In this document: positions 1-64,000 of the stretch, piece by piece
Layout: each line of letters starts with the position of its first letter
Position numbering within the stretch: position 1 is the stretch's first letter
Program-made: the position numbers and the translations under genes
The notes under the pieces: generated by a model
Database searches by the model: none
What the model was told of the DNA's origin: nothing
Seen by the model: only the letters and a program-made list of their open reading frames with translations
NCBI RefSeq assembly: GCF_055900595.2
Contig: NZ_CM148325.1
Reading direction: 5' to 3' (one strand)
Length of the DNA stretch: 64,000 nucleotides

Positions 1-63
1 TCTGCGTCATTCCGGAGTTTATGAGGCACTAAGGCGAACATAAGAGATGGAATGAGCATCTAC
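1..63 (-). ncRNA. glmZ: GlmZ small RNA, 5' portion (gene runs off the window start)
   Basis: Reverse complement of 1..63 reads GTAGATGCTCATTCCATCTCTTATGTTCGCCTTAGTGCCTCATAAACTCCGGAATGACGCAGA, which I recognise as the 5' end of E. coli GlmZ; position upstream of aslA matches the known aslA-hemY intergenic location. Confidence 0.7.
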
Positions 64-487
64 TCGTTTAGTATGCCACAGAGAACCGGGAAATAACATC
101 CCTTAACACTTGTTATGAGATAATTCTGTAATCCTCTTTGCTTCCTGAGTAATAACTTCCTGAGTGAATATTTCTCCTGCGCACGATTCTACACATATAT
201 ATAATGAATAATAAAAGTCATTCAATTAATAATATATATATTAATTGCCATTAAAACTAAAAACAGCATCAATAATCAACGCGATATAACATCACCGCCT
301 TACATATCACCTGCGCCAGAGGTAGGATTGAAAACGCTCTCCTGATTTTCAAATTCATTATCTGGATAAATAAATAATTTATTTTCATCACTATTATTTA
401 TGCAATCATCCTGTCAGGGAGAGGGATCTCAATTATCAATGCTTAATTACGTCAACATTTTGACGACATGAAACCGGAGCATTTTGC

Positions 488-2143
488 ATGGAATTTTCGT
501 TTTCACCCAAACTTCTTGTTGTGGCTGTCGCCGCCGCTCTTCCACTCATGGCCAGCGCAGCAGATACCCCGTCAACCGCCACCGCACGCAAAGGCTTTGC
601 CGGATACGATCACCCAAACCAGTATCTGGTTAAACCGGCGACCACTATTGCCGACAACATGATGCCGGTGATGCAGCATCCTGCACAAGACAAAGAAACC
701 CAGCAGAAGCTGGCGGAATTAGAGAAAAAGACCGGTAAGAAACCGAACGTGGTTGTTTTCTTGCTGGATGATGTGGGCTGGATGGACGTTGGCTTTAACG
801 GCGGCGGCGTGGCGGTGGGTAACCCTACACCAGATATCGACGCCGTTGCCAGCCAGGGGCTGATTTTAACTTCGGCGTATTCTCAACCGAGTTCTTCCCC
901 AACCCGCGCCACGATTCTCACCGGACAATACTCCATCCACCACGGCATTCTGATGCCGCCAATGTACGGGCAACCGGGCGGTCTGCAAGGGTTAACCACT
1001 CTGCCGCAGTTGCTGCACGATCAGGGCTACGTCACCCAGGCCATCGGGAAATGGCATATGGGGGAAAACAAAGAGTCGCAGCCGCAGAACGTTGGCTTTG
1101 ATGATTTCCGCGGCTTTAACTCGGTATCCGATATGTATACCGAATGGCGTGATGTTCATGTCAACCCGGAAGTCGCCCTGAGCCCGGATCGTTCTGAATA
1201 CATCCAAAAACTGCCGTTCAGCAAAGATGACGTTCATGCCGTGCGCGGCGGTGAACAGGAAGCCATTGCCGACATTACGCCGAAATATATGGAAGACCTG
1301 GATCAACGCTGGATGGAATATGGCGTTAAGTTCCTCGACAAGATGGCGAAGAGCGATAAGCCTTTCTTCCTCTACTACGGCACTCGCGGCTGTCACTTCG
1401 ATAACTACCCAAATGCGAAATATGCGGGTAGCTCTCCGGCGCGCACCTCTTACGGCGACTGCATGGTGGAGATGAACGATATCTTCGCCAATCTGTATAA
1501 AGCACTGGAGAAAAACGGTCAGCTTGATAACACGCTGATTGTGTTCACCTCTGATAACGGTCCGGAAGCTGAAGTTCCGCCGCACGGTCGCACGCCGTTC
1601 CGCGGTGCGAAAGGTTCTACATGGGAAGGCGGCGTTCGTGTGCCAACCTTCGTTTACTGGAAAGGGATGATCCAACCGCGTAAATCTGACGGTATTGTCG
1701 ATCTGGCGGATCTCTTCCCTACGGCGCTGGATCTGGCAGGACATCCTGGAGCGAAAGTGGCGAATTTAGTGCCGAAAACCACCTTTATTGATGGTGTGGA
1801 CCAGACATCTTTCTTCCTGGGAACAAATGGTCAGTCTAACCGTAAGGCCGAGCACTACTTCCTCAACGGCAAACTTTCTGCTGTGCGTATGGATGAGTTT
1901 AAATATCACGTACTCATCCAACAGCCATACGCTTATACCCAGAGCGGGTATCAGGGTGGATTCACCGGCACAGTAATGCAAACGGCGGGATCGTCGGTGT
2001 TTAACCTGTACACCGATCCGCAGGAAAGCGACTCTATCGGCGTGCGCCATATCCCAATGGGTGTACCGCTACAGACCGAAATGCACGCGTATATGGAGAT
2101 CCTGAAAAAATATCCGCCGCGCGCGCAGATTAAATCTGATTAA
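488..2143 (+). CDS. aslA: arylsulfatase-like periplasmic sulfatase
   Basis: 551-aa ORF with N-terminal signal peptide ([24 protein letters not shown]) and sulfatase signature S-x-P-x-R ([12 protein letters not shown]); synteny with aslB. Confidence 0.9.
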
Positions 2144-2149
2144 GCCGGC

Positions 2150-2300
2150 GCTATCGCTACATCGGGCCACACTGACCTTGCCGGATGCGGCGTGAACGCC
2201 TTATCCGGCCTACAAGCCTTGCAAATTCAATAAATTGCAGCGTCCTGTAGGCCGGATAAGATGCGTCAGCATCGCATCCGGCAATCAACCGCAGGCGGCC
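2150..2300. repeat. REP/BIME-type palindromic repeat cluster between convergent aslA and aslB
   Basis: Repeated GCCGGATGCGGCGTGAACGCCTTATCCGGCCTAC-like units in both orientations (gccggatgcggcgtgaacgccttatccggcctac ... gtaggccggataagatgcgtcagcatcgcatccggc). Confidence 0.6.
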
Positions 2301-2317
2301 ACAAAATGGCTGCTTTT

Positions 2318-3553
2318 TTACTTATTCACCACCATCAAATGCGCCTGCATAATGTCGCTGGCCGGGCGACCGTGCGCCAGCAAATCAGCCATTGCTTTAA
2401 GATATGGCGGTAGATAGCGGAAATAACGCTGATACCCGGCACACAAATAATTCAGCCCCGGCTTACCGCTGGCATCGAGCATAAAGCGGTGTTTCGGGCA
2501 GCCTCCCCAACATGCTTTTAACACGTTACAACTGCGACACTGCGCCGGTAACTGCTTAAATTTATCTTCTCCAAACACCTGCTGCTGCGGGGAATCTAAC
2601 ATTTCTGCAATTGTTTGCTGAAGCATATTCCCTAGTCGATACTGGGGATAAACATAGTGATCGCAGGCATAAACGTCACCGTTGTGCTCAACAATCACCG
2701 AGCGTCCACAGGTCGGCTGATGATGGCAAACCGCGCCCGGTGCGCCAACAAAATTGGCGAACGCCCATTCGATATTCATTACGAAAATCTTACCGACGTC
2801 GCGCTTAATCCAGTGGTCGAAAATCGCCACCAGAAACTCACCGAACTCATCGGGGCGCACCGACCATTCTGTCAGTTCCCCCTGAATATCACCAGGCGCA
2901 TGTAATTTCAGTCCATTGCGGGCAGCTGTTTCATCAGCCAGGCGCTCCACCACCGGAATAAACTGGATGAACTCCACGCCTGCATTGCACAAAAAATCAT
3001 AAACCTGTAACGGTTGCTGCGCGCTGGTGCGGTTGACACAGACCAGCACGTTATAGTCGACATGATGTTTTTGCAGGAGCGTCAGGGCACGCATCACCAG
3101 CTTATGCGTGGGTCTGCCACCTTTGGTCACGCGATATTGATTGTGGATCTCAGCCGGACCGTCCAGCGATAACCCAACAAGAAAATGATTTTCTGCCAGA
3201 AATGCACACCACTCATCATCAAGCAGCACACCGTTAGTCTGGAAGCTGTTACTTACCTTCCTACCAGCACCATATTTCGCCTGTAGCGCCACGGCACGGC
3301 GGTAAAAATCCAGCCCGAGTAACGTTGGTTCGCCGCCCTGCCAGGTAAAAGCCACTTCGTTTTGGGGTTCGCTGGCAGCGATATAGTGACGGACATACGC
3401 TTCCAGCGTGTCATCGTCCATATGCGCAACTGGCTTTTCGCGGTAAAGGGATTGTTTTTCGAGATAAAAACAGTAGTCACAGTTCAGATTACAATCGGAA
3501 CCGCTTGGTTTCGCCATCACATGAAAAGCACGCGTTGGAACCTGTTGCAGCAT
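2318..3553 (-). CDS. aslB: anaerobic sulfatase-maturating enzyme (radical SAM)
   Basis: ORF with CxxxCxxC radical-SAM motif (CNLNCDYC) and C-terminal Cys clusters; the track ORF (to 3583) is N-terminally extended, start placed at MLQQVPTRAFHVMAKPSG from memory of K-12 AslB. Confidence 0.85.
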   Translation of the reverse strand: MLQQVPTRAFHVMAKPSGSDCNLNCDYCFYLEKQSLYREKPVAHMDDDTLEAYVRHYIAASEPQNEVAFTWQGGEPTLLGLDFYRRAVALQAKYGAGRKVSNSFQTNGVLLDDEWCAFLAENHFLVGLSLDGPAEIHNQYRVTKGGRPTHKLVMRALTLLQKHHVDYNVLVCVNRTSAQQPLQVYDFLCNAGVEFIQFIPVVERLADETAARNGLKLHAPGDIQGELTEWSVRPDEFGEFLVAIFDHWIKRDVGKIFVMNIEWAFANFVGAPGAVCHHQPTCGRSVIVEHNGDVYACDHYVYPQYRLGNMLQQTIAEMLDSPQQQVFGEDKFKQLPAQCRSCNVLKACWGGCPKHRFMLDASGKPGLNYLCAGYQRYFRYLPPYLKAMADLLAHGRPASDIMQAHLMVVNK

Positions 3554-3664
3554 GGTCGCTCCTTGCCTGAAGTCATCCTTCAATACGTTAAGGGCGAAAT
3601 CATACCGTGTAGCAATGAGTGACTACGGGCGTTTATTGCGAAGGGAGAGTGATGAAATGCACAG

Positions 3665-3691
3665 AAAACAAAAAACCCCGCCGAAGCGGGG
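3665..3691 (-). terminator. rho-independent terminator ending the tRNA operon
   Basis: GC-rich hairpin ccccgc-cgaa-gcgggg followed on the minus strand by a U-run, immediately downstream of proM. Confidence 0.6.
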
Positions 3692-3699
3692 TTCAAAAT

Positions 3700-3776
3700 T
3701 GGTCGGCGAGAGAGGATTCGAACCTCCGACCCACTGGTCCCAAACCAGTTGCGCTACCAAGCTGCGCTACTCGCCG
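3700..3776 (-). tRNA. proM: tRNA-Pro (anticodon UGG)
   Basis: Reverse complement gives CGGCGAGTAGCGCAGCTTGGTAGCGCAACTGGTTTGGGACCAGTGGGTCGGAGGTTCGAATCCTCTCTCGCCGACCA with cloverleaf and CCA end. Confidence 0.9.
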
Positions 3777-3818
3777 AAATACTGCTTTTTGAATTTTTAG
3801 TTCAATTTTTTAAAGTCG

Positions 3819-3905
3819 TGGTGCGAGGGGGGGGACTTGAACCCCCACGTCCGTAAGGACACTAACACCTGAAGCTAGCGCGTCTACCAATTCCGCCACC
3901 TTCGC
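3819..3905 (-). tRNA. leuT: tRNA-Leu (anticodon CAG), long variable arm
   Basis: Reverse complement gives GCGAAGGTGGCGGAATTGGTAGACGCGCTAGCTTCAGGTGTTAG...CCCCCCCCTCGCACCA, 87 nt. Confidence 0.9.
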
Positions 3906-3925
3906 ATTGTCACAACTTCTAATAA

Positions 3926-4001
3926 TGGGGTGGCTAATGGGATTCGAACCCACGACAACTGGAATCACAATCCAGGGCTCTACCAACTGAGCTATAGCCA
4001 C
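3926..4001 (-). tRNA. hisR: tRNA-His (anticodon GUG)
   Basis: Reverse complement gives GGTGGCTATAGCTCAGTTGGTAGAGCCCTGGATTGTGATTCCAGTTGTCGTGGGTTCGAATCCCATTAGCCACCCCA, including the extra 5' G typical of tRNA-His. Confidence 0.9.
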
Positions 4002-4059
4002 CACTACAAATCTTGTTACGCGGTATTACTACCACCGCAGCTCAAGCGCCGGGACTAAA

Positions 4060-4136
<77 letters not shown>

Positions 4137-4157
4137 TTAGCGCCGTTGCGGGGGTGG

Positions 4158-4200
4158 ATAATACGGACTTCCCACCCCTCTGTCTAGTCCCTTTTTAAAT
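4158..4200 (-). promoter_or_regulatory. candidate promoter of the argX-hisR-leuT-proM operon
   Basis: TATTAT -10-like hexamer (minus strand) followed by a GC-rich discriminator (CCACCCCCGC) about 20 nt upstream of argX; -35 not clear. Confidence 0.35.
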
Positions 4201-4238
4201 AAATTGCGCGTTTGGTTACGGTTTGTGCGTTTTGCTGC

Positions 4239-5624
4239 TTATTCCTCCAGTTTATGCGCTTTACCGTGGCGATTAAGCCCAAAAACTTTATAAATTGCCG
4301 TCACCGCCAGCATAAAGATGATACCGACAAACAGCGACATACGCGTATCTTCATTAAAGTACATGCCGATCAAAACGCAAATCAGGAATGCCATTGTTAC
4401 GTAGTTGGCCCACGGGAACAGGATTGAGCGGAACGGATGGCTGGCAATCGCCGCTTTGTGCGCTCGACGAAAACGCAACTGGCTAATCAAAATCACAAAC
4501 CATGGCACCATCCCCGGAAGCACGCTGGCACTGTAGACATAGACAAACACACGCTGTGGATTGGGAATGATGTAGTTCAGGCATGAGCCAATTAACAGAA
4601 TAGCAATTGATACCGCCACGCCTGCAACCGGAACACCTTGACGGGAAACTTTCGCCATTGCCGCCGGTAACTGACGGTTTTTCGCCAGTGCGTAGAGCAT
4701 ACGTCCACAACTGTACATGCCGCTGTTACAGCCAGAGAGCGCAGCCGTCAGTACCACAAAGTTGATAATACCCGCCGCTGCAGTAATGCCGATTTTGGCG
4801 AAAGTCAGTACGAACGGGCTGCCGTTACTGCCTATTTCATTCCACGGGAAGATGGTGACGATAACGAAAATCGCGCCTACGTAGAAAATCAGGATACGCC
4901 ACAGCACCTTGCCTACGGCACTGCGCAGCGTCACCTGCGGATTCTTCGCTTCACCGGCAGTAATGCCAATCAGCTCCACGCCCTGGTAGGACGCCACCAC
5001 AATACACAATGCGGTCAGGAACCCTTTCCAGCCACCCGCAAAGAAACCGCCATGCTCTGTGAGATTGCTAAAACCAATCGACTGCCCGCCATTGCCAAAG
5101 CCAAAGAAAATCACGCCCAGGCCAATAACAATCATCACGATAATCGTGGTGACTTTGATCATCGCGAACCAGAACTCGATTTCGCCGTACAACCGCACTG
5201 CCGCCAGATTCGCCAGCGCCACCAGCGCCACCGCGATCAATGCGGGTATCCACTGCGCCATCTCCGGGAACCAGAACTGGACATAAACGCCAATGGCGGT
5301 GATTTCTGAGATCCCCACCGCCATCCACATAAACCAGTAAGACCAGGCGGTGAGATAGCCAAAAAACGGGCTCATATAACGATGCGCATAAACGGCGAAC
5401 GAACCGGTAACCGGTTCGAGGAACAACATTTCGCCCATTGAACGCATGATGAAAAAGACAAACAGCCCGGCGATGATATAGGCCAACAATACGGATGGCC
5501 CGGCCCATTTCAGGGTACTGGCGGCCCCCATAAACAGGCCGACGCCAATGGTGCCCCCCAGGGCGATGAGTTCGATATGTCGAGCTTCCAGCCCACGCTG
5601 TAGCTCTGGTTTGTTATCTGCCAT
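4239..5624 (-). CDS. yifK: APC-family amino acid permease
   Basis: 461-aa ORF with 12 predicted hydrophobic segments and amino-acid permease-like sequence; synteny next to the wec cluster. Confidence 0.9.
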
Positions 5625-5814
5625 AAATCCTCGTGTTGTGTTTGCATGCTTTCCGGTGTTACCGGTTATCGTTATGGGTACATCGAGTGTTGCGAATGTT
5701 TTCGTAATTCAGGAGAAATGGCAAATAAAGCATTAAAAATTTGAATGCTTTGTGTAATAAAAAGACAGGCAGGCGACGAAGTGACCACTCCGTCGCTTTA
5801 CAGAGAGAGGAAAA

Positions 5815-6555
5815 TCAGAGGTTGCCGGTGTAATACCAGCGTAAATAACGCAGCAAACGAAGCTGACGCTTAATGCGGCTCGGCTGCGAAAGCAGGCGGT
5901 AGAGCCACTCCAGCCCCAGCGTTTGCCAGATTTTCGGTGCGCGTTTCACGTGACCGGTGAAAACATCGTAAGTCCCGCCAACGCCCATATACAGCGCATC
6001 CGGATGCACCAGACGGCAGTCGCGCATGAAGATCTCCTGCTTTGGCGATCCCATCGCAACGGTGACGATTTGCGCTCCGCTGGCATGAATGCGTTCAAAC
6101 AGCGCCTGACGCTGCTCGGGTTTAAAATAACCATCCTGACTGCCAACGATATTCACATTCCACTGATTGCGCAGTTTAGCTTCAGTTTGCGCCAGCACTT
6201 CAGGTTTACCGCCCACAAGAAATACCGGCGTCCCTTCTTTGCCTGCGCGCGCCATCAGCTCTTCCCAGAGATCGGCCCCGGCAACGCGGGAAACCTGCGC
6301 CTGCGGGTACTTTTTACGTACTGAACGTACAACGCTGATGCCATCAGCATATTTAAATTCGGCAGCATTAATTAACTCCCTGACCTCGGCGTTATCTTCA
6401 ATGGTCAGCATTTTTTCGGCATTAATGGCAACCAGCGTTCCCTGCTTAAGCTGCCCGTCAGCAAACAGATAATCGAGGGCGTGCTGCATATCACGCCAAC
6501 CAATCAACTGTAAGCCACGCAGCGTATAGGTCGGTGCTGTGGTGTTGTTATTCAT
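5815..6555 (-). CDS. wecG: UDP-N-acetyl-D-mannosaminuronic acid transferase (ECA lipid II synthesis)
   Basis: 246-aa ORF, WecG/TagA-family glycosyltransferase; last gene of the wec cluster. Confidence 0.9.
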
Positions 6556-6557
6556 TG

Positions 6558-7910
6558 TTATCCTTCAACCTGCGTCCGGAGCGATGATTTTGTACGTTTA
6601 TGAATGAGTCCGGCGCTTTCAAAAAGCCAGTACAACAGTTTTGCGATCATCAGACATGCGCCGAAGACCACGATAAAAAAGACCACGCGTGAGACAAACG
6701 AATCCAGCCCTTCACGCGCCAGTACGACCATATTGAAGATCGCCCCGAAGCAGAAACTGTGCAATATCGCAGCCTTATAGCGATTAGTTTCGCGATTGCC
6801 CAGTTCATACAGCCAGTCGAACCATTTGATGATCAGTCCAACCACAATCGCCCCGAGTGGGATGAACAACGCGCCGCCCATAACAACCAGTGAGCCTATA
6901 AGCGTAGGCGAGATCGCCAGCCCGGAGTGGTTATTCAGCACTTCCCAGGTAAAGTAGTTGGCGGAGTTCAGTACCATACTCGGGCGACCCGGCCACAGCC
7001 AGGAAGGGATAAAGACATAGAAATCGCGGACAATGGGAGCCAGGCCCTGGAAGTCGATGTTGTCGTAGTTCTGCAACAGCAACGCCAGATTCTCCCACGG
7101 CGAGAAGGTGTCGCGAGTGAGATAGAGAAACGTATAGAACGCTTCATCGCCGCTCACATTCATTCCATAGCGTTTTAGCGCCAGCCAGAACATGCCCACA
7201 ATCCCCAGCACGCCCGCCGCCGCCAGCATCCACAACGAAATCCAGCCGCGAATAATGCCAATAAACAGGAAGATAGCAAATGCGATGATAATATTGGCGC
7301 GAGTGCCGCCGACAATCATGTAAGTCAGCAAGCCAAAGGCGACCGTGCTGACGAGGAAAAACAGCCACGCTTTGCTGTCCTGGCGCAGAAAGTAGACCAC
7401 CAGCATTGCTGGGATGAAAAAGTAAAAGAAGCGCTTTAACGCCACGCCGGAGACTTCACTGGAGAAGATCTGACTGTAGGAGTTAAGACGGAACAGCAAA
7501 AAACCGTTGTGCATGAAGAAGATGCCGACGCTTACCAACGCAATGCCCATCAGGATCACCCACGTGAGATTGGTCTCCACGCGGTTCATGGTAAACAGCG
7601 GACGGCGCGGTACATCAGCAACGCGTTTGCGTAGGCGGGTTTTGTAGGTGACATAGTAAACCGCGTAGAAGCAGCCCGCAGAAAGCAACGCCTGCAACAA
7701 GATTTCTGGCGGCGCAACACCAACATCAAAGCGAAATACCAGCACGCTGGTCAGCGGAAAGCCGAAGAAAAAGGTGAGCAAAAACAGCAATGAAAAGAAG
7801 ACATTGAAGTTAAAGCGCACACGGCGAAACTCAAACCAGGTCAGCGTGGCAATAAACAACGTGCAGAGCAGCCAGACAACAAACAGGCCACTGAATTGCA
7901 GCAGACTCAT
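6558..7910 (-). CDS. wzyE: ECA polysaccharide polymerase
   Basis: 450-aa highly hydrophobic multi-pass membrane ORF in the conserved wec position; 4-nt overlap with wecF. Confidence 0.9.
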
Positions 7911-8986
7911 GCGACCTCCCCGGCGGCAATCGCCAATGCCCGCTGCCAGCCTTGCAGATAGTTCGGGCTAAAGAAGGCAATGGTGTTTTTATCCACCGAC
8001 GCCAGCTGGCGCTGCGCTTCACGCACAATATCCTCGTTGAGATCGTCGGTAGTAAACAGCACCGGCAAATGCTGTTCCGTCATATCCTGCCAGAACGGAT
8101 TTTCCCGGTTAAGCACACAAGGAATACCCGCCTGAATAAGTAAGCACAGCGTACCAATGCCCTGCTGGCGGGCAAAAATAAAGTAACCGAGATCGCACTG
8201 ACGAAGTAGCGTCAGATAGGCGTCAAATTCCAGTTTTTCGCTCAGAACTTGCAGATTTTCTTCGCTGAATAACGCCAGCCCCGCCTGACGAACTTCCTCG
8301 ATGTACGCTTCGTTATTAGGCGGATATCCCATCGGTACAACCACTTTTACAGTATCGCCAAATTGCTGATGAACGGCGCGTAAGGCGGCGACATGCTCAT
8401 TGCTGCGGTCGCCGGAGTTCCCCACCAGAATGGTCATTTTCCCTTCACGTTGGCGATCGTTCGCCATCGTATTGAGAGAAGGGTCCATCCGCGTCGGGAA
8501 GTACAGCAGTTCGCCCCGCACCTTTGGATGCGTTTTGGCAAAAAAACTCAAATCACCGCGGGTGGCAAATACACAGCCGACTCGCTTTTGCGCCAGGCGA
8601 CGCAACGGGTAAAAAAGCTTATATCTCAAGCCACTGGAAAGCTCATACAGGTCTGCCCCCCAGATATGCCAGAAAAACTGGCTGGGCTTAATGCCACCAC
8701 TCAGCAGAGCCAGCCACAGTTTGGGATTGAACTGACCGTGGAAAAAAAATCGCTGCTGACGGTTAGCTTTTGCTTTCGCGATGACCGCTTCCGCCAGCGA
8801 TTTTTTCCCAGGGAAAAATTGCACAGAAAGCGCCGGACAGCTATCACTTAAGCCGTCGTCCTTGCCAACAACCATAAACTCGCGCGCATGCTCGCTCGTC
8901 GCGGCCAGCACGTCGTTGAAAAACCGCAAAACGGTTTGGTTATGGTGAGGGATATCCGATCCCAGTACGTGAATCAGTACAGTCAT
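7907..8986 (-). CDS. wecF: TDP-Fuc4NAc:lipid II Fuc4NAc transferase
   Basis: 359-aa ORF in the conserved wec position; overlaps wzxE stop/start (translational coupling). Confidence 0.9.
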
Positions 8987-10233
8987 GCCCGCCTACGCCA
9001 GAGTAAAAACACGCCACAACAAAGAGAAAAATAGACGATATAGGTTGCCATATAGGCCTGCGCCGCGCCCAGTGCACCATGCGCAGGGATTAGCCAGTGG
9101 GCAAATACCATCAATAAAGTGAACTGGCTGACTTCCGCCAGAATATAAAACCGCAGTGACGCTTTGGCGATCACCAGATAACCAAAGACATAAGCGCCCA
9201 CTTTTAACACATCACCCACTAACTGCCAGGCAAAGAGATCGCGCATAGCGGTAAATTTATTCGACAACAGCAGCCAGATAGCAAAATCACGCAGCAACCA
9301 GACGGTAAAACTCGCCGCCGCCACTGCCGGTAAGACGAATTTCAGCGATTTAACCACTTCCCGGGTGATATCGCGCTTTTCCGTTAGCCGCGACAACGTG
9401 GGCAGTAAATATACGCTGAACGATGCCGTAATAAATTGCAGGTAGGCATCGGAAATACTGCTCACCCCTTGCCAGATACCCACTTCATCCCAGCTATACT
9501 GCGCCGCCAACAGTTTACGCATCATGATGTACGCAACGGGCAAGGTCACCGACGTAATCAACGCCATGAGCGTAAATTTGCTCAACTGCCCTGCCAGGCC
9601 GTTATCCCAGCAGGGTTTCAGATAGCTTAACGGGATGGCACCACGTTTGATCAACATGATGACGGCAGGAATCACCACCAACGCGGGAATCAGCGCCAGC
9701 CCCAGCAATGCCCCTTCATAACCGCCCAAACGGTAACTGACATAATAAGCAATTACGCCAATCAGGCTGCCGACAATCAGCGATAACGCATTACCTGCAG
9801 CATCGCGAAAGCCTTTCATCAGCGCCAGCAACAGGTTGCCCCAGGCGATCCCCATTTGCACCAGCGCCACTAAACGCACCAGCCCCACATAGTCGGTATT
9901 ACCAAACAATCCCTGGCTAATTGGCGCTGCCGCCAGCACAAAAACCAGCGCCATCAGCGTAGAGAAACCAAGCACCATCGCTGATGAAGTGCCGACCACG
10001 CGGCGCAGCTGCTGCGGATTATCATGGTACTGGGCAACGTATTTGGTTACGCCGTTAAAGATGCCTGCACCAGCAAGCACGCCGAGCACGGTAATCAACT
10101 GGCGGAAATTTGCCGCCAGCCCAAGCCCCGCAGGACCAAATGACACCGCCAGCAACTTACCGACTAGTAACCCGGCACCAATCTTGACCAGTGTACTGGC
10201 CGCCGTCCACAAGGACGCTTTTGCCAACGACAT
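8983..10233 (-). CDS. wzxE: ECA lipid III flippase (Wzx family)
   Basis: 416-aa polytopic membrane ORF, Wzx/MOP-type flippase features; synteny. Confidence 0.9.
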
Positions 10234-10234
10234 A

Positions 10235-11365
10235 TCAGGAGAAGTAGTTCAACAAGGTCGCAATTACCGTGCGCTGATTGACGGGCGACAGGTTGTAGAA
10301 CAACGGCAGGCGCAGCAGGCGCTCGCTCTCTTTGGTGGTGTAGCGATCTTCACCGTGGAACTCACCAAAGCGTTCCCCCGCAGGGCAACCGTGCAGCGGA
10401 ATGTAATGGAACACCGCCATGATTTCCGCTTCTTTCAGAAAGTTAATCAACGCGCTCCGGTCATCAATATCCCGCAGTTTAATGTAGAACATATGCGCGT
10501 TCTGCACGCAGCCATCGGGAATCGACGGCAGCTCGATACGCCCGGCTTTCGCCAGAGGTGCTAACGCATCGTAGTAGTTTTGCCACAGCGCCAGACGTTG
10601 CTGATTGATACGATCCGCTGCTTCCAGTTGCGCCCACAGGTACGCAGCTTGCAGATCGGACATCAAATAGCTGGAGCCAATATCGCGCCAGGTATATTTA
10701 TCGACCTGACCACGGAAGAACTGGCTGCGGTTTGTGCCTTTTTCACGGATGATCTCGGCTCGTTCGATTAACGCTTTATCGTTAATCAGCGTCGCGCCGC
10801 CTTCACCGCCCGCCGTGTAGTTTTTGGTTTCATGGAAGCTAAAGCAGCCAATATGACCAATGGTTCCCAGTGCACGCCCTTTATAAGTGGACATCACGCC
10901 CTGAGCGGCATCTTCCACCACAAACAGGTTATACTTTTTCGCCAACGCCATAATGGTGTCCATTTCGCAGGCCACACCCGCGTAATGGACCGGCACGATA
11001 ACGCGCGTTTTGTCGGTGATCGCCGCTTCAATCAGCGTTTCGTCGATGTTCATAGTGTCCGGGCGAACATCCACAAAGACGATTTTCGCGCCACGCAGCA
11101 CAAAGGCATTGGCGGTGGAGACAAAGGTGTAGCTCGGCATGATCACTTCATCGCCAGGCTGGATATCGAGCAGCAGCGCCGCCATCTCCAGAGAAGCGGT
11201 GCAGGACGGCGTCAGTAACACTTTGGCGCTGCCAAAACGTTGCTCCAGCCACTGCTGGCAGCGACGGGTAAAACCGCCATCGCCACACAGTTTGCCGCTA
11301 CCCATTGCCGACTGCATATAGTCGAGTTCGGTTCCCACCACCGGCGGTGCGTTAAATGGAATCAT
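10235..11365 (-). CDS. wecE: dTDP-4-oxo-6-deoxy-D-glucose aminotransferase (PLP-dependent, DegT family)
   Basis: 376-aa ORF with DegT/DnrJ/EryC1 aminotransferase character; synteny. Confidence 0.9.
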   Translation of the reverse strand: MIPFNAPPVVGTELDYMQSAMGSGKLCGDGGFTRRCQQWLEQRFGSAKVLLTPSCTASLEMAALLLDIQPGDEVIMPSYTFVSTANAFVLRGAKIVFVDVRPDTMNIDETLIEAAITDKTRVIVPVHYAGVACEMDTIMALAKKYNLFVVEDAAQGVMSTYKGRALGTIGHIGCFSFHETKNYTAGGEGGATLINDKALIERAEIIREKGTNRSQFFRGQVDKYTWRDIGSSYLMSDLQAAYLWAQLEAADRINQQRLALWQNYYDALAPLAKAGRIELPSIPDGCVQNAHMFYIKLRDIDDRSALINFLKEAEIMAVFHYIPLHGCPAGERFGEFHGEDRYTTKESERLLRLPLFYNLSPVNQRTVIATLLNYFS

Positions 11366-11369
11366 GTGA

Positions 11370-12044
11370 TCACCTGTATAACCAGTACGCGGTGCTTTCT
11401 ACATTCGCACCACTTTGTATGTATCGTTTAAGCGCGGCGGTGTTGCCCATCTGGGTCGCCACCCGCAAAGTTGTTTTACCGCGAGCATACGCCCAGTTTA
11501 GCGCTGTTTGCATCAGCTCAGCACCTGCACCGCGTCCAGCCAGCAGGCCAATTCGCGCATCTGTCGCATTGAGTTCCCGTAAAGAGACATAGCCGCGAAT
11601 ATCGCCGGACGCCGAACGTAAAATGAGGCATTGATGATCAAAGGTGCCGCGCACGGCATTTTCAACCCACTGCGCATAAAAGCGACCGCTGGCGTCAGGC
11701 GCATACCACGGCGCACGAAAACGGCTTTGCGCAAATGCGGCACTGGCTAACTGACGTAATACGGGAATATCTGTCTCTTGTGCCACTTCTGCGCCGCTAT
11801 CACTGACATTGTTCACGGGTAGCGCCAAATCAACTTCACCTTCAACCAGGCAGAATCCCAGCTGTTGCAAGGCATCCAGCTCAACAGTATTTGATGCAGC
11901 AATTTTGGCCTGCACTCGTGACCACGGCGCTAAAGCGTCTGGCGTCAGGAGTGGCGCATCAGGAGTGAGATGCACGATAGCGCTGTTAACGCCAAAGAAG
12001 GCATTTTCCCAGGTTAGTGGTTCAATACTGGCGCGGACGGGCAC
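11370..12044 (-). CDS. wecD: dTDP-fucosamine acetyltransferase (GNAT)
   Basis: 224-aa ORF with GNAT-like C-terminal half; 23-nt overlap with rffH. Confidence 0.85.
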
Positions 12045-12903
12045 GGAGTAACTCCAGCAGATATTGGCCGTAGCCAGTTTTCGCTAATGAACTGGCAGCA
12101 CGCTTCACACCTTCGTCATCGAGCCAGCCGTTACGCCAGGCAATCTCTTCCAGGCAGGCAATCTTAAAGCCCTGGCGTTTTTCCACCGTCTGTACAAAGG
12201 TACTGGCTTCAATCAGGCTGTCGTGTGTGCCGGTGTCCAGCCAGGCAAATCCGCGCCCGAGCAGTTCAACGGTCAGGTTGCCTGCCTCGAGGTACATCTG
12301 GTTGATGGAGGTAATCTCCAGTTCACCACGCTCCGACGGCTTCACCTGCTTTGCGTACTCCACAACTTTACTGTCGTAGAAATAAAGCCCGGTCACCGCC
12401 CAGTTTGATTTTGGCTGTTTTGGCTTTTCTTCCAGAGAGATAGCGCGGAAATTGTCGTCAAACTCCACGACGCCAAAGCGTTCTGGATCCATTACCTGAT
12501 AGCCAAATACCGTCGCCCCTTGCGTGCGCGCCGCAACATGACGCAGCTTCGGACTGAAGCCCTGGCCGAAGAAGATGTTATCGCCCAGCACCAGACAAGA
12601 TGGTTCACCATTAAGGAAGGTTTCACCGATGATAAATGCCTGCGCAAGACCGTCCGGGCTGGGCTGTTCGGCATATTCCAGCTGGATACCGAACTCACTA
12701 CCATCGCCCAGCAGGCGCTGGAAATAACCTTTATCTTCCGGCGTGGTGATGATGAGAATTTCGCGGATACCGGCCAGCATCAGCACCGACAGCGGATAGT
12801 AAATCATTGGCTTATCGTAAATCGGCAACAATTGCTTCGATACGCCGCGCGTAATCGGATGCAATCGGGTGCCGGAACCGCCCGCCAGGATAATACCTTT
12901 CAT
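12022..12903 (-). CDS. rffH: glucose-1-phosphate thymidylyltransferase
   Basis: 293-aa ORF, N-terminal [11 protein letters not shown] nucleotidyltransferase motif. Confidence 0.95.
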
Positions 12904-12921
12904 GTTTGCCTCCGCTGAGAA

Positions 12922-13989
12922 TTAGCCGTTCAGACCTAAACGCTCACCCTGATAGCTGCCGTCCTGCACCTGCTTCCACCAGCTTTCATTAGCCAGATAC
13001 CACTGCACTGTTTTACGCATTCCACTTTCAAAGGTTTCCTGCGGCAGCCAGCCAAGTTCACGGGCAATTTTCGAAGCATCAATGGCATAGCGTAGGTCAT
13101 GCCCTGGACGGTCAGCGACAAAGGTAATCAGATCGCGATAGTGCGCCACACCGTGCGATTTATTCGGGGCCAGTTCTTCCAGCAGCTCGCAGATGGTTTC
13201 CACAACCTCGAGATTCTTACGCTCGTTGTGACCACCAATATTATAGGTTTCACCGACTTTCCCGGTGGTCACCACGCAATACAGCGCGCGGGCATGATCT
13301 TCAACATATAACCAGTCACGGATTTGCTGCCCATTGCCATATACCGGCAGCGGTTTACCCGCCAGCGCGTTGAGGATCATCAGCGGGATCAGTTTTTCCG
13401 GAAAGTGGTAAGGACCGTAGTTATTAGAGCAGTTGGTGATTAACGTCGGCAGGCCGTAGGTCCGCAGCCAGGCGCGCACCAGATGGTCGCTGCTTGCTTT
13501 TGAAGCAGAATAAGGGCTGCTCGGCGAATACGGCGTGGTTTCGGTAAAGAAATCATCTGTGGAATGCAGGTCACCGTATACTTCGTCGGTGGAGATATGA
13601 TGAAAACGGAACGCCGATTTTTTGTCTTCTGCCAGCGCATTCCAGTAAGCCCGCGCCGCTTCAAGCAGTGTATAAGTCCCGACAATGTTGGTTTCGATAA
13701 ACGCTGCCGGGCCGTCAATAGAACGGTCAACATGGCTTTCAGCTGCCAGATGCATAACGCAGTCTGGCTGATGTTCTGTGAAAATGCGCGCCAACTCTGC
13801 CCGATCGCAGATATCAACTTTCTCAAAGGCAAAGCGATCGCTTTGCGCGACTGGTGCCAACGACATCAGGTTTCCGGCGTAGGTCAGCTTATCGACCACC
13901 ACCACCGCATCGTTCGTCTCGTTGATGATATAACGCACCAGCGCCGAGCCAATAAACCCGGCACCGCCTGTTATCAGAATCTTTCTCAT
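12922..13989 (-). CDS. rffG: dTDP-glucose 4,6-dehydratase
   Basis: 355-aa ORF, Rossmann GGAGFIGS motif and SDR catalytic YxxxK; synteny. Confidence 0.95.
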
Positions 13990-15251
13990 TAGCGCCAGAC
14001 TCCTTTGGCATCGACGACATACTGCTGATGGACGTTGTCGCCATTGATAACTTTGAACTGACTATGATCGACCAACATCACCAGCACATCTGCCGTTGCC
14101 AGCGCCTCGTCAAGCTGCGCCAGAGTACAAAGCCCATTCAGTTTGTTCGGCAACTGGTGAATGTTAGGCTCAACAACCAGCGTTTCGCCGCTGTGCCACT
14201 GAGCGATCAATTCAGCGATTTCCATCGCCGGACTTTCGCGCAGGTCATCAATATTCGGTTTAAACGCCAGACCAAAGCAGGCAATTTTCAGCTCACTGGC
14301 GCGTTTATCGGTAGCGGCCAGGCAGTCGGCAACCGCCGCTTTGACCTGATCAATCACCCAGAACGGTTTGTGATCGTTCACTTCGCGCGCGGTACGGATA
14401 AGCCGCGCCTGCTGCGGATTCTGTGCCACGATAAACCACGGATCAACAGCGATGCAGTGGCCGCCCACACCTGGGCCAGGCTGAAGAATATTGACGCGTG
14501 GGTGGCGATTCGCCAGGCGAATCAGTTCCCAGACGTTAATCCCCTGATCGGCACAAATCAGCGACAATTCATTAGCAAAAGCGATATTCACATCGCGGAA
14601 GCTGTTCTCGGTGAGTTTACACATTTCCGCCGTCCGTGAGTTAGTGACGACACACTCACCTTCGAGGAAAATTTTGTACAGTTCGCTGGCACGGGCCGAA
14701 CAAACCGGCGTCATACCACCAATCACGCGATCGTTTTTAATCAGCTCGACCATAACCTGGCCCGGTAACACTCGTTCCGGGCAGTAAGCAATGTTGACGT
14801 CCGCCTGCTCGCCCACCTGCTGTGGGAAAGTCAGGTCCGGACGCATCTCTGCTAACCATTCTGCCATCTTCTCGGTTGAACCCACCGGCGAGGTGGACTC
14901 AAGGATCACCAGCGCGCCTTTTTTCAGCACTGGCGCAATGGAGCGAGCAGCCGATTCAACGTAAGCCATATCAGGCTCATGATCGCCTTTAAACGGCGTG
15001 GGTACAGCAATCAGCCAGGCATCCGCTTCAACCGGCGTCGTGCTCGCTCGTAAAAAACCGCCTTCTACGGCAGTTTTTACTACGCTCGCCAAATCAGGCT
15101 CGACGATATGGATTTCGCCACGATTGATGGTATCAACCGCGTGTTGGTTGATATCAACACCAATCACCTGTTTTTGCCGGGAGGCAAACGCTGCCGCCGT
15201 TGGCAGTCCAATGTAACCCAGTCCAATGACAGAAATGGTCGCAAAACTCAT
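13989..15251 (-). CDS. wecC: UDP-N-acetyl-D-mannosamine dehydrogenase
   Basis: 420-aa ORF, N-terminal NAD-binding GLGYIGLP motif, UDP-sugar dehydrogenase family. Confidence 0.95.
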
Positions 15252-16378
15252 AGTGATATCCGATTATTTTTTAACGCTTCCAGAATGCGAGAGCATGCCT
15301 GACCATCACCATACGGGTTATGGGCGCGGCTCATGGTTTGATATTCGTTTTCGTCTTTTAAAAGACGCGTCACTTCCTCGACGATTCGCTGCTTATCCGT
15401 GCCGACCAGACGTACCGTACCCGCCTTCACTGCTTCCGGACGTTCAGTGGTTTCACGCATCACCAGCACTGGTTTCCCCAGCGAAGGCGCTTCCTCCTGA
15501 ATGCCACCTGAATCGGTCAAAATCAGCCAGGCGTGGTTCATCAGCCAGACAAACGGTAAATACTCCTGGGGATCGATCAGAATGACATTTTTCACGTGCC
15601 CCAGAATGCGATTGACCGGCTCTCTGACGTTCGGGTTGAGATGCACCGGATAGACAATCTGAATGTCCTGGTGAGTGGTGGCGATGTCTGCCAGCGCATG
15701 GCAGATTTCTTCAAAGCCACGACCAAAACTCTCACGTCTGTGACCGGTCACCAGAATCATTTTTTTATCAGGGTCGATAAACGGATAATTTGCCGCCAGT
15801 TCTGAACGCAGCGTATCGCTGCTCATCACCTGGTCACGCACCCATAACAGTGCATCAATAACGGTATTACCGGTAATGAAGATTCGGCTGTCAGCAACGT
15901 TTTCACGCAGCAAGTTTTGCCGGGAAGTTTCGGTTGGAGAGAAGTGATACATCGCCAGATGCCCGGTCAATGTACGGTTAGCCTCTTCCGGCCACGGCGA
16001 ATAGAGATCGCCCGTGCGCAGACCAGCCTCAACGTGACCAACAGGAATACGCTGATAAAACGCCGCCAGGCTGGTTGCCAGCGTCGTCGTCGTATCGCCG
16101 TGAACCAGCACGACGTCTGGTTTGAACTCGGCAAGAATAGGTTTTAGCCCTTCCAGAATCCGACAGGTTATCTCTGTCAGACCCTGTCCTGGCTGCATTA
16201 TGTTGAGATCGTAGTCAGGTACAATGGAAAAGAGTTTCAGCACCTGATCGAGCATCTCCCGATGCTGCGCAGTGACGCAAACTTTAGCCTCAAAAAAAGG
16301 ATCTTTTGCCAACGCATGCACCAACGGCGCCATCTTGATGGCTTCCGGGCGCGTACCAAATACAGTCAGTACTTTCAC
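15248..16378 (-). CDS. wecB: UDP-N-acetylglucosamine 2-epimerase
   Basis: Epimerase-family ORF; the track ORF (390 aa) is N-extended, start placed at GTG giving [20 protein letters not shown] (376 aa) as in K-12. Confidence 0.9.
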
Positions 16379-16433
16379 ATCGATTCTCTTCGAATAAGCG
16401 GCGAGCGCCTTTGCGCTCACCGCAGCAGTGTTG

Positions 16434-17480
16434 CTATTTCGAGCAACGGCGGGTTAATGCGACACCAGCCCCGATCAGCCCCCCGACAATGCCCCACATA
16501 ATCATCAGGAAGGCACGACGTGGGCTATCGCGTTTTACCGGTTCTTCCGGCGTACGCAAATAGCGATAGGTCTGAAAACGCGGATCCAGGGTTGGACCAA
16601 CATTCAGGGTGTTTAACATGGCCCGATTCTGATCATAGTCGAGATCAAAGGCCGGACCGACGGCCTGTAAATTTTCCAGTCGCGCCTGGAGCATTGGACG
16701 CCCAAGCAGGAACATTTCTGAATCAGGTAGTTCCTCGGCAGGTACATCTGTCGCACTGCGCGAAATATTATGCTGCTCAGCAATTTTCAGCGCCTGTTCA
16801 ATGCTGTTCATCCGGCGGTCGTAGATGGCTTTCGCCACTTCTTCCTGACGCTTCACCTGAGCTTTCATCTGGATGGTACGCGCCGCCCATGCGCCTTTCA
16901 GCTCATCATTCAGATGGCTGGCTGCTCGTTGGCTGGCAAACGCAACATACTGACGTAACAGGTTATTAGCGTCAGGCGCGGTTTCGGCAATCAGCTTAAC
17001 GCTATCATTGACCGCACGCGTGAAGTCACCGGGAATAAACACGATGTTGTTAATCATTTCATCCAGCAACGCCGCATCGGCTTTGCTGTTCCCGACCATC
17101 CGCTGTTTGTAATAGTCTGTCTGCAACCAGAAATCGCGGCGGGTATCCCACGAGGCCAGTTGCATAACAAACTCTTTATAGGCTTCATCCATGACCGATG
17201 GTTGGTCGGCAGAAGCCATGTTCGAACGGACGTCCAGGTTACGCAAAAATTGCTGCTGCGAGTAGTATCCTCCCAGCATATTCACTGTTGGACGATCGGT
17301 AATCGCCGTCGAGCTCCACTCCTGACGAGCAAAAAAAGTATACGCCAGCGCGATTAACGCAAACGCCAGCCCCATGCCAATAATCCACAGCTTCCCAGCC
17401 CACAAGGTACGAAACAACCCACGAATATCCAGTTCATTTTCAGCGTCTTCGGCCGGTTTCCCAGGCATTGGTTGTGTCAT
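16434..17480 (-). CDS. wzzE: ECA polysaccharide chain-length regulator (Wzz family)
   Basis: 348-aa ORF with N- and C-terminal TM segments flanking a coiled periplasmic domain. Confidence 0.9.
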
Positions 17481-17491
17481 CACATCCTCAT

Positions 17492-18595
17492 TTATTTGGT
17501 TAAATTGGGGCTGCCACCACGATTTCTACGCAGTCTGCGTTTTACGCGCTTAATAAAGCGAGCAACTTTCCAGGCACGCTTAATGCAATATCCATAGAGG
17601 AAGAATGCTAGCAAAAAGAGCACCAGCATGACCCATTCCGGGACAAAATGAGAGTATTCTGCCAGCACGCCAATTGAGGCGAGCAGTGCTGCGGCAAGGG
17701 TAATCAGCACAAACGCCTGGCGGGAAGTAAACCCGGCACGCATGATCAAATGGTGAATATGCTGACGGTCAGGAGAGAATGGGCTCATGCCTTTACGCAG
17801 GCGACGGTACATAATTGCCACCATATCCATTAGCGGAATGGCGATAATCCATAATGCAGTAACCGGGCTTATTGGGTGCGTTTTTCCCTGAGTCGTTTCG
17901 AGCAGGATCCAGATAACGGTAAAACCAATCAGCGTACTGCCCGCATCACCCATAAAGACTTTGTAGCGGCGACCCAGGATACCAAGGTTGAGCATGATAT
18001 AGGGCAGGATGGCGGCGATCATCGCAAAGCACCAGATAGCGAGGCTGGTTTGCCCGTCGAACCACAAAATCATACCGATTGCTGCAAACGAGACGCAGGA
18101 CAACCCGCCCAGCAAGCCATCAATGCCATCAACCATGTTGAAAGCATTAATTGCCGCCCAGACGGCAAATAGCGTCAGGAAGTAGCCAAACGGTCCGAGC
18201 ACCATCTCCCAGGAGCCAAAGATATAACCCAGGCTACTGAGATAAAGTTTGCCGAACACCATCATAACAATGCCAACAGCGGCCTGTATGGTGGCACGGA
18301 TTTTTACGCTGATATCAAAACGGTCATCCAGCGCACCGATGAACACAAGCACACCGGCACAAGCGAGATAGAGAGATGCATGCGGAATATAATAATCGAC
18401 AATTCCGAACGTGAAGCAAATCCCTGCGTAAACCGAAATACCCCCAACGAGAGGTATCAATCCCTGGTGACGTTTGCGGAAGTTAGGTTTATCCACTAAA
18501 CCGACTTTTTTTGCTACCTTTCGGGCAAAAAACAGAAACAGTGTCGTGAATAAAAAAATACTGATGAGATCAGTACTCACTGTCAGTAAATTCAC
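17492..18595 (-). CDS. wecA: UDP-GlcNAc:undecaprenyl-phosphate GlcNAc-1-phosphate transferase
   Basis: 367-aa polytopic membrane ORF of the MraY/WecA family; first gene of the wec cluster. Confidence 0.95.
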   Translation of the reverse strand: MNLLTVSTDLISIFLFTTLFLFFARKVAKKVGLVDKPNFRKRHQGLIPLVGGISVYAGICFTFGIVDYYIPHASLYLACAGVLVFIGALDDRFDISVKIRATIQAAVGIVMMVFGKLYLSSLGYIFGSWEMVLGPFGYFLTLFAVWAAINAFNMVDGIDGLLGGLSCVSFAAIGMILWFDGQTSLAIWCFAMIAAILPYIMLNLGILGRRYKVFMGDAGSTLIGFTVIWILLETTQGKTHPISPVTALWIIAIPLMDMVAIMYRRLRKGMSPFSPDRQHIHHLIMRAGFTSRQAFVLITLAAALLASIGVLAEYSHFVPEWVMLVLFLLAFFLYGYCIKRAWKVARFIKRVKRRLRRNRGGSPNLTK

Positions 18596-18789
18596 AATGC
18601 ATGCTCTCAGAGAAAATTATTAGCAGAAGTATAACCACGAAGACCTTTATTCAGAAGGGAAAGTCCGTTCCGAACCCACCAGTCCTGTGCAAAAATTAAT
18701 CATTCGATATGCAAATTGCATAACACACGAGCAAAACCCAGGAATTTTCCTAACATTGCCAGTGCGGCAATAAGATTACAGATATAAAA

Positions 18790-18820
18790 GCAAAACGCCA
18801 CGTAAACACGTGGCGTTTTT
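18790..18820. terminator. bidirectional rho-independent terminator between rho and the wec promoter region
   Basis: Perfect hairpin acgccacgt-aaac-acgtggcgt flanked by A-run and T-run (caaaacgccacgtaaacacgtggcgttttt). Confidence 0.7.
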
Positions 18821-18834
18821 GGCATAAGACAAAT

Positions 18835-20094
18835 TTATGAGCGCTTCATCATTTCGAAGAAATCGTCATTGGTCTTGGTCATCGCCAGTTTATTAATGAG
18901 GAACTCCATGGCATCGATTTCGCCCATCGGGTGAATGATTTTGCGCAGGATCCACATTTTCTGCAGCTCTTCCTGAGTAGTGAGCAGCTCTTCTTTACGG
19001 GTACCGGAACGGTTGTAGTCGATTGCCGGGAAGACGCGTTTTTCAGCGATCTTACGAGAGAGGTGCAGTTCCATGTTGCCTGTACCTTTAAACTCTTCGT
19101 AGATAACTTCGTCCATCTTGGAACCGGTATCGATAAGCGCGGTAGCGATGATGGTCAGGCTGCCGCCCTCTTCCACATTACGCGCCGCACCGAAGAAGCG
19201 TTTCGGGCGATGCAGGGCGTTGGCATCCACACCACCGGTCAGCACTTTACCTGACGCCGGAACAACGGTGTTGTAAGCACGCGCCAAACGAGTGATGGAG
19301 TCGAGCAGAATGATAACGTCTTTCTTGTGCTCAACCAGGCGTTTCGCCTTCTCGATCACCATTTCCGCAACCTGAACGTGGCGAGATGCGGGTTCGTCAA
19401 AGGTGGAAGCAACAACTTCACCTTTTACCAGACGCTGCATCTCGGTGACTTCTTCCGGACGTTCGTCAATCAGCAGAACCATCAGCACACAATCCGGGTG
19501 GTTGTAAGCAATGCTCTGAGCAATGTTCTGCAGCAGCATGGTTTTACCGGCTTTCGGCGGTGCCACAATCAGACCACGCTGACCACGACCGATAGGTGAT
19601 GCCAGATCCAGTACGCGAGCGGTTAAATCTTCAGTAGAACCGTTACCACGTTCCATGCGCAGACGAGAGTTTGCGTGCAGCGGGGTTAAGTTCTCAAAGA
19701 GGATTTTGTTGCGGGCGTTTTCAGGTTTGTCGAAGTTAACTTCGTTAACTTTCAGCAGCGCAAAATAGCGTTCACCTTCTTTCGGCGGGCGAATCTTACC
19801 AGAGATGGTATCACCAGTGCGGAGGTTGAAACGGCGGATTTGGCTAGGAGAAACGTAGATGTCATCAGGACCGGCGAGGTAGGAGCTGTCTGCGGAACGG
19901 AGGAAACCAAATCCATCCTGCAATATCTCCAGTACGCCATCACCAAAGATATCTTCGCCACTCTTTGCGTGCTGCTTCAGGATGGCAAAAATAATGTCCT
20001 GCTTACGCATACGAGCCAGGTTTTCCAGCCCCATATTTTCGCCGAGAGTGATCAGCTCAGAAACCGGCGTATTCTTTAATTCGGTAAGATTCAT
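18835..20094 (-). CDS. rho: transcription termination factor Rho
   Basis: Translation matches Rho ([33 protein letters not shown]..., Walker [11 protein letters not shown]); the track ORF (443 aa) is extended 24 codons upstream of the true start. Confidence 0.97.
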
Positions 20095-20178
20095 AGTGGT
20101 GTGAGTTCTTAAACTTGGGGTAAATCTCGAACTTAATGTTGTGAATGGTATGGCAGGATCATCCATGCCTGTTTACGG

Positions 20179-20280
20179 TCATCGACTCATGTCTTTTCGC
20201 TGCCTGGTCACAGGAGAGTACGCAGAACTGAAACGACAAGACGGATTGAGTGACGAGCCAGAAATCTGTTCACTTCGCAT
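20179..20280 (-). CDS. rhoL: rho operon leader peptide
   Basis: 33-codon ORF translating to MRSEQISGSSLNPSCRFSSAYSPVTRQRKDMSR upstream of rho. Confidence 0.7.
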   Translation of the reverse strand: MRSEQISGSSLNPSCRFSSAYSPVTRQRKDMSR

Positions 20281-20420
20281 TTAAGATAAAACGGGAAGCG
20301 TTGGAAATTACAAGATTCAAACTTAATAAGGTATGTTTAATACGAAGTCAACACTAAGTTAGCATGACTCACGCCGGGCGTCCAGTTTTTAGCGACAGGG
20401 CACCCGAACATGAAATTCCC

Positions 20421-20750
20421 TTACGCCAGGTTAGCGTCGAGGAACTCTTTCAACTGACCTTTAGACAGTGCGCCCACTTTGGTTGCCGCCACTTCACCGT
20501 TTTTGAACAGCAGCAGAGTCGGGATACCACGGATGCCATATTTCGGCGCAGTGCCAGGGTTTTGATCGATGTTCAGTTTTGCAACGGTCAGTTTGCCCTG
20601 ATATTCGTCAGCGATTTCATCCAGAATCGGGGCGATCATTTTGCACGGACCGCACCACTCTGCCCAGAAATCAACGAGGATCGCCCCGTCCGCTTTGAGT
20701 ACATCCGTGTCAAAACTGTCGTCAGTCAGGTGAATAATTTTATCGCTCAT
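20421..20750 (-). CDS. trxA: thioredoxin 1
   Basis: 109-aa product [53 protein letters not shown]... with WCGPC active site; the track ORF is N-extended. Confidence 0.97.
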
Positions 20751-20880
20751 ATATAACTCCACAGGAATAAGCCTGGCGTGTTGGTTTCGTTGTTGGTGTA
20801 ACATTAACCAACTAAAGGTTGACTTTATTTCACCGGATACGCTTTCGTAAAGCAATAGTAAGCTGATATTCTACCACACT

Positions 20881-22146
20881 ATGAGCAAAACACATTTAAC
20901 AGAACAGAAGTTTTCCGACTTCGCCCTGCATCCGAAGGTTGTAGAAGCCCTTGAAAAAAAAGGGTTTCATAACTGTACGCCCATTCAGGCACTGGCCCTT
21001 CCGCTGACGCTGGCGGGTCGTGACGTAGCCGGGCAGGCGCAAACCGGTACCGGGAAAACGATGGCGTTTCTTACGTCAACGTTTCATTATCTTCTCTCTC
21101 ATCCCGCGATTGCCGATCGCAAGGTGAATCAGCCGCGTGCCTTAATTATGGCACCGACGCGTGAACTTGCCGTGCAGATCCACGCCGATGCGGAGCCACT
21201 GGCGCAAGCTACCGGCCTGAAGCTGGGTCTGGCTTACGGTGGTGATGGCTACGACAAACAGCTGAAAGTGCTGGAAAGCGGCGTTGACATACTGATTGGC
21301 ACCACGGGTCGTTTAATTGACTACGCCAAGCAGAACCACATTAACCTCGGTGCCATTCAGGTGGTAGTACTGGACGAAGCCGATCGCATGTACGATCTGG
21401 GCTTTATTAAAGATATCCGCTGGCTGTTCCGCCGTATGCCGCCTGCAAACCAGCGCCTCAACATGCTGTTCTCCGCCACGCTTTCGTACCGGGTACGCGA
21501 ACTGGCATTCGAGCAGATGAACAATGCCGAATATATTGAAGTGGAACCGGAACAGAAAACGGGCCACCGTATAAAAGAAGAGCTTTTCTACCCTTCTAAC
21601 GAAGAAAAAATGCGTTTGCTGCAAACGCTGATTGAAGAAGAATGGCCAGACCGAGCGATTATTTTCGCCAACACCAAACATCGTTGTGAAGAGATCTGGG
21701 GCCACCTGGCAGCAGATGGTCATCGTGTCGGTTTGTTGACAGGCGATGTCGCGCAGAAAAAACGTCTGCGTATCCTTGATGAATTTACCCGTGGCGATCT
21801 GGATATTCTGGTTGCCACCGACGTTGCCGCGCGTGGTTTGCATATTCCGGCAGTGACGCACGTCTTTAACTACGATTTACCCGATGACTGTGAAGATTAC
21901 GTTCACCGTATTGGTCGTACAGGTCGCGCAGGAGCAAGCGGTCACTCTATCAGCCTGGCCTGTGAAGAGTATGCATTGAATTTGCCTGCTATTGAGACCT
22001 ATATTGGTCACTCAATTCCGGTAAGCAAATACAATCCGGACGCATTGATGACCGATCTGCCAAAACCGCTGCGCCTCACACGCCCGCGTACAGGTAATGG
22101 TCCGCGTCGTACTGGCGCTCCGCGTAATCGTCGTCGTTCAGGTTAA
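20881..22146 (+). CDS. rhlB: ATP-dependent RNA helicase RhlB (DEAD-box, degradosome)
   Basis: 421-aa ORF with Q-motif, Walker A (AQTGTGKT), DEAD box (VLDEADRM), SAT and HRIGRTGR motifs and Arg-rich C-terminus. Confidence 0.97.
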
Positions 22147-22281
22147 ATAAAAAATGTCATACTCAAAATCATTCAAACTGTATCAAGATGGCAAGAGAGT
22201 TAATCCCAATGAACTTACTGTAGTAAGTGATTCGGATGAAAGAACGCAGCCAACGCAGAGACAGAATGAAGGATGAAGAGT

Positions 22282-23766
22282 ATGGGTTCCACTTCGTCAT
22301 TATATGCAGCCATTGATCTCGGTTCGAATAGTTTTCATATGCTGGTTGTGCGCGAGGTGGCTGGAAGCATCCAGACGCTGACGCGAATTAAACGCAAAGT
22401 GCGTCTGGCTGCTGGCCTGAACAGCGAAAATGCCCTGTCTAATGAAGCAATGGAGCGCGGTTGGCAATGTTTGCGCCTGTTTGCTGAACGTCTGCAAGAT
22501 ATCCCTCCCTCGCAAATTCGCGTTGTCGCCACGGCGACATTACGCCTTGCCGTCAATGCCGGTGATTTTATTGCCAAAGCGCAGGAAATCCTCGGTTGTC
22601 CGGTACAAGTGATCAGCGGTGAAGAAGAAGCTCGCCTGATTTATCAGGGGGTTGCTCACACCACTGGCGGTGCCGATCAGCGCCTGGTGGTGGATATCGG
22701 CGGCGCCAGTACTGAACTGGTAACCGGCACGGGCGCACAAACCACCTCGTTGTTCAGCCTGTCGATGGGCTGCGTCACCTGGCTGGAACGCTATTTTGCC
22801 GATCGTAATCTGGGGCAGGAAAATTTTGATGCCGCAGAAAAAGCGGCACGCGAAGTGTTACGTCCGGTTGCCGATGAATTGCGGTATCACGGCTGGAAAG
22901 TATGCGTTGGTGCTTCCGGCACTGTGCAGGCCTTACAAGAAATCATGATGGCACAGGGGATGGATGAACGGATTACCCTGGAAAAGTTGCAGCAACTGAA
23001 ACAGCGCGCCATTCATTGTGGTCGACTGGAGGAACTGGAGATCGACGGGCTGACGCTGGAACGTGCGTTAGTGTTCCCGAGTGGTCTGGCGATCCTGATA
23101 GCCATTTTTACCGAACTGAATATTCAGTGTATGACCCTGGCTGGCGGTGCACTGCGTGAAGGCCTGGTCTACGGCATGTTGCATCTGGCCGTCGAGCAGG
23201 ATATTCGCAGCCGTACGCTGCGTAATATTCAACGCCGCTTTATGATCGATATTGATCAGGCTCAGCGAGTAGCCAAAGTTGCGGCTAATTTCTTCGATCA
23301 GGTGGAAAACGAATGGCATCTTGAAGCAATAAGCCGTGATTTGCTCATCAGCGCCTGTCAGCTTCATGAAATCGGTCTGAGCGTTGATTTCAAACAAGCG
23401 CCGCAACATGCTGCTTATCTGGTGCGTAATCTGGATCTTCCCGGTTTTACGCCTGCACAGAAAAAATTACTGGCGACGCTACTACTCAACCAGACGAACC
23501 CAATAGATCTCTCCTCGTTGCATCAACAAAATGCCGTACCGCCACGCGTCGCAGAACAACTCTGCCGTTTACTACGCCTGGCCATCATTTTTGCCAGCCG
23601 TCGCCGTGACGATCTCGTGCCAGAGATGACATTAAAGGCCAACCATGAACTGTTGACCTTGACGCTTCCGCAAGGTTGGCTAACCCAACATCCGCTGGGT
23701 AAAGAGATTATTGATCAGGAAAGCCAGTGGCAAAGCTATGTTCACTGGCCGTTGGAAGTGCATTAA
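22282..23766 (+). CDS. gppA: guanosine pentaphosphate phosphohydrolase / exopolyphosphatase family
   Basis: Ppx/GppA-family ORF; start placed at [20 protein letters not shown] (494 aa). Confidence 0.95.
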
Positions 23767-23813
23767 AGAGTAATATGCTGGGTGCGATGCTCGCGCATCT
23801 TACCCGGCCTTGA

Positions 23814-35950: not shown

Positions 35951-36049
35951 CTAAGCCTTTCCTCGTCCAAGTGCAGCCCCGCACGGTGGGATAATAATCA
36001 CCACCACGCTAATCACGACCAGGCTAATCACTCGTAGAAGGGCTGTCAT
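35951..36049 (-). CDS. ilvL: ilvGMEDA leader peptide
   Basis: 32-codon ORF MTALLRVISLVVISVVVIIIPPCGAALGRGKA rich in Leu/Val/Ile regulatory codons. Confidence 0.9.
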   Translation of the reverse strand: MTALLRVISLVVISVVVIIIPPCGAALGRGKA

Positions 36050-36401
36050 TTTGTCTTTTCTTGCATCTTGTTCGAAGGAATGCCTAAAGAGTTACCATAG
36101 ATTTTGCGAATAGCACAAGATATTTTTTGGCCGATTTTTATGATGCCTTTAATAATTTCAATAGAAATTGTTGTTTTTTAAAAAGAAAACAGTGAGTGAA
36201 AAAAATTCAATTTCAGTATGAATGTTGTTCCCTTCCTCGTAGTTAATCCTTTGTCCACTGCATTTTTGCGAGCATCGTTCCACCGCCAGAACAACTCAAC
36301 TTCACTTGCACAAATAAACAGGAATCAGCCACTAAAATTCACGAATTAGCGGGCTACAGCAGCGATATCTTATGCACATAATGGCGACTCAAGGAGGGCT
36401 T

Positions 36402-37922
36402 ATGTCACTGTCAATTGTTCATACCCGCGCAGCCCTGGGAGTAAATGCGCCCCCAATCACTGTTGAGGTACATATCAGTAAAGGTCTACCCGGCTTAACG
36501 ATGGTGGGCTTACCAGAAACAACGGTAAAAGAAGCTCGCGATCGCGTGCGCAGCGCCATTATCAATAGCGGATATGAATATCCGGCGAAAAAAATCACCA
36601 TCAACCTTGCTCCAGCCGATCTGCCAAAAGAAGGGGGACGATATGATTTACCTATCGCCATTGCGTTGCTGGCAGCCTCAGAACAGCTTACAGCCAATAA
36701 GTTAGATGAATATGAATTAGTCGGAGAACTGGCGCTTACAGGCGCTCTGCGTGGCGTTCCCGGCGCAATCTCCAGTGCAACTGAAGCCATTAAGTCGGGC
36801 AGAAAAATTATCGTCGCGAAAGATAACGAGGATGAAGTGGGGCTAATTAACGGTGAAGGATGCCTGATAGCCGATCATCTGCAGGCTGTCTGTGCGTTTC
36901 TGGAGGGTAAGCACGCTCTCGAACGCCCGAAACCAACTGATGCAGTATCCCGGGCGCTACAACATGATCTCAGTGATGTTGTCGGTCAGGAGCAAGGAAA
37001 GCGAGGACTGGAAATTACCGCAGCTGGCGGGCACAACCTTTTACTGATTGGACCGCCGGGAACAGGTAAAACAATGCTCGCCAGCCGTATTAATGGCCTG
37101 TTGCCAGATTTAAGCAATGAAGAGGCACTGGAGAGCGCTGCGATATTAAGTCTGGTAAATGCTGAATCAGTACAAAAACAATGGCGGCAGCGCCCGTTCC
37201 GCTCACCGCATCACAGTGCGTCGTTAACTGCGATGGTGGGCGGTGGTGCAATTCCAGGGCCTGGTGAAATTTCGCTGGCGCATAACGGCGTGCTTTTTCT
37301 TGATGAGCTACCTGAATTTGAACGGCGTACACTGGATGCCTTGCGAGAGCCGATTGAATCCGGGCAGATCCATCTTTCACGCACGCGAGCAAAAATAACC
37401 TATCCAGCCCGTTTCCAGCTTGTCGCGGCGATGAATCCCAGCCCTACCGGACATTATCAGGGAAACCATAACCGCTGCACACCAGAGCAAACGCTGCGTT
37501 ATCTCAACCGACTCTCTGGTCCCTTTCTTGACCGATTCGACCTCTCACTGGAGATCCCACTACCGCCACCCGGTATTTTGAGTAAAGCGGTTGTTCAGGG
37601 GGAAAACAGCGCCACCGTTAAACAACGCGTAATGGCCGCCAGAGAGCGCCAATTTAAGCGGCAGAATAAACTGAATGCCTGGCTGGATAGTCCGGAAATA
37701 CGCCAATTCTGCAAGCTTGAGAGCGAAGATGCGCAGTGGCTGGAAGAAACGCTGATCCATCTGGGGTTATCGATTCGTGCCTGGCAGCGGTTACTGAAAG
37801 TTGCACGAACCATTGCTGATATTGATCAGTCCGACATTATCACACGTCAGCATTTGCAGGAGGCAGTTAGCTATCGTGCCATTGACCGTTTGCTCATCCA
37901 TCTGCAAAAACTACTGACATAA
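36402..37922 (+). CDS. comM: Mg-chelatase-like AAA+ ATPase, competence protein ComM family
   Basis: Start at MSLSIVHTRAALGV after AAGGAGGG SD; Walker A GPPGTGKTMLA, ChlI/MCM-like AAA+ domain; the track ORF is 10 codons longer. Confidence 0.9.
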   Translation: MSLSIVHTRAALGVNAPPITVEVHISKGLPGLTMVGLPETTVKEARDRVRSAIINSGYEYPAKKITINLAPADLPKEGGRYDLPIAIALLAASEQLTANKLDEYELVGELALTGALRGVPGAISSATEAIKSGRKIIVAKDNEDEVGLINGEGCLIADHLQAVCAFLEGKHALERPKPTDAVSRALQHDLSDVVGQEQGKRGLEITAAGGHNLLLIGPPGTGKTMLASRINGLLPDLSNEEALESAAILSLVNAESVQKQWRQRPFRSPHHSASLTAMVGGGAIPGPGEISLAHNGVLFLDELPEFERRTLDALREPIESGQIHLSRTRAKITYPARFQLVAAMNPSPTGHYQGNHNRCTPEQTLRYLNRLSGPFLDRFDLSLEIPLPPPGILSKAVVQGENSATVKQRVMAARERQFKRQNKLNAWLDSPEIRQFCKLESEDAQWLEETLIHLGLSIRAWQRLLKVARTIADIDQSDIITRQHLQEAVSYRAIDRLLIHLQKLLT

Positions 37923-37947
37923 AAAAAAGGGCATTTCGCCCTTTTTA
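37921..37947. terminator. bidirectional terminator between convergent comM and yifE
   Basis: aaaaaaaagggcatttcgccctttttatt: hairpin agggc-atttc-gccct flanked by A-run and T-run. Confidence 0.7.
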
Positions 37948-38286
37948 TTAATCGTCAGAATCGGTGTAGTCTTCAGCACCTTCAACCTGCGGTTTACCGC
38001 CGGAAAGGGTGTGAAAACGTTTTGGACGCTTGATACGCGTCATATACTTGGACCACACGCGTTCTGCTTCTGTCACTGGCTCACGTTCGCCACGGCATAC
38101 TGCTACGAAGAGTTTCTCTTCCTCGGTAACCGGCTCGCGTTTGCCGAGATCCAGCTCATTGAAGGCATAACCATGACGCTCAAGCAGTTGTGCCTCTTTG
38201 ATGGTGAAATCACCATGACGAGAGAATCCACGTGGATAATGTTTATTGTCGAAATATCGATTAGTCGTCGTAAAGCTTTCCGCCAT
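37948..38286 (-). CDS. maoP: DUF413 protein YifE / MaoP (Ori macrodomain organiser)
   Basis: 112-aa [55 protein letters not shown]... Confidence 0.9.
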
Positions 38287-38320
38287 CCTGCACGCTCCTA
38301 ATTCTTTGACCGAGCTAGTT

Positions 38321-38337
38321 ATGGCGCGGAGTATTAG
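38321..38337. promoter_or_regulatory. candidate maoS site
   Basis: atggcgcggagtattag (reverse complement CTAATACTCCGCGCCAT) lies just upstream of yifE/maoP; from memory this matches the 17-bp maoS motif. Confidence 0.4.
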
Positions 38338-38404
38338 TTACGCTTGACAGAGTGTAAAACAAAACATTTAAATCATAACGACAAATAATTTTGCGGAGAG
38401 CACT

Positions 38405-39244
38405 GTGGATACGGAATTGTTAAAAACTTTCCTGGAAGTTAGCCGAACGCGTCACTTTGGTCGAGCAGCTGAATCGCTCTATCTGACCCAGTCAGCAGTG
38501 AGCTTTCGAATCAGACAACTGGAAAATCAACTGGGTGTGAACCTTTTCACCCGCCACAGAAACAATATCCGTTTAACCGCTGCCGGTGAAAAACTACTGC
38601 CTTACGCAGAAACGCTCATGAGCACCTGGCAGGCCGCCCGTAAGGAGGTGGCGCATACCTCACGACATAACGAGTTTTCTATCGGTGCCAGCGCCTCGTT
38701 GTGGGAATGTATGCTTAATCAGTGGCTGGGACGCTTGTATCAAAATCAGGATGCCCATACAGGTTTACAGTTCGAAGCGCGAATTGCCCAACGGCAGTCT
38801 CTGGTAAAACAGCTGCATGAACGCCAGCTTGATCTTCTTATTACTACTGAAGCACCCAAAATGGACGAATTTAGCAGTCAGTTGTTGGGGTATTTCACTT
38901 TAGCGCTTTATACCAGTGCCCCTTCTAAACTAAAGGGAGATCTAAACTATCTGCGATTAGAGTGGGGGCCAGATTTTCAACAGCATGAGGCAGGTTTGAT
39001 CGGTGCTGACGAAGTTCCCATTCTGACAACGAGTTCAGCTGAACTGGCACAGCAACAGATTGCGATGCTTAATGGTTGCACCTGGCTACCAGTCAGCTGG
39101 GCGCGTAAAAAAGGCGGTCTGCATACCGTTGTCGATAGCACAACACTTTCACGGCCGCTTTATGCTATATGGCTGCAAAATAGCGATAAAAATGCGTTGA
39201 TTCGTGATCTATTGAAAATTAACGTGCTGGATGAAGTGTATTAA
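38405..39244 (+). CDS. hdfR: LysR-family transcriptional regulator HdfR
   Basis: 279-aa GTG-initiated ORF with LysR HTH ([40 protein letters not shown]). Confidence 0.95.
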
Positions 39245-39303
39245 TCAAAATGACTGGCAAGGATGCCGGTGGAAGGATTTACTTCGGAGAGGGTTGGTAC
39301 AGA

Positions 39304-39335
39304 TAAAAAAAATCCTTAGCTTTCGCTAAGGATGA
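39304..39335 (-). terminator. rrnC operon terminator
   Basis: Downstream of trpT on the minus strand: hairpin atccttagc-tttcg-gctaaggat followed by a U-run (complement of aaaaaaaa at 39304..39311). Confidence 0.7.
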
Positions 39336-39339
39336 TTTC

Positions 39340-39415
39340 TGGCAGGGGCGGAGAGACTCGAACTCCCAACACCCGGTTTTGGAGACCGGTGCTCTACCAA
39401 TTGAACTACGCCCCT
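39340..39415 (-). tRNA. trpT: tRNA-Trp (anticodon CCA)
   Basis: Reverse complement gives AGGGGCGTAGTTCAATTGGTAGAGCACCGGTCTCCAAAACCGGGTGTTGGGAGTTCGAGTCTCTCCGCCCCTGCCA. Confidence 0.95.
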
Positions 39416-39423
39416 AATTAGGG

Positions 39424-39500
39424 TGGCGGAACGGACGGGACTCGAACCCGCGACCCCCTGCGTGACAGGCAGGTATTCTAACCGACTGAACTACCGCTCC
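39424..39500 (-). tRNA. aspT: tRNA-Asp (anticodon GUC)
   Basis: Reverse complement gives GGAGCGGTAGTTCAGTCGGTTAGAATACCTGCCTGTCACGCAGGGGGTCGCGGGTTCGAGTCCCGTCCGTTCCGCCA. Confidence 0.95.
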
Positions 39501-39552
39501 ACCGAATTCTTTTACAACCACCGGTTTTATGACCGGCTTACTGCTTAATTTG

Positions 39553-39672
39553 ATGCCTGGCAGTTCCCTACTCTCGCATGGGGAGACCCCACACTACCAT
39601 CGGCGCTACGGCGTTTCACTTCTGAGTTCGGCATGGGGTCAGGTGGGACCACCGCGCTAAGGCCGCCAGGCA
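39553..39672 (-). rRNA. rrfC: 5S ribosomal RNA
   Basis: 120-nt match to E. coli 5S rRNA (…CCCATGCCGAACTCAGAAGTGAAACGCCGTAGCGCCGATGGTAGTGTGGGGTCTCCCCATGCGAGAGTAGGGAACTGCCAGGCAT). Confidence 0.95.
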
Positions 39673-39755
39673 AATTCTGTTTCATCAGACCGCTTCTGCG
39701 TTCTGATTTAATCTGTATCAGGCTGAAAATCTTCTCTCAATCCGCCAAAACATCT

Positions 39756-42670
<2,915 letters not shown>

Positions 42671-42863
42671 TCACAACCCGAAGATGTTTCTTTCGATTCA
42701 TCATCGTGTTGCGAAAATTTGAGAGACTCACGAACAACTCTCGTTGTTCAGTGTTTCAATTTTCAGCTTGATCCAGATTTTTAAAGAGCAAATATCTCAA
42801 ACGTCACCCGAAGATGAGTTTTGAGATATTAAGGCAGGTGACTTTCACTCACAAACCAGCAAG

Positions 42864-42939
42864 TGGCGTCCCCTAGGGGATTCGAACCCCTGTTACCGCC
42901 GTGAAAGGGCGGTGTCCTGGGCCTCTAGACGAAGGGGAC
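42864..42939 (-). tRNA. gltU: tRNA-Glu (anticodon UUC), rRNA spacer tRNA
   Basis: Reverse complement gives GTCCCCTTCGTCTAGAGGCCCAGGACACCGCCCTTTCACGGCGGTAACAGGGGTTCGAATCCCCTAGGGGACGCCA. Confidence 0.95.
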
Positions 42940-43024
42940 GTATCAGTCTGCTTCGCAAGACGCCTTGCTTTTCACTTTCTATCAGACAATCTGTGTGAGC
43001 ACTGCAAAGAACAGTTCTTTAAGG

Positions 43025-44566
<1,542 letters not shown>

Positions 44567-44744
44567 AAAAGTTTGATGCTCAAAGAATTAAACTTCGTAA
44601 TGAATTACGTGTTCACTCTTGAGACTTGGTATTCATTTTTCGTCTTGCGACGTTAAGAATCCGTATCTTCGAGTGCCCACACAGATTGTCTGATAAATTG
44701 TTAAAGAGCAGTGCCGCTTCGCTTTTTCTCAGCGGCGCGGGGTG

Positions 44745-44776
44745 TGCATAATACGCTTTCCCGCTACAGAGTCAAG
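44745..44776 (-). promoter_or_regulatory. rrnC P2 promoter
   Basis: Minus strand TTGACT-16nt-TATTAT followed by GC-rich discriminator (fwd: ataatacgccttcccgctacagagtcaa). Confidence 0.75.
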
Positions 44777-44862
44777 CATTTATTTTTGCTTTCTCTGCCG
44801 AAGTTCTCAGGAGAACTCCGCTGACCCGGCGGCGTGTTTGCCGTTGTTCCGTGTCAGTGGTG

Positions 44863-44990
44863 GCGCATTATAGGGAGTTATTCCGGCCTGACAAGAGGAA
44901 ATTTAAAATAATTTTCCGACCGCGCATTTTTTCAGCAAAAGCCCCGTTAATGTGCCATAAAACAAGCAATTTGCCGTTTTTGCAACCGTA
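44863..44990 (-). promoter_or_regulatory. rrnC P1 promoter with upstream UP element / Fis-site region
   Basis: Minus strand TTGTCA-16nt-TATAAT-GCGCCACC (stringent discriminator), with AT-rich UP-like sequence (gaaatttaaaataatttt) and upstream activator region. Confidence 0.75.
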
Positions 44991-45046
44991 ATCACACTTC
45001 CTGGTGGCATACTAAGGAGGAATAAAAAGAAAAAGGAAGATTAGTA

Positions 45047-45739
45047 ATGCCTTTAAGCGCACAACAGTTAGCTGCACAGAAAAACCTTTCGTATGTTCTG
45101 GCTGAGAAGCTGGCGCAACGGATCTTAAAAGGTGAATATGAACCCGGCACCATTTTGCCTGGTGAGATTGAGCTGGGCGAGCAATTTGGAGTGAGTCGTA
45201 CAGCGGTACGCGAAGCGGTTAAAACGTTAACGGCAAAAGGGATGGTTTTACCGCGACCACGAATTGGTACCCGGGTCATGCCACAATCAAACTGGAATTT
45301 TCTTGATCAGGAATTGCTTACCTGGTGGATGACAGAAGAGAACTTTCATCAGGTCATCGATCACTTTCTGGTTATGCGTATCTGTCTGGAGCCGCAAGCT
45401 TGCCTACTGGCTGCAACGGTTGGCACCGCGGAACAGAAGGCGCATCTCAATACGTTAATGGCCGAAATGGTGGCATTAAAAGAGAACTTTCGCCGTGAAC
45501 GCTGGATTGAGGTCGATATGGCCTGGCATGAGCATATCTATGAAATGAGCGCCAATCCGTTTTTGACCTCATTCGCCTCGCTCTTCCATTCGGTTTATCA
45601 CACTTACTTCACGTCAATTACCAGCGACACAGTGATAAAGCTGGATCTGCACCAGGCGATTGTTGATGCGATTATCCAAAGCGATGGCGACGCGGCATTT
45701 AAAGCTTGTCAGGCGCTGCTACGCTCACCTGATAAGTGA
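45047..45739 (+). CDS. yieP: GntR/FadR-family transcriptional regulator
   Basis: 230-aa ORF with N-terminal GntR wHTH (LGEQFGVSRTAVREAVKTLTAKGMV) and FCD-type C-terminal domain. Confidence 0.9.
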   Translation: MPLSAQQLAAQKNLSYVLAEKLAQRILKGEYEPGTILPGEIELGEQFGVSRTAVREAVKTLTAKGMVLPRPRIGTRVMPQSNWNFLDQELLTWWMTEENFHQVIDHFLVMRICLEPQACLLAATVGTAEQKAHLNTLMAEMVALKENFRRERWIEVDMAWHEHIYEMSANPFLTSFASLFHSVYHTYFTSITSDTVIKLDLHQAIVDAIIQSDGDAAFKACQALLRSPDK

Positions 45740-45761
45740 CACCCCGATAACAGGACATTGA

Positions 45762-47189
45762 ATGAGCGATAAAAAGAAGCGCAGTATGGCGGGTTTGCCG
45801 TGGATCGCGGCGATGGCCTTCTTCATGCAGGCACTTGATGCCACTATTCTGAATACCGCCTTACCCGCAATCGCTCATAGCCTTAATCGTTCTCCTCTCG
45901 CGATGCAATCAGCCATCATCAGTTACACGCTGACGGTGGCGATGCTTATTCCGGTAAGCGGATGGCTAGCCGATCGCTTCGGTACGCGTCGCATATTTAC
46001 CCTTGCCGTGAGTCTGTTCACATTGGGTTCTCTGGCCTGCGCACTTTCTAACTCGCTACCACAGCTGGTTGTCTTCCGGGTTATTCAGGGGATAGGTGGC
46101 GCAATGATGATGCCTGTTGCTCGGCTGGCCTTACTGCGTGCTTATCCTCGTAATGAGCTTCTTCCTGTATTGAATTTTGTCGCCATGCCGGGTCTGGTGG
46201 GGCCAATTTTAGGCCCCGTACTTGGCGGCGTGCTGGTCACCTGGGCAACCTGGCACTGGATATTTTTAATCAATATCCCCATAGGTATTGCCGGCCTTCT
46301 TTACGCGCGCAAACATATGCCCAATTTCACCACCGCACGACGCAGATTCGATATCACTGGCTTTTTGCTGTTTGGCCTCAGCCTTGTTCTCTTCTCAAGC
46401 GGAATAGAGCTCTTCGGTGAAAAGATTGTCGCCAGTTGGATTGCCTTGACGGTAATTGTCACCAGCATCGGGTTACTGCTTCTCTATATTCTCCATGCAC
46501 GACGCACGCTAAACCCATTAATTTCATTAGATTTATTTAAAACCCGCACTTTCTCGATCGGTATAGTAGGCAATATTGCAACCCGTCTGGGGACCGGCTG
46601 TGTACCGTTCCTTATGCCATTGATGTTACAGGTAGGATTTGGTTATCAGGCGTTTATTGCCGGCTGTATGATGGCACCGACAGCGTTAGGTTCCATTATT
46701 GCAAAATCGATGGTTACCCAAGTCTTACGTCGTCTGGGCTATCGCCATACGTTAGTGGGGATCACGGTAATTATTGGGCTAATGATCGCTCAGTTCTCTT
46801 TGCAATCACCAGCAATGGCGATATGGATGCTGATCTTGCCGTTGTTTATATTAGGGATGGCTATGTCGACGCAATTTACCGCGATGAATACCATCACACT
46901 TGCCGATCTGACCGATGACAACGCCAGCAGCGGTAACAGTGTTCTGGCGGTCACGCAGCAACTGTCTATCAGTTTAGGCGTTGCTGTAAGTGCGGCCGTC
47001 CTTCGCGTTTATGAAGGGATGGAAGGCACAACGACTGTCGAACAATTCCACTATACGTTTATCACAATGGGCATTATTACTGTTGCTTCAGCAGCAATGT
47101 TCATGCTTCTGAAAACAACCGATGGTAATAATTTGATCAAAAGACAGCGTAAATCTAAGCCGAACCGCGTTCCATCAGAATCGGAGTAA
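45762..47189 (+). CDS. hsrA: MFS transporter (putative multidrug efflux, HsrA/YieO)
   Basis: 475-aa ORF with ~14 hydrophobic segments, DHA2-type MFS organisation. Confidence 0.9.
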
Positions 47190-48147
47190 GTTGTAATCGT
47201 TGTTGCTGAAGGGTCGGTTGGGTTATCCGATGGATGAGTACATCAATCGCCAGCTCCCCCAGTTCATCTTTCGGTTGATGGATAGTGGTTAATGGTGGCG
47301 TCATAAAGCTTGCCAGTTCGATATCGTCATAGCCAATCACCGCGATATCCTGCGGAACCTGTAACTCTGCCTGATATAGCGCCTGGTAAACGCCAACAGC
47401 CATAGCGTCATTTCCGGTAAAGACGGCCTGAGGACGCAGCGGATGTGATAACAGTTGGCGCATAGCGTCAAACCCGCCGTTAAATTCAAAATCACCAGTG
47501 ACTTCATAGCCATCAGGAATGTTGAGACCCGCACGTTTCATCGCCGCCCGATAACCTTCCAACCGCAGGCGCGCCGGAGTTTTATCCAGCGGGCCGGTAA
47601 TACAGGCGATACGGGTATGACCTTTATCGATCAGATATTGCGTTGCTAAGTCTCCGCCCAGCAACGAATTATCCTGAATGAGATCGCTGTCGCCATCGAA
47701 TGGTGCCCAGTCCATCATCACGGTAGGCACTGTCGGATAACGTTGCATGATTTCACGCGAAGGCTGATGCGTTTCGGTGCACAGTAACAGCAAGCCATCA
47801 ACGCGCTTTTGCATCAGCGTTTCCAGATTACGATTCATCCGCTGCTCATCGCCTTCGGTATTGCAAAGAACAAGACTATAGCCGCGCTCGAAGCAGCTGC
47901 GTTCAACGCCACGCACCAGTTCAGAATAAAAAGGATTGGTACTGGCAGTAATCAACATGCCAATGGTTCGAGTCTGATTGAGCTTGAGGCTACGCGCCAG
48001 AGCTGATGGCGCGTAATTGAGTTCTTTAATTGCCGCTTCAACTTTGGCAGTAATCGCTTCACTGACGAAGCGATCTTTATTGATGACGTGAGAAACTGTT
48101 GAGGTAGAAACGCCCGCCAGGCGGGCAACATCTTTCATTGTAGCCAA
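47155..48147 (-). CDS. rbsR: ribose operon repressor (LacI family)
   Basis: 330-aa ORF with LacI-type HTH ([33 protein letters not shown]) and periplasmic-binding-like core; last gene of rbsDACBKR. Confidence 0.95.
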
Positions 48148-48150
48148 GCG

Positions 48151-49080
48151 TCACCTCTGCCTGTCTAAAAATGCGTCGATCTCTTCACGCCATGGAACGG
48201 AAGGTTGTGCGCCTTTGCGCGTTACAGCAATCGCTGCGGCGGCATGAGCAAAACGAATCGCCTCCGGCAACGGTTTTTCTTCCAGCAACGCCGTGATTAA
48301 CGCGCCGTTAAAAGTATCTCCGGCAGCAATGGTATCGACAGCCTGCACCCGGAATCCAGGAACGCGCTGACCTTCACCATTCACGCTAGCCCATACACCA
48401 CGACTTCCTAAAGTAATCAGTACAGTACGGATACCTTTTTCATGCAGTACCTGCGCCGCTTTCGCTGCATCTTCATCATTTTCAACACGAATATCGGTGA
48501 GCTTTTCTGCTTCCGTTTCGTTTGGCGTAATAATGTCCACCAGCGCCAGCAGTTCGTCAGGAAGTTCGCGAGCCGGAGCCGGGTTAAGCGCAACGATAGT
48601 CTTATTTTGATGGGCGATTTTCGCCGCTGCCATCACACTTTCGAGTGGTGATTCCAGCTGCATTAATAATGCCGATGCGTTAGCAATACGCTCACGTTGC
48701 GCCTCCACCAGCGCAGGGGAAAGGGCTGCGTTAGCGCCGGCATGAATACCAATGACATTCTCACCTTCGCCATTAACAAAAATCAGCGCCACACCTGTTG
48801 ATTCGCCTTTGATCACGCTCACCGGAGAAATATCGATGTTATCAGTGGCGAGCTGCTGGCGAACGCTCTCACCAATGCTGTCATCACCCGTACAGGCAAT
48901 AAACGCGATATTCGCACCGCTACGCCCTGCAGCCACAGCCTGATTCGCGCCTTTGCCGCCAAATGCAACCTGATAGTGGTTACCGGTTACGGTTTCGCCT
49001 GGAGTAGGAAAAGATTGAAGATTAAGAATGTGGTCAGCATTAATGCTGCCAAGAACAACGAGGCTGCCTGCGTTTTGCAT
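48151..49080 (-). CDS. rbsK: ribokinase
   Basis: PfkB-family ORF; start placed at MQNAGSLVVLGSINADHILN (309 aa); the track ORF is 9 codons longer. Confidence 0.9.
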   Translation of the reverse strand: MQNAGSLVVLGSINADHILNLQSFPTPGETVTGNHYQVAFGGKGANQAVAAGRSGANIAFIACTGDDSIGESVRQQLATDNIDISPVSVIKGESTGVALIFVNGEGENVIGIHAGANAALSPALVEAQRERIANASALLMQLESPLESVMAAAKIAHQNKTIVALNPAPARELPDELLALVDIITPNETEAEKLTDIRVENDEDAAKAAQVLHEKGIRTVLITLGSRGVWASVNGEGQRVPGFRVQAVDTIAAGDTFNGALITALLEEKPLPEAIRFAHAAAAIAVTRKGAQPSVPWREEIDAFLDRQR

Positions 49081-49205
49081 ATTCGGGATGTCCATAAAAT
49101 GCGCCACCGTGTTAGGGTGGCGCGTGCCCTGCTTTTCTTTATTTTACACGTTCATCTGTCGATGACGTATTTATGTCACCATCAGGTCATACAACCTGAT
49201 TAAAA

Positions 49206-50096
49206 CTACTGCTTAACAACCAGTTTCAGATCAACCGGATACTTAGCCTGAACTTTCTCGCCTTTCAGCACTTTATCGGCGGTTTCGACGCCTTTCGCGC
49301 CAATCTGATCGGGTAGCTGAGCGATAGTCGCTGCTAGTTTGCCATCATTCACCGCTTTTTCGCCATCCGGTGTACCGTCAAATCCGACGACCATCACATC
49401 CGATTTACCAGCAGTTTGCAGTGCGCGCAGCGCGCCCAGCGCCATTTCATCATTCTGCGCGAACACAGCCTGAACATCCGGATGAGCGGTCAACAGGTTC
49501 TGCATTACGTTCAAACCTTTGGTGCGGTCAAAGTCCGCTGGCTGGCTGGCAAGAACATTAAACTTGTGAGCAGCAACGGCCTGCTGGAAACCTTCGCCAC
49601 GCTCACGGGCTGCGGAGGTACCGGCAATGCCTTGCAGCTCGATAACTTTGGCTCCTTCGCCCGCTTTCTTCGCGATGTAATCACCGGCGATTTTGCCGCC
49701 CAGTACGTTATCAGAAGCAATATGGCTCACTACTTCACCTTTCGTTGCCTGGCGGTCAAGAGTGATAACCGGGATATTCGCCTGGTTAGCCATCTTCACA
49801 GCATTACCCACTGCGTCGGAGTCGGTCGGGTTAATTAGCAGAATTTTGGTGCCGCGAACGGTTAAGTCCTGCACGTTCGCCAGCTCTTTCGCCGGGTTGT
49901 TCTGGGAGTCCAGCACCACCAGGTTATAGCCGAGTTTATCCGCCTCTTTCTGCGCGCCATCTTTCAGCGATACAAAGAACGGGTTGTTAAGCGTGGAGAC
50001 CACCAGCGCGATGGTGTCTTTTGCCATCGCATTCGCACTGACGGTGGCGCTTAGCGCAACAGCGGAAACCAGGGTAGCCAGTTTTTTCATGTTCAT
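49206..50096 (-). CDS. rbsB: periplasmic ribose-binding protein
   Basis: Start placed at [25 protein letters not shown] (signal peptide), 296 aa. Confidence 0.95.
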
Positions 50097-50120
50097 ATTC
50101 AAGATGTCCTGTAGTCGTTA

Positions 50121-51086
50121 TTACTGTTTTTTGTTGTCTACCAGCACCGCCAGCAAAATCACCACCGCTTTGACGATCATCTGGTAATAGGAGGAAACAC
50201 CTAACAAATTCAATCCATTATTAAGGAAGCCAAGAATTAATGCGCCGATCAACGTCCCAACAATGCGACCTTTTCCGCCCGCCAGACTCGTACCGCCCAG
50301 AACCACCGCAGCAATAGCATCCAGCTCATAGCCAGTTCCCGCAGTGGGTTGTGCGGAGGAGAGACGCGCCACTTCAATGATCCCGGCCAGCGATGCCAGC
50401 AGACCACAAAGAGAATAGACGATGATTTTGATTTTATTGACGTTGATACCAGAAAGGCGCGTAGCCGCTTCGTTGCCGCCCAGCGCGTAGATGTAACGCC
50501 CCAAACGTGTGTGATGCAGCATGTACCAGGCCGCGAGGAACACAATCCCCATGATCCAGACTGGCGTCGGTACGCCCAGCGGACGACCAATACCAAACCA
50601 GCCGAACAGATCGGCGTTCTCAGTAAAGCCGGTATTCACTGGGCTACCGTTGGTATAAACCATGGTCACGCCGCGCAGTAAAAGCATCATAACCAGCGTA
50701 GCGATAAACGCCTGGACGCGACCTTTCGCAACAATCACCCCGGTTACCGCACCAATAGCGGCACCTAACGCGAGAGCGGCAGCGACAGCCACCAGCGCAT
50801 TGACTTCAATGCCGACGATAGATGCAGCCACTGCGCCAGTCAGCGCCAATAGAGAACCTACCGACAAGTCGATGCCCGACGTCAGGATCACCAGCGTCAT
50901 CCCGACCGCCATAATGGCGTTCACCGAGGTTTGCTGGAGAATATTGAATAAGTTATTGATGGTGAAAAAGTTCGGGCTTAATGTCGAGACAATCGCGATC
51001 AGCACCAGCAGAGCGATAAGCGATTTCTGCTCCATCAGCCATGCTTTCGTGAAATAACGGCGACCAGAGACAGTCTGGGTTGTCAT
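50121..51086 (-). CDS. rbsC: ribose ABC transporter permease
   Basis: 321-aa polytopic membrane ORF of the AraH/RbsC permease family. Confidence 0.95.
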   Translation of the reverse strand: MTTQTVSGRRYFTKAWLMEQKSLIALLVLIAIVSTLSPNFFTINNLFNILQQTSVNAIMAVGMTLVILTSGIDLSVGSLLALTGAVAASIVGIEVNALVAVAAALALGAAIGAVTGVIVAKGRVQAFIATLVMMLLLRGVTMVYTNGSPVNTGFTENADLFGWFGIGRPLGVPTPVWIMGIVFLAAWYMLHHTRLGRYIYALGGNEAATRLSGINVNKIKIIVYSLCGLLASLAGIIEVARLSSAQPTAGTGYELDAIAAVVLGGTSLAGGKGRIVGTLIGALILGFLNNGLNLLGVSSYYQMIVKAVVILLAVLVDNKKQ

Positions 51087-51090
51087 TTTT

Positions 51091-52596
51091 TTACTCCTGA
51101 TTCACGCGATTAAGCTTGCCCACAGCGGCAGCCATTAACACTTCCTGGGTGGCCCGCTCACGAGTAAATTCCCCGCTGAGATGCCCTTCATGCATGACGA
51201 TGATGCGATCGCTCATGCCTAATACTTCTGGCATCTCCGATGACACCAGAATGATGCTCAAGCCATCGGCTTTGAACTGGTTAATCAGTTGATAGATCTC
51301 TTTTTTCGCACCAACATCTACGCCACGGGTAGGTTCATCAAGAATCAACACTTTGGGGCGTGTCATCAGTCCACGGGCAATCGCCACTTTTTGCTGATTG
51401 CCACCGGAGAGCAAACCAATTGCCTGTTCCATCGACGGCGTTTTCACATTAAACAGACGAATAAAATCACTCACTGCCTGCTGTTCATCGGCATGCTTCA
51501 AACTGCCGCCAGTACGGCTAAAGTAACGCAGCGCAGTCAGCGACATATTCTCTTTGACTGACATACCCAGCACTAAACCGTCACGTTTGCGGTCTTCGGA
51601 GATATACACAATGCCGTTTGCCAGGCCATCCTGCGGTGAACGGGTAACGACTTCATGCCCATCCAGAGTGACGTAACCGCTGGTACGCGGCAGTGCGCCG
51701 TAGAGCACTTTCATCAGTTCGGTACGCCCCGCGCCCATCAAACCAGAGACGCCAAGAATTTCACCTTTGCGTAAGGTAAATGAAACATCATTAACGCCAG
51801 GTCCGCAGAGATTATCGACTTTCAGGCGGATATCGCCCGGCGCTTTGTCCAGGTGTGGATATTGATCTTCCAGCTTGCGGCCCACCATCATCTCAATCAG
51901 CGAATCTTCGGTCAGTGATGCCACTTCGCGCTCAGCAATAAATTGCCCGTCACGAAAAACAGTAACGTCATCGCAAATTTCGAAGATTTCTTTCATGCGG
52001 TGGGAGATATAGACAATACCGCGGCCTTGCGATTTCAGCTCGCGGATGACGCGGAACAGGGATTCGGTTTCGGTATCGGTCAGCGCATCGGTCGGTTCAT
52101 CCATAATGATGACTTTCGACTCAAAGCTCAGCACTTTGGCGATTTCAACCATTTGCTGGTCACCGATGGAAAGATCGCCCACCAGCTTGTCACTTTTAAA
52201 ACGCAGGTTAAGTTTAGCCAGCAATTTATCCGCTTCGGCATACATGGTTTTCCAGTCAATTTTGCCAAAGCGATTAACAAACTCACGACCGAGGAAAATG
52301 TTTTCGGCAATGGTTAACTGCGGGATCAGGTTCAGTTCCTGATGGATGATTCCAATGCCGGCTTCCTGGGAGGATTTCGGCCCGGTAAACGTTGTTTCTT
52401 TCCCCAGCCATAAAAGCGTACCGGCATCACGCGTATAGATACCAGTAAGCACTTTCATCATGGTGGATTTACCCGCGCCGTTTTCACCCACCAGCGCCAT
52501 TACACGCCCCGGATAGACATTTAACGCGGCGCCCGAGAGGGCTTTTACGCCCGGAAAGGCTTTATCAATGCCTTTAAGCTGTAGTAATGCTTCCAT
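51091..52596 (-). CDS. rbsA: ribose ABC transporter ATP-binding protein (two fused ABC domains)
   Basis: 501-aa ORF with Walker [10 protein letters not shown] and duplicated ABC signature/Walker B regions. Confidence 0.95.
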
Positions 52597-52603
52597 GACG
52601 GCC

Positions 52604-53023
52604 TCAGAACGTCACGCCAGCACAGAGAATGATATTCGCATACGGAGAACATTCTCCGCTGCGAATTACCGCCTGACTTTCTGCGGTTTGTTGTTTGAAT
52701 TGTTCATGCGTGGTGTAACGAATTTCAATGGTATTTCCCTGGTGTTTTTGCAGCTGCTCAAGGTGAGTGAGCAACGTTTCGTGGAGTTGCGGATTATGTT
52801 GTTTGATCTCTTCCGCGATAATGGCAGCCTCGACCTGCATTTCATTTGTGACGACGCCCAGCACCTGCATAAAAGAAGGTACACCCTGGGTTAATGCCAT
52901 ATCGATACGCGTTGTACTTTTGGGGATGGGTAAACCAGCATCACACACCACCAACGTATCGGTATGTCCCAGACGGGAGATCACCGAAGAAATATCAGAA
53001 TTAAGAACGGTGCCTTTTTTCAT
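52604..53023 (-). CDS. rbsD: D-ribose pyranase
   Basis: Start placed at [22 protein letters not shown] (139 aa). Confidence 0.9.
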
Positions 53024-53035
53024 TTTTTTCTCCAT

Positions 53036-53053
53036 CAGCGAAACGTTTCGCTG
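53036..53053. promoter_or_regulatory. candidate RbsR operator (perfect 18-bp palindrome)
   Basis: cagcgaaacgtttcgctg is a perfect inverted repeat of the LacI/PurR-family half-site type, 13 bp upstream of the rbsD start codon. Confidence 0.5.
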
Positions 53054-53145
53054 ACCCGCAGTTTAATCCTGACTGAGTTGGGAAAACCATCGTGACGTTA
53101 CGGAAATGTGATCAACATCGAAACGTTTTACATGGTGATTAACCA

Positions 53146-53182
53146 TGAAAACAAAAACGCCCCCTTATGGAGAAAGGAGGCG
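53146..53182 (-). terminator. candidate terminator downstream of kup
   Basis: Minus-strand hairpin (acgcc...ggcgt) followed by ttttgtttt. Confidence 0.4.
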
Positions 53183-53189
53183 TCTGGCG

Positions 53190-55058
53190 TTAAATTTCGA
53201 CCTGAGTACCCAGTTCGATAACCCTGTTTGGCGGGATTTCAAATTGATCCGGTGCGCGCAGCGCATTACGTTGCAACAGCAAATACAGCTTGCCGCGCAA
53301 ACGCAAATACCACGGACGTTTGCCGAGGATCAGTGATTCATGCGACATAAAGAAGGAGGTTTCCATCATCCGGCAACTTAACCCTTCCAGACCACAGCGG
53401 TGGAAAACTTCTTCCACGTTTGGCGTTTCCCGCCATCCATAACTTGCCACCACGCGCCAGAAAGTGGACGACAGTTGTTCAATCTGTACCCGACGGACGT
53501 TATGGACATATGGCGCGTCTTCAGTGCGCAGAGTTAACAGAATCACCCGCTCATGCAACACCTTGTTATGTTTCAGGTTATGCATCAGTGCAAAGGGAAT
53601 GACGTTGATTGCACGCGACATATACACCGCGGTCCCTGGCACGCGAACGGGCGGTGATTTCTCCAGCGAAGCAATCATCGCTTCCAGAGAGTTGCCATGT
53701 TCATGCATCCGCCGCAGCAAGCGGAAACGCTCGCTCTTCCAGGTAGTCATCACGATAAACATTACCGTACCGAGACTCAGTGGCAACCAGCCGCCGGAGA
53801 GCAGTTTATCGAGGTTAGCGGTGAACAATGGAATATCAACACAAAGGAAAGCAATCAGGATCAGCGCAACAAAATACTTATTCCAGTGCCAGTTCTGACG
53901 TGCCACAGTAGTTGAGAGAATAGACGTCAGTACCATGGTTCCGGTCACCGCAATCCCGTACGCCGCCGCCAGGTTGCTGGAGTGCTCAAAGCTGACAATC
54001 ACAATCACGACCGCGACATAGAGCATCCAGTTCACAAACGGAATATAGATTTGCCCTGACTCCATTTCGGAGGTGTGAATAATGCGCATCGGCGACAAAT
54101 ATCCCAGACGTACCGCCTGACGCGTCAATGAGAAGACGCCAGAAATAACCGCCTGCGAGGCAATTACCGTCGCCAGTGCGGCGATGATCAGCAGCGGGAT
54201 CAGCGCCCAGTCCGGTGCCAACAGGAAGAACGGGTTCTTAATTGCTTCCGGGTTCTTTAACAACAGAGCGCCCTGGCCAAAGTAATTAAGAGTTAATGAA
54301 GGCAATACGACGGTGAACCACACCAGGCGAATCGGGAACTTACCAAAGTGCCCCATATCAGCGTACAGCGCCTCGACACCGGTAATCGACAGCACCACTG
54401 CCCCTAACGCAATAAACGAAACCGTTTTATATTCAAGGAAGAAATGCACCGCCCACATCGGATTCAACGCATGCAGTACTTCCGGGTTAGCAATAATGCT
54501 ACGCACCCCCAGTCCCGCCAGAATCAAAAACCAGGTCAGCATGATAGGCGCAAACAGCTTACCGACCATAGCAGTGCCATGTTTTTGAATCATAAATAGT
54601 AAAGTCAGAACGATGATTGAGAGGGGAACTATCCAGGTATCCAGCTGCGGAGCGACGATTTCCAGACCTTCAATGGCAGACATCACCGAAATAGCGGGTG
54701 TTATGACGACTTCACCATAGAAAAAGCTGCCGCCGATTAGCCCCATAATAACCAGCATTGATGTCGTTCGCGCCGACGTATTACGCCCGGCAAGCGACAT
54801 CAACGTCAGAATGCCCCCTTCCCCGGCGTTATCTGCCCGCATCACGAAGGTGAGATATTTAATGGAAACCACAAAGATTAGCAGCCAGAAGATCAGCGAT
54901 AAAAAGCCAAACACGGCATCGCGTTCAACGCCAAAACCAAACTGGCCGGACAAACATTCACGAAGTGTATATAACGGGCTGGTACCAATATCGCCGTAGA
55001 CAACTCCAATCGCCGCGAGGGTAATCGCGGGCAACGATTGCTTATTATCAGTGCTCAT
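53190..55058 (-). CDS. kup: low-affinity K+ uptake transporter (KUP family)
   Basis: 622-aa [35 protein letters not shown]... with 12 TM N-terminal domain and cytoplasmic C-terminal domain. Confidence 0.97.
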
Positions 55059-55280
55059 AGACTAGTCTTTCGTTGAAATATGAAATGTGTGCTTAGTCCC
55101 TTGGCCCACAAAAAAGCGCACAGTATGCACGATTAACGACAAAATCGTACTCCTAAATGCGGCCACATTAACCTGGCTCAAAGAAAAATAGACCTCTTTT
55201 GAGACTATTTTAGCCACCAGCAAGAAACGTCTATACTCGCAATTTACGCAGAACTTTTGACGAAAGGACGCCACTTCATT

Positions 55281-56777
55281 ATGGCTCACCCTCATTTATT
55301 AGCGGAAAGAATTTCCCGCCTGAGCAGTTCGTTGGAAAAGGGGCTTTATGAACGTAGCCACGCCATCCGCTTGTGTTTATTAGCGGCATTAAGTGGTGAA
55401 AGTGTGTTCCTCCTTGGCCCGCCAGGCATTGCCAAAAGTTTGATCGCCCGGCGCTTAAAATTCGCCTTTCAGAATGCCCGCGCGTTTGAATATCTGATGA
55501 CCCGCTTCTCCACGCCGGAAGAAGTTTTTGGTCCCCTTTCTATTCAGGCGCTAAAAGATGAAGGGCGCTATGAACGTTTAACCAGCGGTTACCTGCCGGA
55601 AGCAGAAATCGTCTTTCTGGATGAGATCTGGAAAGCGGGCCCGGCAATTCTTAATACCTTGCTCACCGCCATTAACGAGCGCCAGTTCCGTAACGGTGCA
55701 CACGTAGAAAAAATCCCGATGCGTCTGCTGGTGGCGGCCTCCAACGAGCTGCCGGAAGCAGACAGCAGTCTGGAAGCGTTATATGACCGCATGCTGATTC
55801 GTCTGTGGTTAGATAAAGTGCAGGATAAAGCGAATTTCCGCTCCATGCTGACCAGTCAACAGGATGAAAATGACAATCCGGTTCCTGCCTCCTTGCAGGT
55901 CACTGATGAAGAATATGAACGCTGGCAGAAAGAGATTGGTGAAATTACGCTGCCCGATCATGTATTTGAGCTGATTTTTATGCTGCGCCAGCAACTGGAT
56001 AAATTACCGGATGCGCCTTATGTCTCGGATCGTCGCTGGAAAAAAGCGATCCGCTTATTGCAGGCCAGCGCCTTTTTTAGCGGTCGCAGTGCTGTTGCCC
56101 CGGTAGATCTCATTTTGCTGAAAGATTGCCTGTGGTATGACGCGCAAAGCCTGAATTTGATACAACAACAAATTGATGTATTGATGACCGGTCATGCCTG
56201 GCAACAGCAAGGGATGTTGACCCGCCTGGGCGCGATTGTGCAACGTCACCTGCAACTACAGCAGCAACAAAGCGATAAAACAGCCTTAACGGTAATTCGT
56301 CTGGGCGGCATTTTCAGCCGTCGTCAGCAGTATCAACTCCCTGTTAACGTTACTGCTTCCAATCTGACTCTGCTGCTGCAAAAACCGTTAAAACTGCATG
56401 ATATGGAAGTGGTTCATATCTCCTTTGAGCGTAGCGCGCTGGAACAGTGGCTGAGCAGAGGTGGTGAAATTCGCGGCAAACTGAACGGTATCGGCTTTGC
56501 CCAGAAACTGAATCTGGAAGTTGATAGCGCCCAACATCTTGTCGTACGCGATGTAAGTTTACAAGGCAGTACGCTGGCACTTCCCGGTTCATCGGCTGAA
56601 GGTCTGCCAGGTGAAATAAAACAACAACTGGAAGAGCTTGAAAGCGACTGGCGCAAGCAACACGCTTTATTCAGCGAACAGCAAAAATGTCTGTTTATCC
56701 CAGGCGACTGGTTAGGTCGCATTGAAGCCAGCCTACAGGATGTCGGCACCCAGATTCGCCAGGCACAACAATGCTAA
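55281..56777 (+). CDS. ravA: MoxR-family AAA+ ATPase RavA
   Basis: Start placed at [21 protein letters not shown] (498 aa); Walker A GPPGIAKS, Walker [10 protein letters not shown]. Confidence 0.95.
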
Positions 56778-58222
56778 CGCTGGATACGCTTAATGTGATG
56801 CTGGCCGTCAGCGAAGAGGGATTGATCGAAGAGATGATCATCGCGCTGCTGGCCTCACCGCAGCTGGCAGTCTTCTTTGAAAAATTCCCACGACTGAAGG
56901 CGGCAATCACTGATGATGTTCCCCGCTGGCGTGAGGCGCTTCGCAGTCGGCTGAAAGATGCCCGAGTCCCGCCGGAACTCACCGAAGAGGTGATGTGCTA
57001 TCAGGAAAGCCAGCTCCTCTCCACGCCGCAGTTTATTGTGCAGCTACCACAGATCCTGGACTTACTGCATCGTCTGAATTCCCCATGGGCAGAACAAGCC
57101 CGACAGTTGGTTGATGCTAACAGCACGATCACTTCAGCGTTACACACACTTTTTCTCCAGCGTTGGCGTTTAAGTCTGATCGTGCAAGCAACGACGTTAA
57201 ATCAACAGCTATTAGAAGAAGAACGCGAACAACTGTTGAGTGAAGTTCAGGAACGCATGACGCTGAGCGGGCAACTTGAACCGATTCTCGCAGATAACAA
57301 TACCGCAGCTGGTCGTCTGTGGGATATGAGCGCCGGTCAGCTTAAACGTGGCGACTATCAGTTGATTGTGAAATACGGTGAATTTCTTAACGAACAGCCG
57401 GAACTGAAACGCCTGGCAGAACAGTTGGGGCGTTCCCGGGAAGCCAAATCAATACCGCGCAACGATGCGCAGATGGAAACCTTCCGTACCATGGTGCGCG
57501 AACCGGCGACCGTTCCTGAGCAGGTTGATGGACTGCAACAAAGCGACGATATTTTACGCCTTCTACCACCGGAATTGGCGACGCTGGGGATAACGGAACT
57601 GGAATATGAGTTTTATCGTCGGCTGGTGGAAAAACAATTGCTCACCTATCGCCTTCACGGTGAGTCGTGGCGTGAAAAAGTGATCGAACGCCCGGTAGTT
57701 CATAAAGATTACGACGAACAGCCGCGCGGACCGTTTATTGTCTGCGTGGATACTTCCGGCTCAATGGGCGGCTTTAATGAACAGTGTGCGAAAGCGTTCT
57801 GTCTGGCATTGATGCGCATAGCCCTCGCTGAAAACCGGCGCTGCTATATTATGCTATTTTCCACCGAGATCGTCCGTTATGAGCTTTCAGGCCCACAAGG
57901 TATTGAGCAAGCGATCCGCTTTTTAAGTCAGCAGTTTCGTGGTGGCACCGATCTTGCCAGTTGTTTCCGCGCCATTATGGAACGCTTGCAAAGCCGGGAA
58001 TGGTTTGATGCCGATGCGGTGGTGATTTCTGATTTTATCGCCCAGCGGTTGCCTGATGATGTGACGAGCAAAGTGAAAGAGTTGCAGCGGGTACATCAGC
58101 ATCGCTTTCATGCCGTGGCGATGTCGGCACATGGCAAACCCGGCATCATGCGCATTTTCGATCATATCTGGCGCTTTGATACCGGGATGCGAAGCCGCCT
58201 GCTCAGACGCTGGCGGCGATAA
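56771..58222 (+). CDS. viaA: von Willebrand factor A-domain protein ViaA
   Basis: 483-aa ORF with C-terminal VWA/MIDAS motif (VCVDTSGSM); 7-nt overlap with ravA. Confidence 0.95.
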
Positions 58223-58226
58223 ACAA

Positions 58227-59219
58227 TTACAGCAGAGAAGGGACGCTCTCGCGAACAGCAGTAGGCCATACACCACACTGAACCTGACCGATATGTGGTA
58301 GTTGCAACAGCAGCATGGTCAAACGAGACTGGCCGATACCGCCGCCAATGGTCTGCGGCATTTCACCGCGCAGCAGCGCCTGATGCCACTCCAGCTGCAG
58401 GCGATCTTCGTCACCGGTCAGCGCCAGCTGATGCTTCAACGTTTCGGCATCCACGCGAATCCCCATGGAAGAAAGCTCAAACGCATCTTCCAGTACCGGG
58501 TTCCACACCAGAATATCGCCGTTCAAACCCGCATGGCCCAGCTCTGACGGGGTGCTCCAGTCATCATAATCCGGTGCGCGCACGTCGTGACGATGACCAT
58601 CACTCAACTTGCCGCCAATCCCGACGAGGAATACCGCGCCAAGATCTTTCGCAATCGCCCGCTCACGTCCTTTGGCATCGAGATCCGGATAACGAGCCAG
58701 TAACTCCTGGCTGTGTACGAAGTGGATCTGATCCGGCAGGAACGGTGCCAGGCCAAACTCTTCGCTAACTGCAGCTTCGGTTGCTTTAATTCCCGCCCAG
58801 ATCGCCTCTACCGTGCTTTTCAGAGTCGAGAATTGACGCTCGCCGTCGCCCATTACGCGTTCCCAGTCCCACTGGTCAACATAGACCGAGTGCAACGGGG
58901 AAAGACGGTCTTCATCGGGGCGAAGGGCTTTCATGTGCGTGTACAGCCCTTCGCCTGCGCTGAAGTCGTGTTGCCCTAAGGTCTGACGTTTCCACTTCGC
59001 CAGTGAATGAACCACTTCGAACTGGGCATCAGGCAGAGCTTTCACTTTTACCTGCACCGCTTTTTCACAGCCCGACAAGTTATCCTGCGTGCCATCCCCC
59101 ACACGGCTAAGAATCGGCGCCTGGACTTCAATCAGCCCCAGACGTTCTTCCAGTTGACGAGAAAAGTGAGATTTCACGAAGCTAATTTGACGTTGTTTGG
59201 CAATGTAAGCGGTTTTCAT
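58227..59219 (-). CDS. asnA: aspartate-ammonia ligase (asparagine synthetase A)
   Basis: 330-aa [51 protein letters not shown]... Confidence 0.97.
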
Positions 59220-59370
59220 TTTTTATACTCCTGCGTCCTGTTGCTTATGATTAAGCAACAAAAACCGACACACATGCAATAATCATTCAATAAAAAGCCT
59301 CATGCACTTTTGATTCATTAAAAAATAGGGCTAAAATAGAATGAATCATCAATCCGCATAAGAAAATCCT

Positions 59371-59829
59371 ATGGAAAATTATCTGATCGACAATCTGGAC
59401 CGTGGCATCCTGGAAGCATTAATGGGCAATGCGCGCACCGCTTACGCCGAACTGGCGAAACAATTTGGCGTCAGTCCGGGGACAATTCACGTTCGAGTAG
59501 AGAAAATGAAGCAGGCGGGGATCATTACCGGGGCACGTATTGATGTCAGCCCGAAGCAGCTCGGTTATGACGTAGGCTGCTTTATCGGCATTATATTAAA
59601 GAGCGCCAAAGACTATCCTTCCGCGCTGGCAAAGCTGGAAAGCCTCGATGAAGTCACTGAAGCCTATTACACAACTGGCCACTACAGCATCTTTATCAAA
59701 GTGATGTGCCGTTCGATCGATGCTCTCCAGCATGTACTTATCAACAAGATCCAAACAATTGATGAAATTCAGTCCACCGAGACATTGATCGTCCTGCAGA
59801 ACCCGATCATGCGTACCATCAAGCCCTGA
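59371..59829 (+). CDS. asnC: Lrp/AsnC-family transcriptional regulator AsnC
   Basis: 152-aa ORF with N-terminal HTH (ARTAYAELAKQFGVSPGTIHVRVEKM) and RAM domain; divergent from asnA. Confidence 0.97.
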   Translation: MENYLIDNLDRGILEALMGNARTAYAELAKQFGVSPGTIHVRVEKMKQAGIITGARIDVSPKQLGYDVGCFIGIILKSAKDYPSALAKLESLDEVTEAYYTTGHYSIFIKVMCRSIDALQHVLINKIQTIDEIQSTETLIVLQNPIMRTIKP

Positions 59830-59850
59830 TCGGCTTTTTTAATCCCATAC

Positions 59851-59890
59851 TTTTCCACAGGTAGATCCCAACGCGTTCACAGCGTACAAT
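59851..59890 (+). promoter_or_regulatory. mioC promoter region with DnaA box
   Basis: TTTTCCACA DnaA-box-like 9-mer (59851..59859) upstream of a TACAAT -10-like hexamer (59885..59890) before mioC. Confidence 0.55.
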
Positions 59891-59918
59891 ACGCCACTCT
59901 TAATAAAGGTGGCGGTTT

Positions 59919-60362
59919 ATGGCAGATATCACTCTTATCAGCGGCAGCACCCTCGGCGGTGCCGAATATGTAGCAGAACACCTGGCTGAAAAGCTGGAAG
60001 AGGCGGGTTTTACCACCGAAACGCTGCACGGTCCGCTGTTGGAAGATTTATCTGCCTCTGGGATCTGGCTGGTTATCAGCTCAACCCACGGTGCCGGAGA
60101 TATTCCGGACAACCTTTCTCCTTTCTATGAAGCATTGCAGGAACAGAAGCCCGATCTTTCTGCGGTCCGCTTTGGCGCAATCGGTATTGGTAGTCGTGAA
60201 TATGACACCTTTTGTGGGGCTATCGATAAACTCAAGGCAGAACTCAAAAATTCCGGTGCAAAACAGACAGGCGAAACACTGAAGATCAACATCCTTGATC
60301 ACGAAATTCCGGAAGATCCGGCAGAAGAATGGCTGGGATCGTGGATTAATTTACTCAAATAA
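59919..60362 (+). CDS. mioC: flavodoxin-like FMN protein MioC
   Basis: 147-aa ORF MADITLISGSTLGGAEYVAEHLAEKLEEAGF... (flavodoxin fold), transcribed toward oriC. Confidence 0.95.
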   Translation: MADITLISGSTLGGAEYVAEHLAEKLEEAGFTTETLHGPLLEDLSASGIWLVISSTHGAGDIPDNLSPFYEALQEQKPDLSAVRFGAIGIGSREYDTFCGAIDKLKAELKNSGAKQTGETLKINILDHEIPEDPAEEWLGSWINLLK

Positions 60363-60384
60363 GTATACAGATCGTGCGATCTAC

Positions 60385-60652
60385 TGTGGATAACTCTGTC
60401 AGGAAGCTTGGATCAACCGGTAGTTATCCAAAGAACAACGGTTGTTCAGTTTTTGAGTTGTGTATAACCCCTCATTCTGATCCCAGCTTATACGGTCCAG
60501 GATCACCGATCATTCACAGTTAATGATCCTTTCCAGGTTGTTGATCTTAAAAGCCGGATCCTTGTTATCCACAGGGAAGTGCGATCCTAATAAGAGATCA
60601 CAATAGAACAGATCTCTAAATAAATAGATCTTCTTTTTAATACCCAGGATCC
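60385..60652. other. oriC: chromosomal replication origin oriC
   Basis: Reverse complement of canonical E. coli oriC: DnaA boxes R4 (60385..60393 tgtggataa), R3 (60424..60432), R2 (60459..60467), R5/M (60510..60518), R1 (60565..60573 ttatccaca); three AT-rich 13-mers at 60587..60599, 60602..60614, 60618..60630; 13 GATC sites; BamHI site ggatcc at 60647..60652. Confidence 0.97.
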
Positions 60653-60740
60653 CAGGTCTTTCTCAAGCCGACAAAGTTGAGTAGAATCCACGGCCCGGGC
60701 TTCAATCCATTTTCATACCGCGTTATGCGAGGCAATCACC

Positions 60741-62630
60741 ATGTTTTATCCGGATCCTTTTGACGTCATCATCATTGGCGGGGGTCATGCAGGCACCGAG
60801 GCCGCGATGGCCGCGGCGCGTATGGGTCAACAGACTCTGCTTTTGACACACAATATCGACACGCTGGGGCAGATGAGCTGCAACCCGGCGATCGGCGGTA
60901 TTGGGAAGGGACATCTGGTAAAAGAAGTGGATGCACTCGGCGGTCTGATGGCGAAAGCGATCGATCAGGCGGGTATCCAGTTTAGGATACTAAACGCAAG
61001 CAAGGGACCGGCAGTTCGCGCTACCCGAGCTCAGGCGGATCGTGTGCTCTACCGTCAGGCAGTACGTACGGCGCTGGAGAATCAACCGAATCTGATGATC
61101 TTCCAGCAGGCGGTTGAAGATCTTATTGTCGAAAATGATCGCGTGGTCGGTGCTGTTACCCAAATGGGACTGAAGTTCCGTGCCAAAGCCGTCGTGCTCA
61201 CCGTTGGGACGTTCCTCGACGGTAAAATTCATATCGGTCTGGATAACTACAGCGGTGGCCGTGCTGGTGATCCGCCGTCCATTCCGCTCTCTCGCCGTTT
61301 GCGTGAACTGCCGCTGCGCGTTGGTCGTCTGAAAACCGGGACACCGCCGCGTATTGATGCGCGTACTATCGACTTCAGCGTGCTGGCGCAACAGCATGGC
61401 GATAACCCAATGCCGGTATTCTCGTTTATGGGCAATGCGTCCCAGCATCCACAGCAGGTGCCGTGTTATATCACTCATACCAACGAGAAAACCCATGATG
61501 TGATCCGCAGTAACCTCGATCGTAGCCCAATGTACGCAGGGGTGATCGAAGGTGTCGGCCCACGCTACTGTCCGTCGATCGAAGACAAAGTCATGCGCTT
61601 CGCCGACAGAAATCAGCATCAGATCTTCCTTGAACCGGAAGGGCTGACCTCTAACGAAATTTATCCGAACGGTATCTCCACCAGCCTGCCGTTCGATGTG
61701 CAGATGCAAATCGTCCGCTCCATGCAGGGGATGGAAAACGCGAAGATCGTGCGTCCGGGATATGCCATTGAGTATGACTTCTTCGATCCACGCGACCTGA
61801 AACCGACGCTGGAGAGCAAGTTTATCCAGGGGCTGTTCTTTGCTGGTCAGATTAACGGCACTACCGGTTATGAAGAAGCCGCTGCGCAAGGTTTGTTGGC
61901 CGGTCTTAACGCTGCCCGTCTGTCTGCTGACAAAGAAGGTTGGGCTCCGGCGCGTTCTCAGGCGTATCTCGGCGTACTGGTTGATGACCTGTGCACTTTA
62001 GGAACCAAAGAACCGTATCGTATGTTTACCTCGCGCGCAGAATATCGTCTGATGCTGCGCGAAGATAATGCGGATCTGCGTTTGACTGAAATTGGTCGTG
62101 AACTGGGCCTGGTGGATGACGAACGTTGGGCGCGCTTTAACGAGAAACTTGAGAATATCGAGCGTGAGCGTCAGCGTCTGAAATCGACCTGGGTAACCCC
62201 GTCGGCGGAAGCTGCAGCCGAAGTGAATGCTCACCTGACTGCGCCGCTTTCCCGTGAAGCCAGTGGTGAAGATCTGCTGCGTCGTCCGGAAATGACTTAT
62301 GAAAAATTAACCATGCTGACGCCGTTTGCCCCTGCGTTGACAGACGAACAGGCGGCGGAACAGGTTGAGATTCAGGTTAAATACGAAGGTTACATTGCGC
62401 GCCAGCAAGATGAGATCGAAAAGCAGCAGCGTAACGAGAATACCTTGCTGCCAGCGACGCTGGATTACCGCCAGGTATCCGGTCTTTCTAACGAAGTGAT
62501 CGCCAAACTTAACGATCACAAACCGGCTTCTATCGGTCAGGCTTCGCGTATTTCTGGCGTCACGCCTGCTGCCATCTCCATTCTGCTGGTGTGGCTAAAA
62601 AAACAGGGTATGCTGCGTCGTAGCGCATAA
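60741..62630 (+). CDS. mnmG: tRNA uridine-5-carboxymethylaminomethyl modification enzyme MnmG (GidA)
   Basis: 629-aa ORF with N-terminal FAD-binding [10 protein letters not shown] motif. Confidence 0.97.
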
Positions 62631-62693
62631 CGCATTAAAAATGCCTGGTAAGCACCCGCTTACCAGGCAACGCATCAAGAACAGGTAATCACC

Positions 62694-63317
62694 GTGCTCA
62701 ACAAACTCTCCTCACTGCTGAAAGACGCAGGAATTTCGCTTACCGATCACCAGAAAAACCAGCTTATTGCCTACGTGAATATGCTGCATAAGTGGAATAA
62801 AGCGTACAACCTGACTTCGGTCCGCGATCCTAATGAGATGCTGGTACGCCATATTCTCGATAGCATTGTGGTGGCACCGTATCTGCAAGGTGAACGGTTT
62901 ATCGATGTCGGCACCGGACCAGGACTGCCTGGCATTCCACTCTCTATCGTGCGTCCTGAAGCCCATTTCACGTTGTTGGATAGCCTTGGTAAACGCGTGC
63001 GTTTCCTTCGTCAGGTGCAACATGAGCTTAAACTGGAGAATATTGAGCCAGTACAGAGCAGGGTAGAAGAGTTTCCATCAGAGCCGCCCTTTGATGGCGT
63101 AATTAGCCGCGCCTTTGCCTCTTTGAACGATATGGTGAGCTGGTGCCACCATCTTCCTGGTGAGCAAGGTCGTTTCTACGCGCTGAAAGGCCAAATACCG
63201 GAAGATGAAATCGCTTTGTTGCCCGAAGAATATCAGGTCGAATCAGTGGTTAAACTTCACGTTCCGGCCCTGGATGGCGAACGTCATCTGGTGGTGATTA
63301 AAGCAAATAAAATTTAA
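62694..63317 (+). CDS. rsmG: 16S rRNA m7G527 methyltransferase RsmG (GidB)
   Basis: 207-aa ORF with SAM-binding [12 protein letters not shown] motif; immediately downstream of mnmG. Confidence 0.95.
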
Positions 63318-63402
63318 TTTTTATCAAAAAAAACATAAAAAAATGACCGGTTAGACTGTTAACAACAACCAGGTTTTCTACTGATATAACTGGTTACATT
63401 TA

Positions 63403-63448
63403 ACGCCACGTTCACTCTTTTGCATCAACGAGCTAACGTGGCTTTTTT
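63403..63448 (+). terminator. candidate terminator downstream of rsmG
   Basis: Inverted repeat gccacgtt...aacgtggc followed by TTTTTTGG. Confidence 0.45.
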
Positions 63449-63814
63449 GGGTAAGCAGAAAATAAGTCAGCAGTGAAAATATCAGGCTGCTAAAAATCGG
63501 CGCTAAGAACCATAATCATCTGTTAAAACATTATTAAAAATGTCAATGGGTGGTTTTTGTTGTGTAAATGTCACTTATTAAAAGAGTGTCTGTTTTTGGA
63601 CTTAAATATCATAAACTTGCAATGGCATCATTTGCCAAGTAAATAAATATGCTGTGCGCGAACATGCTCAATATGTGATCTGAAGCACGCTTTATCGCCA
63701 GTGTTTACGCGTTATTTACAGTTTTTCATGATCGAACAGCGTTAGCAGAAAAGTCGCAATTGTATGCACTGGAAAAATATTTAAACATTTATTCACCTTT
63801 TGGCTACTTATTGT

Positions 63815-63842
63815 TTGAAATCACGGGGGCGCACCGTATAAT
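63815..63842 (+). promoter_or_regulatory. candidate atp operon promoter
   Basis: TTGAAA (63815..63820) - 16 nt - TATAAT (63837..63842), about 90 nt upstream of atpI. Confidence 0.5.
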
Positions 63843-63933
63843 TTGACCGCTTTTTGATGCTTGACTCTAAGCCTTAAAGAAAGTTTTATACGACACGCGG
63901 CATACCTCGAAGGGAGCAGGAGTGAAAAACGTG

Positions 63934-64000
63934 ATGTCTGTGTCGCTCGTGAGTCGAAACGTTGCTCGGAAGCTTCTGCTCGTTCAGTTACTGGTGGTGA
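63934..64000 (+). CDS. atpI: ATP synthase protein I, N-terminal fragment (runs off window end)
   Basis: ATG at 63934 followed by MSVSLVSRNVARKLLLVQLLVV, matching the N-terminus of AtpI. Confidence 0.8.
   Translation, partial: MSVSLVSRNVARKLLLVQLLVV

What the first reader, a model, noticed from the sequence alone, without database searches (positions are those of the whole stretch)
49081..49205. Strong hairpin inside the rbs operon between rbsB and rbsK - candidate 3'UTR-derived sRNA end or intra-operon attenuator
Between the rbsB stop (49206) and the rbsK start (49080) the minus strand carries a perfect 8-bp GC stem (gcgccacc-ctaacac-ggtggcgc; forward 49101..49123) followed by AUUUUAU, only about 20 nt upstream of the rbsK start. 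This could create a processed or terminated rbsB 3' fragment; I recall an rbsB-derived sRNA (RbsZ) reported for E. coli. It could also explain differential rbsB versus rbsK expression. The hairpin overlaps the alternative in-frame ATG start of the rbsK track ORF, so the rbsK start and SD are ambiguous.
Basis: partly seen in the sequence, partly recalled or inferred. Interest (0 to 1): 0.3.

Follow-up and report, generated by a model that had tools for sequence, protein, structure and literature searches.

The report
Terminator hairpin of known sRNA RbsZ
The hairpin between the ribose genes rbsB and rbsK is real, but it is the already described 3' terminator stem-loop of the E. coli small RNA RbsZ, a decoy for the stress small RNA RybB, so the finding is correct and not new.

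Summary
On the minus strand, GCGCCACC-CUAACAC-GGUGGCGC (49123..49101) is followed by AUUUUAU. It lies 20 nt upstream of the rbsK ATG (49080), in an E. coli rbsDACBKR operon.

The element is already known. K-12 RefSeq annotates the ncRNA rbsZ (b4804, 3937045..3937278). This maps without indels to window 49329..49096, so the RNA ends on the last U after this hairpin. Published Term-seq places a strong 3' end on that nucleotide in three growth conditions, and lists no Rho-dependent region in this spacer. A ~230-nt RNA at this position was seen in Shigella in 2011 (cssrG). It was named RbsZ in 2020 and described as a sponge of RybB.

Two nucleotides 5' of the stem lies AAAGAAAAGCAGGGC (49140..49126). 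This is the best complement to the RybB 5' end in the whole rbs operon.

Comparison of 80 Enterobacterales rbsB-rbsK spacers added four points:
- The module (RybB site, hairpin, GGA, ATG) is present in 64 of them.
- The stem covaries.
- Variants of the RybB site keep their pairing.
- The U-tract is poor in most genera.

The rbsK start at 49080 is not ambiguous. Novelty: already known. Interest: low.

The parts
49096..49329 (-). RbsZ small RNA (234 nt): the last 121 nt of rbsB plus stop codon, then 110 nt of the rbsB-rbsK spacer
   Evidence: K-12 annotation rbsZ b4804 3937045..3937278. The same coordinates appear in PMC8175672 Table 2A. Mapped by a gapless alignment with 2 substitutions in 281 nt.
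49101..49123 (-). Terminator stem-loop GCGCCACC-CUAACAC-GGUGGCGC (8 bp, 7-nt loop, -15.2 kcal/mol)
   Evidence: Stem unpaired probability 0.001-0.004 in every context folded. Covariation: 94.9% of cells paired, 7 of 9 pairs with compensatory changes, 0 of 500 shuffles as good.
49094..49100 (-). Short U-tract AUUUUAU. The published RNA 3' end is at 49096, the fourth U.
   Evidence: Term-seq 3' end at K-12 3937278 in three conditions. No Rho termination region is listed in this spacer in that paper's Supplementary file 2.
49126..49140 (-). RybB-pairing (sponge) site AAAGAAAAGCAGGGC, complementary to RybB nt 1-16 with A4 bulged
   Evidence: Duplex -22.2 kcal/mol, the best in the whole rbs operon; the next best is -17.1. 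The 12-mer AAAGAAAAGCAG is unique in the window, with 0 expected. Mean unpaired probability is 0.88 in the spacer-to-3'-end fragment (49205..49096) and 0.66 in full-length RbsZ. Only 0.6% of control windows reach -16 kcal/mol.
49181..49200 (-). Hairpin 1, directly after the rbsB stop (AAUCAGGU-UGUA-UGACCUGAU... register 49200-49181)
   Evidence: Conserved as UCAGGY...RCCUGA, followed by a GGGACA-like motif, in Enterobacteriaceae with long spacers. 4 of 7 pairs show compensatory changes.
49146..49170 (-). Hairpin 2 (AUACGUCAUC-GACA-GAUGAACGUGU), limited to the Escherichia/Citrobacter/Salmonella lineage
   Evidence: Folding. Present only in the longer spacers. A divergent E. coli carries a 9-nt insertion in its loop. 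The published RbsZ Northern probe AZ1421 covers this region.
49091..49093 (-). GGA, the conserved Shine-Dalgarno-like core for rbsK. It lies 3' of the RbsZ 3' end.
   Evidence: Nearly invariant GGA columns in the 32-species alignment. Spacing to the ATG varies from about 8 to 11 nt, so the stretch is not coding.
48151..49080 (-). rbsK (ribokinase) CDS; true start ATG at 49080
   Evidence: K-12 rbsK 3937294..3938223. PDB ribokinase chains begin with MQNAG. tblastn alignments of 80 species begin at this Met.
49206..50096 (-). rbsB (periplasmic ribose-binding protein) CDS, host gene of the RbsZ 5' part
49336..49344 (-). Possible extended -10 element (TGgCAAACT) for the internal RbsZ promoter, 7 nt upstream of the annotated 5' end at 49329. 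Inference only.
   Evidence: Sequence. GAT GGC AAA CTG is kept in most Enterobacteriaceae, but preferred codons could explain that. There is no excess synonymous-site conservation. bioRxiv 10.1101/2023.08.28.555190 states that long RbsZ has its own promoter.

Best explanation
The hairpin is the 3' terminal stem-loop, a Rho-independent terminator, of the known small RNA RbsZ. RbsZ is embedded in the E. coli ribose operon rbsDACBKR. Two kinds of transcript end here: those coming from the operon promoter, and those from a reported internal promoter in rbsB with a 5' end at 49329. They form the 8-bp GC stem and end at the fourth U of AUUUUAU (49096). This releases RbsZ (234 nt), and after RNase E processing a shorter form, RbsZ-S. 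Two nucleotides 5' of the stem lies a single-stranded 15-nt site that pairs with the 5' seed of the envelope-stress sRNA RybB. According to the literature, RbsZ acts as a sponge: on Hfq the duplex is degraded by RNase III, and ProQ protects it. The 3' end lies upstream of the rbsK ribosome-binding site, so terminated RNAs cannot encode ribokinase. Only polymerases that read through the short U-tract make rbsK-rbsR mRNA. The same element therefore also works as a leaky intra-operon stop. Shown: the sequence, the structure, its conservation and covariation, the complementarity to RybB, and the identity of position with the annotated and Term-seq-mapped 3' end. Taken from the literature: expression, the sponge activity, and the roles of Hfq, ProQ, RNase III and RNase E. 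Inferred: that the 3' end arises by intrinsic termination rather than trimming, and that read-through sets the rbsK/rbsR level.
For: Identity: 5398 of 5426 E. coli genomes carry this locus, annotated rbsB|rbsK. K-12 rbsZ b4804 maps to 49329..49096. 3' end: Term-seq peak at K-12 3937278, equal to window 49096, in LB OD 0.4, LB OD 2.0 and M63 glucose; no Rho region in this spacer. Terminator features: 8-bp stem with 7 GC pairs, 5 T in the next 8 nt, first in the list of the scan, -15.2 kcal/mol. RybB site: -22.2 kcal/mol, the best in the operon, a unique 12-mer, mostly unpaired. The RybB 5' region is highly conserved in the Rfam RF00110 consensus. Literature: RbsZ as a RybB sponge (PMC7815308; TRIC-seq preprint); RNase III, Hfq and ProQ (PMC9977716); RbsZ-S processing; RNase E processing (PMC11347164); ~230-nt Northern band in Shigella with a predicted terminator as the 3' boundary (PMC3071730). 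Comparative: a covariance model finds the full module in 64 of 80 Enterobacterales rbsB-rbsK spacers. Stem covariation beats all 500 shuffles and all slid controls. The site variants CAG-GGC, UGUGGC, CGUGGC and CAUGGC all keep about 15 bp with RybB, each with a different 1-nt bulge. In divergent Escherichia, substitutions fall in the 5' spacer and the loop, never in the site, stem, tail or SD.
Against: The U-tract is short (A then four U), and the mapped end is only 5 nt past the stem. This also fits 3' exonuclease trimming back to a stable hairpin. In most other genera the tail is poor (CUCUCAGA, GCUUUCCG, ACUCAAAC): only 6 of 53 site-bearing spacers have at least 5 T in 8 nt. The hairpin is nevertheless conserved, even in Serratia, Dickeya and Pseudescherichia, which lack the RybB site. 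Its conserved role may therefore not be termination as such. I could not read the primary RbsZ paper (Melamed et al. 2020), so the mechanistic details are second-hand. No expression data exist for the strain in the window. Termination efficiency and read-through were not measured.
Confidence: 0.88

Rival explanations
1. The hairpin is mainly a decay barrier or protein-binding 3' structure, not a terminator. RNA polymerase reads through. RNase E cuts downstream, and 3' exonucleases trim back to the stem. This stabilises the upstream rbsDACB mRNA and the RbsZ fragment and gives more RbsB than RbsK, as REP hairpins do in malE-malF (from established knowledge).
For: The U-tract is weak or absent in most genera while the stem is conserved: 47 of 53 site-bearing spacers have 4 or fewer T in 8 nt. 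The mapped 3' end is only 5 nt after the stem. RNase E is reported to process rbsZ. ProQ is reported to protect RbsZ. The hairpin persists in species without the RybB site.
Against: In E. coli the tail AUUUUAU passes a terminator scan. The 3' end is very strong in all three Term-seq conditions. The Shigella study and RepRanger both classify it as a Rho-independent terminator. The reported RNase E processing concerns the 5' end of RbsZ-S, as far as the texts I could read say.
Confidence: 0.2
2. The hairpin is primarily a translational control element for rbsK. It sits at a fixed distance from the rbsK ribosome-binding site, or it masks an upstream alternative start.
For: The distance from stem to ATG is confined to about 18-24 nt in the 53 site-bearing spacers (the printed values are 1 too high). 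The ORF-finder's GTG start (49107) lies in the 3' arm and an in-frame ATG lies at 49095.
Against: The GGA core (49093..49091) and the AUG lie outside the stem. The upstream ATG is not conserved, and GGA-to-ATG spacing varies by non-multiples of 3. Ribokinase chains start at MQNAG. Terminated RNAs lack the RBS altogether. The fixed distance is explained equally well by a compact spacer holding only a tail and an SD.
Confidence: 0.05
3. It is a chance GC-rich palindrome, or a copy of a repeated extragenic palindrome (REP), with no specific function.
For: Short GC hairpins are common. The covariance model also hit an unrelated hairpin near the rho gene at 18778..18839, at 25.6 bits.
Against: Fold z-score of -4.86. 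One copy per window and a median of one place per genome. Conserved in position, with compensatory changes, in 64 of 80 species. An experimentally mapped 3' end.
Confidence: 0.01

Closest known systems
RbsZ / RbsZ-S of E. coli K-12 (b4804; Melamed et al. 2020), equal to cssrG of Shigella flexneri 301 (Peng et al. 2011, PMC3071730)
   Same: It is the same locus. The flanking genes, strand and coordinates after mapping are identical, as are the hairpin, tail and RybB site. There are 2 substitutions in 281 nt, neither in those elements.
   Different: Nothing of substance. The window strain has A instead of T at 49143, between hairpin 2 and the RybB site, and a synonymous change at 49278.
chbBC intergenic ChiX trap of the chitobiose operon (Overgaard et al. 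2009; cited in PMC7815308)
   Same: It is an intercistronic spacer of a sugar-utilisation operon that carries a decoy site for one Hfq-dependent sRNA, so operon transcription titrates the sRNA (text).
   Different: As far as I recall, the chb trap acts within the polycistronic mRNA and is not released as a terminated sRNA with its own hairpin and internal promoter. The target is ChiX, not RybB.
Other RybB sponges: 3'ETS-leuZ and FtsO
   Same: They pair with the RybB 5' seed and lower RybB level or activity.
   Different: 3'ETS-leuZ is a tRNA precursor spacer and FtsO is internal to the ftsI ORF. Neither uses an intra-operon terminator upstream of a downstream cistron.
3'UTR-derived sponge and regulator sRNAs that share the host gene's terminator (SroC, RaiZ, CpxQ, SdhX)
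   Same: The 5' part overlaps the host CDS, the 3' end is the intrinsic terminator hairpin, both promoter-derived and RNase E-processed isoforms exist, and Hfq and/or ProQ bind.
   Different: Here the terminator is not at the end of the operon. Two more genes (rbsK, rbsR) depend on read-through.
Intercistronic stabiliser hairpins (the REP in malE-malF; from established knowledge)
   Same: A stable hairpin after the gene for a periplasmic binding protein in an ABC-transporter operon could explain higher expression of the upstream gene.
   Different: This is not a REP: it is single copy and has a different sequence. It carries a U-tract and a mapped, abundant 3' end.

Membership tests
RbsZ sRNA (E. 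coli K-12 b4804) | Encoded on the rbs strand, from inside the rbsB 3' end to just upstream of rbsK (K-12 3937045..3937278) | tested here: met
   Gapless alignment to K-12 with 279 of 281 positions identical; maps to window 49329..49096.
RbsZ sRNA (E. coli K-12 b4804) | 3' end at the hairpin plus U run | tested here: met
   Hairpin and tail are identical to K-12. The published Term-seq 3' end at 3937278 equals 49096. The mapping was done in K-12, not in this strain.
RbsZ sRNA (E. coli K-12 b4804) | Base-pairing site for the RybB 5' seed | tested here: met
   AAAGAAAAGCAGGGC at 49140..49126; -22.2 kcal/mol; best in the operon; unique 12-mer.
RbsZ sRNA (E. coli K-12 b4804) | Expressed, bound by Hfq and ProQ, and lowers RybB | not testable with these tools
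   Literature only.
Rho-independent (intrinsic) terminator | GC-rich stem-loop immediately followed by a U-rich tract | tested here: met
   8 bp with 7 GC pairs; AUUUUAUG has 5 T of 8; first in the list of the scan. The tract is short, with only four consecutive U.
Rho-independent (intrinsic) terminator | RNA 3' end within the U-tract, and independence from Rho | tested here: met
   From published data, not measured here. The Term-seq end is on the fourth U. No Rho termination region lies in the rbsB-rbsK spacer; the nearest are in rbsA and rbsR.
Rho-independent (intrinsic) terminator | Termination by purified RNA polymerase in vitro, with a measured efficiency | not testable with these tools
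   No such data were found in the papers I could read.
Rho-independent (intrinsic) terminator | U-tract conserved in orthologous hairpins | tested here: not met
   Only 6 of 53 site-bearing orthologous spacers have at least 5 T of 8, and 32 of 53 have 3 or fewer. This applies to other genera, not to E. coli.
REP / repeated extragenic palindrome | Many dispersed copies per genome sharing a consensus | tested here: not met
   One match in the window even at 2 mismatches. A median of one place per E. coli genome for the spacer. RepRanger lists rbsZ as RIT, not REP.
Any Rfam 15 family | Covariance-model match | tested here: not met
   No match with E <= 1 in the spacer. The only hit in 47000..54000 is a chance serC-leader match at 53374..53435, E = 0.96.
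Regulated attenuator (alternative terminator/antiterminator leader) | A competing structure or ligand/sRNA-dependent switch of the terminator stem | tested here: inconclusive
   Stem unpaired probability is 0.001-0.004 in all contexts. RybB pairing ends 2 nt before the stem, at RybB's own 5' end, so it cannot invade the stem. No conserved alternative pairing was found. Function was not tested.

The most novel reading that the evidence does not exclude
The element could be a RybB-responsive intra-operon gate, rather than only the passive terminator of a sponge RNA. RybB (with Hfq or ProQ) binds 2 nt from the stem base and stacks on it. This could change termination efficiency or the fate of read-through transcripts, so that envelope stress would tune ribokinase and RbsR synthesis. 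The order-wide conservation of the site, the stem and a fixed 18-24 nt distance to the rbsK ATG, together with the loss of the U-tract in most genera, would then reflect selection on this coupling and not on termination as such.
Probability: 0.06. Interest if true: 0.5.

Novelty: already known. Interest (0 to 1): 0.1.

Why it matters
For the scan, this finding can be closed as a correct rediscovery of RbsZ. RbsZ links ribose-operon transcription to the envelope-stress sRNA RybB.

The comparative results may be useful, though I cannot exclude that the primary paper already shows part of them:
- The RybB site plus hairpin module extends across Enterobacteriaceae and Erwiniaceae, and into parts of Pectobacteriaceae and Yersiniaceae.
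- The site evolves while keeping its pairing to RybB.
- The U-tract is not conserved. This raises the question of whether the 3' end is made by termination outside Escherichia.

RbsZ has no Rfam family, so automatic annotation misses it in thousands of E. coli genomes.

Tried and rejected
1. Rfam 15 search of 47000..54000 at E <= 1 found no family for the spacer.

2. The primary RbsZ paper (PMC6980735, PMID 31761494) is not held. The supplements of PMC11347164, which hold the RNase E sites, are not held either. The exact 5' end of RbsZ-S is therefore unknown to me.

3. RNA folding of the read-through transcript suggested long-range pairing between the RybB site and rbsK codons 7-11 (GCCUCGUUGUUCUU). 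The site's unpaired probability falls from 0.88 to 0.26. Across 54 species this region ranks in the top 3 of 89 rbsK windows only in the two E. coli sequences. I rejected it as a conserved feature.

4. Synonymous-site constraint in the rbsB part of RbsZ and at the putative internal promoter: codon identity is 0.69-0.80 against a gene mean of 0.72. This is no signal. The TGgCAAACT conservation could simply reflect codon preference.

5. Alternative rbsK start at 49095 (ATG) or 49107 (GTG): rejected.

6. REP or multicopy element: rejected.

7. Plus-strand ORF 48976..49203 (75 aa), antisense to the spacer: not credible. The spacer length varies from 57 to 262 nt, with many indels that are not multiples of 3.

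8. The whole-molecule RbsZ-RybB duplex energy was not discriminating against shuffles (-56.7 against -45.8 +/- 5.1). The seed-only analysis was used instead.

9. A sigma-70 promoter for rbsK inside the spacer: none was found by the scan. The TAAAAT at 49146..49141 has no usable -35 and is not conserved.

Full report
**Observation.**
The minus strand between 49208 and 49078 reads as follows:
- rbsB stop TAG at 49208..49206
- a first hairpin at 49200..49181
- a second hairpin at 49170..49146
- an A-rich single-stranded stretch
- GCGCCACC (49123..49116), CUAACAC, GGUGGCGC (49108..49101)
- AUUUUAU (49100..49094)
- GGA (49093..49091)
- the rbsK ATG (49080)

The stem has 8 perfect pairs, 7 of them G-C, and the hairpin energy is -15.2 kcal/mol. 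A consensus scan of 47000..54000 puts it first in its list of terminator-like sites. The whole spacer folds far better than shuffled sequence (z = -4.86, 0 of 200 shuffles as good). The stem pattern occurs once in the window.

**Identity of the locus.**
The 501 nt around the spacer match 5398 of 5426 complete E. coli genomes, annotated rbsB and rbsK. The K-12 MG1655 record shows the operon order kup, rbsD, rbsA, rbsC, rbsB, rbsK, rbsR. It also carries an ncRNA feature, rbsZ (b4804, 3937045..3937278, "small regulatory RNA RbsZ"), which overlaps the rbsB 3' end and stops 16 nt before rbsK.

A gapless alignment of the window to K-12 shows 2 substitutions in 281 nt: 49278, which is synonymous, and 49143. 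RbsZ therefore corresponds to window 49329..49096 on the minus strand. Its last nucleotide is the fourth U after the hairpin.

**Experimental evidence already published.**
- Adams et al. 2021 (PMC7815308, Supplementary file 1) list a Term-seq 3' end at 3937278(+). The flanking sequence is TAATATAAAGAAAAGCAGGGCACGCGCCACCCTAACACGGTGGCGCATTTT|ATGGACATCC. It appears in all three growth conditions, with scores 84,576, 107,544 and 28,585.
- Their list of Rho termination regions has entries in rbsA (3934445) and rbsR (3938387) but none in this spacer.
- Peng et al. 2011 detected a ~230-nt RNA, cssrG, between rbsB and rbsK of Shigella flexneri by Northern blot. They placed its 3' boundary at a predicted Rho-independent terminator (PMC3071730).
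- Bar et al. 2021 list RbsZ at 3,937,045 to 3,937,278, credit Melamed et al. 2020, and report that they probed it by Northern blot (PMC8175672).
- Secondary sources state that RbsZ is a sponge of RybB, and that down-regulation needs Hfq and RNase III while ProQ protects the duplex.
- They also state that a short form, RbsZ-S, is processed from operon transcripts while the long form has its own promoter, and that RNase E processes rbsZ.
- I could not obtain the primary paper.

**The RybB site.**
RybB was taken from the K-12 record. Its first 16 nt, GCCACUGCUUUUCUUU, pair with AAAGAAAAGCAGGGC at 49140..49126: 15 bp with RybB A4 bulged, at -22.2 kcal/mol.
- This is the best seed complement anywhere in the rbs operon; the next best is -17.1.
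- Its 12-nt core is unique in the window, with 0 expected by chance.
- Only 0.6% of control 22-nt windows from the fetched rbs loci reach -16 kcal/mol.
- The site is predicted mostly unpaired: mean probability 0.88 in the fragment from the spacer to the 3' end, and 0.66 in full-length RbsZ.
- It ends 2 nt before the stem. Because pairing uses RybB's very 5' end, RybB cannot invade the terminator.
- The Rfam RybB consensus shows the 5' region as highly conserved.

**Comparative analysis.**
A scan of one genome per species returned 80 Enterobacterales loci with close RbsB relatives. In all of them rbsK follows rbsB. True spacer lengths range from 57 to 262 nt; the lengths printed are 1 too high.

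A 32-species alignment shows an almost invariant block: AAAGAAAAGCAGGGCA(C)-GCGCCACC-loop-GGUGGCGC-tail-GGAC-N8-11-ATG. RNAalifold predicts the 9-pair stem. A covariance model built from this alignment finds the complete module in the window and in 64 of 80 loci at E <= 3.7e-6.

On the 66-sequence model alignment, 94.9% of cells are paired and 7 of 9 pairs show compensatory changes. No shuffle out of 500, and no slid register, does as well.

The module has this distribution:
- Present throughout Enterobacteriaceae and in Erwinia and Pantoea.
- Degenerate in Pectobacterium and Brenneria.
- Present in one Yersinia species.
- Absent in Serratia, Dickeya and Pseudescherichia, which keep the hairpin but lack the RybB site.

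Three further points emerged.
- **Site variants keep their pairing.** CAG-GGC, UGUGGC, CGUGGC and CAUGGC each retain about 15 bp with the RybB 5' end and move the single bulge to A4, U6, U6 and C5 respectively. Energies are -19.5 to -22.3 kcal/mol.
- **The U-tract is not conserved.** Among 53 site-bearing spacers, only 6 have at least 5 T in the 8 nt after the stem, and 32 have 3 or fewer. Examples are CUCUCAGA in Enterobacter, GCUUUCCG in Klebsiella and ACUCAAAC in Cedecea.
- **The distance from stem to ATG is confined** to about 18-24 nt (the printed values are 1 too high).

Within Escherichia, a divergent strain and E. albertii carry many changes in the 5' half of the spacer. They have none in the site, stem, tail or SD; only loop bases differ. 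Hairpin 1 is also conserved, with compensatory changes in 4 of 7 pairs, in the Enterobacteriaceae with long spacers. Hairpin 2 is lineage-specific.

**The rbsK start.**
The ORF finder starts the frame at GTG 49107, inside the 3' arm, and an in-frame ATG lies at 49095. Neither is the start, for three reasons:
- Ribokinase chains in the PDB begin at MQNAG, which is the 49080 start. This reflects the annotated gene as expressed and is not independent proof.
- tblastn alignments in 80 species begin at that Met.
- In other species the position of the E. coli AUG-GAC reads CUGGAC, CCGGAC, ACGGAC, AGGGAC or UUGGAA, and the GGA-to-ATG spacing varies from about 8 to 11 nt.

The conserved letters are GGA, a weak Shine-Dalgarno core. 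It lies 3' of the RbsZ 3' end, so terminated RNA carries no rbsK ribosome-binding site.

**Mechanism.**
The best-supported reading is that this is the intrinsic terminator and 3' structure of RbsZ, placed inside an operon. Transcripts that stop here yield the sponge RNA. Transcripts that read through the short U-tract carry rbsK and rbsR.

- Shown: sequence, structure, conservation and positional identity with the annotated and mapped 3' end.
- From the literature: sponge activity and the protein partners.
- Inferred: that the end arises by termination rather than exonucleolytic trimming, and that read-through sets rbsK/rbsR expression.

The main rival is a decay-barrier or ProQ-binding hairpin with 3' ends made by trimming. 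The weak or absent U-tracts outside Escherichia, and the end lying only 5 nt past the stem, keep it alive. I give it about 0.2 for E. coli and more for other genera. A translational role for rbsK and a chance palindrome are both unlikely.

**Things that led nowhere.**
- There is no Rfam family for this RNA.
- There is no synonymous-site constraint in the rbsB-internal part.
- An attractive long-range pairing between the RybB site and rbsK codons 7-11 is specific to E. coli.
- No promoter for rbsK was found in the spacer.

**Verdict.**
It was described as cssrG in 2011 and as RbsZ in 2020, and its 3' end was mapped in 2021. Interest is low. The residual value lies in the order-wide comparative picture and in the open question of how the 3' end forms where the U-tract is missing.

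Noticed in passing
window 18778..18839 (+), hairpin 18796..18818: The RbsZ-module covariance model gave a weak full-length hit here (25.6 bits, E = 4.7e-4). The sequence is AACGCCACGTAAACACGTGGCGTT, flanked by an A-run and a T-run. It sits just past the stop (18835) of a minus-strand ORF whose C-terminus reads ...[10 protein letters not shown], which I recall as Rho. It looks like an ordinary two-way terminator and only a chance resemblance to the RbsZ module.
   Followed up: partly
window 49181..49200 (-), and loci L003-L047: The first hairpin after the rbsB stop (UCAGGY...RCCUGA), followed by a GGGACA-like motif, is conserved with compensatory changes in Enterobacteriaceae that have 100-150 nt spacers. 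Its role is unknown; it could be the RbsZ-S processing site or a protein-binding site.
   Followed up: partly
window about 52730 (-), K-12 3933644: Published Term-seq lists a strong 3' end inside rbsD (scores 51,340 and 34,428). It maps about where the only promoter-like hit of my scan lies (52728..52699). The rbsD mRNA is reported elsewhere as a sponge for DsrA and ArcZ.
   Followed up: no
E. coli RefSeq genomes (H1-H40, L083): Automatically annotated (PGAP) E. coli genomes show only rbsB and rbsK under the match. rbsZ is annotated in K-12 only. This fits the absence of an RbsZ family in Rfam 15.
   Followed up: partly
L036:3389..3452 (Phytobacter massiliensis), also L048-L057, L068-L079: In species with 57-75 nt spacers the RybB site starts at or within a few nt of the rbsB stop codon. 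In L036 the TAA stop is part of TAAAGAAAAGCAGGGC. The minimal ancestral module is therefore stop codon, site, hairpin, SD.
   Followed up: partly
L065:3389..3653 (Pectobacterium betavasculorum); L072, L074, L075, L077 (Yersinia): L065 has a ~190-nt insertion upstream of the module. It contains CCCCAGGAGCTTACACAAGTAAGTGACTGGGG, which I recall as ERIC-like. Several Yersinia spacers instead hold a different long palindrome (…AGTTGCAGG…CCTGCAACTTCAAG) and have lost the RybB site and the GCGCC hairpin.
   Followed up: no
window 49051..49064 and 49126..49139 (-): In E. coli only, rbsK codons 7-11 (GCCUCGUUGUUCUU) can pair with the RybB site in read-through RNA. This lowers the site's predicted accessibility from 0.88 to 0.26. 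The pairing is not conserved in other genera.
   Followed up: yes
window 53155..53185 (-): A 12-bp hairpin followed by a T-run (AGACGCCTCCTTTCTCCATAAGGGGGCGTTTTTGTTTT) lies just after the kup-like ORF stop (53190), upstream of rbsD. It is probably the kup terminator.
   Followed up: no
window 49101..49131 (+): On the plus strand the palindrome is followed, 8 nt later, by CUUUUCUUUAUUUU, the complement of the RybB site, which is therefore RybB-seed-like. The scan also reports a weaker plus-strand hairpin at 49113..49131 with this tail. No plus-strand gene ends nearby. Published data show Rho stopping antisense transcription in rbsR before it could reach this point.
   Followed up: no

Follow-up and report, generated by a model that had tools for sequence, protein, structure and literature searches.

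The 166-bp spacer between kup and rbsD, which occupied exactly positions 53024..53189 of the window (the whole 64,000-nucleotide stretch of DNA analyzed here), is almost certainly the control region of the E. coli rbsDACBKR operon, with an RbsR operator at the start of transcription and a CRP activator site upstream of it. Both elements are already known, as E. coli rbsO and the CRP site of rbsD, and nothing in them is new. What this analysis itself established is the identity of the sequence, its position and conservation, and that rbsR is present.

The features of the locus are listed in Table 1; rbsDACBKR was located on the minus strand. The stretch 52500..53700 matched several RefSeq E. 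coli chromosomes at 100% identity and was present in 5,411 of 5,426 complete genomes, where it was annotated as kup, rbsD, and rbsA. Comparison of the window with K-12 MG1655 over 201 nt revealed four differences, none of them in the dyad of the operator: at the 3' end of kup, in the loop of the kup terminator, within the CRP-site spacer, and at a base 4 nt upstream of the palindrome. The difference in the CRP spacer was T for G at 53117, and the one next to the palindrome was C for T at 53058, in the discriminator between the -10 hexamer and +1 (GCGGG in the window, GTGGG in K-12); neither affected a recognized contact base. The rbsR ORF scored 697 bits against the NCBIfam RbsR equivalog NF007743 (cutoff 531), and its product was nearly identical to the "Ribose operon repressor" of PDB 9ny7/9ny8 (E = 8e-220). 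rbsD is annotated as starting, on the minus strand, with the ATG at 53023..53021. Another ATG in the same frame, at 53035..53033 and 12 nt farther upstream, overlapped the end of the palindrome and gave a mechanical ORF of 143 aa (MEKKMKKG...); this longer ORF is probably not used, because the GGAG at 53033..53030 is the Shine-Dalgarno sequence of the annotated start codon at 53023. At the other end of the spacer, a G+C-rich hairpin followed by a T-run, the characteristics of a rho-independent terminator, began 4 nt past the kup TAA. Its fold had a free energy of -19.5 kcal/mol (z = -3.0), and none of 200 shuffles was as stable. This terminator insulates the rbs promoter against read-through from kup.

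Table 1. Features of the kup–rbsD control region and the neighboring genes (positions are those of the window; +1 is the proposed transcription start)
Feature	Coordinates	Strand	Sequence or structure	Remarks
kup ORF	53190..55058	minus		Stop TAA at 53192..53190
kup intrinsic terminator	53145..53185	minus	12-bp G+C-rich stem (53185..53155), 7-nt loop, then T-tract
Distal RbsR-like dyad O2	53117..53132		TGTAAAACGTTTCGAT on the minus strand	Center 53124.5; 12/16 match to the perfect 16-mer
CRP site	53104..53125		22-mer CGTTTCGATGTTGATCACATTT on the minus strand; TGTGA-N6-TCGAA across 53104..53125	Center 53114.5 = -62.5
Block in the -35 region	53083..53089	minus	TGGTTTT	>= 95% column conservation; poor TTGACA match
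-10 hexamer	53060..53065	minus	TAAACT	-13..-8; TAnACT at a fixed offset from O1 in 81 sequences
Putative transcription start of rbsDACBKR	53052	minus	A	From the RegulonDB CRP center of -62.5 mapped to 53114.5; fits the -10-like hexamer 7 nt upstream
RbsR operator rbsO (O1)	53035..53054		Dyad TCAGCGAAACGTTTCGCTGA	20-bp perfect dyad, 10-nt arms, 100% complementary, no spacer
O1 conserved core	53037..53052		16-mer AGCGAAACGTTTCGCT	+1..+16, center +8.5; 16/16 match, central CG
Shine-Dalgarno sequence of rbsD	53030..53033	minus	GGAG	6 nt before the ATG; TGGAG conserved in the 81-sequence alignment
rbsD (D-ribose pyranase), first gene of rbsDACBKR	52604..53023	minus		NF008761 match, 222 bits
rbsA, rbsC, rbsB		minus		ORFs; operon order D-A-C-B-K-R seen
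rbsK	48151..49107	minus		ORF
rbsR (cognate LacI-family repressor), last gene of the operon	47155..48147	minus		Intact ORF; NF007743 match

A first-pass annotation of this DNA, made from the letters alone, had reported a perfect 18-bp palindrome, cagcgaaacgtttcgctg, at 53036..53053 and had placed it 13 bp upstream of the rbsD start. The palindrome was present as given, and the distance was right, with 12 nt (53024..53035) between the 18-mer and the ATG. Its perfect symmetry was likewise borne out; the length was not, since the dyad extends by one base more on each side to 20 bp, of which just 16 bp were conserved across genera. This O1 dyad lay at the promoter of the operon's first gene, rbsD, and preceded its ATG by 11–13 nt; TCAGCGAAACGTTTCGCTGA was the longest perfect palindrome in the window. 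Perfect palindromes of at least 20 bp were expected 0.065 times per window and were seen in 13 of 200 dinucleotide-preserving shuffles. Because the symmetry of O1 is by itself only modestly unlikely and thus no more than suggestive, its assignment as an operator rests on identity with a known operator and on conservation. The next longest perfect palindromes in the window were GCAAAGCGATCGCTTTGC (18 bp, 13829..13846) and CGTCTTTTAAAAGACG (16 bp, 15352..15367).

Mauzy and Hermodson reportedly described the RbsR operator rbsO of E. coli K-12 rbsDACBKR in 1992. RbsR has been co-crystallized with a 30-mer rbsO oligonucleotide, GTGGGTCAGCGAAACGTTTCGCTGATGGAG (bioRxiv 10.1101/2025.04.02.646877). When this oligonucleotide was compared with the minus strand of the window at 53059..53030, 29 of 30 bases were identical, including all 20 bases of the dyad, and the sole mismatch lay outside the dyad. 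The K-12 operator of PDB 9ny7/9ny8 thus has the same 20-bp dyad, the same position before rbsD, and the same operon and repressor gene as the one in the window; one flanking base and one CRP spacer base differ, and there is no functional difference. The literature on E. coli and Serratia describes RbsR as a LacI-family repressor of rbsDACBKR that binds the DNA upstream of rbsD until ribose releases it (PMC5601083; also PMC5934670). The proposal that the palindrome is an operator of the LacI-family type was therefore correct, as the palindrome is the RbsR operator and matches the crystallized rbsO oligonucleotide. It amounted to the rediscovery, from raw sequence, of a characterized site; operators of the LacI type can be recognized in this way, and the discovery value is little.

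Another LacI-family regulator, PurR or Cra (FruR), might in principle be the protein that the dyad serves. PurR, the closest paralogue of RbsR, has a related motif, but it needs a corepressor for binding, whereas RbsR is released by its ligand (PMC4052901). The window RbsR scored 407 bits against the PurR model, and the operators of the pur regulon are, like rbsO, even palindromes of 16 bp with a central CG, the core AAACGTTT being common to both. The arm bases differ, however: those of O1 are CGAAAC, the RbsR type, and not GCAAAC, which we take to be the PurR type. Furthermore, the promoter that carries the site is that of the ribose operon, in which RbsR itself is encoded, and the RbsR–rbsO structure uses exactly the same sequence. 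PurR or Cra as the binder was rejected on the arm sequence and the context, and we regard the chance of it as practically negligible.

To describe the conservation of the RbsR operator, we used an RbsD-anchored alignment of 80 loci from different Enterobacteriaceae species (RbsD identity of 86–99%), which together with the window gave 81 sequences. The 16-mer AGCGAAACGTTTCGCT was unchanged in 80 of the 81 rbsD upstream regions, with one change in the remaining one, and its distance to the rbsD ATG was always 11–20 nt. The spacer flanking the 16-mer had diverged, with a column identity of roughly 40–60%. The two outer pairs of the 20-bp dyad were symmetric in all six Escherichia sequences (the window and five others). 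Two Silvania loci kept the inner of these two pairs (…CGCTGG), and most other genera had …CGCTAG or …CGCTAA at the outer pairs. Because the two outer pairs lose their symmetry outside Escherichia, the conserved recognition unit is 16 bp. Further elements conserved in the 81 loci were TAnACT, TGGTTTT, GATCACA of the CRP site, and TGGAG.

Upstream of the operator, the first-pass annotation had recognized a CRP-like half site, tgtgatcaacatcga, at about 53103..53117. The motif exists, but it lies 4 bp away, at 53107..53121, and it belongs to a full site rather than a half site: the window sequence CGTTTCGAtgttgaTCACATTT at 53125..53104 resembles the 22-bp CRP consensus AAATGTGAtctagaTCACATTT, with 5/5 matches in the proximal pentamer TCACA (53111..53107) and 3/5 in the distal pentamer TTCGA (53122..53118). 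GATCACA of this site was invariant across genera. The associated suggestion of catabolite control agreed with the identity of the motif, which corresponds to the CRP activator site given for rbsDACBKR in RegulonDB, CGTTTCGAGGTTGATCACATTT, with one spacer base different (T for G). In the RegulonDB CRP sites as given in Table S4 of Shimada et al. 2011 (PMC3105977), rbsDACBKR has an activator site, ccatgtaaaaCGTTTCGAGGTTGATCACATTTccgtaacgtc, at location -62.5. In Table S3 of the same paper, rbsD is a database target without a SELEX-chip box sequence (PMC3105977), and we did not count it as independent binding evidence. In reporter data, rbsD promoter activity follows CRP activity and externally added cAMP (PMC4304618), and EcoCyc-derived tables give cAMP-CRP as the activator and RbsR as the repressor (PMC10100675).

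Because the center of the CRP site at 53114.5 corresponds to -62.5, +1 would be A 53052, with which the 16-mer begins, and the rbsD 5'UTR would comprise 29 nt (53052..53024). With +1 at this base of the core, the earlier expectation that a repressor on the palindrome would occlude the 5'UTR and the transcription start holds. A mapped transcription start was sought in the supplements of Kim 2012, from which rbsD was absent. A generic sigma-70 promoter scan of 52900..53300 called no promoter; this miss was not taken as absence, because the promoter is CRP-dependent and has a poor -35 element. The distance from the CRP center to the first base of the -10 hexamer was 49.5 bp, and the corresponding distance in lac P1 is also 49.5 bp. 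TAAACT was read as the -10 hexamer from its sequence, and TGGTTTT is a candidate for the -35 element. The slightly longer ATGGTTTTC (53082..53090 on the minus strand, about -38..-30) was at least 95% conserved in the 81 species despite its poor match to the -35 consensus, and it may be a -35 element or the region that alpha-CTD contacts in a CRP-dependent promoter; alternatively, another factor may bind there.

A transcription start at 53052 also places the whole 16-mer in the mRNA. The palindrome could then act mainly as RNA and not as an operator: folded into a hairpin at the 5' end of the rbsD leader, it would control translation or the stability of the mRNA. The leader indeed forms a 7-bp hairpin of -10.4 kcal/mol right before the Shine-Dalgarno sequence, and the rbsD mRNA is a known target and sponge of an sRNA, DsrA. 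The fold was unremarkable, however, with z = -1.7 and 14 of 200 shuffles folding at least as well, and the outer two pairs of the 20-mer were asymmetric in other genera. All 16 positions, including those of the loop, were invariant across 80 species with zero compensatory changes, which indicated base-specific recognition by a protein and not the maintenance of a stem; the identical dyad was, moreover, crystallized as DNA with RbsR. An Rfam scan of 52400..53400 (E <= 1) gave no match, and hence no riboswitch or known leader. We therefore rejected an RNA hairpin as the primary function, which the z of -1.7 and the conservation of sequence rather than pairing make very improbable; the hairpin is perhaps a by-product that has a slight stabilizing effect.

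The RbsR operator and the CRP site can be combined into a simple scheme of regulation, for which RbsR binding, its release by ribose, the CRP dependence, and the position of the CRP site were taken from the literature; the exact base of the transcription start, the steric mechanism, and class I action via alpha-CTD are what we infer. Without ribose, dimeric RbsR, encoded by the last gene of its own operon, would bind AGCGAAACGTTTCGCT at +1..+16. By analogy with LacI at lacO1, the bound repressor would block RNA polymerase, so that no productive complex would form or no promoter escape would occur. D-ribose would bind RbsR, which would then leave the DNA. The usable -10 hexamer (TAAACT) and the poor -35 element would make the promoter reliant on cAMP-CRP at -62.5, acting as a class I activator via alpha-CTD, and this would place the operon under catabolite control.

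With +1 at the putative base, this arrangement would have the logic and nearly the geometry of the lac control region (CRP at -61.5 and lacO1 at +11), which likewise has a class I CRP site approximately 62 bp upstream of +1 and a sugar-released LacI-family repressor on a palindrome on or just downstream of the start. rbsO differs from lacO1 in being even and perfectly symmetric; the additional base pair at the center of lacO1 is absent from it. RbsR, unlike LacI, has no tetramerization domain, and looping is therefore not expected for it.

The initial account of the control region as an operator and a CRP site was sound, but it had overlooked a second RbsR-like dyad, O2, overlapping the distal half of the CRP site. 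The center of O2 was 10 bp upstream of the CRP center and 80 bp from that of O1. Sites of this quality were seen 10 times in the window compared with 3.5 expected, and a 12/16 match is no better than chance elsewhere in the window. A close match to the RbsR palindrome at O2 was absent from the window and from Escherichia and was present in other genera: 71 of the 81 loci carried (A, T, or C)GCGAAACGTTTCGA(T or C), with one or two mismatches (14–15/16), whereas the outer half had decayed, with 4–5 mismatches, in each of the six Escherichia sequences, which came from E. coli, E. albertii, E. whittamii, and further clades. The offset between the O2 and CRP centers was exactly 10 bp in 81/81 loci, and the O2 and O1 centers were 78–80 bp apart. 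The conserved GCG of the outer half is not part of the 22-bp CRP site, so that CRP by itself does not account for O2. An inverted repeat, TTTTCATGGT-taatc-ACCATGTAAA (53127..53151; 10-nt arms, 90% complementary), was located between the T-tract of the kup terminator and the CRP site; it was seen in some Escherichia sequences only, in the place taken in other genera by the outer half of O2, and it may be due to chance.

Judged from the alignment, the upstream motif at 53104..53132 could be mainly a second RbsR operator, or a composite of RbsR and CRP sites with partial anti-activation, which we consider possible, if doubtful. The fixed 10-bp offset and the near-perfect O2 of the 71 loci are consistent with such a function, as is the GCG outside the CRP 22-mer, and the weak CRP pentamer TTCGA is what an RbsR arm dictates. 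The enterobacterial RbsR regulog of RegPrecise, with 17 sites in 11 regulons (PMC4052901 supplement), points in the same direction; given these counts, some second sites like O2 are probably already catalogued there. On the other hand, EcoCyc as of 2012 annotated a single RbsR operator at rbsD (PMC3505978). The decay of the outer half in the window and all Escherichia, and the excess of comparable matches in the window, argue against this function, and the invariant GATCACA and the RegulonDB assignment identify the site as a CRP activator site. Looping between O1 and O2 is also unlikely, as 78–80 bp do not make up a whole number of helical turns, so that the two centers are out of helical phase, and RbsR is a dimer.

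Operator-like sequences near CRP sites occur in other systems. lac O3 lies near the CRP site, as O2 does in rbs, and CytR–CRP and GalR at OE beside the gal CRP site are similar to O2 only in that a repressor site overlaps or adjoins a CRP site. Unlike the cooperative binding of CytR, the overlap of O2 and the CRP site would make binding mutually exclusive, and in E. coli O2 is degenerate.

The pattern of conservation suggests that in most Enterobacteriaceae RbsR may also compete with CRP and that Escherichia may have lost or weakened this second lock. A more specific scenario, which we consider unlikely, is that the ancestral enterobacterial rbs promoter carried O1 on the start and an O2 merged with the distal CRP half site, that RbsR would then have acted as a double lock, blocking polymerase and excluding CRP, and that Escherichia subsequently lost the outer half of O2. 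The conserved O2 is the one item of some residual value in this region; it hints at repressor–activator competition in most Enterobacteriaceae and at its decay in Escherichia. If the scenario is true, the decay of O2 in Escherichia would loosen the coupling of ribose repression to catabolite control; if O2 is functional and undescribed, it would represent a minor change, specific to one lineage, in the wiring of a textbook promoter.

Follow-up and report, generated by a model that had tools for sequence, protein, structure and literature searches.

In published accounts, NorQ-NorD, CbbQ-CbbO and the MoxR protein of structure 2R44 represent systems in which a hexameric MoxR ATPase is led to its target complex by a VWA adaptor with a MIDAS motif. 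The RavA-ViaA pair of Escherichia coli K-12 (yieN-yieM; PDB 3NBX, 6Q7L/6Q7M, 6SZA/6SZB and 7UGC) follows the same plan but, unlike NorQ-NorD and CbbQ-CbbO, carries a LARA and a RavA-C domain in RavA and a VAN domain and a lipid-binding arginine helix in ViaA. It is known to associate with LdcI, Frd, Nuo and the membrane, compared to cNOR or Rubisco for other MoxR/VWA pairs. The locus analysed here shares with the K-12 system the genes, their synteny, the ATGCTAA junction, the domains and the motifs, and its RavA shows weak sequence similarity to 2r44_A.

Published work reports ravA-viaA to be an operon and has characterised both products extensively. ViaA binds RavA, most likely the hexamer, in a nucleotide-dependent manner with stimulation of the RavA ATPase, and the RavA K52Q mutant has no activity in vivo. 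The LARA domain of RavA binds LdcI and lipids and docks on LdcI to form the LdcI-RavA cage. The Arg-rich C-terminal helix of ViaA is a lipid-binding site, which with its residues R476 and R479 and together with the LARA domain contacts anionic lipids of the inner membrane; the R476E/R479E replacements abolish both lipid binding and gentamicin sensitisation, and chromosomal mutants in the lipid sites of the ViaA helix and LARA likewise lose gentamicin sensitisation. The VWA domain of ViaA binds FrdA, and the ViaA C-terminal domain and LARA connect the pair with FrdA and Nuo subunits. Frd-dependent persistence is lowered by RavA-ViaA, an effect that requires K52 to be active and depends on each of the three ViaA domains (PMC10585395). 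Under anaerobic, fumarate-respiring or low-energy conditions, the pair is described as making cells more sensitive to aminoglycosides in a pmf-dependent way and as reducing their persistence. One group finds that Frd and Nuo activity are unaffected by RavA-ViaA, while the group of PMC10585395 disagrees with regard to Frd, and the physiological role and the exact molecular substrate of RavA-ViaA are disputed.

In the 64,000-nucleotide stretch of DNA that we analysed (the window), the locus consists of two co-directional genes, each supported by the ORF table, the sequence, NCBIfam, PDB and RefSeq:

55281..56777, + strand: ravA coding sequence, 498 aa, MoxR-class AAA+ ATPase RavA
56771..58222, + strand: viaA coding sequence, 483 aa, encoding ViaA, the VWA-domain partner of RavA

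Based on the ORF listing and the raw sequence, ravA runs from ATG 55281 to the stop codon TAA at 56775-56777 and viaA from ATG 56771-56773 to the stop codon TAA at 58220-58222. The mechanical ravA ORF opens further upstream at TTG 55257. As this TTG is not conserved in relatives, and as ATG 55281 gives the N-terminus MAHPHLL of the solved structures, we take ATG 55281 as the ravA start. RavA scores 989.9 bits against the NCBIfam equivalog NF010054 (cut-off 681), with residues 1-498 lying on profile positions 1-498, and ViaA scores 878.5 bits against the equivalog NF008230 (cut-off 500) over residues 1-483.

Of 5426 complete E. coli genomes, 5422 contain the 3.2-kb region with the two genes, which is chromosomal every time. 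Only 12 of the 5422 match it with at least 99% identity over the 3.2 kb, and eight genomes among the matches listed are 100% identical. The RefSeq record of a 100%-identical strain annotates ravA and viaA, also with a 7-nt overlap, flanked by kup and asnA. Here too kup lies divergent and asnA convergent, with the locus near oriC. The viaA gene directly follows ravA at its 3' side in the window and in all 80 Enterobacterales loci used for comparison. The convergent viaA and asnA genes have 4 nt between their stop codons, and this gap ranges from -4 to +8 nt in 50 of the 52 loci measured. We hold with great confidence that the locus is the chromosomal E. coli ravA-viaA operon and that its overlap, a presumed termination-reinitiation and the published function form one explanation. 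The identities, coordinates and motifs that the first-pass annotation had assigned to both genes are all borne out by the ORFs, NCBIfam, Pfam, PDB and RefSeq.

RavA contains the complete set of elements described for the K-12 protein:

55416..55439, + strand: Walker A motif GPPGIAKS, RavA residues 46-53, including K52; invariant in 80/80 sequences
55608..55625, + strand: Walker B motif IVFLDE, RavA residues 110-115; invariant in 80/80 sequences
55959..56174, + strand: AAA lid domain, RavA residues 227-298 (Pfam AAA_lid_8, E = 4.9e-22)
56283..56588, + strand: LARA domain, RavA residues 335-436 (Pfam LARA_dom, E = 9.1e-39; PDB chains 4upf_D and 5fl2_K)
56610..56771, + strand: RavA C-terminal domain, residues 444-497 (Pfam ATPase_RavA_C, E = 2.7e-23)

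The AAA+ core is recognised by the Pfam families bpMoxR and AAA_5, of which bpMoxR is the best N-terminal match. The LARA domain, whose presence the first-pass annotation had left to be established by alignment, is thus found in RavA, and the protein is near-identical to the two PDB chains, which comprise LARA only. Compared to the K-12 protein in PDB 6Q7L/3NBX/6SZA, 493 of 498 residues are identical; the five substitutions relative to the structure sequence (D203A, A204S, T361N, K393R and A490T) imply nothing functional. From this identity and the literature, the RavA encoded here would be expected to form the hexamer, to have ATPase activity and to assemble the cage with LdcI.

ViaA is made up of an N-terminal helical domain and a C-terminal VWA domain with a middle region between them:

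56771..57343, + strand: N-terminal helical domain ('VAN fold'), ViaA residues 1-191 (PDB 7ugc_A, E = 1.5e-116)
57728..58219, + strand: ViaA C-terminal VWA region with MIDAS (Pfam VWA_CoxE and VWA_2; motif positions)
58187..58219, + strand: Arg-rich amphipathic C-terminal helix, ViaA residues 473-483, including R476 and R479 (sequence)

The VAN fold of the N-terminal domain has been described in PMC10585395, and 7UGC is its NMR structure. The MIDAS motif begins with DTSGS at ViaA residues 327-331 (nt 57749-57763) and is completed by T393 and D421. All five residues (D327, S329, S331, T393 and D421) are invariant in 75 of 75 sequences, as are the lipid-binding residues R476 and R479.

We then characterized the junction between the two genes, the features of which are:

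56771..56777, + strand: 7-nt overlap ATGCTAA, comprising the viaA start codon, one base and the ravA stop codon (sequence)
56760..56763, + strand: weak SD-like CAGG in ravA codons Q494-A495, whose AGG ends 7 nt upstream of the viaA ATG (sequence, codon comparison)

The viaA frame is -1 relative to ravA, with the viaA start codon 4 nt before the ravA stop codon, and 56771 is the first start codon downstream of the in-frame upstream stop. The sequence and the RefSeq annotation of the identical strain both confirm the overlap that had been proposed at this position. A published K-12 primer (…CGCCAGGCACAACAATGCTAA) demonstrates that the K-12 junction is identical, ATGCTAA. For comparison, a scan of a genome collection returned 80 other Enterobacterales species, ranging from Escherichia to Pectobacterium, with RavA proteins 66-96% identical. 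Two loci (L035 and L055) have ordinary junctions with frameshifts further inside, and the species tallies are given after correction for these and for four Klebsiella/Raoultella loci with a later viaA start. The overlap is 7 nt long in 36/80 species, 4 nt in 31/80 and 1 nt in 11/80, while a 5-nt gap is found in 2/80 species, both Pectobacterium. The start-stop spacing thus stays within -7 to +5 nt in 80/80 species and takes only the values -7, -4, -1 or +5. Judged from this comparison, the conserved feature is the tight apposition of start and stop codon more than the exact length of 7 nt.

This arrangement closely resembles E. coli gene pairs for which coupling has been measured. Huber et al. 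(2019, 2023) found four of five overlapping pairs tested to be strictly coupled by termination-reinitiation, with bioBF uncoupled, and coupling was nearly gone at gaps of ~20 nt. A spacing of -8 to +10 nt predicts termination-reinitiation in E. coli, and at such distances subunits of heteromeric complexes are overrepresented 4.5-fold. The coupled pairs of Huber et al. resemble ravA-viaA in being co-directional with interacting products and in their spacing, which in both cases falls inside about -8 to +10 nt; they have an SD-like motif within the upstream gene, for which the weak CAGG would be a candidate counterpart in ravA. Junctions of the ATGA and TAATG types are more frequent than the 7-nt form, and relatives use all three. 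We consider it probable that ravA and viaA are translationally coupled. The first-pass annotation had called the overlap consistent with such coupling, which is a reasonable reading, given that the apposition is conserved in 80 species and that overlaps of this type predict coupling in E. coli. Ribosomes ending ravA at UAA 56775-56777 would then re-initiate at AUG 56771, possibly aided by the weak CAGG 7 nt upstream, and ViaA synthesis would track that of RavA at a fixed but lower level, roughly 1:4.

Quantitative westerns in the literature give ~350 RavA and ~90 ViaA molecules per cell. Equimolar expression of the two proteins is therefore not supported, and the stoichiometric co-expression that had been proposed for the pair is overstated. 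The ratio of 350:90 could be compatible with a RavA hexamer and a ViaA dimer. It is tempting to regard the overlap as a conserved tuning device, in which CAGG-aided reinitiation would set ViaA at roughly a quarter to a third of RavA and the 7-, 4- and 1-nt forms would retune this level in different lineages, a proposal that we put forward tentatively and hold to be rather doubtful. If true, the tuned ratio would correspond to a RavA hexamer paired with one ViaA dimer, and tuning by the form of the junction would add a new detail to an operon already known without amounting to a new kind of system. The CAG bias at Q494 is suggestive of an SD-like signal: this codon is CAG in 76 of 78 species, compared to an average CAG share of 75% in 19 conserved Gln columns. 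As one other Gln column of ravA is equally biased, the bias is no more than suggestive.

The overlap might instead be incidental, with ViaA initiated independently from a weak SD of its own and the tightness of the junction reflecting no more than pressure for genome compactness. This possibility, which we rate as somewhat unlikely, would be in line with a conserved CAGG suitably spaced before the viaA ATG and with the lack of coupling at the bioBF overlap. Moreover, according to the literature ViaA is still made when a cat cassette replaces ravA. The RNA of the junction (56716-56835) folds no more stably than shuffled sequence (z = +1.17). Thus, there is no sign in this segment of a hairpin that blocks independent initiation of viaA or bars free access of 30S subunits, and a hairpin enforcing the coupling of ravA and viaA was dropped as a candidate on the basis of the same value. 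Arguing against an incidental overlap, in all 80 species the start and stop codons remain -7 to +5 nt apart though the exact form of the junction shifts, the SD-like motif of viaA is only 3-4 nt long, and four of the five tested E. coli overlaps are strictly coupled, with coupling collapsing at gaps of about 20 nt.

The in-frame start codons GTG 56795 and ATG 56798 (codons 9 and 10), 18-21 nt past the ravA stop, could in principle serve as a downstream start and would leave the genes without overlap. We rate such a downstream start as very improbable. ViaA residues 1-9 are conserved as protein: codons 2-9 are indel-free and change mostly at third positions, the commonest base accounting for ~77%, 88% and 49% at codon positions 1, 2 and 3. 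In contrast, only 39 of 79 sequences have Met at codon 10, codon 9 encodes V, I, T, M, A or L, and neither 56795 nor 56798 is preceded by an SD-like sequence. At the codon corresponding to ViaA residue 1, 75 of 81 sequences, the window included, have ATG, GTG or TTG. In four Klebsiella/Raoultella loci viaA starts one codon later, giving ATGA, and a start codon is found at the homologous viaA codon 1 or 2 in 80/80 species. Position 1 of the NF008230 profile also aligns with ViaA residue 1. Since codons 2-9 look like coding sequence while starts at codons 9 and 10 are poorly conserved, the annotated viaA start appears well supported by this comparison, and the overlap can be regarded as real in that the start position is common to 80 species and the codon-10 alternative is unconserved.

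A role as an anti-phage or conflict system of the MoxR-VWA type, as opposed to a housekeeping chaperone-like function, would be suggested by the best N-terminal Pfam match of RavA, as bpMoxR is named for MoxR-vWA-beta-propeller ternary systems. This is extremely unlikely for ravA-viaA: a third, beta-propeller gene is absent at the locus, PADLOC returns noise-level AAA hits only for RavA (E = 0.003) and none for ViaA, and no phage-resistance phenotype was found reported in the literature examined. Furthermore, ravA and viaA are core genes, with the kup-ravA-viaA-asnA synteny fixed in 5422/5426 E. coli genomes and the 80 compared species. A RavA-ViaA fusion produced by -1 ribosomal frameshifting near the end of ravA, to which the -1 frame of viaA and its being open for 45 nt upstream of the ATG could point, is rejected as having next to no likelihood, as both an X XXY YYZ slippery heptamer and a stable downstream structure are absent at the ravA end, published westerns and purifications show RavA and ViaA as separate proteins, and the Pectobacterium junction is a 5-nt gap.

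The ravA-viaA locus is a well-studied, already characterised operon, and the observation of its overlapping genes is correct yet ordinary. To regard it as the operon of the window whose function is least resolved, as the first-pass annotation did, goes too far: RavA-ViaA has published structures, interaction partners and phenotypes, and yifB, yieP and an orphan PemK/MazF toxin gene in the window are less studied. As the genes, structures, partners and phenotypes have been published, the locus is of little weight as a discovery. Its practical interest is that RavA-ViaA sensitises enterobacteria to aminoglycosides and lowers persistence in low-energy anaerobic conditions. The present analysis adds comparative support for the annotated viaA start and indicates that it is the apposition of start and stop codons, not the exact 7-nt overlap, which is conserved across Enterobacterales; coupling at the junction would be relevant to the control of RavA:ViaA ratios.

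Expression of the operon is reported to depend on sigma-S aerobically and on Fnr anaerobically. To the reported Fnr control no site could be assigned, as the kup-ravA intergenic region contains no match to the FNR consensus TTGAT-N4-ATCAA even when up to 2 mismatches are allowed. The nearest FNR-like site (55038-55051) lies inside kup, and the 40 such sites in the window as a whole do not exceed chance (31.7 ± 5.4). A sigma-70 promoter scan of positions 54900-58600 gave 0 hits against 3.4 expected, and the same interval contains eight terminator-like hits against 4.3 ± 2.0 expected, which are weak and mostly intragenic. Rfam searches, with the gathering threshold on the whole window and with E ≤ 10 on 55000-55330, returned nothing in or beside the operon. 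Upstream of ravA, conservation points to two elements:

55231..55237, + strand: CTATACT (C at -13), a sigma-S-like candidate for a -10 element, 43 nt upstream of the ravA ATG (conservation)
55264..55268, + strand: ravA Shine-Dalgarno AAGGA, 12 nt before the ATG, which is unusually long (conserved AAGGA/AAGGAT block)

TATACT is invariant in a 14-species alignment, and in 56 of the 80 upstream regions examined TATA[AC]T precedes the ravA ATG by 40-47 nt. CTATACT fits the sigma-S-type -10 consensus and is a candidate for the -10 element of the ravA-viaA promoter. A GTGCATACTGTGCGC motif is conserved as well. In nearly all species an in-frame ATT is located immediately 5' of the ravA ATG.

The kup-ravA intergenic region, which separates the divergently transcribed kup and ravA genes, holds a conserved motif at window positions 55116-55130. 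Its sequence, GCGCACAGTATGCAC, is invariant or near-invariant upstream of kup in the window and in the ravA-viaA loci of 80 other Enterobacterales species (L002-L081), and its reading on the strand of kup is GTGCATACTGTGCGC, after which comes a T-run. Allowing up to 3 mismatches, we found a 19-nt core holding this motif in 73 of the 80 other species, in most of them 47-64 nt upstream of the kup ATG. This spacing to kup persists even where the distance from the core to ravA reaches 190-334 nt. A terminator-like hit on the minus strand (55131-55117) lies over the motif, and a comparison with Rfam gave no match for it. The motif looks like the kup core promoter, comprising CATACT as the -10 element and a discriminator rich in G and C; alternatively, it resembles a small hairpin of the leader that carries a U-tract.

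Some of the compared loci (L004-L013, L039 and L043), which belong to Citrobacter, Salmonella, Raoultella and Klebsiella, have an insertion of approximately 110-125 nt that separates this motif from kup. The inserted sequence includes …GTGAATCCCCTGG…GTGACTGGGG…GCAGCCAACGCAGA… and appears to resemble the consensus of the ERIC repeat.

At the ravA start (window 55264-55283) the spacing between the Shine-Dalgarno sequence AAGGA and the ATG is 12 nt, which is unusually long. An in-frame ATT immediately precedes this ATG (ATTATG) in nearly all of the 80 species, which may reflect a start-context preference or have another cause. Two relatives carry frameshifts in viaA, namely Phytobacter massiliensis (L035), with a one-base shift in a T-run at about position 5595 of its locus, and Kluyvera genomosp. 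3 (L055), where the frame is disrupted at several points between 5581 and 6622. The frameshifts represent either sequencing errors or pseudogenes, and the ravA-viaA junction is normal in both genomes.

Downstream, viaA and asnA are convergent and their stop codons are only 4 nt apart (gap 58223-58226, within window 58220-58229); in 50 of 52 related loci this gap measures -4 to +8 nt. Because it leaves no space for a terminator, the viaA and asnA transcripts must run into each other. Wong et al. 2014 found few genes altered in both their ravA::cat and their overexpression microarrays; asnA was one of them, and its change may reflect an effect in cis.

Of 5422 E. coli genomes, just 12 share at least 99% identity with the 3.2 kb of window 55059-58226, the remaining genomes being 95-99% identical. 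Judged by sequence identity, the window strain is of an uncommon lineage at the ravA-viaA locus. Compared with RavA of K-12, the window protein has five substitutions, of which T361N and K393R fall in the LARA domain.

Three other genes of the window are not as well characterised as ravA-viaA; their positions were converted from the annotation of a 100%-identical strain:
26052-26501, plus strand, orphan toxin gene of the PemK/MazF family, located between ppiC and rep
36402-37922, plus strand, yifB, Mg-chelatase-like AAA ATPase
45047-45739, plus strand, yieP, GntR-family regulator

Finally, mioC ends at 60362 and is followed by mnmG; oriC is therefore expected between the two and should occupy this gap, at about 60363-61000 of the window.

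What the first reader, a model, noticed from the sequence alone, without database searches (positions are those of the whole stretch)
60385..60652. Window contains the chromosomal origin oriC with a complete set of DnaA boxes, 13-mers and GATC sites
The mioC-mnmG intergenic region is a near-exact reverse complement of canonical E. coli oriC: five DnaA 9-mers in the known order, three AT-rich 13-mer unwinding repeats and 13 GATC sites in about 270 bp. This sets the biological context of the whole window; mioC transcription enters the origin and mnmG transcription leaves it.
Basis: partly seen in the sequence, partly recalled or inferred. Interest (0 to 1): 0.45.

Follow-up and report, generated by a model that had tools for sequence, protein, structure and literature searches.

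The report
E. coli chromosomal replication origin oriC
This stretch is the ordinary, textbook chromosomal replication origin (oriC) of Escherichia coli, intact and differing from the laboratory strain K-12 by only two harmless-looking single-base changes.

Summary
The finding is correct and already known. Window 60385-60652 is the reverse complement of E. coli K-12 oriC. It lies between mioC (59919-60362, +) and mnmG/gidA (60741-62630, +).

Against the K-12 segment annotated 'origin_of_replication' there are no indels and two substitutions. The three 13-mers, the AT-cluster, R1, R5M, R2, R3, R4 and the low-affinity sites (tau1, tau2, I1-I3, C1-C3, as I recalled them) are all base-for-base identical to K-12, as is the IHF site.

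- **60577:** lies in the variable 13-mer R to R1 spacer. It is a rare, clone-specific allele: the exact 61-mer occurs in 10 of 5,420 complete genomes.
- **60440:** is the unconstrained central base of the Fis site. It is a common allele, found in at least 895 of 5,410 genomes.

The stated interval holds 12 GATC sites, not 13. There are 11 in the minimal origin and 14 in the whole intergenic region. About 1.3 would be expected by chance.

GC skew changes sign at the origin, with the cumulative minimum at 60773. Gene orientation flips there too. Four samples from a near-identical complete genome fit an origin at this position.

The window belongs to a small E. coli clone (AST85, Z0117EC0005 and GEMS isolates). 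Interest is low; the value is as context for the rest of the window.

The parts
60385..60393 (-). DnaA box R4 (TTATCCACA), high affinity; right end of the origin
   Evidence: Perfect consensus; identical to K-12.
60397..60405 (-). Low-affinity DnaA site C1 (TTCCTGACA)
   Evidence: It lies 3 bp from R4, as stated in PMC4451416. Identical to K-12.
60408..60416 (-). Low-affinity DnaA-ATP site I3 (TTGATCCAA), contains a GATC
   Evidence: 2-bp spacing from C1; identical to K-12.
60419..60427 (-). Low-affinity DnaA-ATP site C2 (ATAACTACC)
   Evidence: the site frame is from my recollection; the stretch is identical to K-12.
60424..60432 (+). DnaA box R3 (TTATCCAAA), overlapping C2 and C3
   Evidence: 1 mismatch to consensus, as reported for MG1655.
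60430..60438 (-). Low-affinity DnaA-ATP site C3 (TTGTTCTTT)
   Evidence: 4 mismatches to consensus, as reported; identical to K-12.
60433..60447 (.). Fis site GAACAACNGTTGTTC. The central base at 60440 differs from K-12 (A to C in K-12 orientation).
   Evidence: Exact match to GNNYANNNNNTRNNC on both strands. The substitution is at a non-consensus position. The allele occurs in at least 895 of 5,410 genomes.
60459..60467 (-). DnaA box R2 (TTATACACA)
60477..60485 (+). Low-affinity DnaA-ATP site I2 (CTGATCCCA), contains a GATC
   Evidence: 4 mismatches, as reported.
60488..60496 (+). Low-affinity DnaA-ATP site I1 (TTATACGGT)
   Evidence: 3 mismatches, as reported.
60499..60507 (+). Low-affinity DnaA-ATP site tau2 (AGGATCACC), contains a GATC
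   Evidence: 2-bp spacing within the R5M-tau2-I1-I2 array.
60510..60518 (+). DnaA box R5M (TCATTCACA)
60534..60546 (-). IHF-binding site core (GATCAACAACCTG) between R1 and R5M
   Evidence: Best match to WATCAANNNNTTR in this gap, with 2 mismatches. Identical to K-12. The footprint position is consistent with PMC5716108.
60554..60562 (+). tau1 low-affinity site. The exact 9-bp frame is recalled from memory and is uncertain.
   Evidence: The whole stretch is identical to K-12.
60565..60573 (+). DnaA box R1 (TTATCCACA), high affinity
60574..60586 (.). Spacer between R1 and 13-mer R. Base 60577 differs from K-12 (G to T in K-12 orientation), a rare clone-specific allele.
   Evidence: The exact 61-mer occurs in 10 of 5,420 genomes. 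The spacer is the most variable block across Escherichia, while its length is constant.
60587..60599 (-). 13-mer R (GATCTCTTATTAG) of the DNA-unwinding element
   Evidence: the TTATT element is intact.
60602..60614 (-). 13-mer M (GATCTGTTCTATT)
   Evidence: the TTGT element at the M/R junction is intact.
60618..60630 (-). 13-mer L (GATCTATTTATTT)
60631..60642 (-). AT-cluster flanking 13-mer L (TATTAAAAAGAA)
   Evidence: The DUE 60587-60642 is 76.8% A+T against 48.4% for the whole window.
60660..60687 (+). Promoter-like site upstream of mnmG (TTCTCA-16-TAGAAT), reading away from the origin
   Evidence: Consensus scan only. The position fits the gidA promoter of the literature.
59919..60362 (+). 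mioC, transcribed towards the R4 end of oriC
   Evidence: NCBIfam NF006531 at 244.5 bits. No terminator-like site lies between its stop codon and oriC.
60741..62630 (+). mnmG (gidA), transcribed away from the unwinding element
   Evidence: TIGR00136 at 1018.4 bits.
59851..59859 (+). DnaA box TTTTCCACA upstream of mioC
   Evidence: Matches TTWTNCACA. Its role in mioC repression is from established knowledge and was not tested.

Best explanation
This is the single chromosomal replication origin, oriC, of an Escherichia coli strain, shown in the orientation opposite to the K-12 map.

**Mechanism (established for K-12, inferred here from near-identity).**
1. DnaA sits on the high-affinity boxes R1, R2 and R4 throughout the cell cycle.
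2. As DnaA-ATP rises, it fills the two oppositely oriented arrays of low-affinity sites: C1-I3-C2-C3, nucleated from R4, and R5M-tau2-I1-I2.
3. Growth of the right-hand array displaces Fis from its site next to C3.
4. IHF then binds between R1 and R5M and bends the DNA.
5. The left DnaA oligomer opens the AT-rich 13-mers and holds the T-rich strand through its TTGT and TTATT elements.
6. DnaB is loaded and two forks leave in opposite directions.
7. After initiation the hemimethylated GATC sites (11 in the minimal origin) are bound by SeqA, which sequesters the origin for about a third of a cell cycle.

mioC transcription runs into the origin from the R4 side. mnmG transcription runs away from the unwinding element and supplies negative supercoiling.

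The two differences from K-12 lie at positions not known to be recognised by any of these proteins, and they leave all spacings unchanged. I therefore expect normal function.
For: **Shown here**
- Gap-free alignment to the K-12 segment annotated origin_of_replication, with 2 substitutions in 268 bp.
- Every named site is present at the expected spacing: 2 bp within each array and 3 bp between R4 and C1.
- The segment is a single-copy chromosomal sequence in 5,424 of 5,426 complete E. coli genomes. It is never on plasmids and always lies between mioC and mnmG.
- GATC and DnaA-box densities are far above chance.
- The unwinding element is 76.8% A+T.
- GC skew is -0.050 to the left and +0.044 to the right (Mann-Whitney P = 1e-7), with the cumulative minimum at 60773.
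- In the near-identical complete genome AST85 (6 mismatches in 37.5 kb), top-strand skew is +0.016 and +0.015 at 0.70 and 1.89 Mb clockwise of oriC. It is -0.034 and -0.030 at 3.09 and 4.23 Mb.
- Roughly three quarters of gene bases left of the origin are on the - strand. All genes for 20 kb to the right (mnmG, rsmG, atp operon, glmUS) are on + (my tally).

**From the literature**
- Site roles and order of assembly.
- SeqA and the 11 GATC sites.
- mioC and gidA transcription.
Against: Nothing in the sequence argues against it. There are three limits.
- No functional assay was possible, so initiation at this site in this strain is inferred.
- The right arm of the skew switch inside the window is only 3.3 kb. 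I extended it with 16.8 kb from a sister genome that differs at 21 positions in 23.6 kb.
- The two positive skew samples far from the origin are only about 1.5 standard errors above zero.
Confidence: 0.97

Rival explanations
1. The origin is functional, but its timing or efficiency is altered by the rare G-to-T change at 60577. That base lies 4 bp from R1, in the spacer linking R1 to the unwinding element. A change there might affect unwinding, the context affinity of R1, or binding of an accessory regulator.
For: The allele is rare: the exact 61-mer occurs in only 10 of 5,420 complete genomes. It is confined to one tight clone, since 8 genomes are about 100% identical over 25 kb and the next best is 99.1%. 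The DUE-to-R1 region is mechanistically sensitive, with strict spacing requirements.
Against: The change is a substitution, so spacing is preserved. The literature describes a spacing requirement, not a sequence requirement. Natural strains that even lack one base in this spacer exist. This 9-bp block is the most variable part of oriC among K-12, a divergent E. coli-labelled genome and E. whittamii, and the very same position is G, T or A. The TTGT and TTATT elements and R1 are untouched.
Confidence: 0.03
2. The sequence is a silent or secondary copy of oriC, such as a relic or duplicated copy, and the strain initiates replication from another site.
For: A few E. coli genomes show two places matching the query (highest 2 per genome). 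Alternative origins are known only in mutant backgrounds, such as the oriK sites of rnhAB mutants (PMC12000880, listed).
Against: The context is the canonical asnA-asnC-mioC / mnmG-rsmG-atp neighbourhood. The sequence is intact. Skew and gene orientation switch exactly here. The median number of copies per genome is 1.
Confidence: 0.005
3. The motif cluster is a chance or non-origin DnaA-box cluster, comparable to datA or a DARS site, which titrate or recycle DnaA without firing.
For: E. coli does carry DnaA-box clusters that are not origins.
Against: Those loci lack the three 13-mers, the AT-cluster and the 11-GATC array, and they lie elsewhere on the chromosome. This segment is 99.25% identical to oriC itself.
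Confidence: 0.001

Closest known systems
Escherichia coli K-12 MG1655 oriC (NC_000913.3, annotated 3925744-3925975; the 245-bp minimal origin)
   Same: Same locus, same flanking genes, same length and same spacing. All 13-mers, the AT-cluster, R1, R5M, R2, R3, R4, tau, I and C sites, the IHF core and all 11 GATC sites are identical.
   Different: There are two single-base substitutions. Window 60577 is G to T in the 13-mer R to R1 spacer. Window 60440 is A to C at the centre of the Fis site. The window shows the origin as the reverse complement of the K-12 map.
oriC of the E. coli clone AST85 / Z0117EC0005 / GEMS isolates E200086, E400634, E500002, E600003, 100117, 100248
   Same: 100% identical over window 60340-60760 and about 100% over window 1-25000. 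AST85 shows 6 mismatches in 37.5 kb.
   Different: There is no difference in the origin. Two of these strains carry a 15-kb element inserted in yifB, about 24 kb from oriC, which the window lacks.
oriC of divergent Escherichia (E. whittamii Sa2BVA5; E. coli-labelled strain SCPM-O-B-8794)
   Same: Same architecture and length. The 13-mers, R1, R5M, R2, R3, R4 and the IHF core are invariant.
   Different: These genomes differ in the R1-proximal spacer, in C1 (TTCCTACCA instead of TTCCTGACA) and at a few other low-affinity or spacer positions.
datA, DARS1 and DARS2 (non-origin DnaA-box clusters of E. coli)
   Same: They are clusters of DnaA boxes with IHF sites, and in some cases Fis sites, that assemble DnaA oligomers.
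   Different: They have no 13-mer unwinding element and no dense GATC array. They sit at different chromosomal positions, and they regulate the nucleotide state of DnaA rather than firing replication.

Membership tests
Enterobacterial (E. coli-type) DnaA-dependent chromosomal origin oriC | Lies in the intergenic region between mnmG (gidA) and mioC | tested here: met
   mioC is at 59919-60362 and mnmG at 60741-62630, both confirmed by NCBIfam equivalogs and by RefSeq annotation of identical genomes.
Enterobacterial (E. coli-type) DnaA-dependent chromosomal origin oriC | DNA-unwinding element: three tandem AT-rich 13-mers (GATCTnTTnTTTT) plus a flanking AT-cluster | tested here: met
   The 13-mers are at 60587-99, 60602-14 and 60618-30 and the AT-cluster at 60631-42. 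All are identical to K-12 and 76.8% A+T (consensus).
Enterobacterial (E. coli-type) DnaA-dependent chromosomal origin oriC | High-affinity DnaA boxes R1, R2 and R4 matching TTATNCACA, with R1 and R4 in opposite orientation at the two ends of the DnaA-oligomerisation region | tested here: met
   R1 is at 60565-73 (+), R2 at 60459-67 (-) and R4 at 60385-93 (-), all with 0 mismatches.
Enterobacterial (E. coli-type) DnaA-dependent chromosomal origin oriC | Two arrays of four low-affinity sites spaced by 2 bp (R5M-tau2-I1-I2 and C1-I3-C2-C3), with C1 lying 3 bp from R4 | tested here: met
   The coordinates give 2-bp gaps throughout and a 3-bp R4-C1 gap, as. There is no substitution in any site. The frames of tau1, tau2, C1 and C2 are from my recollection. 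Those of I1, I2 and C3 are corroborated by the mismatch counts reported.
Enterobacterial (E. coli-type) DnaA-dependent chromosomal origin oriC | IHF site between R1 and R5M, and Fis site at the inner end of the right array | tested here: met
   The IHF core at 60534-46 is identical to K-12. The Fis site at 60433-47 still matches GNNYANNNNNTRNNC exactly despite the change at its central base.
Enterobacterial (E. coli-type) DnaA-dependent chromosomal origin oriC | Dense GATC array (11 in the minimal origin) for Dam methylation and SeqA sequestration | tested here: met
   There are 11 GATC sites from 13-mer L to R4 and 12 in 60385-60652, against 1.26 expected.
Enterobacterial (E. coli-type) DnaA-dependent chromosomal origin oriC | Strand-compositional and gene-orientation switch at the site | tested here: met
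   The skew sign change and the cumulative minimum at 60773 are.
Enterobacterial (E. coli-type) DnaA-dependent chromosomal origin oriC | Bidirectional replication actually initiates here (marker frequency, autonomous replication of the cloned fragment, DnaA dependence) | not testable with these tools
   This needs wet-lab work or read-depth data. It is inferred from 99.25% identity to the experimentally defined K-12 origin.

The most novel reading that the evidence does not exclude
The clone-specific G-to-T transversion at 60577 lies 4 bp from DnaA box R1, in the spacer that couples R1-bound DnaA to the unwinding element. It could measurably change initiation timing or DUE opening in this lineage. 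That would make it a natural oriC allele with a phenotype.
Probability: 0.03. Interest if true: 0.25.

Novelty: already known. Interest (0 to 1): 0.05.

Why it matters
It matters only as context. It fixes the window at the replication origin of an E. coli chromosome. That explains the local strand asymmetry, the co-orientation of the rrnC, ilv, wec, rbs and atp genes with fork movement, and the GATC excess. It also identifies the strain lineage.

The origin is probably the best-studied one in bacteria, and this copy adds nothing new mechanistically. The only mildly useful by-products are allele frequencies for two natural oriC polymorphisms across about 5,400 complete genomes. One of them sits at the centre of the Fis site, which an earlier 59-genome survey reported as invariant.

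Tried and rejected
- **Printed low-affinity site sequences.** I tried to obtain the tau, I and C site sequences from the literature. Rozgaja et al. 2011 is not held. The figures and supplements of the held papers are not available, and a sequence-string search returned mostly irrelevant papers. I therefore used my recalled frames and checked them two ways: indirectly against the published spacings and mismatch counts, and directly by showing that the whole stretch is identical to K-12. The tau1 frame remains uncertain.
- **Cross-species scan.** A scan of genome contigs with an R1-anchored pattern found only two genomes, because the pattern was too strict for other genera. It was still enough to show that the R1-proximal spacer is variable.
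- **13-mer consensus.** On its own it is not significantly enriched window-wide at 2 mismatches, so I did not use it as stand-alone evidence.
- **Promoter scan.** The simple scan did not pick up the mioC promoter, so I make no claim about its position.
- **Rfam.** It found no RNA family between 44600 and 64000, so a structured RNA in or near the origin is not supported.
- **Rejected readings.** I rejected a chance motif cluster, a datA- or DARS-like DnaA titration site, and a plasmid or secondary copy.

Full report
**What is there.** Window 59700-61200 shows a 378-bp non-coding stretch, 60363-60740. It lies between a 147-aa ORF (59919-60362, +) and a 629-aa ORF (60741-62630, +). NCBIfam identifies these as MioC (NF006531, 244.5 bits against a cut-off of 158) and MnmG/GidA (TIGR00136, 1018.4 bits). 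AsnC lies upstream and RsmG downstream. A megablast of 60340-60760 against 5,426 complete E. coli genomes hits 5,424 of them. The hits are always on the chromosome, never on a plasmid, with a median of one copy, and always under 'mioC | mnmG'. Eight genomes are 100% identical.

**Alignment to the reference origin.** RefSeq annotates 'origin_of_replication, oriC' at 3925744-3925975 of K-12 MG1655, between mnmG and mioC. The reverse complement of the window aligns to it without a single gap. Within the claimed interval 60385-60652 there are two substitutions, at window 60577 and 60440. A third, at 60345, is inside mioC.

I located each named element first in K-12 and then in the window:

| Element | Window coordinates |
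|---|---|
| R4 | 60385-93 |
| C1 | 60397-405 |
| I3 | 60408-16 |
| C2 | 60419-27 |
| R3 | 60424-32 |
| C3 | 60430-38 |
| R2 | 60459-67 |
| I2 | 60477-85 |
| I1 | 60488-96 |
| tau2 | 60499-507 |
| R5M | 60510-18 |
| tau1 | about 60554-62 |
| R1 | 60565-73 |
| 13-mer R | 60587-99 |
| 13-mer M | 60602-14 |
| 13-mer L | 60618-30 |
| AT-cluster | 60631-42 |
| GGATCC (historical position 1) | 60647-52 |

The site frames are from my memory of the literature, with three independent checks.
- The four sites of each low-affinity array are 2 bp apart, as stated in PMC6070618.
- C1 is 3 bp from R4, as stated in PMC4451416.
- I1 has 3 mismatches to the R-box consensus and I2 and C3 have 4, exactly as stated in PMC4585315.

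The tau1 frame is not verified. The whole stretch is identical to K-12 in any case.

**More than chance.**
- **GATC.** There are 12 sites in 60385-60652 and 11 between 13-mer L and R4, the canonical number (PMC5145175). The intergenic region holds 14. The window average gives 1.26 per 268 bp, and the densest 268 bp elsewhere has 7. Poisson P is 1e-7 for 11 or more and 1e-9 for 13 or more.
- **DnaA boxes.** Three of the six perfect TTATNCACA boxes in the 64-kb window lie within 189 bp here. Only 2.05 are expected for the entire window.
- **13-mers.** At 2 mismatches the consensus is not rare (28 found, 19 expected). Three in tandem on one strand occur only here.
- **Composition.** The unwinding element is 76.8% A+T against 48.4% for the window.

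**The two differences from K-12.**

*60440* (A to C in K-12 orientation) is the central base of GAACAACNGTTGTTC. This sequence matches the Fis consensus GNNYANNNNNTRNNC on both strands, both before and after the change. It sits at the inner end of the right DnaA array, where the literature places the Fis site. The changed base lies 2 bp outside C3. The exact 61-mer carrying C is found in 895 of 5,410 genomes, so it is a common polymorphism. A 2015 survey of 59 genomes reported the oriC Fis site as invariant. Either its site definition differs or its sample missed this allele.

*60577* (G to T) lies in the 13-bp spacer between 13-mer R and R1, 4 bp from R1. The exact 61-mer occurs in only 10 of 5,420 genomes. 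Eight of these are the same genomes that are about 100% identical to the window over 25 kb, and the next best genome is at 99.1%. It is therefore a recent, clone-specific mutation.

Published work stresses strict spacing between the DUE and R1, and spacing is unchanged here. Natural strains lacking one base in this spacer exist. In an alignment with a divergent E. coli-labelled genome and E. whittamii, the only two hits of a cross-species scan, this spacer is the most variable block of the origin. The same position is G, T or A, while the 13-mers and R boxes are invariant. The ssDUE-binding elements TTGT and TTATT are intact. I conclude that both changes are very probably neutral.

**Origin behaviour of the surrounding chromosome.** On the window's + strand, GC skew averages -0.050 from 1 to 60384. 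It averages +0.044 to the right, using the last 3.3 kb of the window plus 16.8 kb from strain E200086, which differs at 21 positions in 23.6 kb. The cumulative G-C minimum is at 60773, and the two sides differ at P = 1e-7 in a Mann-Whitney test on 1-kb blocks.

In AST85, a complete genome with 6 mismatches to the window in 37.5 kb, I took four 40-kb samples. Top-strand skew is +0.016 and +0.015 at 0.70 and 1.89 Mb clockwise of oriC. It is -0.034 and -0.030 at 3.09 and 4.23 Mb. This is the pattern expected if this is the origin and the terminus lies opposite. The positive values are individually weak, at about 1.5 standard errors.

Gene orientation agrees. To the left, rrnC and the rbs, ilv, rho and wec genes are on the - strand, roughly three quarters of gene bases by my tally. 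To the right, mnmG, rsmG, the atp operon and glmUS are all on +. The known exceptions asnC and mioC point into the origin.

**Transcription.** Both flanking genes are on the + strand, so mioC reads into the R4 end and mnmG reads away from the unwinding element. PMC6606810 describes exactly this arrangement: mioC transcription is inhibitory, and gidA transcription is stimulatory through negative supercoiling. A consensus scan finds four relevant things.
- A promoter-like site at 60660-60687 lies just outside the AT-cluster and points into mnmG.
- A terminator-like hairpin follows asnC at 59821-36.
- No terminator-like site lies between the mioC stop codon and oriC.
- A DnaA box, TTTTCCACA, lies upstream of mioC at 59851-59.

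These are consensus matches, not demonstrations of function.

**Mechanism and verdict.** This is oriC. By near-identity it should work as described for K-12.
1. DnaA sits on R1, R2 and R4.
2. DnaA-ATP progressively fills the two low-affinity arrays.
3. Fis is displaced.
4. IHF bends the DNA between R1 and R5M.
5. The 13-mers open, and the T-rich strand is captured.
6. DnaB is loaded.
7. SeqA sequesters the hemimethylated GATC array.

The sequence features and the strand-asymmetry switch are shown here. Actual firing in this strain is inferred.

The feature is already known, and interest is low.

Noticed in passing
window 26052-26501 (+): An intact 149-aa gene between rep and ppiC is annotated in sister genomes as a PemK/MazF-family type II toxin. 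It has no NCBIfam hit at E<1e-5, and no obvious antitoxin ORF lies beside it. From memory, K-12 carries only a pseudogene (yifN) at this position.
   Followed up: partly
window ~36558-36573, inside yifB (~36402-37922, +): Sister strains E600003 and E500002 carry a roughly 15-kb element inserted here. It encodes an integrase, an Icd-like protein, a primase, SSB, a ProQ/FinO protein, an HK97 capsid, a protease, a portal and small and large terminases. It looks like a capsid-forming phage satellite. The window has the empty site and an intact yifB.
   Followed up: partly
window 60440: The central base of the oriC Fis site is C here, and in at least 895 of 5,410 complete E. coli genomes. A 59-genome survey reported this Fis site as completely conserved (PMC4585315).
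   Followed up: partly
window 60574-60586; L009 and L010: The spacer between 13-mer R and R1 is the most variable block of oriC across K-12, the window, a divergent E. coli-labelled genome and E. whittamii. Its length is constant. C1 also differs in the two divergent genomes (TTCCTACCA).
   Followed up: yes
window 1-63 (-): The 5' part of the GlmZ sRNA (Rfam RF00083, 63 bits) is cut off by the start of the window.
   Followed up: no
window 35831-36120 (-) and 20721-20820 (-): There are two Rfam cis-regulatory hits. 'Rev39 5'UTR' (RF02744, 158.8 bits) covers the ilvL/ilvX leader region upstream of ilvG. The TrxA 5'UTR thermometer (RF02773, 78.8 bits) lies upstream of trxA.
   Followed up: no
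window 34165-35811 (-): ilvG is annotated as an intact 1,647-bp gene in the sister genome AST85. From memory, it is frameshifted in K-12.
   Followed up: no
window 60362-60390 (-): A promoter-like consensus match (TCCACA-17-TATACT) overlaps R4 and points out of the origin towards mioC. It may correspond to one of the origin-internal promoters described historically. Not tested.
   Followed up: no
NC_000913.3 3925744-3925975 (L001 1245-1476): The RefSeq 'origin_of_replication' feature of K-12 ends inside C1 and excludes R4 (3925981-3925989). The database feature is therefore shorter than the functional 245-bp origin.
   Followed up: yes

What the first reader, a model, noticed from the sequence alone, without database searches (positions are those of the whole stretch)
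63318..63933. Long AT-rich rsmG-atpI intergenic region
At 616 bp this is the longest non-coding stretch in the window apart from oriC. It contains a candidate rsmG terminator and at least one strong sigma70-like promoter for the atp operon (TTGAAA-16-TATAAT); the remaining roughly 400 bp have no assigned feature from sequence alone and include only very short ORFs.
Basis: seen in the sequence. Interest (0 to 1): 0.2.

Follow-up and report, generated by a model that had tools for sequence, protein, structure and literature searches.

The report
Upstream control region of ATP synthase operon
This 616-base gap in E. coli holds the end signal of the rsmG gene and the known main promoter of the ATP synthase operon. 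It also holds about 400 bases of upstream protein-binding sites whose spacing has stayed almost unchanged across more than 60 related species, so it is ordinary in kind but unusually rigid.

Summary
Window 63318-63933 is the 616-bp rsmG-atpI spacer of E. coli. Its GC content is 36.7% against 51.6% for the window. It is the longest stretch without an annotated feature in the window, longer than the 378-bp oriC gap.

A hairpin plus T-run at 63405-63448 is a plausible rsmG terminator.

The "unassigned" roughly 400 bp is not empty. Across 61 Enterobacteriaceae species it contains near-invariant blocks separated by spacers that vary at a neutral-like level but keep a fixed length. Published genome-scale data already assign several of the blocks:
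- a CRP box at 63674-63689 (SELEX, and crp-dependent lacZ activity);
- an ArcA box at 63520-63540 (ChIP-seq);
- an FNR-like, Fis-covered site at 63314-63327.

Block 63460-63497 is unassigned. I found no conserved small ORF, no conserved RNA structure and no Rfam match.

Total length is 612-621 bp in all 61 species, which is tighter than the oriC gap. The neighbouring mnmG-rsmG spacer ranges from 53 to 118 bp in the same species. Strains in which 63483-63806 is replaced by a cassette are viable, so the upstream region modulates rather than being essential.

Verdict: a known kind of feature, mostly already known. The rigid spacing is a modestly interesting addition.

The parts
63314..63327 (.). 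FNR-like palindrome TTAATTTTTATCAA overlapping the rsmG stop codon. It opens the conserved A/T block 63318-63337.
   Evidence: Myers 2013 lists TTGATAAAAATTAA at U00096.2 coordinate 3921070 as a high-scoring FNR match that has no FNR ChIP peak and is covered by Fis ChIP-seq signal. I mapped that coordinate to the window. The block has a mean majority frequency of 0.83 across 61 species.
63405..63448 (+). Candidate intrinsic terminator of rsmG: 8-bp stem GCCACGTT/AACGTGGC with a 22-nt loop, then T6.
   Evidence: Sequence and fold. The stems are not conserved. Hairpin-plus-T-run sites occur at shifting positions between 63389 and 63447 in many, but not all, species. No mapped 3' end could be retrieved.
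63411..63447 (+). Distal promoter-like element TTCACT-17-TAACGT (63411-63439), with reported RNA 5' ends at 63446/63447.
   Evidence: The spacer is 17 bp in 61/61 species. TAAC and T-AC are conserved. The strict pattern TTnACn-17-TAnnnT is kept in 21/61. Dominant short extracellular RNAs of MG1655 have 5' ends at 3922927/3922928 on the minus strand, and the locus is flagged as a 'promoter island' (PMC8082180). The 5' ends could be a transcription start or a processing site.
63460..63497 (.). Conserved block D, AATAGTCAACA..GAAAATATCAG.CTGCTAAAAAT in most species. No factor is assigned.
   Evidence: Mean majority frequency is 0.87, against 0.535 at rsmG four-fold degenerate sites. A loose IHF-like core TATCAGGCTGCTA is kept in 58/61 species, and a two-mismatch inverted ArcA-like repeat in 52/61.
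63520..63557 (.). ArcA box CTGTTAAAACATTATTAAAAA (63520-63540), continuing into the invariant ATGTCAAT...GGTTTTT.
   Evidence: [quoted passage not shown] The TGTTA-N6-TATTA repeat is kept in 56/61 species. Block conservation is 0.885.
63603..63620 (.). Conserved AAATATCA..A..TG element, IHF-like (TATCATAAACTTG). It is the third copy of the AAAT(A/G)TCA motif, after those starting at 63476 and 63537.
   Evidence: Motif hits. The loose IHF pattern is kept in 43/61 species. Conservation is shown. No binding data.
63674..63689 (.). CRP box TGTGATCTGAAGCACG, centred at -167.5 from the atpIp start. It lies inside conserved block 63661-63695 and contains a conserved GATC at 63677-63680.
   Evidence: Shimada 2011 Genomic SELEX reports the box CGTGCTTCAGATCACA in the atpIBEFHAGDC/gidB spacer. 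Their atpI-lacZ fusion (primer sites at about 63415 to 63933) is less active in a crp mutant. The pattern is kept in 61/61 species and GATC in 58/61. The distance to the -10 element is 162 bp in 61/61 Enterobacteriaceae, and by a like-for-like measure it equals the window's 161 bp in 5 of 7 Erwiniaceae and is within 1 bp in the other two.
63696..63771 (.). Semi-conserved spacer of fixed length between the CRP box and the promoter-proximal block.
   Evidence: The interval from CACGCTTT (63686) to the ATTTATTCAC anchor is 101 bp in 61/61 species, although mean conservation is only 0.72.
63772..63797 (.). Promoter-proximal A/T-rich block: Fis-like GAAAAATATTTAAAC (centre -70) and the DnaA-box-like TTATTCACC (63789-63797).
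   Evidence: The loose Fis pattern is kept in 53/61 species and the DnaA-like 9-mer in 56/61. The region 63775-63848 has conservation 0.93. The functional assignment is inferred, not shown.
63815..63842 (+). Core promoter atpIp (P1): -35 TTGAAA, 16-bp spacer, -10 TATAAT. The start is near G63849. An FNR-like TTGTTTGAAATCAC (63811-63824) overlaps the -35 element.
   Evidence: invariant across species. Sigma70 ChIP peak at about 3920520 in U00096.2 coordinates, which maps to about window 63877. atpIp is the main promoter. The start position is my inference from the -10 element plus recalled 1980s mapping (73 nt upstream of the old GTG start at 63922).
63849..63933 (+). 85-nt atp leader (5' UTR), with AGGAG at 63918-63922 ahead of the atpI ATG at 63934.
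   Evidence: Conservation is 0.935, as high as codon positions 1 and 2 of the flanking genes. The consensus RNA structure is no better than column shuffles. It is identical between this strain and K-12.

Best explanation
The 616-bp spacer has three functional parts that act at the DNA level.

(1) The first roughly 130 bp after rsmG evolves fast. In E. coli it carries a hairpin plus T-run that most likely terminates the mnmG-rsmG transcript.

(2) The last roughly 160 bp is the known main promoter of the ATP synthase operon, atpIp. It has a near-consensus -35 and -10 with a 16-bp spacer, an A/T-rich upstream block with a Fis-like site at -70, a start near 63849 and an almost invariant 85-nt leader.

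(3) The roughly 330 bp in between is an extended upstream regulatory region for that promoter. It is an array of protein-binding blocks: a CRP box at -167.5, an ArcA box at about -320, an unassigned block at about -370, and IHF-like or Fis-like A/T elements. These are separated by spacers whose sequence drifts at a neutral-like level but whose length is fixed.

Shown here or in published data: conservation, fixed spacing, CRP binding in vitro with a crp-dependent reporter, and ArcA occupancy in vivo.

Inferred: the bound proteins act together on atpIp through bent or looped DNA. This would explain why helical phase and distance are preserved, and would tune ATP synthase expression to carbon source, oxygen and growth rate. 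The tuning is modulatory and not required for growth.
For: Identity and anatomy.

Promoter: an 11/12 match, with a chance probability of 0.03. A sigma70 ChIP peak lies on it. A terminator inserted just downstream lowers atpI, atpB and atpE 17-, 7- and 7-fold.

Conservation across 61 species from more than 20 genera: blocks score 0.86-0.89 and the promoter and leader 0.93, against 0.535 at rsmG four-fold sites. The spacers between blocks score 0.45-0.57, which is neutral-like.

Spacing:
- CRP box to -10 is 162 bp in 61/61 species.
- ArcA box to -10 is 315 bp in 55/60, and within 1 bp in the rest.
- A 121-bp interval that includes the least conserved stretch keeps that length in 56/60.
- Total length is 612-621 bp.
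- In the same species the oriC gap is 369-383 bp and the adjacent mnmG-rsmG spacer is 53-118 bp.
- In Erwiniaceae the CRP-to-promoter distance matches the window's in 5 of 7 species and is within 1 bp in the other two. The TGTTAA/ATGTCAA pair is shifted by 11-13 bp, about one helical turn, in the four species that have both motifs.

Published binding data: CRP Genomic SELEX box and lower atpI-lacZ activity in a crp mutant. An ArcA region in both ChIP-seq replicates with its box on block 63520-63540. An FNR-like site covered by Fis. Conserved candidate Fnr and ArcA sites upstream of atp were noted as unpublished by Ravcheev 2007.

DNA-level rather than RNA or protein: no conserved ORF (best 12/60), at least 7 stops in every frame in every species, consensus RNA folding energy near 0 across the spacer, and no significant Rfam match (one chance-level hit, 20.5 bits against a 70-bit gathering score).
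Against: A CRP site at -167.5 is far from the usual activating positions, and no promoter at a standard distance from it is conserved (my reading).

The ArcA ChIP enrichment is weak, about 3-fold.

According to later papers, Kasimoglu 1996 found atp-lacZ expression independent of ArcA and Fnr.

Cloning strains in which 63483-63806 is replaced by a cassette are viable, so any effect is modest under laboratory conditions.

AA/TT dinucleotides show no clear 10-11 bp periodicity, so intrinsic curvature is not evident.

Block D has no assigned factor.

No experiment links the fixed spacing to promoter output.
Confidence: 0.72

Rival explanations
1. The upstream blocks serve a second, unannotated transcript rather than atpIp. 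This would be a distal promoter (TTCACT-17-TAACGT) starting near 63446. It would give either a long alternative atp leader or a short independent RNA, and CRP and ArcA would control that transcript.
For: Dominant short RNAs in K-12 have 5' ends at 63446/63447, and the locus is flagged as a promoter island. The promoter-like element has a 17-bp spacer in 61/61 species and a conserved TAAC. The predicted start, 7 nt after the -10-like hexamer, coincides with the reported 5' ends.
Against: The element is weak, 7 of 12 consensus positions. The strict pattern is kept in only 21/61 species. The 5' ends lie inside the terminator T-run and could be processing products. No RNA structure, ORF or terminator downstream is conserved. 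K-12 RefSeq annotates nothing here. The RNAs come from an extracellular short-RNA fraction, not from a transcription-start-specific library.
Confidence: 0.12
2. Only the terminator and atpIp are functional. The rest is neutral AT-rich filler, and its apparent conservation reflects shared ancestry.
For: Replacing 63483-63806 with a cassette is tolerated in widely used strains. The locus is a popular 'neutral' integration site.
Against: Blocks are conserved at 0.86-0.89, against 0.535 at four-fold sites of the adjacent gene in the same species. Length is invariant, while the neighbouring spacer varies from 53 to 118 bp. CRP and ArcA bind at exactly the conserved blocks.
Confidence: 0.04
3. The region is a chromosome-structuring or replication-linked element of the oriC neighbourhood, bound by nucleoid proteins, and its rigid geometry serves that role rather than atp transcription.
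For: It lies 2.6 kb from oriC. Its length is as invariant as the oriC gap. It has a conserved DnaA-box-like 9-mer and a conserved GATC. Fis ChIP signal covers part of it.
Against: There is only one 8/9 DnaA-like box. The conserved blocks coincide with CRP and ArcA sites of metabolic regulators. The deletion-replacement strains replicate normally enough to be routine hosts. I found no literature supporting such a role.
Confidence: 0.05
4. It is an H-NS-silenced 'promoter island': AT-rich DNA with many spurious RNA polymerase binding sites that yields only abortive short RNAs.
For: GC content is 36.7%. The locus carries the 'PI' flag and produces short RNAs.
Against: It is a vertically inherited, syntenic core region in every Enterobacteriaceae genome examined, not acquired DNA. 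The consensus scan finds only one good promoter, against 2.6 expected by chance. Conservation is block-wise and site-specific.
Confidence: 0.05

Closest known systems
E. coli atp (unc) operon main promoter atpIp/P1 and its leader
   Same: Same locus and sequence. The 63746-64000 stretch is identical to K-12. [quoted passage not shown]
   Different: Nothing differs in the core. This strain carries 21 substitutions relative to K-12 further upstream, all between 63330 and 63745 and outside invariant positions.
rrnB P1-type growth-rate-controlled promoters (UP element plus upstream Fis sites)
   Same: Near-consensus hexamers with a 16-bp spacer, an A/T-rich block directly upstream of the -35, and a Fis-like 15-mer centred at -70. 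Reported growth-rate control of atp (Kasimoglu 1996, as cited). This comparison rests partly on my own knowledge of rrnB P1.
   Different: Fis binding at -70 and UP-element function are not demonstrated here. The conserved array extends much further, to about -370, and includes CRP and ArcA boxes.
CRP-activated promoters (class I/II) and promoters with distal CRP sites
   Same: An 8/10 match to TGTGA-N6-TCACA with the GTG/CAC core intact, SELEX binding, and a reporter that drops in a crp mutant.
   Different: The site is centred at -167.5, not at -41.5, -61.5 or a nearby position. The non-consensus outer G residues and the CTTT flank are invariant in 61 species, which suggests extra constraints. 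No co-activator has been identified.
ArcA-P operators (direct repeats of TGTTA at 11-bp spacing; Park 2013)
   Same: Two repeats, TGTTA and TATTA, 11 bp apart, a 13-bit box and a ChIP-seq peak in both replicates.
   Different: Enrichment is weak. The site is about 320 bp upstream of the promoter rather than overlapping it. The regulatory effect on atp is disputed.
oriC as a paradigm of fixed spacing between protein-binding sites
   Same: Binding sites are separated by spacers whose length is preserved while their sequence drifts. The length range is 612-621 bp here and 369-383 bp for the oriC gap in the same species.
   Different: This is a transcriptional control region, not an origin. There are no DnaA box arrays or AT-rich 13-mers, and it can be deleted.

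Membership tests
Sigma70 promoter (atpIp) | -35 and -10 hexamers close to consensus with a 16-18 bp spacer | tested here: met
   TTGAAA-16-TATAAT, 11/12. Rare by chance, P = 0.03. Invariant in 61 species.
Sigma70 promoter (atpIp) | RNA polymerase occupancy and transcription in vivo | tested here: met
   From the literature: a sigma70 ChIP peak on the site. A terminator inserted downstream lowers atpI, atpB and atpE 17-, 7- and 7-fold. A base-resolution start site was not retrievable.
Intrinsic (Rho-independent) terminator | G+C-rich stem directly followed by a U-tract, downstream of the stop codon | tested here: met
   An 8-bp stem with 5 G-C pairs at 63405-63442, T6 at 63443-63448, 88 nt after the rsmG stop.
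Intrinsic (Rho-independent) terminator | Short loop (about 3-8 nt) | tested here: not met
   The loop is 22 nt, partly closed by 3 further pairs. The consensus scan does not report the site.
Intrinsic (Rho-independent) terminator | Mapped RNA 3' end at the U-tract | tested here: inconclusive
   The only data found are RNA 5' ends inside the T-run. No 3'-end dataset could be reached.
CRP binding site | Match to TGTGA-N6-TCACA | tested here: met
   TGTGATCTGAAGCACG, 8/10, kept in 61/61 species.
CRP binding site | CRP binding and CRP-dependent expression | tested here: met
   From the literature: a Genomic SELEX peak with this box, and lower atpI-lacZ activity in a crp mutant. The site itself was not mutated in those experiments.
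CRP binding site | Standard activating position (-41.5, -61.5, -71.5 and similar) | tested here: not met
   The centre is at 63681.5, which is -167.5 from the start at 63849. No conserved -10 element lies at a standard distance.
ArcA-P operator | Two or more TGTTA-like direct repeats 11 bp apart | tested here: met
   TGTTA at 63521 and TATTA at 63532, kept in 56/61 species. 13 bits in Park 2013.
ArcA-P operator | In vivo occupancy | tested here: met
ArcA-P operator | ArcA-dependent change in target expression | tested here: inconclusive
   Reports conflict: no effect according to Kasimoglu 1996, but atp up in an arcA mutant on microarrays.
Small protein gene | ORF with start and stop conserved across species | tested here: not met
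   The best ORF is intact in 12/60 species. Every frame has at least 7 stops in every species. K-12 RefSeq has no CDS here.
Structured non-coding RNA or riboswitch leader | Rfam family match or conserved secondary structure | tested here: not met
   The only Rfam hit is a chance-level Plasmodium family (20.5 bits against a gathering score of 70). Consensus folding energy is about 0, no better than column shuffles, on both strands.
IHF or Fis site (blocks D, 63603-63620 and 63772-63786) | Consensus match plus protein occupancy | tested here: inconclusive
   Only loose consensus matches are conserved. Fis ChIP coverage is reported only for 63314-63327. No IHF data were reached.

The most novel reading that the evidence does not exclude
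The whole rsmG-atpI spacer is a stereospecific nucleoprotein scaffold, comparable to oriC in how rigidly its spacing is kept. In it CRP (-167.5), ArcA (about -320), an unidentified factor on block D (about -370), and bending proteins on the repeated AAAT(A/G)TCA elements would assemble on phased DNA to set ATP synthase expression. This would provide the missing molecular basis for the robustly optimal atp expression whose mechanism a 2022 paper called 'poorly understood'. A conserved distal start near 63446 could be part of the same device.
Probability: 0.3. Interest if true: 0.5.

Novelty: already known. Interest (0 to 1): 0.3.

Why it matters
ATP synthase is one of the most abundant and costly enzyme complexes in the cell. 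A 2022 study states that how its operon is regulated molecularly is still poorly understood.

This analysis shows that the DNA upstream of its promoter is not filler. It is a set of binding sites whose mutual distances have been held fixed across two bacterial families. That gives concrete, cheap experiments: phase-shifting insertions, stepwise deletions and a pulldown on block D.

It also carries a practical warning. The popular 'neutral' atpI-gidB integration design, in the one case whose primers I could read, replaces about 324 bp of this conserved control region. That could change atp expression in engineered strains.

Tried and rejected
- Rfam scan at permissive E-value: only a chance-level hit.
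- Small-protein hypothesis: rejected. No ORF is conserved.
- Conserved RNA structure on either strand, using sliding consensus folds against column shuffles: nothing, including the leader.
- Positionally conserved rsmG terminator: rejected. Terminator-like sites turn over between species.
- Intrinsic DNA curvature, tested as AA/TT periodicity: no clear 10-11 bp signal. There is an unexplained 8.5-bp peak.
- PhoP-like direct repeat TGTTTAcgcgtTATTTA: kept in only 10/61 species, so dropped.
- A sigma54-like TGGCAT...TTGC at 63623: wrong spacing and not conserved (my reading).
- A standard-distance CRP-dependent promoter downstream or upstream of the CRP box: no conserved -10 element.
- Transcription-start tables of Kim 2012: no entry retrievable.
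- Thomason 2015 and Kasimoglu 1996: not held in the library.
- Latif 2018 supplement: lists atp only in a table of sigma70 promoter classes, not as CRP binding evidence.
- Search for a report of an unmethylated GATC at the CRP box: nothing found.
- Search term 'atpIp': returned plant aquaporin papers.
- Kuhlman and Cox 2010 primer table: not held. The integration arms were taken from Monk 2015 instead.
Full report
**What the region is.** The window is E. coli. The 801 bases around the finding are 100% identical to strain 2013C-4282 (NZ_CP027579.1) and to 17 other genomes, and about 96.6% identical to almost all other complete E. coli genomes, including K-12 derivatives. RefSeq annotation places rsmG at 62694-63317 and atpI from 63934, with nothing between them. 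The K-12 MG1655 record likewise has no feature between atpI and rsmG. The finding's coordinates therefore delimit the 616-bp rsmG-atpI (gidB-atpI) spacer exactly.

**Checking the observation.**
- GC content is 36.7% against 51.6% for the window. The lowest-GC 616-bp stretches of the window all overlap this spacer.
- It is the longest gap without an annotated feature in the window. The mioC-mnmG gap that holds oriC is only 378 bp.
- The consensus scan reports one promoter, TTGAAA-16-TATAAT at 63815-63842. Matches this good (11/12) occur three times in the 64 kb on both strands. They are expected in 3% of sequences of this length and composition.
- The terminator candidate is a stem GCCACGTT/AACGTGGC (63405-63442) followed by T6. 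The local fold is more stable than shuffles, z = -2.9. Its 22-nt loop explains why the simple scan missed it.
- ORFs are at most 29 aa.

**Known parts.**
- The promoter is the classical main atp promoter. A sigma70 ChIP peak maps onto it (Myers 2013 supplement).
- A synthetic terminator placed between 'atpIp' and the atpI start codon reduces atpI, atpB and atpE 17-, 7- and 7-fold. The authors conclude that atpIp is the main promoter, with atpBp1 and atpBp2 as minor ones (PMC9277811).
- From the -10 position I place the start at G63849. This agrees with my recollection of 1980s mapping (73 nt upstream of the formerly used GTG at 63922), but that figure is from memory, not from a tool.
- The leader is then 85 nt, with AGGAG at 63918-63922.

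**Comparative analysis.**
- A scan of one genome per species with RsmG returned 80 loci. atpI follows rsmG in every locus that extends far enough.
- The spacer is 612-621 bp in 61 Enterobacteriaceae sequences from more than 20 genera, and 711-838 bp in seven Erwiniaceae. GC content is 34-42% throughout.
- In a MAFFT alignment of the 61 sequences (632 columns), the median identity to the window is 65%. Conservation is strongly block-wise.
- As a neutral yardstick I used four-fold degenerate sites of rsmG in the same species. Their mean majority-base frequency is 0.535.
- Segments 63338-63403 (0.57) and 63498-63520 (0.45) score at that neutral level, as do the two 20-bp windows covering 63618-63657 (0.57 and 0.49).
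- Blocks 63318-63337, 63460-63497, 63521-63557 and 63661-63695 score 0.83-0.89.
- The promoter region and leader (63775-63933) score 0.93, the same as codon positions 1 and 2 of the flanking genes.
- The 21 differences between this strain and K-12 all lie in 63330-63745. From 63746 onward the two are identical.

**Fixed spacing.** I measured distances between conserved anchors directly in each sequence.
- CRP-like box to the -10 element: 162 bp in 61/61.
- CACGCTTT to the ATTTATTCAC anchor: 101 bp in 61/61.
- TGTTAA (63521) to the -10 element: 315 bp in 55/60, and within 1 bp in the rest.
- The 121-bp interval 63552-63674, which contains the least conserved stretch, keeps that length in 56/60.

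As an internal control, in the same species the adjacent mnmG-rsmG spacer ranges from 53 to 118 bp. The oriC-containing gap, a textbook case of fixed spacing, ranges from 369 to 383 bp. The rsmG-atpI spacer (612-621 bp) is proportionally tighter than the oriC gap.

In Erwiniaceae the CRP-box-to-promoter distance equals the window's in 5 of 7 species and is within 1 bp in the other two. The TGTTAA/ATGTCAA pair sits 11-13 bp further upstream, about one helical turn, in the four species that have both motifs. In those species most of the extra length lies upstream of that pair, towards rsmG.

**What the blocks are.** Several coincide base-for-base with sites in published genome-scale data, after converting U00096.2 to U00096.3 coordinates (+1977) and then to the window.
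- **CRP box.** TGTGATCTGAAGCACG (63674-63689) is the CRP box that Shimada 2011 report from Genomic SELEX in the atpIBEFHAGDC/gidB spacer. Their atpI-lacZ fusion, whose primers span about 63415-63933, loses activity in a crp mutant.
[quoted passage not shown] The box scores 13 bits and enrichment is 3.2 and 3.3.
- **FNR-like site.** TTAATTTTTATCAA (63314-63327), overlapping the rsmG stop codon, is listed by Myers 2013 as a strong FNR-matrix match that has no FNR peak and is covered by Fis ChIP-seq signal. Their actual FNR peak lies inside atpI, beyond the window.
- **Earlier notice.** Ravcheev 2007 mention, as unpublished, candidate Fnr and ArcA sites upstream of atp that are conserved in Enterobacteriaceae. 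They also summarise conflicting expression data.

My own pattern scans add several conserved but unproven elements:
- a Fis-like 15-mer centred at -70 (kept in 53/61);
- a DnaA-box-like TTATTCACC (56/61);
- an FNR-like sequence over the -35 element (42/61);
- IHF-like cores in block D (58/61) and at 63607-63619 (43/61);
- a GATC inside the CRP box (58/61);
- three copies of AAAT(A/G)TCA, starting at 63476, 63537 and 63603, spaced 61 and 66 bp apart.

Block D (63460-63497) has no published assignment that I could find.

**Excluding RNA and protein explanations.**
- None of the 14 ORFs of at least 10 aa is intact in more than 12 of 60 species.
- Every reading frame has at least 7 stops in every species.
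- Consensus folding of 25 sequences (chosen from 29 less than 80% identical to one another) gives energies near zero, no better than column shuffles, in 120-nt windows on both strands. This includes the leader.
- Rfam gives only a chance-level hit.
- The constraint therefore acts on DNA.

**The rsmG-proximal part.** Hairpin-plus-T-run sites occur between 63389 and 63447 in many species but at different positions, and some species have none by my crude criteria. The E. coli hairpin is thus a lineage-specific solution to terminating rsmG, in a segment that otherwise drifts.

Within it, TTTAAC, T-AC and TAAC are conserved. TTCACT-17-TAACGT has a 17-bp spacer in all 61 sequences, but as a promoter it is weak, and the strict pattern is kept in only 21/61. 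Its predicted start coincides with the 5' ends (K-12 3922927/3922928, which map to 63447/63446) of dominant short RNAs in the extracellular fraction of MG1655. The authors flag that locus as a 'promoter island' (PMC8082180). These ends lie inside the terminator T-run, so they may equally be processing products. This is the one piece of evidence for a second transcript, and it is ambiguous.

**Dispensability.** The spacer is a popular integration site. The recombineering arms published by Monk 2015 map to window 63807-63856 and 63433-63482. Their cassettes therefore replace 63483-63806, which is -366 to -43 relative to the atpIp start. This removes the ArcA box, the CRP box and the Fis-like and A/T block, and leaves only the core promoter. 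The resulting strains (SA08B, IM08B and relatives) are routine cloning hosts. The upstream array is therefore not needed for laboratory growth, which fits a tuning role. I could not verify that Kuhlman and Cox used the same arms.

**Mechanism proposed.**
- Shown: the anatomy, conservation, fixed spacing, CRP binding with crp dependence of a 520-bp fragment, and ArcA occupancy.
- Inferred: the factors act jointly on atpIp across bent or looped DNA, which would explain why distance and helical phase are preserved even where sequence is free to change. The core promoter, with its 16-bp spacer, A/T-rich upstream block and Fis-like site at -70, would work like a growth-rate-controlled rrn P1-type promoter.
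- Weak points: the unusual CRP position, the weak ArcA signal, the conflicting expression literature, no clear curvature signal, and the absence of any experiment on spacing.

**Novelty and verdict.** The spacer, its promoter and most of its binding sites are already in the literature or in public datasets, and the kind of feature is ordinary. I did not find the following reported:
- the near-absolute conservation of spacing over more than 300 bp, and of total length over 616 bp, tighter than the oriC gap in the same genomes;
- the unassigned block D;
- the fact that a standard 'neutral' integration design removes this region.

A 2022 paper states that atp regulation is still poorly understood at the molecular level, so these points give testable leads. 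Interest is modest, 0.3.

Noticed in passing
window 62631-62693 (hairpin 62642-62669): The mnmG-rsmG spacer holds a perfect 12-bp-stem hairpin that reads as a terminator only on the minus strand, where a T-run follows it. Across the same 60 species this 63-bp spacer varies from 53 to 118 bp, roughly bimodally, as if a hairpin element of about 40 bp were present or absent.
   Followed up: partly
window 63200-64000 and the whole window: The strain belongs to a rare E. coli lineage. Only 18 of 5424 complete genomes are at least 99% identical over this stretch, and nearly all others are about 96.6% identical. RsmG differs from the K-12 protein at about 2% of residues.
   Followed up: no
atpI and atpB coding sequences (window 63934 onward; L001 2235-3439): Four-fold degenerate sites of atpI (0.80) and atpB (0.80) are much more conserved across species than those of rsmG (0.535). 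Codon bias may explain atpB. For the poorly expressed atpI, the internal promoters atpBp1 and atpBp2 or the FNR ChIP peak inside atpI may contribute.
   Followed up: no
window 63849-63933: The 85-nt atp leader is almost invariant (0.935) yet shows no conserved RNA structure. It contains an invariant GCTTGACTC (a -35-like TTGACT at 63861-63866) and an invariant GTTTTATACGACACGCG. What constrains it is unexplained.
   Followed up: partly
window 63318-63933: AA/TT dinucleotides show a strong 8.5-bp periodicity (z = 8.6 against shuffles, and also the top period averaged over 61 species) rather than the 10-11 bp expected for curved DNA. Unexplained, and possibly a by-product of testing many periods.
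   Followed up: no
window 63476-63485, 63537-63546, 63603-63612 (and 63319-63326): Three conserved copies of AAAT(A/G)TCA spaced 61 and 66 bp apart (about six helical turns), with a related TTTATCAA next to the rsmG stop codon. No factor is assigned.
   Followed up: partly
window 24312-24761 and 27766-29244: The annotation of the identical genome shows a PemK/MazF-family toxin gene between rep and ppiC, and three hypothetical genes between ilvY and ilvA. As far as I recall K-12 lacks these, so they are probably small strain-specific insertions.
   Followed up: no
window 63483-63806: Published recombineering arms for the 'neutral' atpI-gidB integration site replace this 324-bp conserved control region rather than inserting into it. 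Engineered strains built this way may have altered atp regulation.
   Followed up: yes
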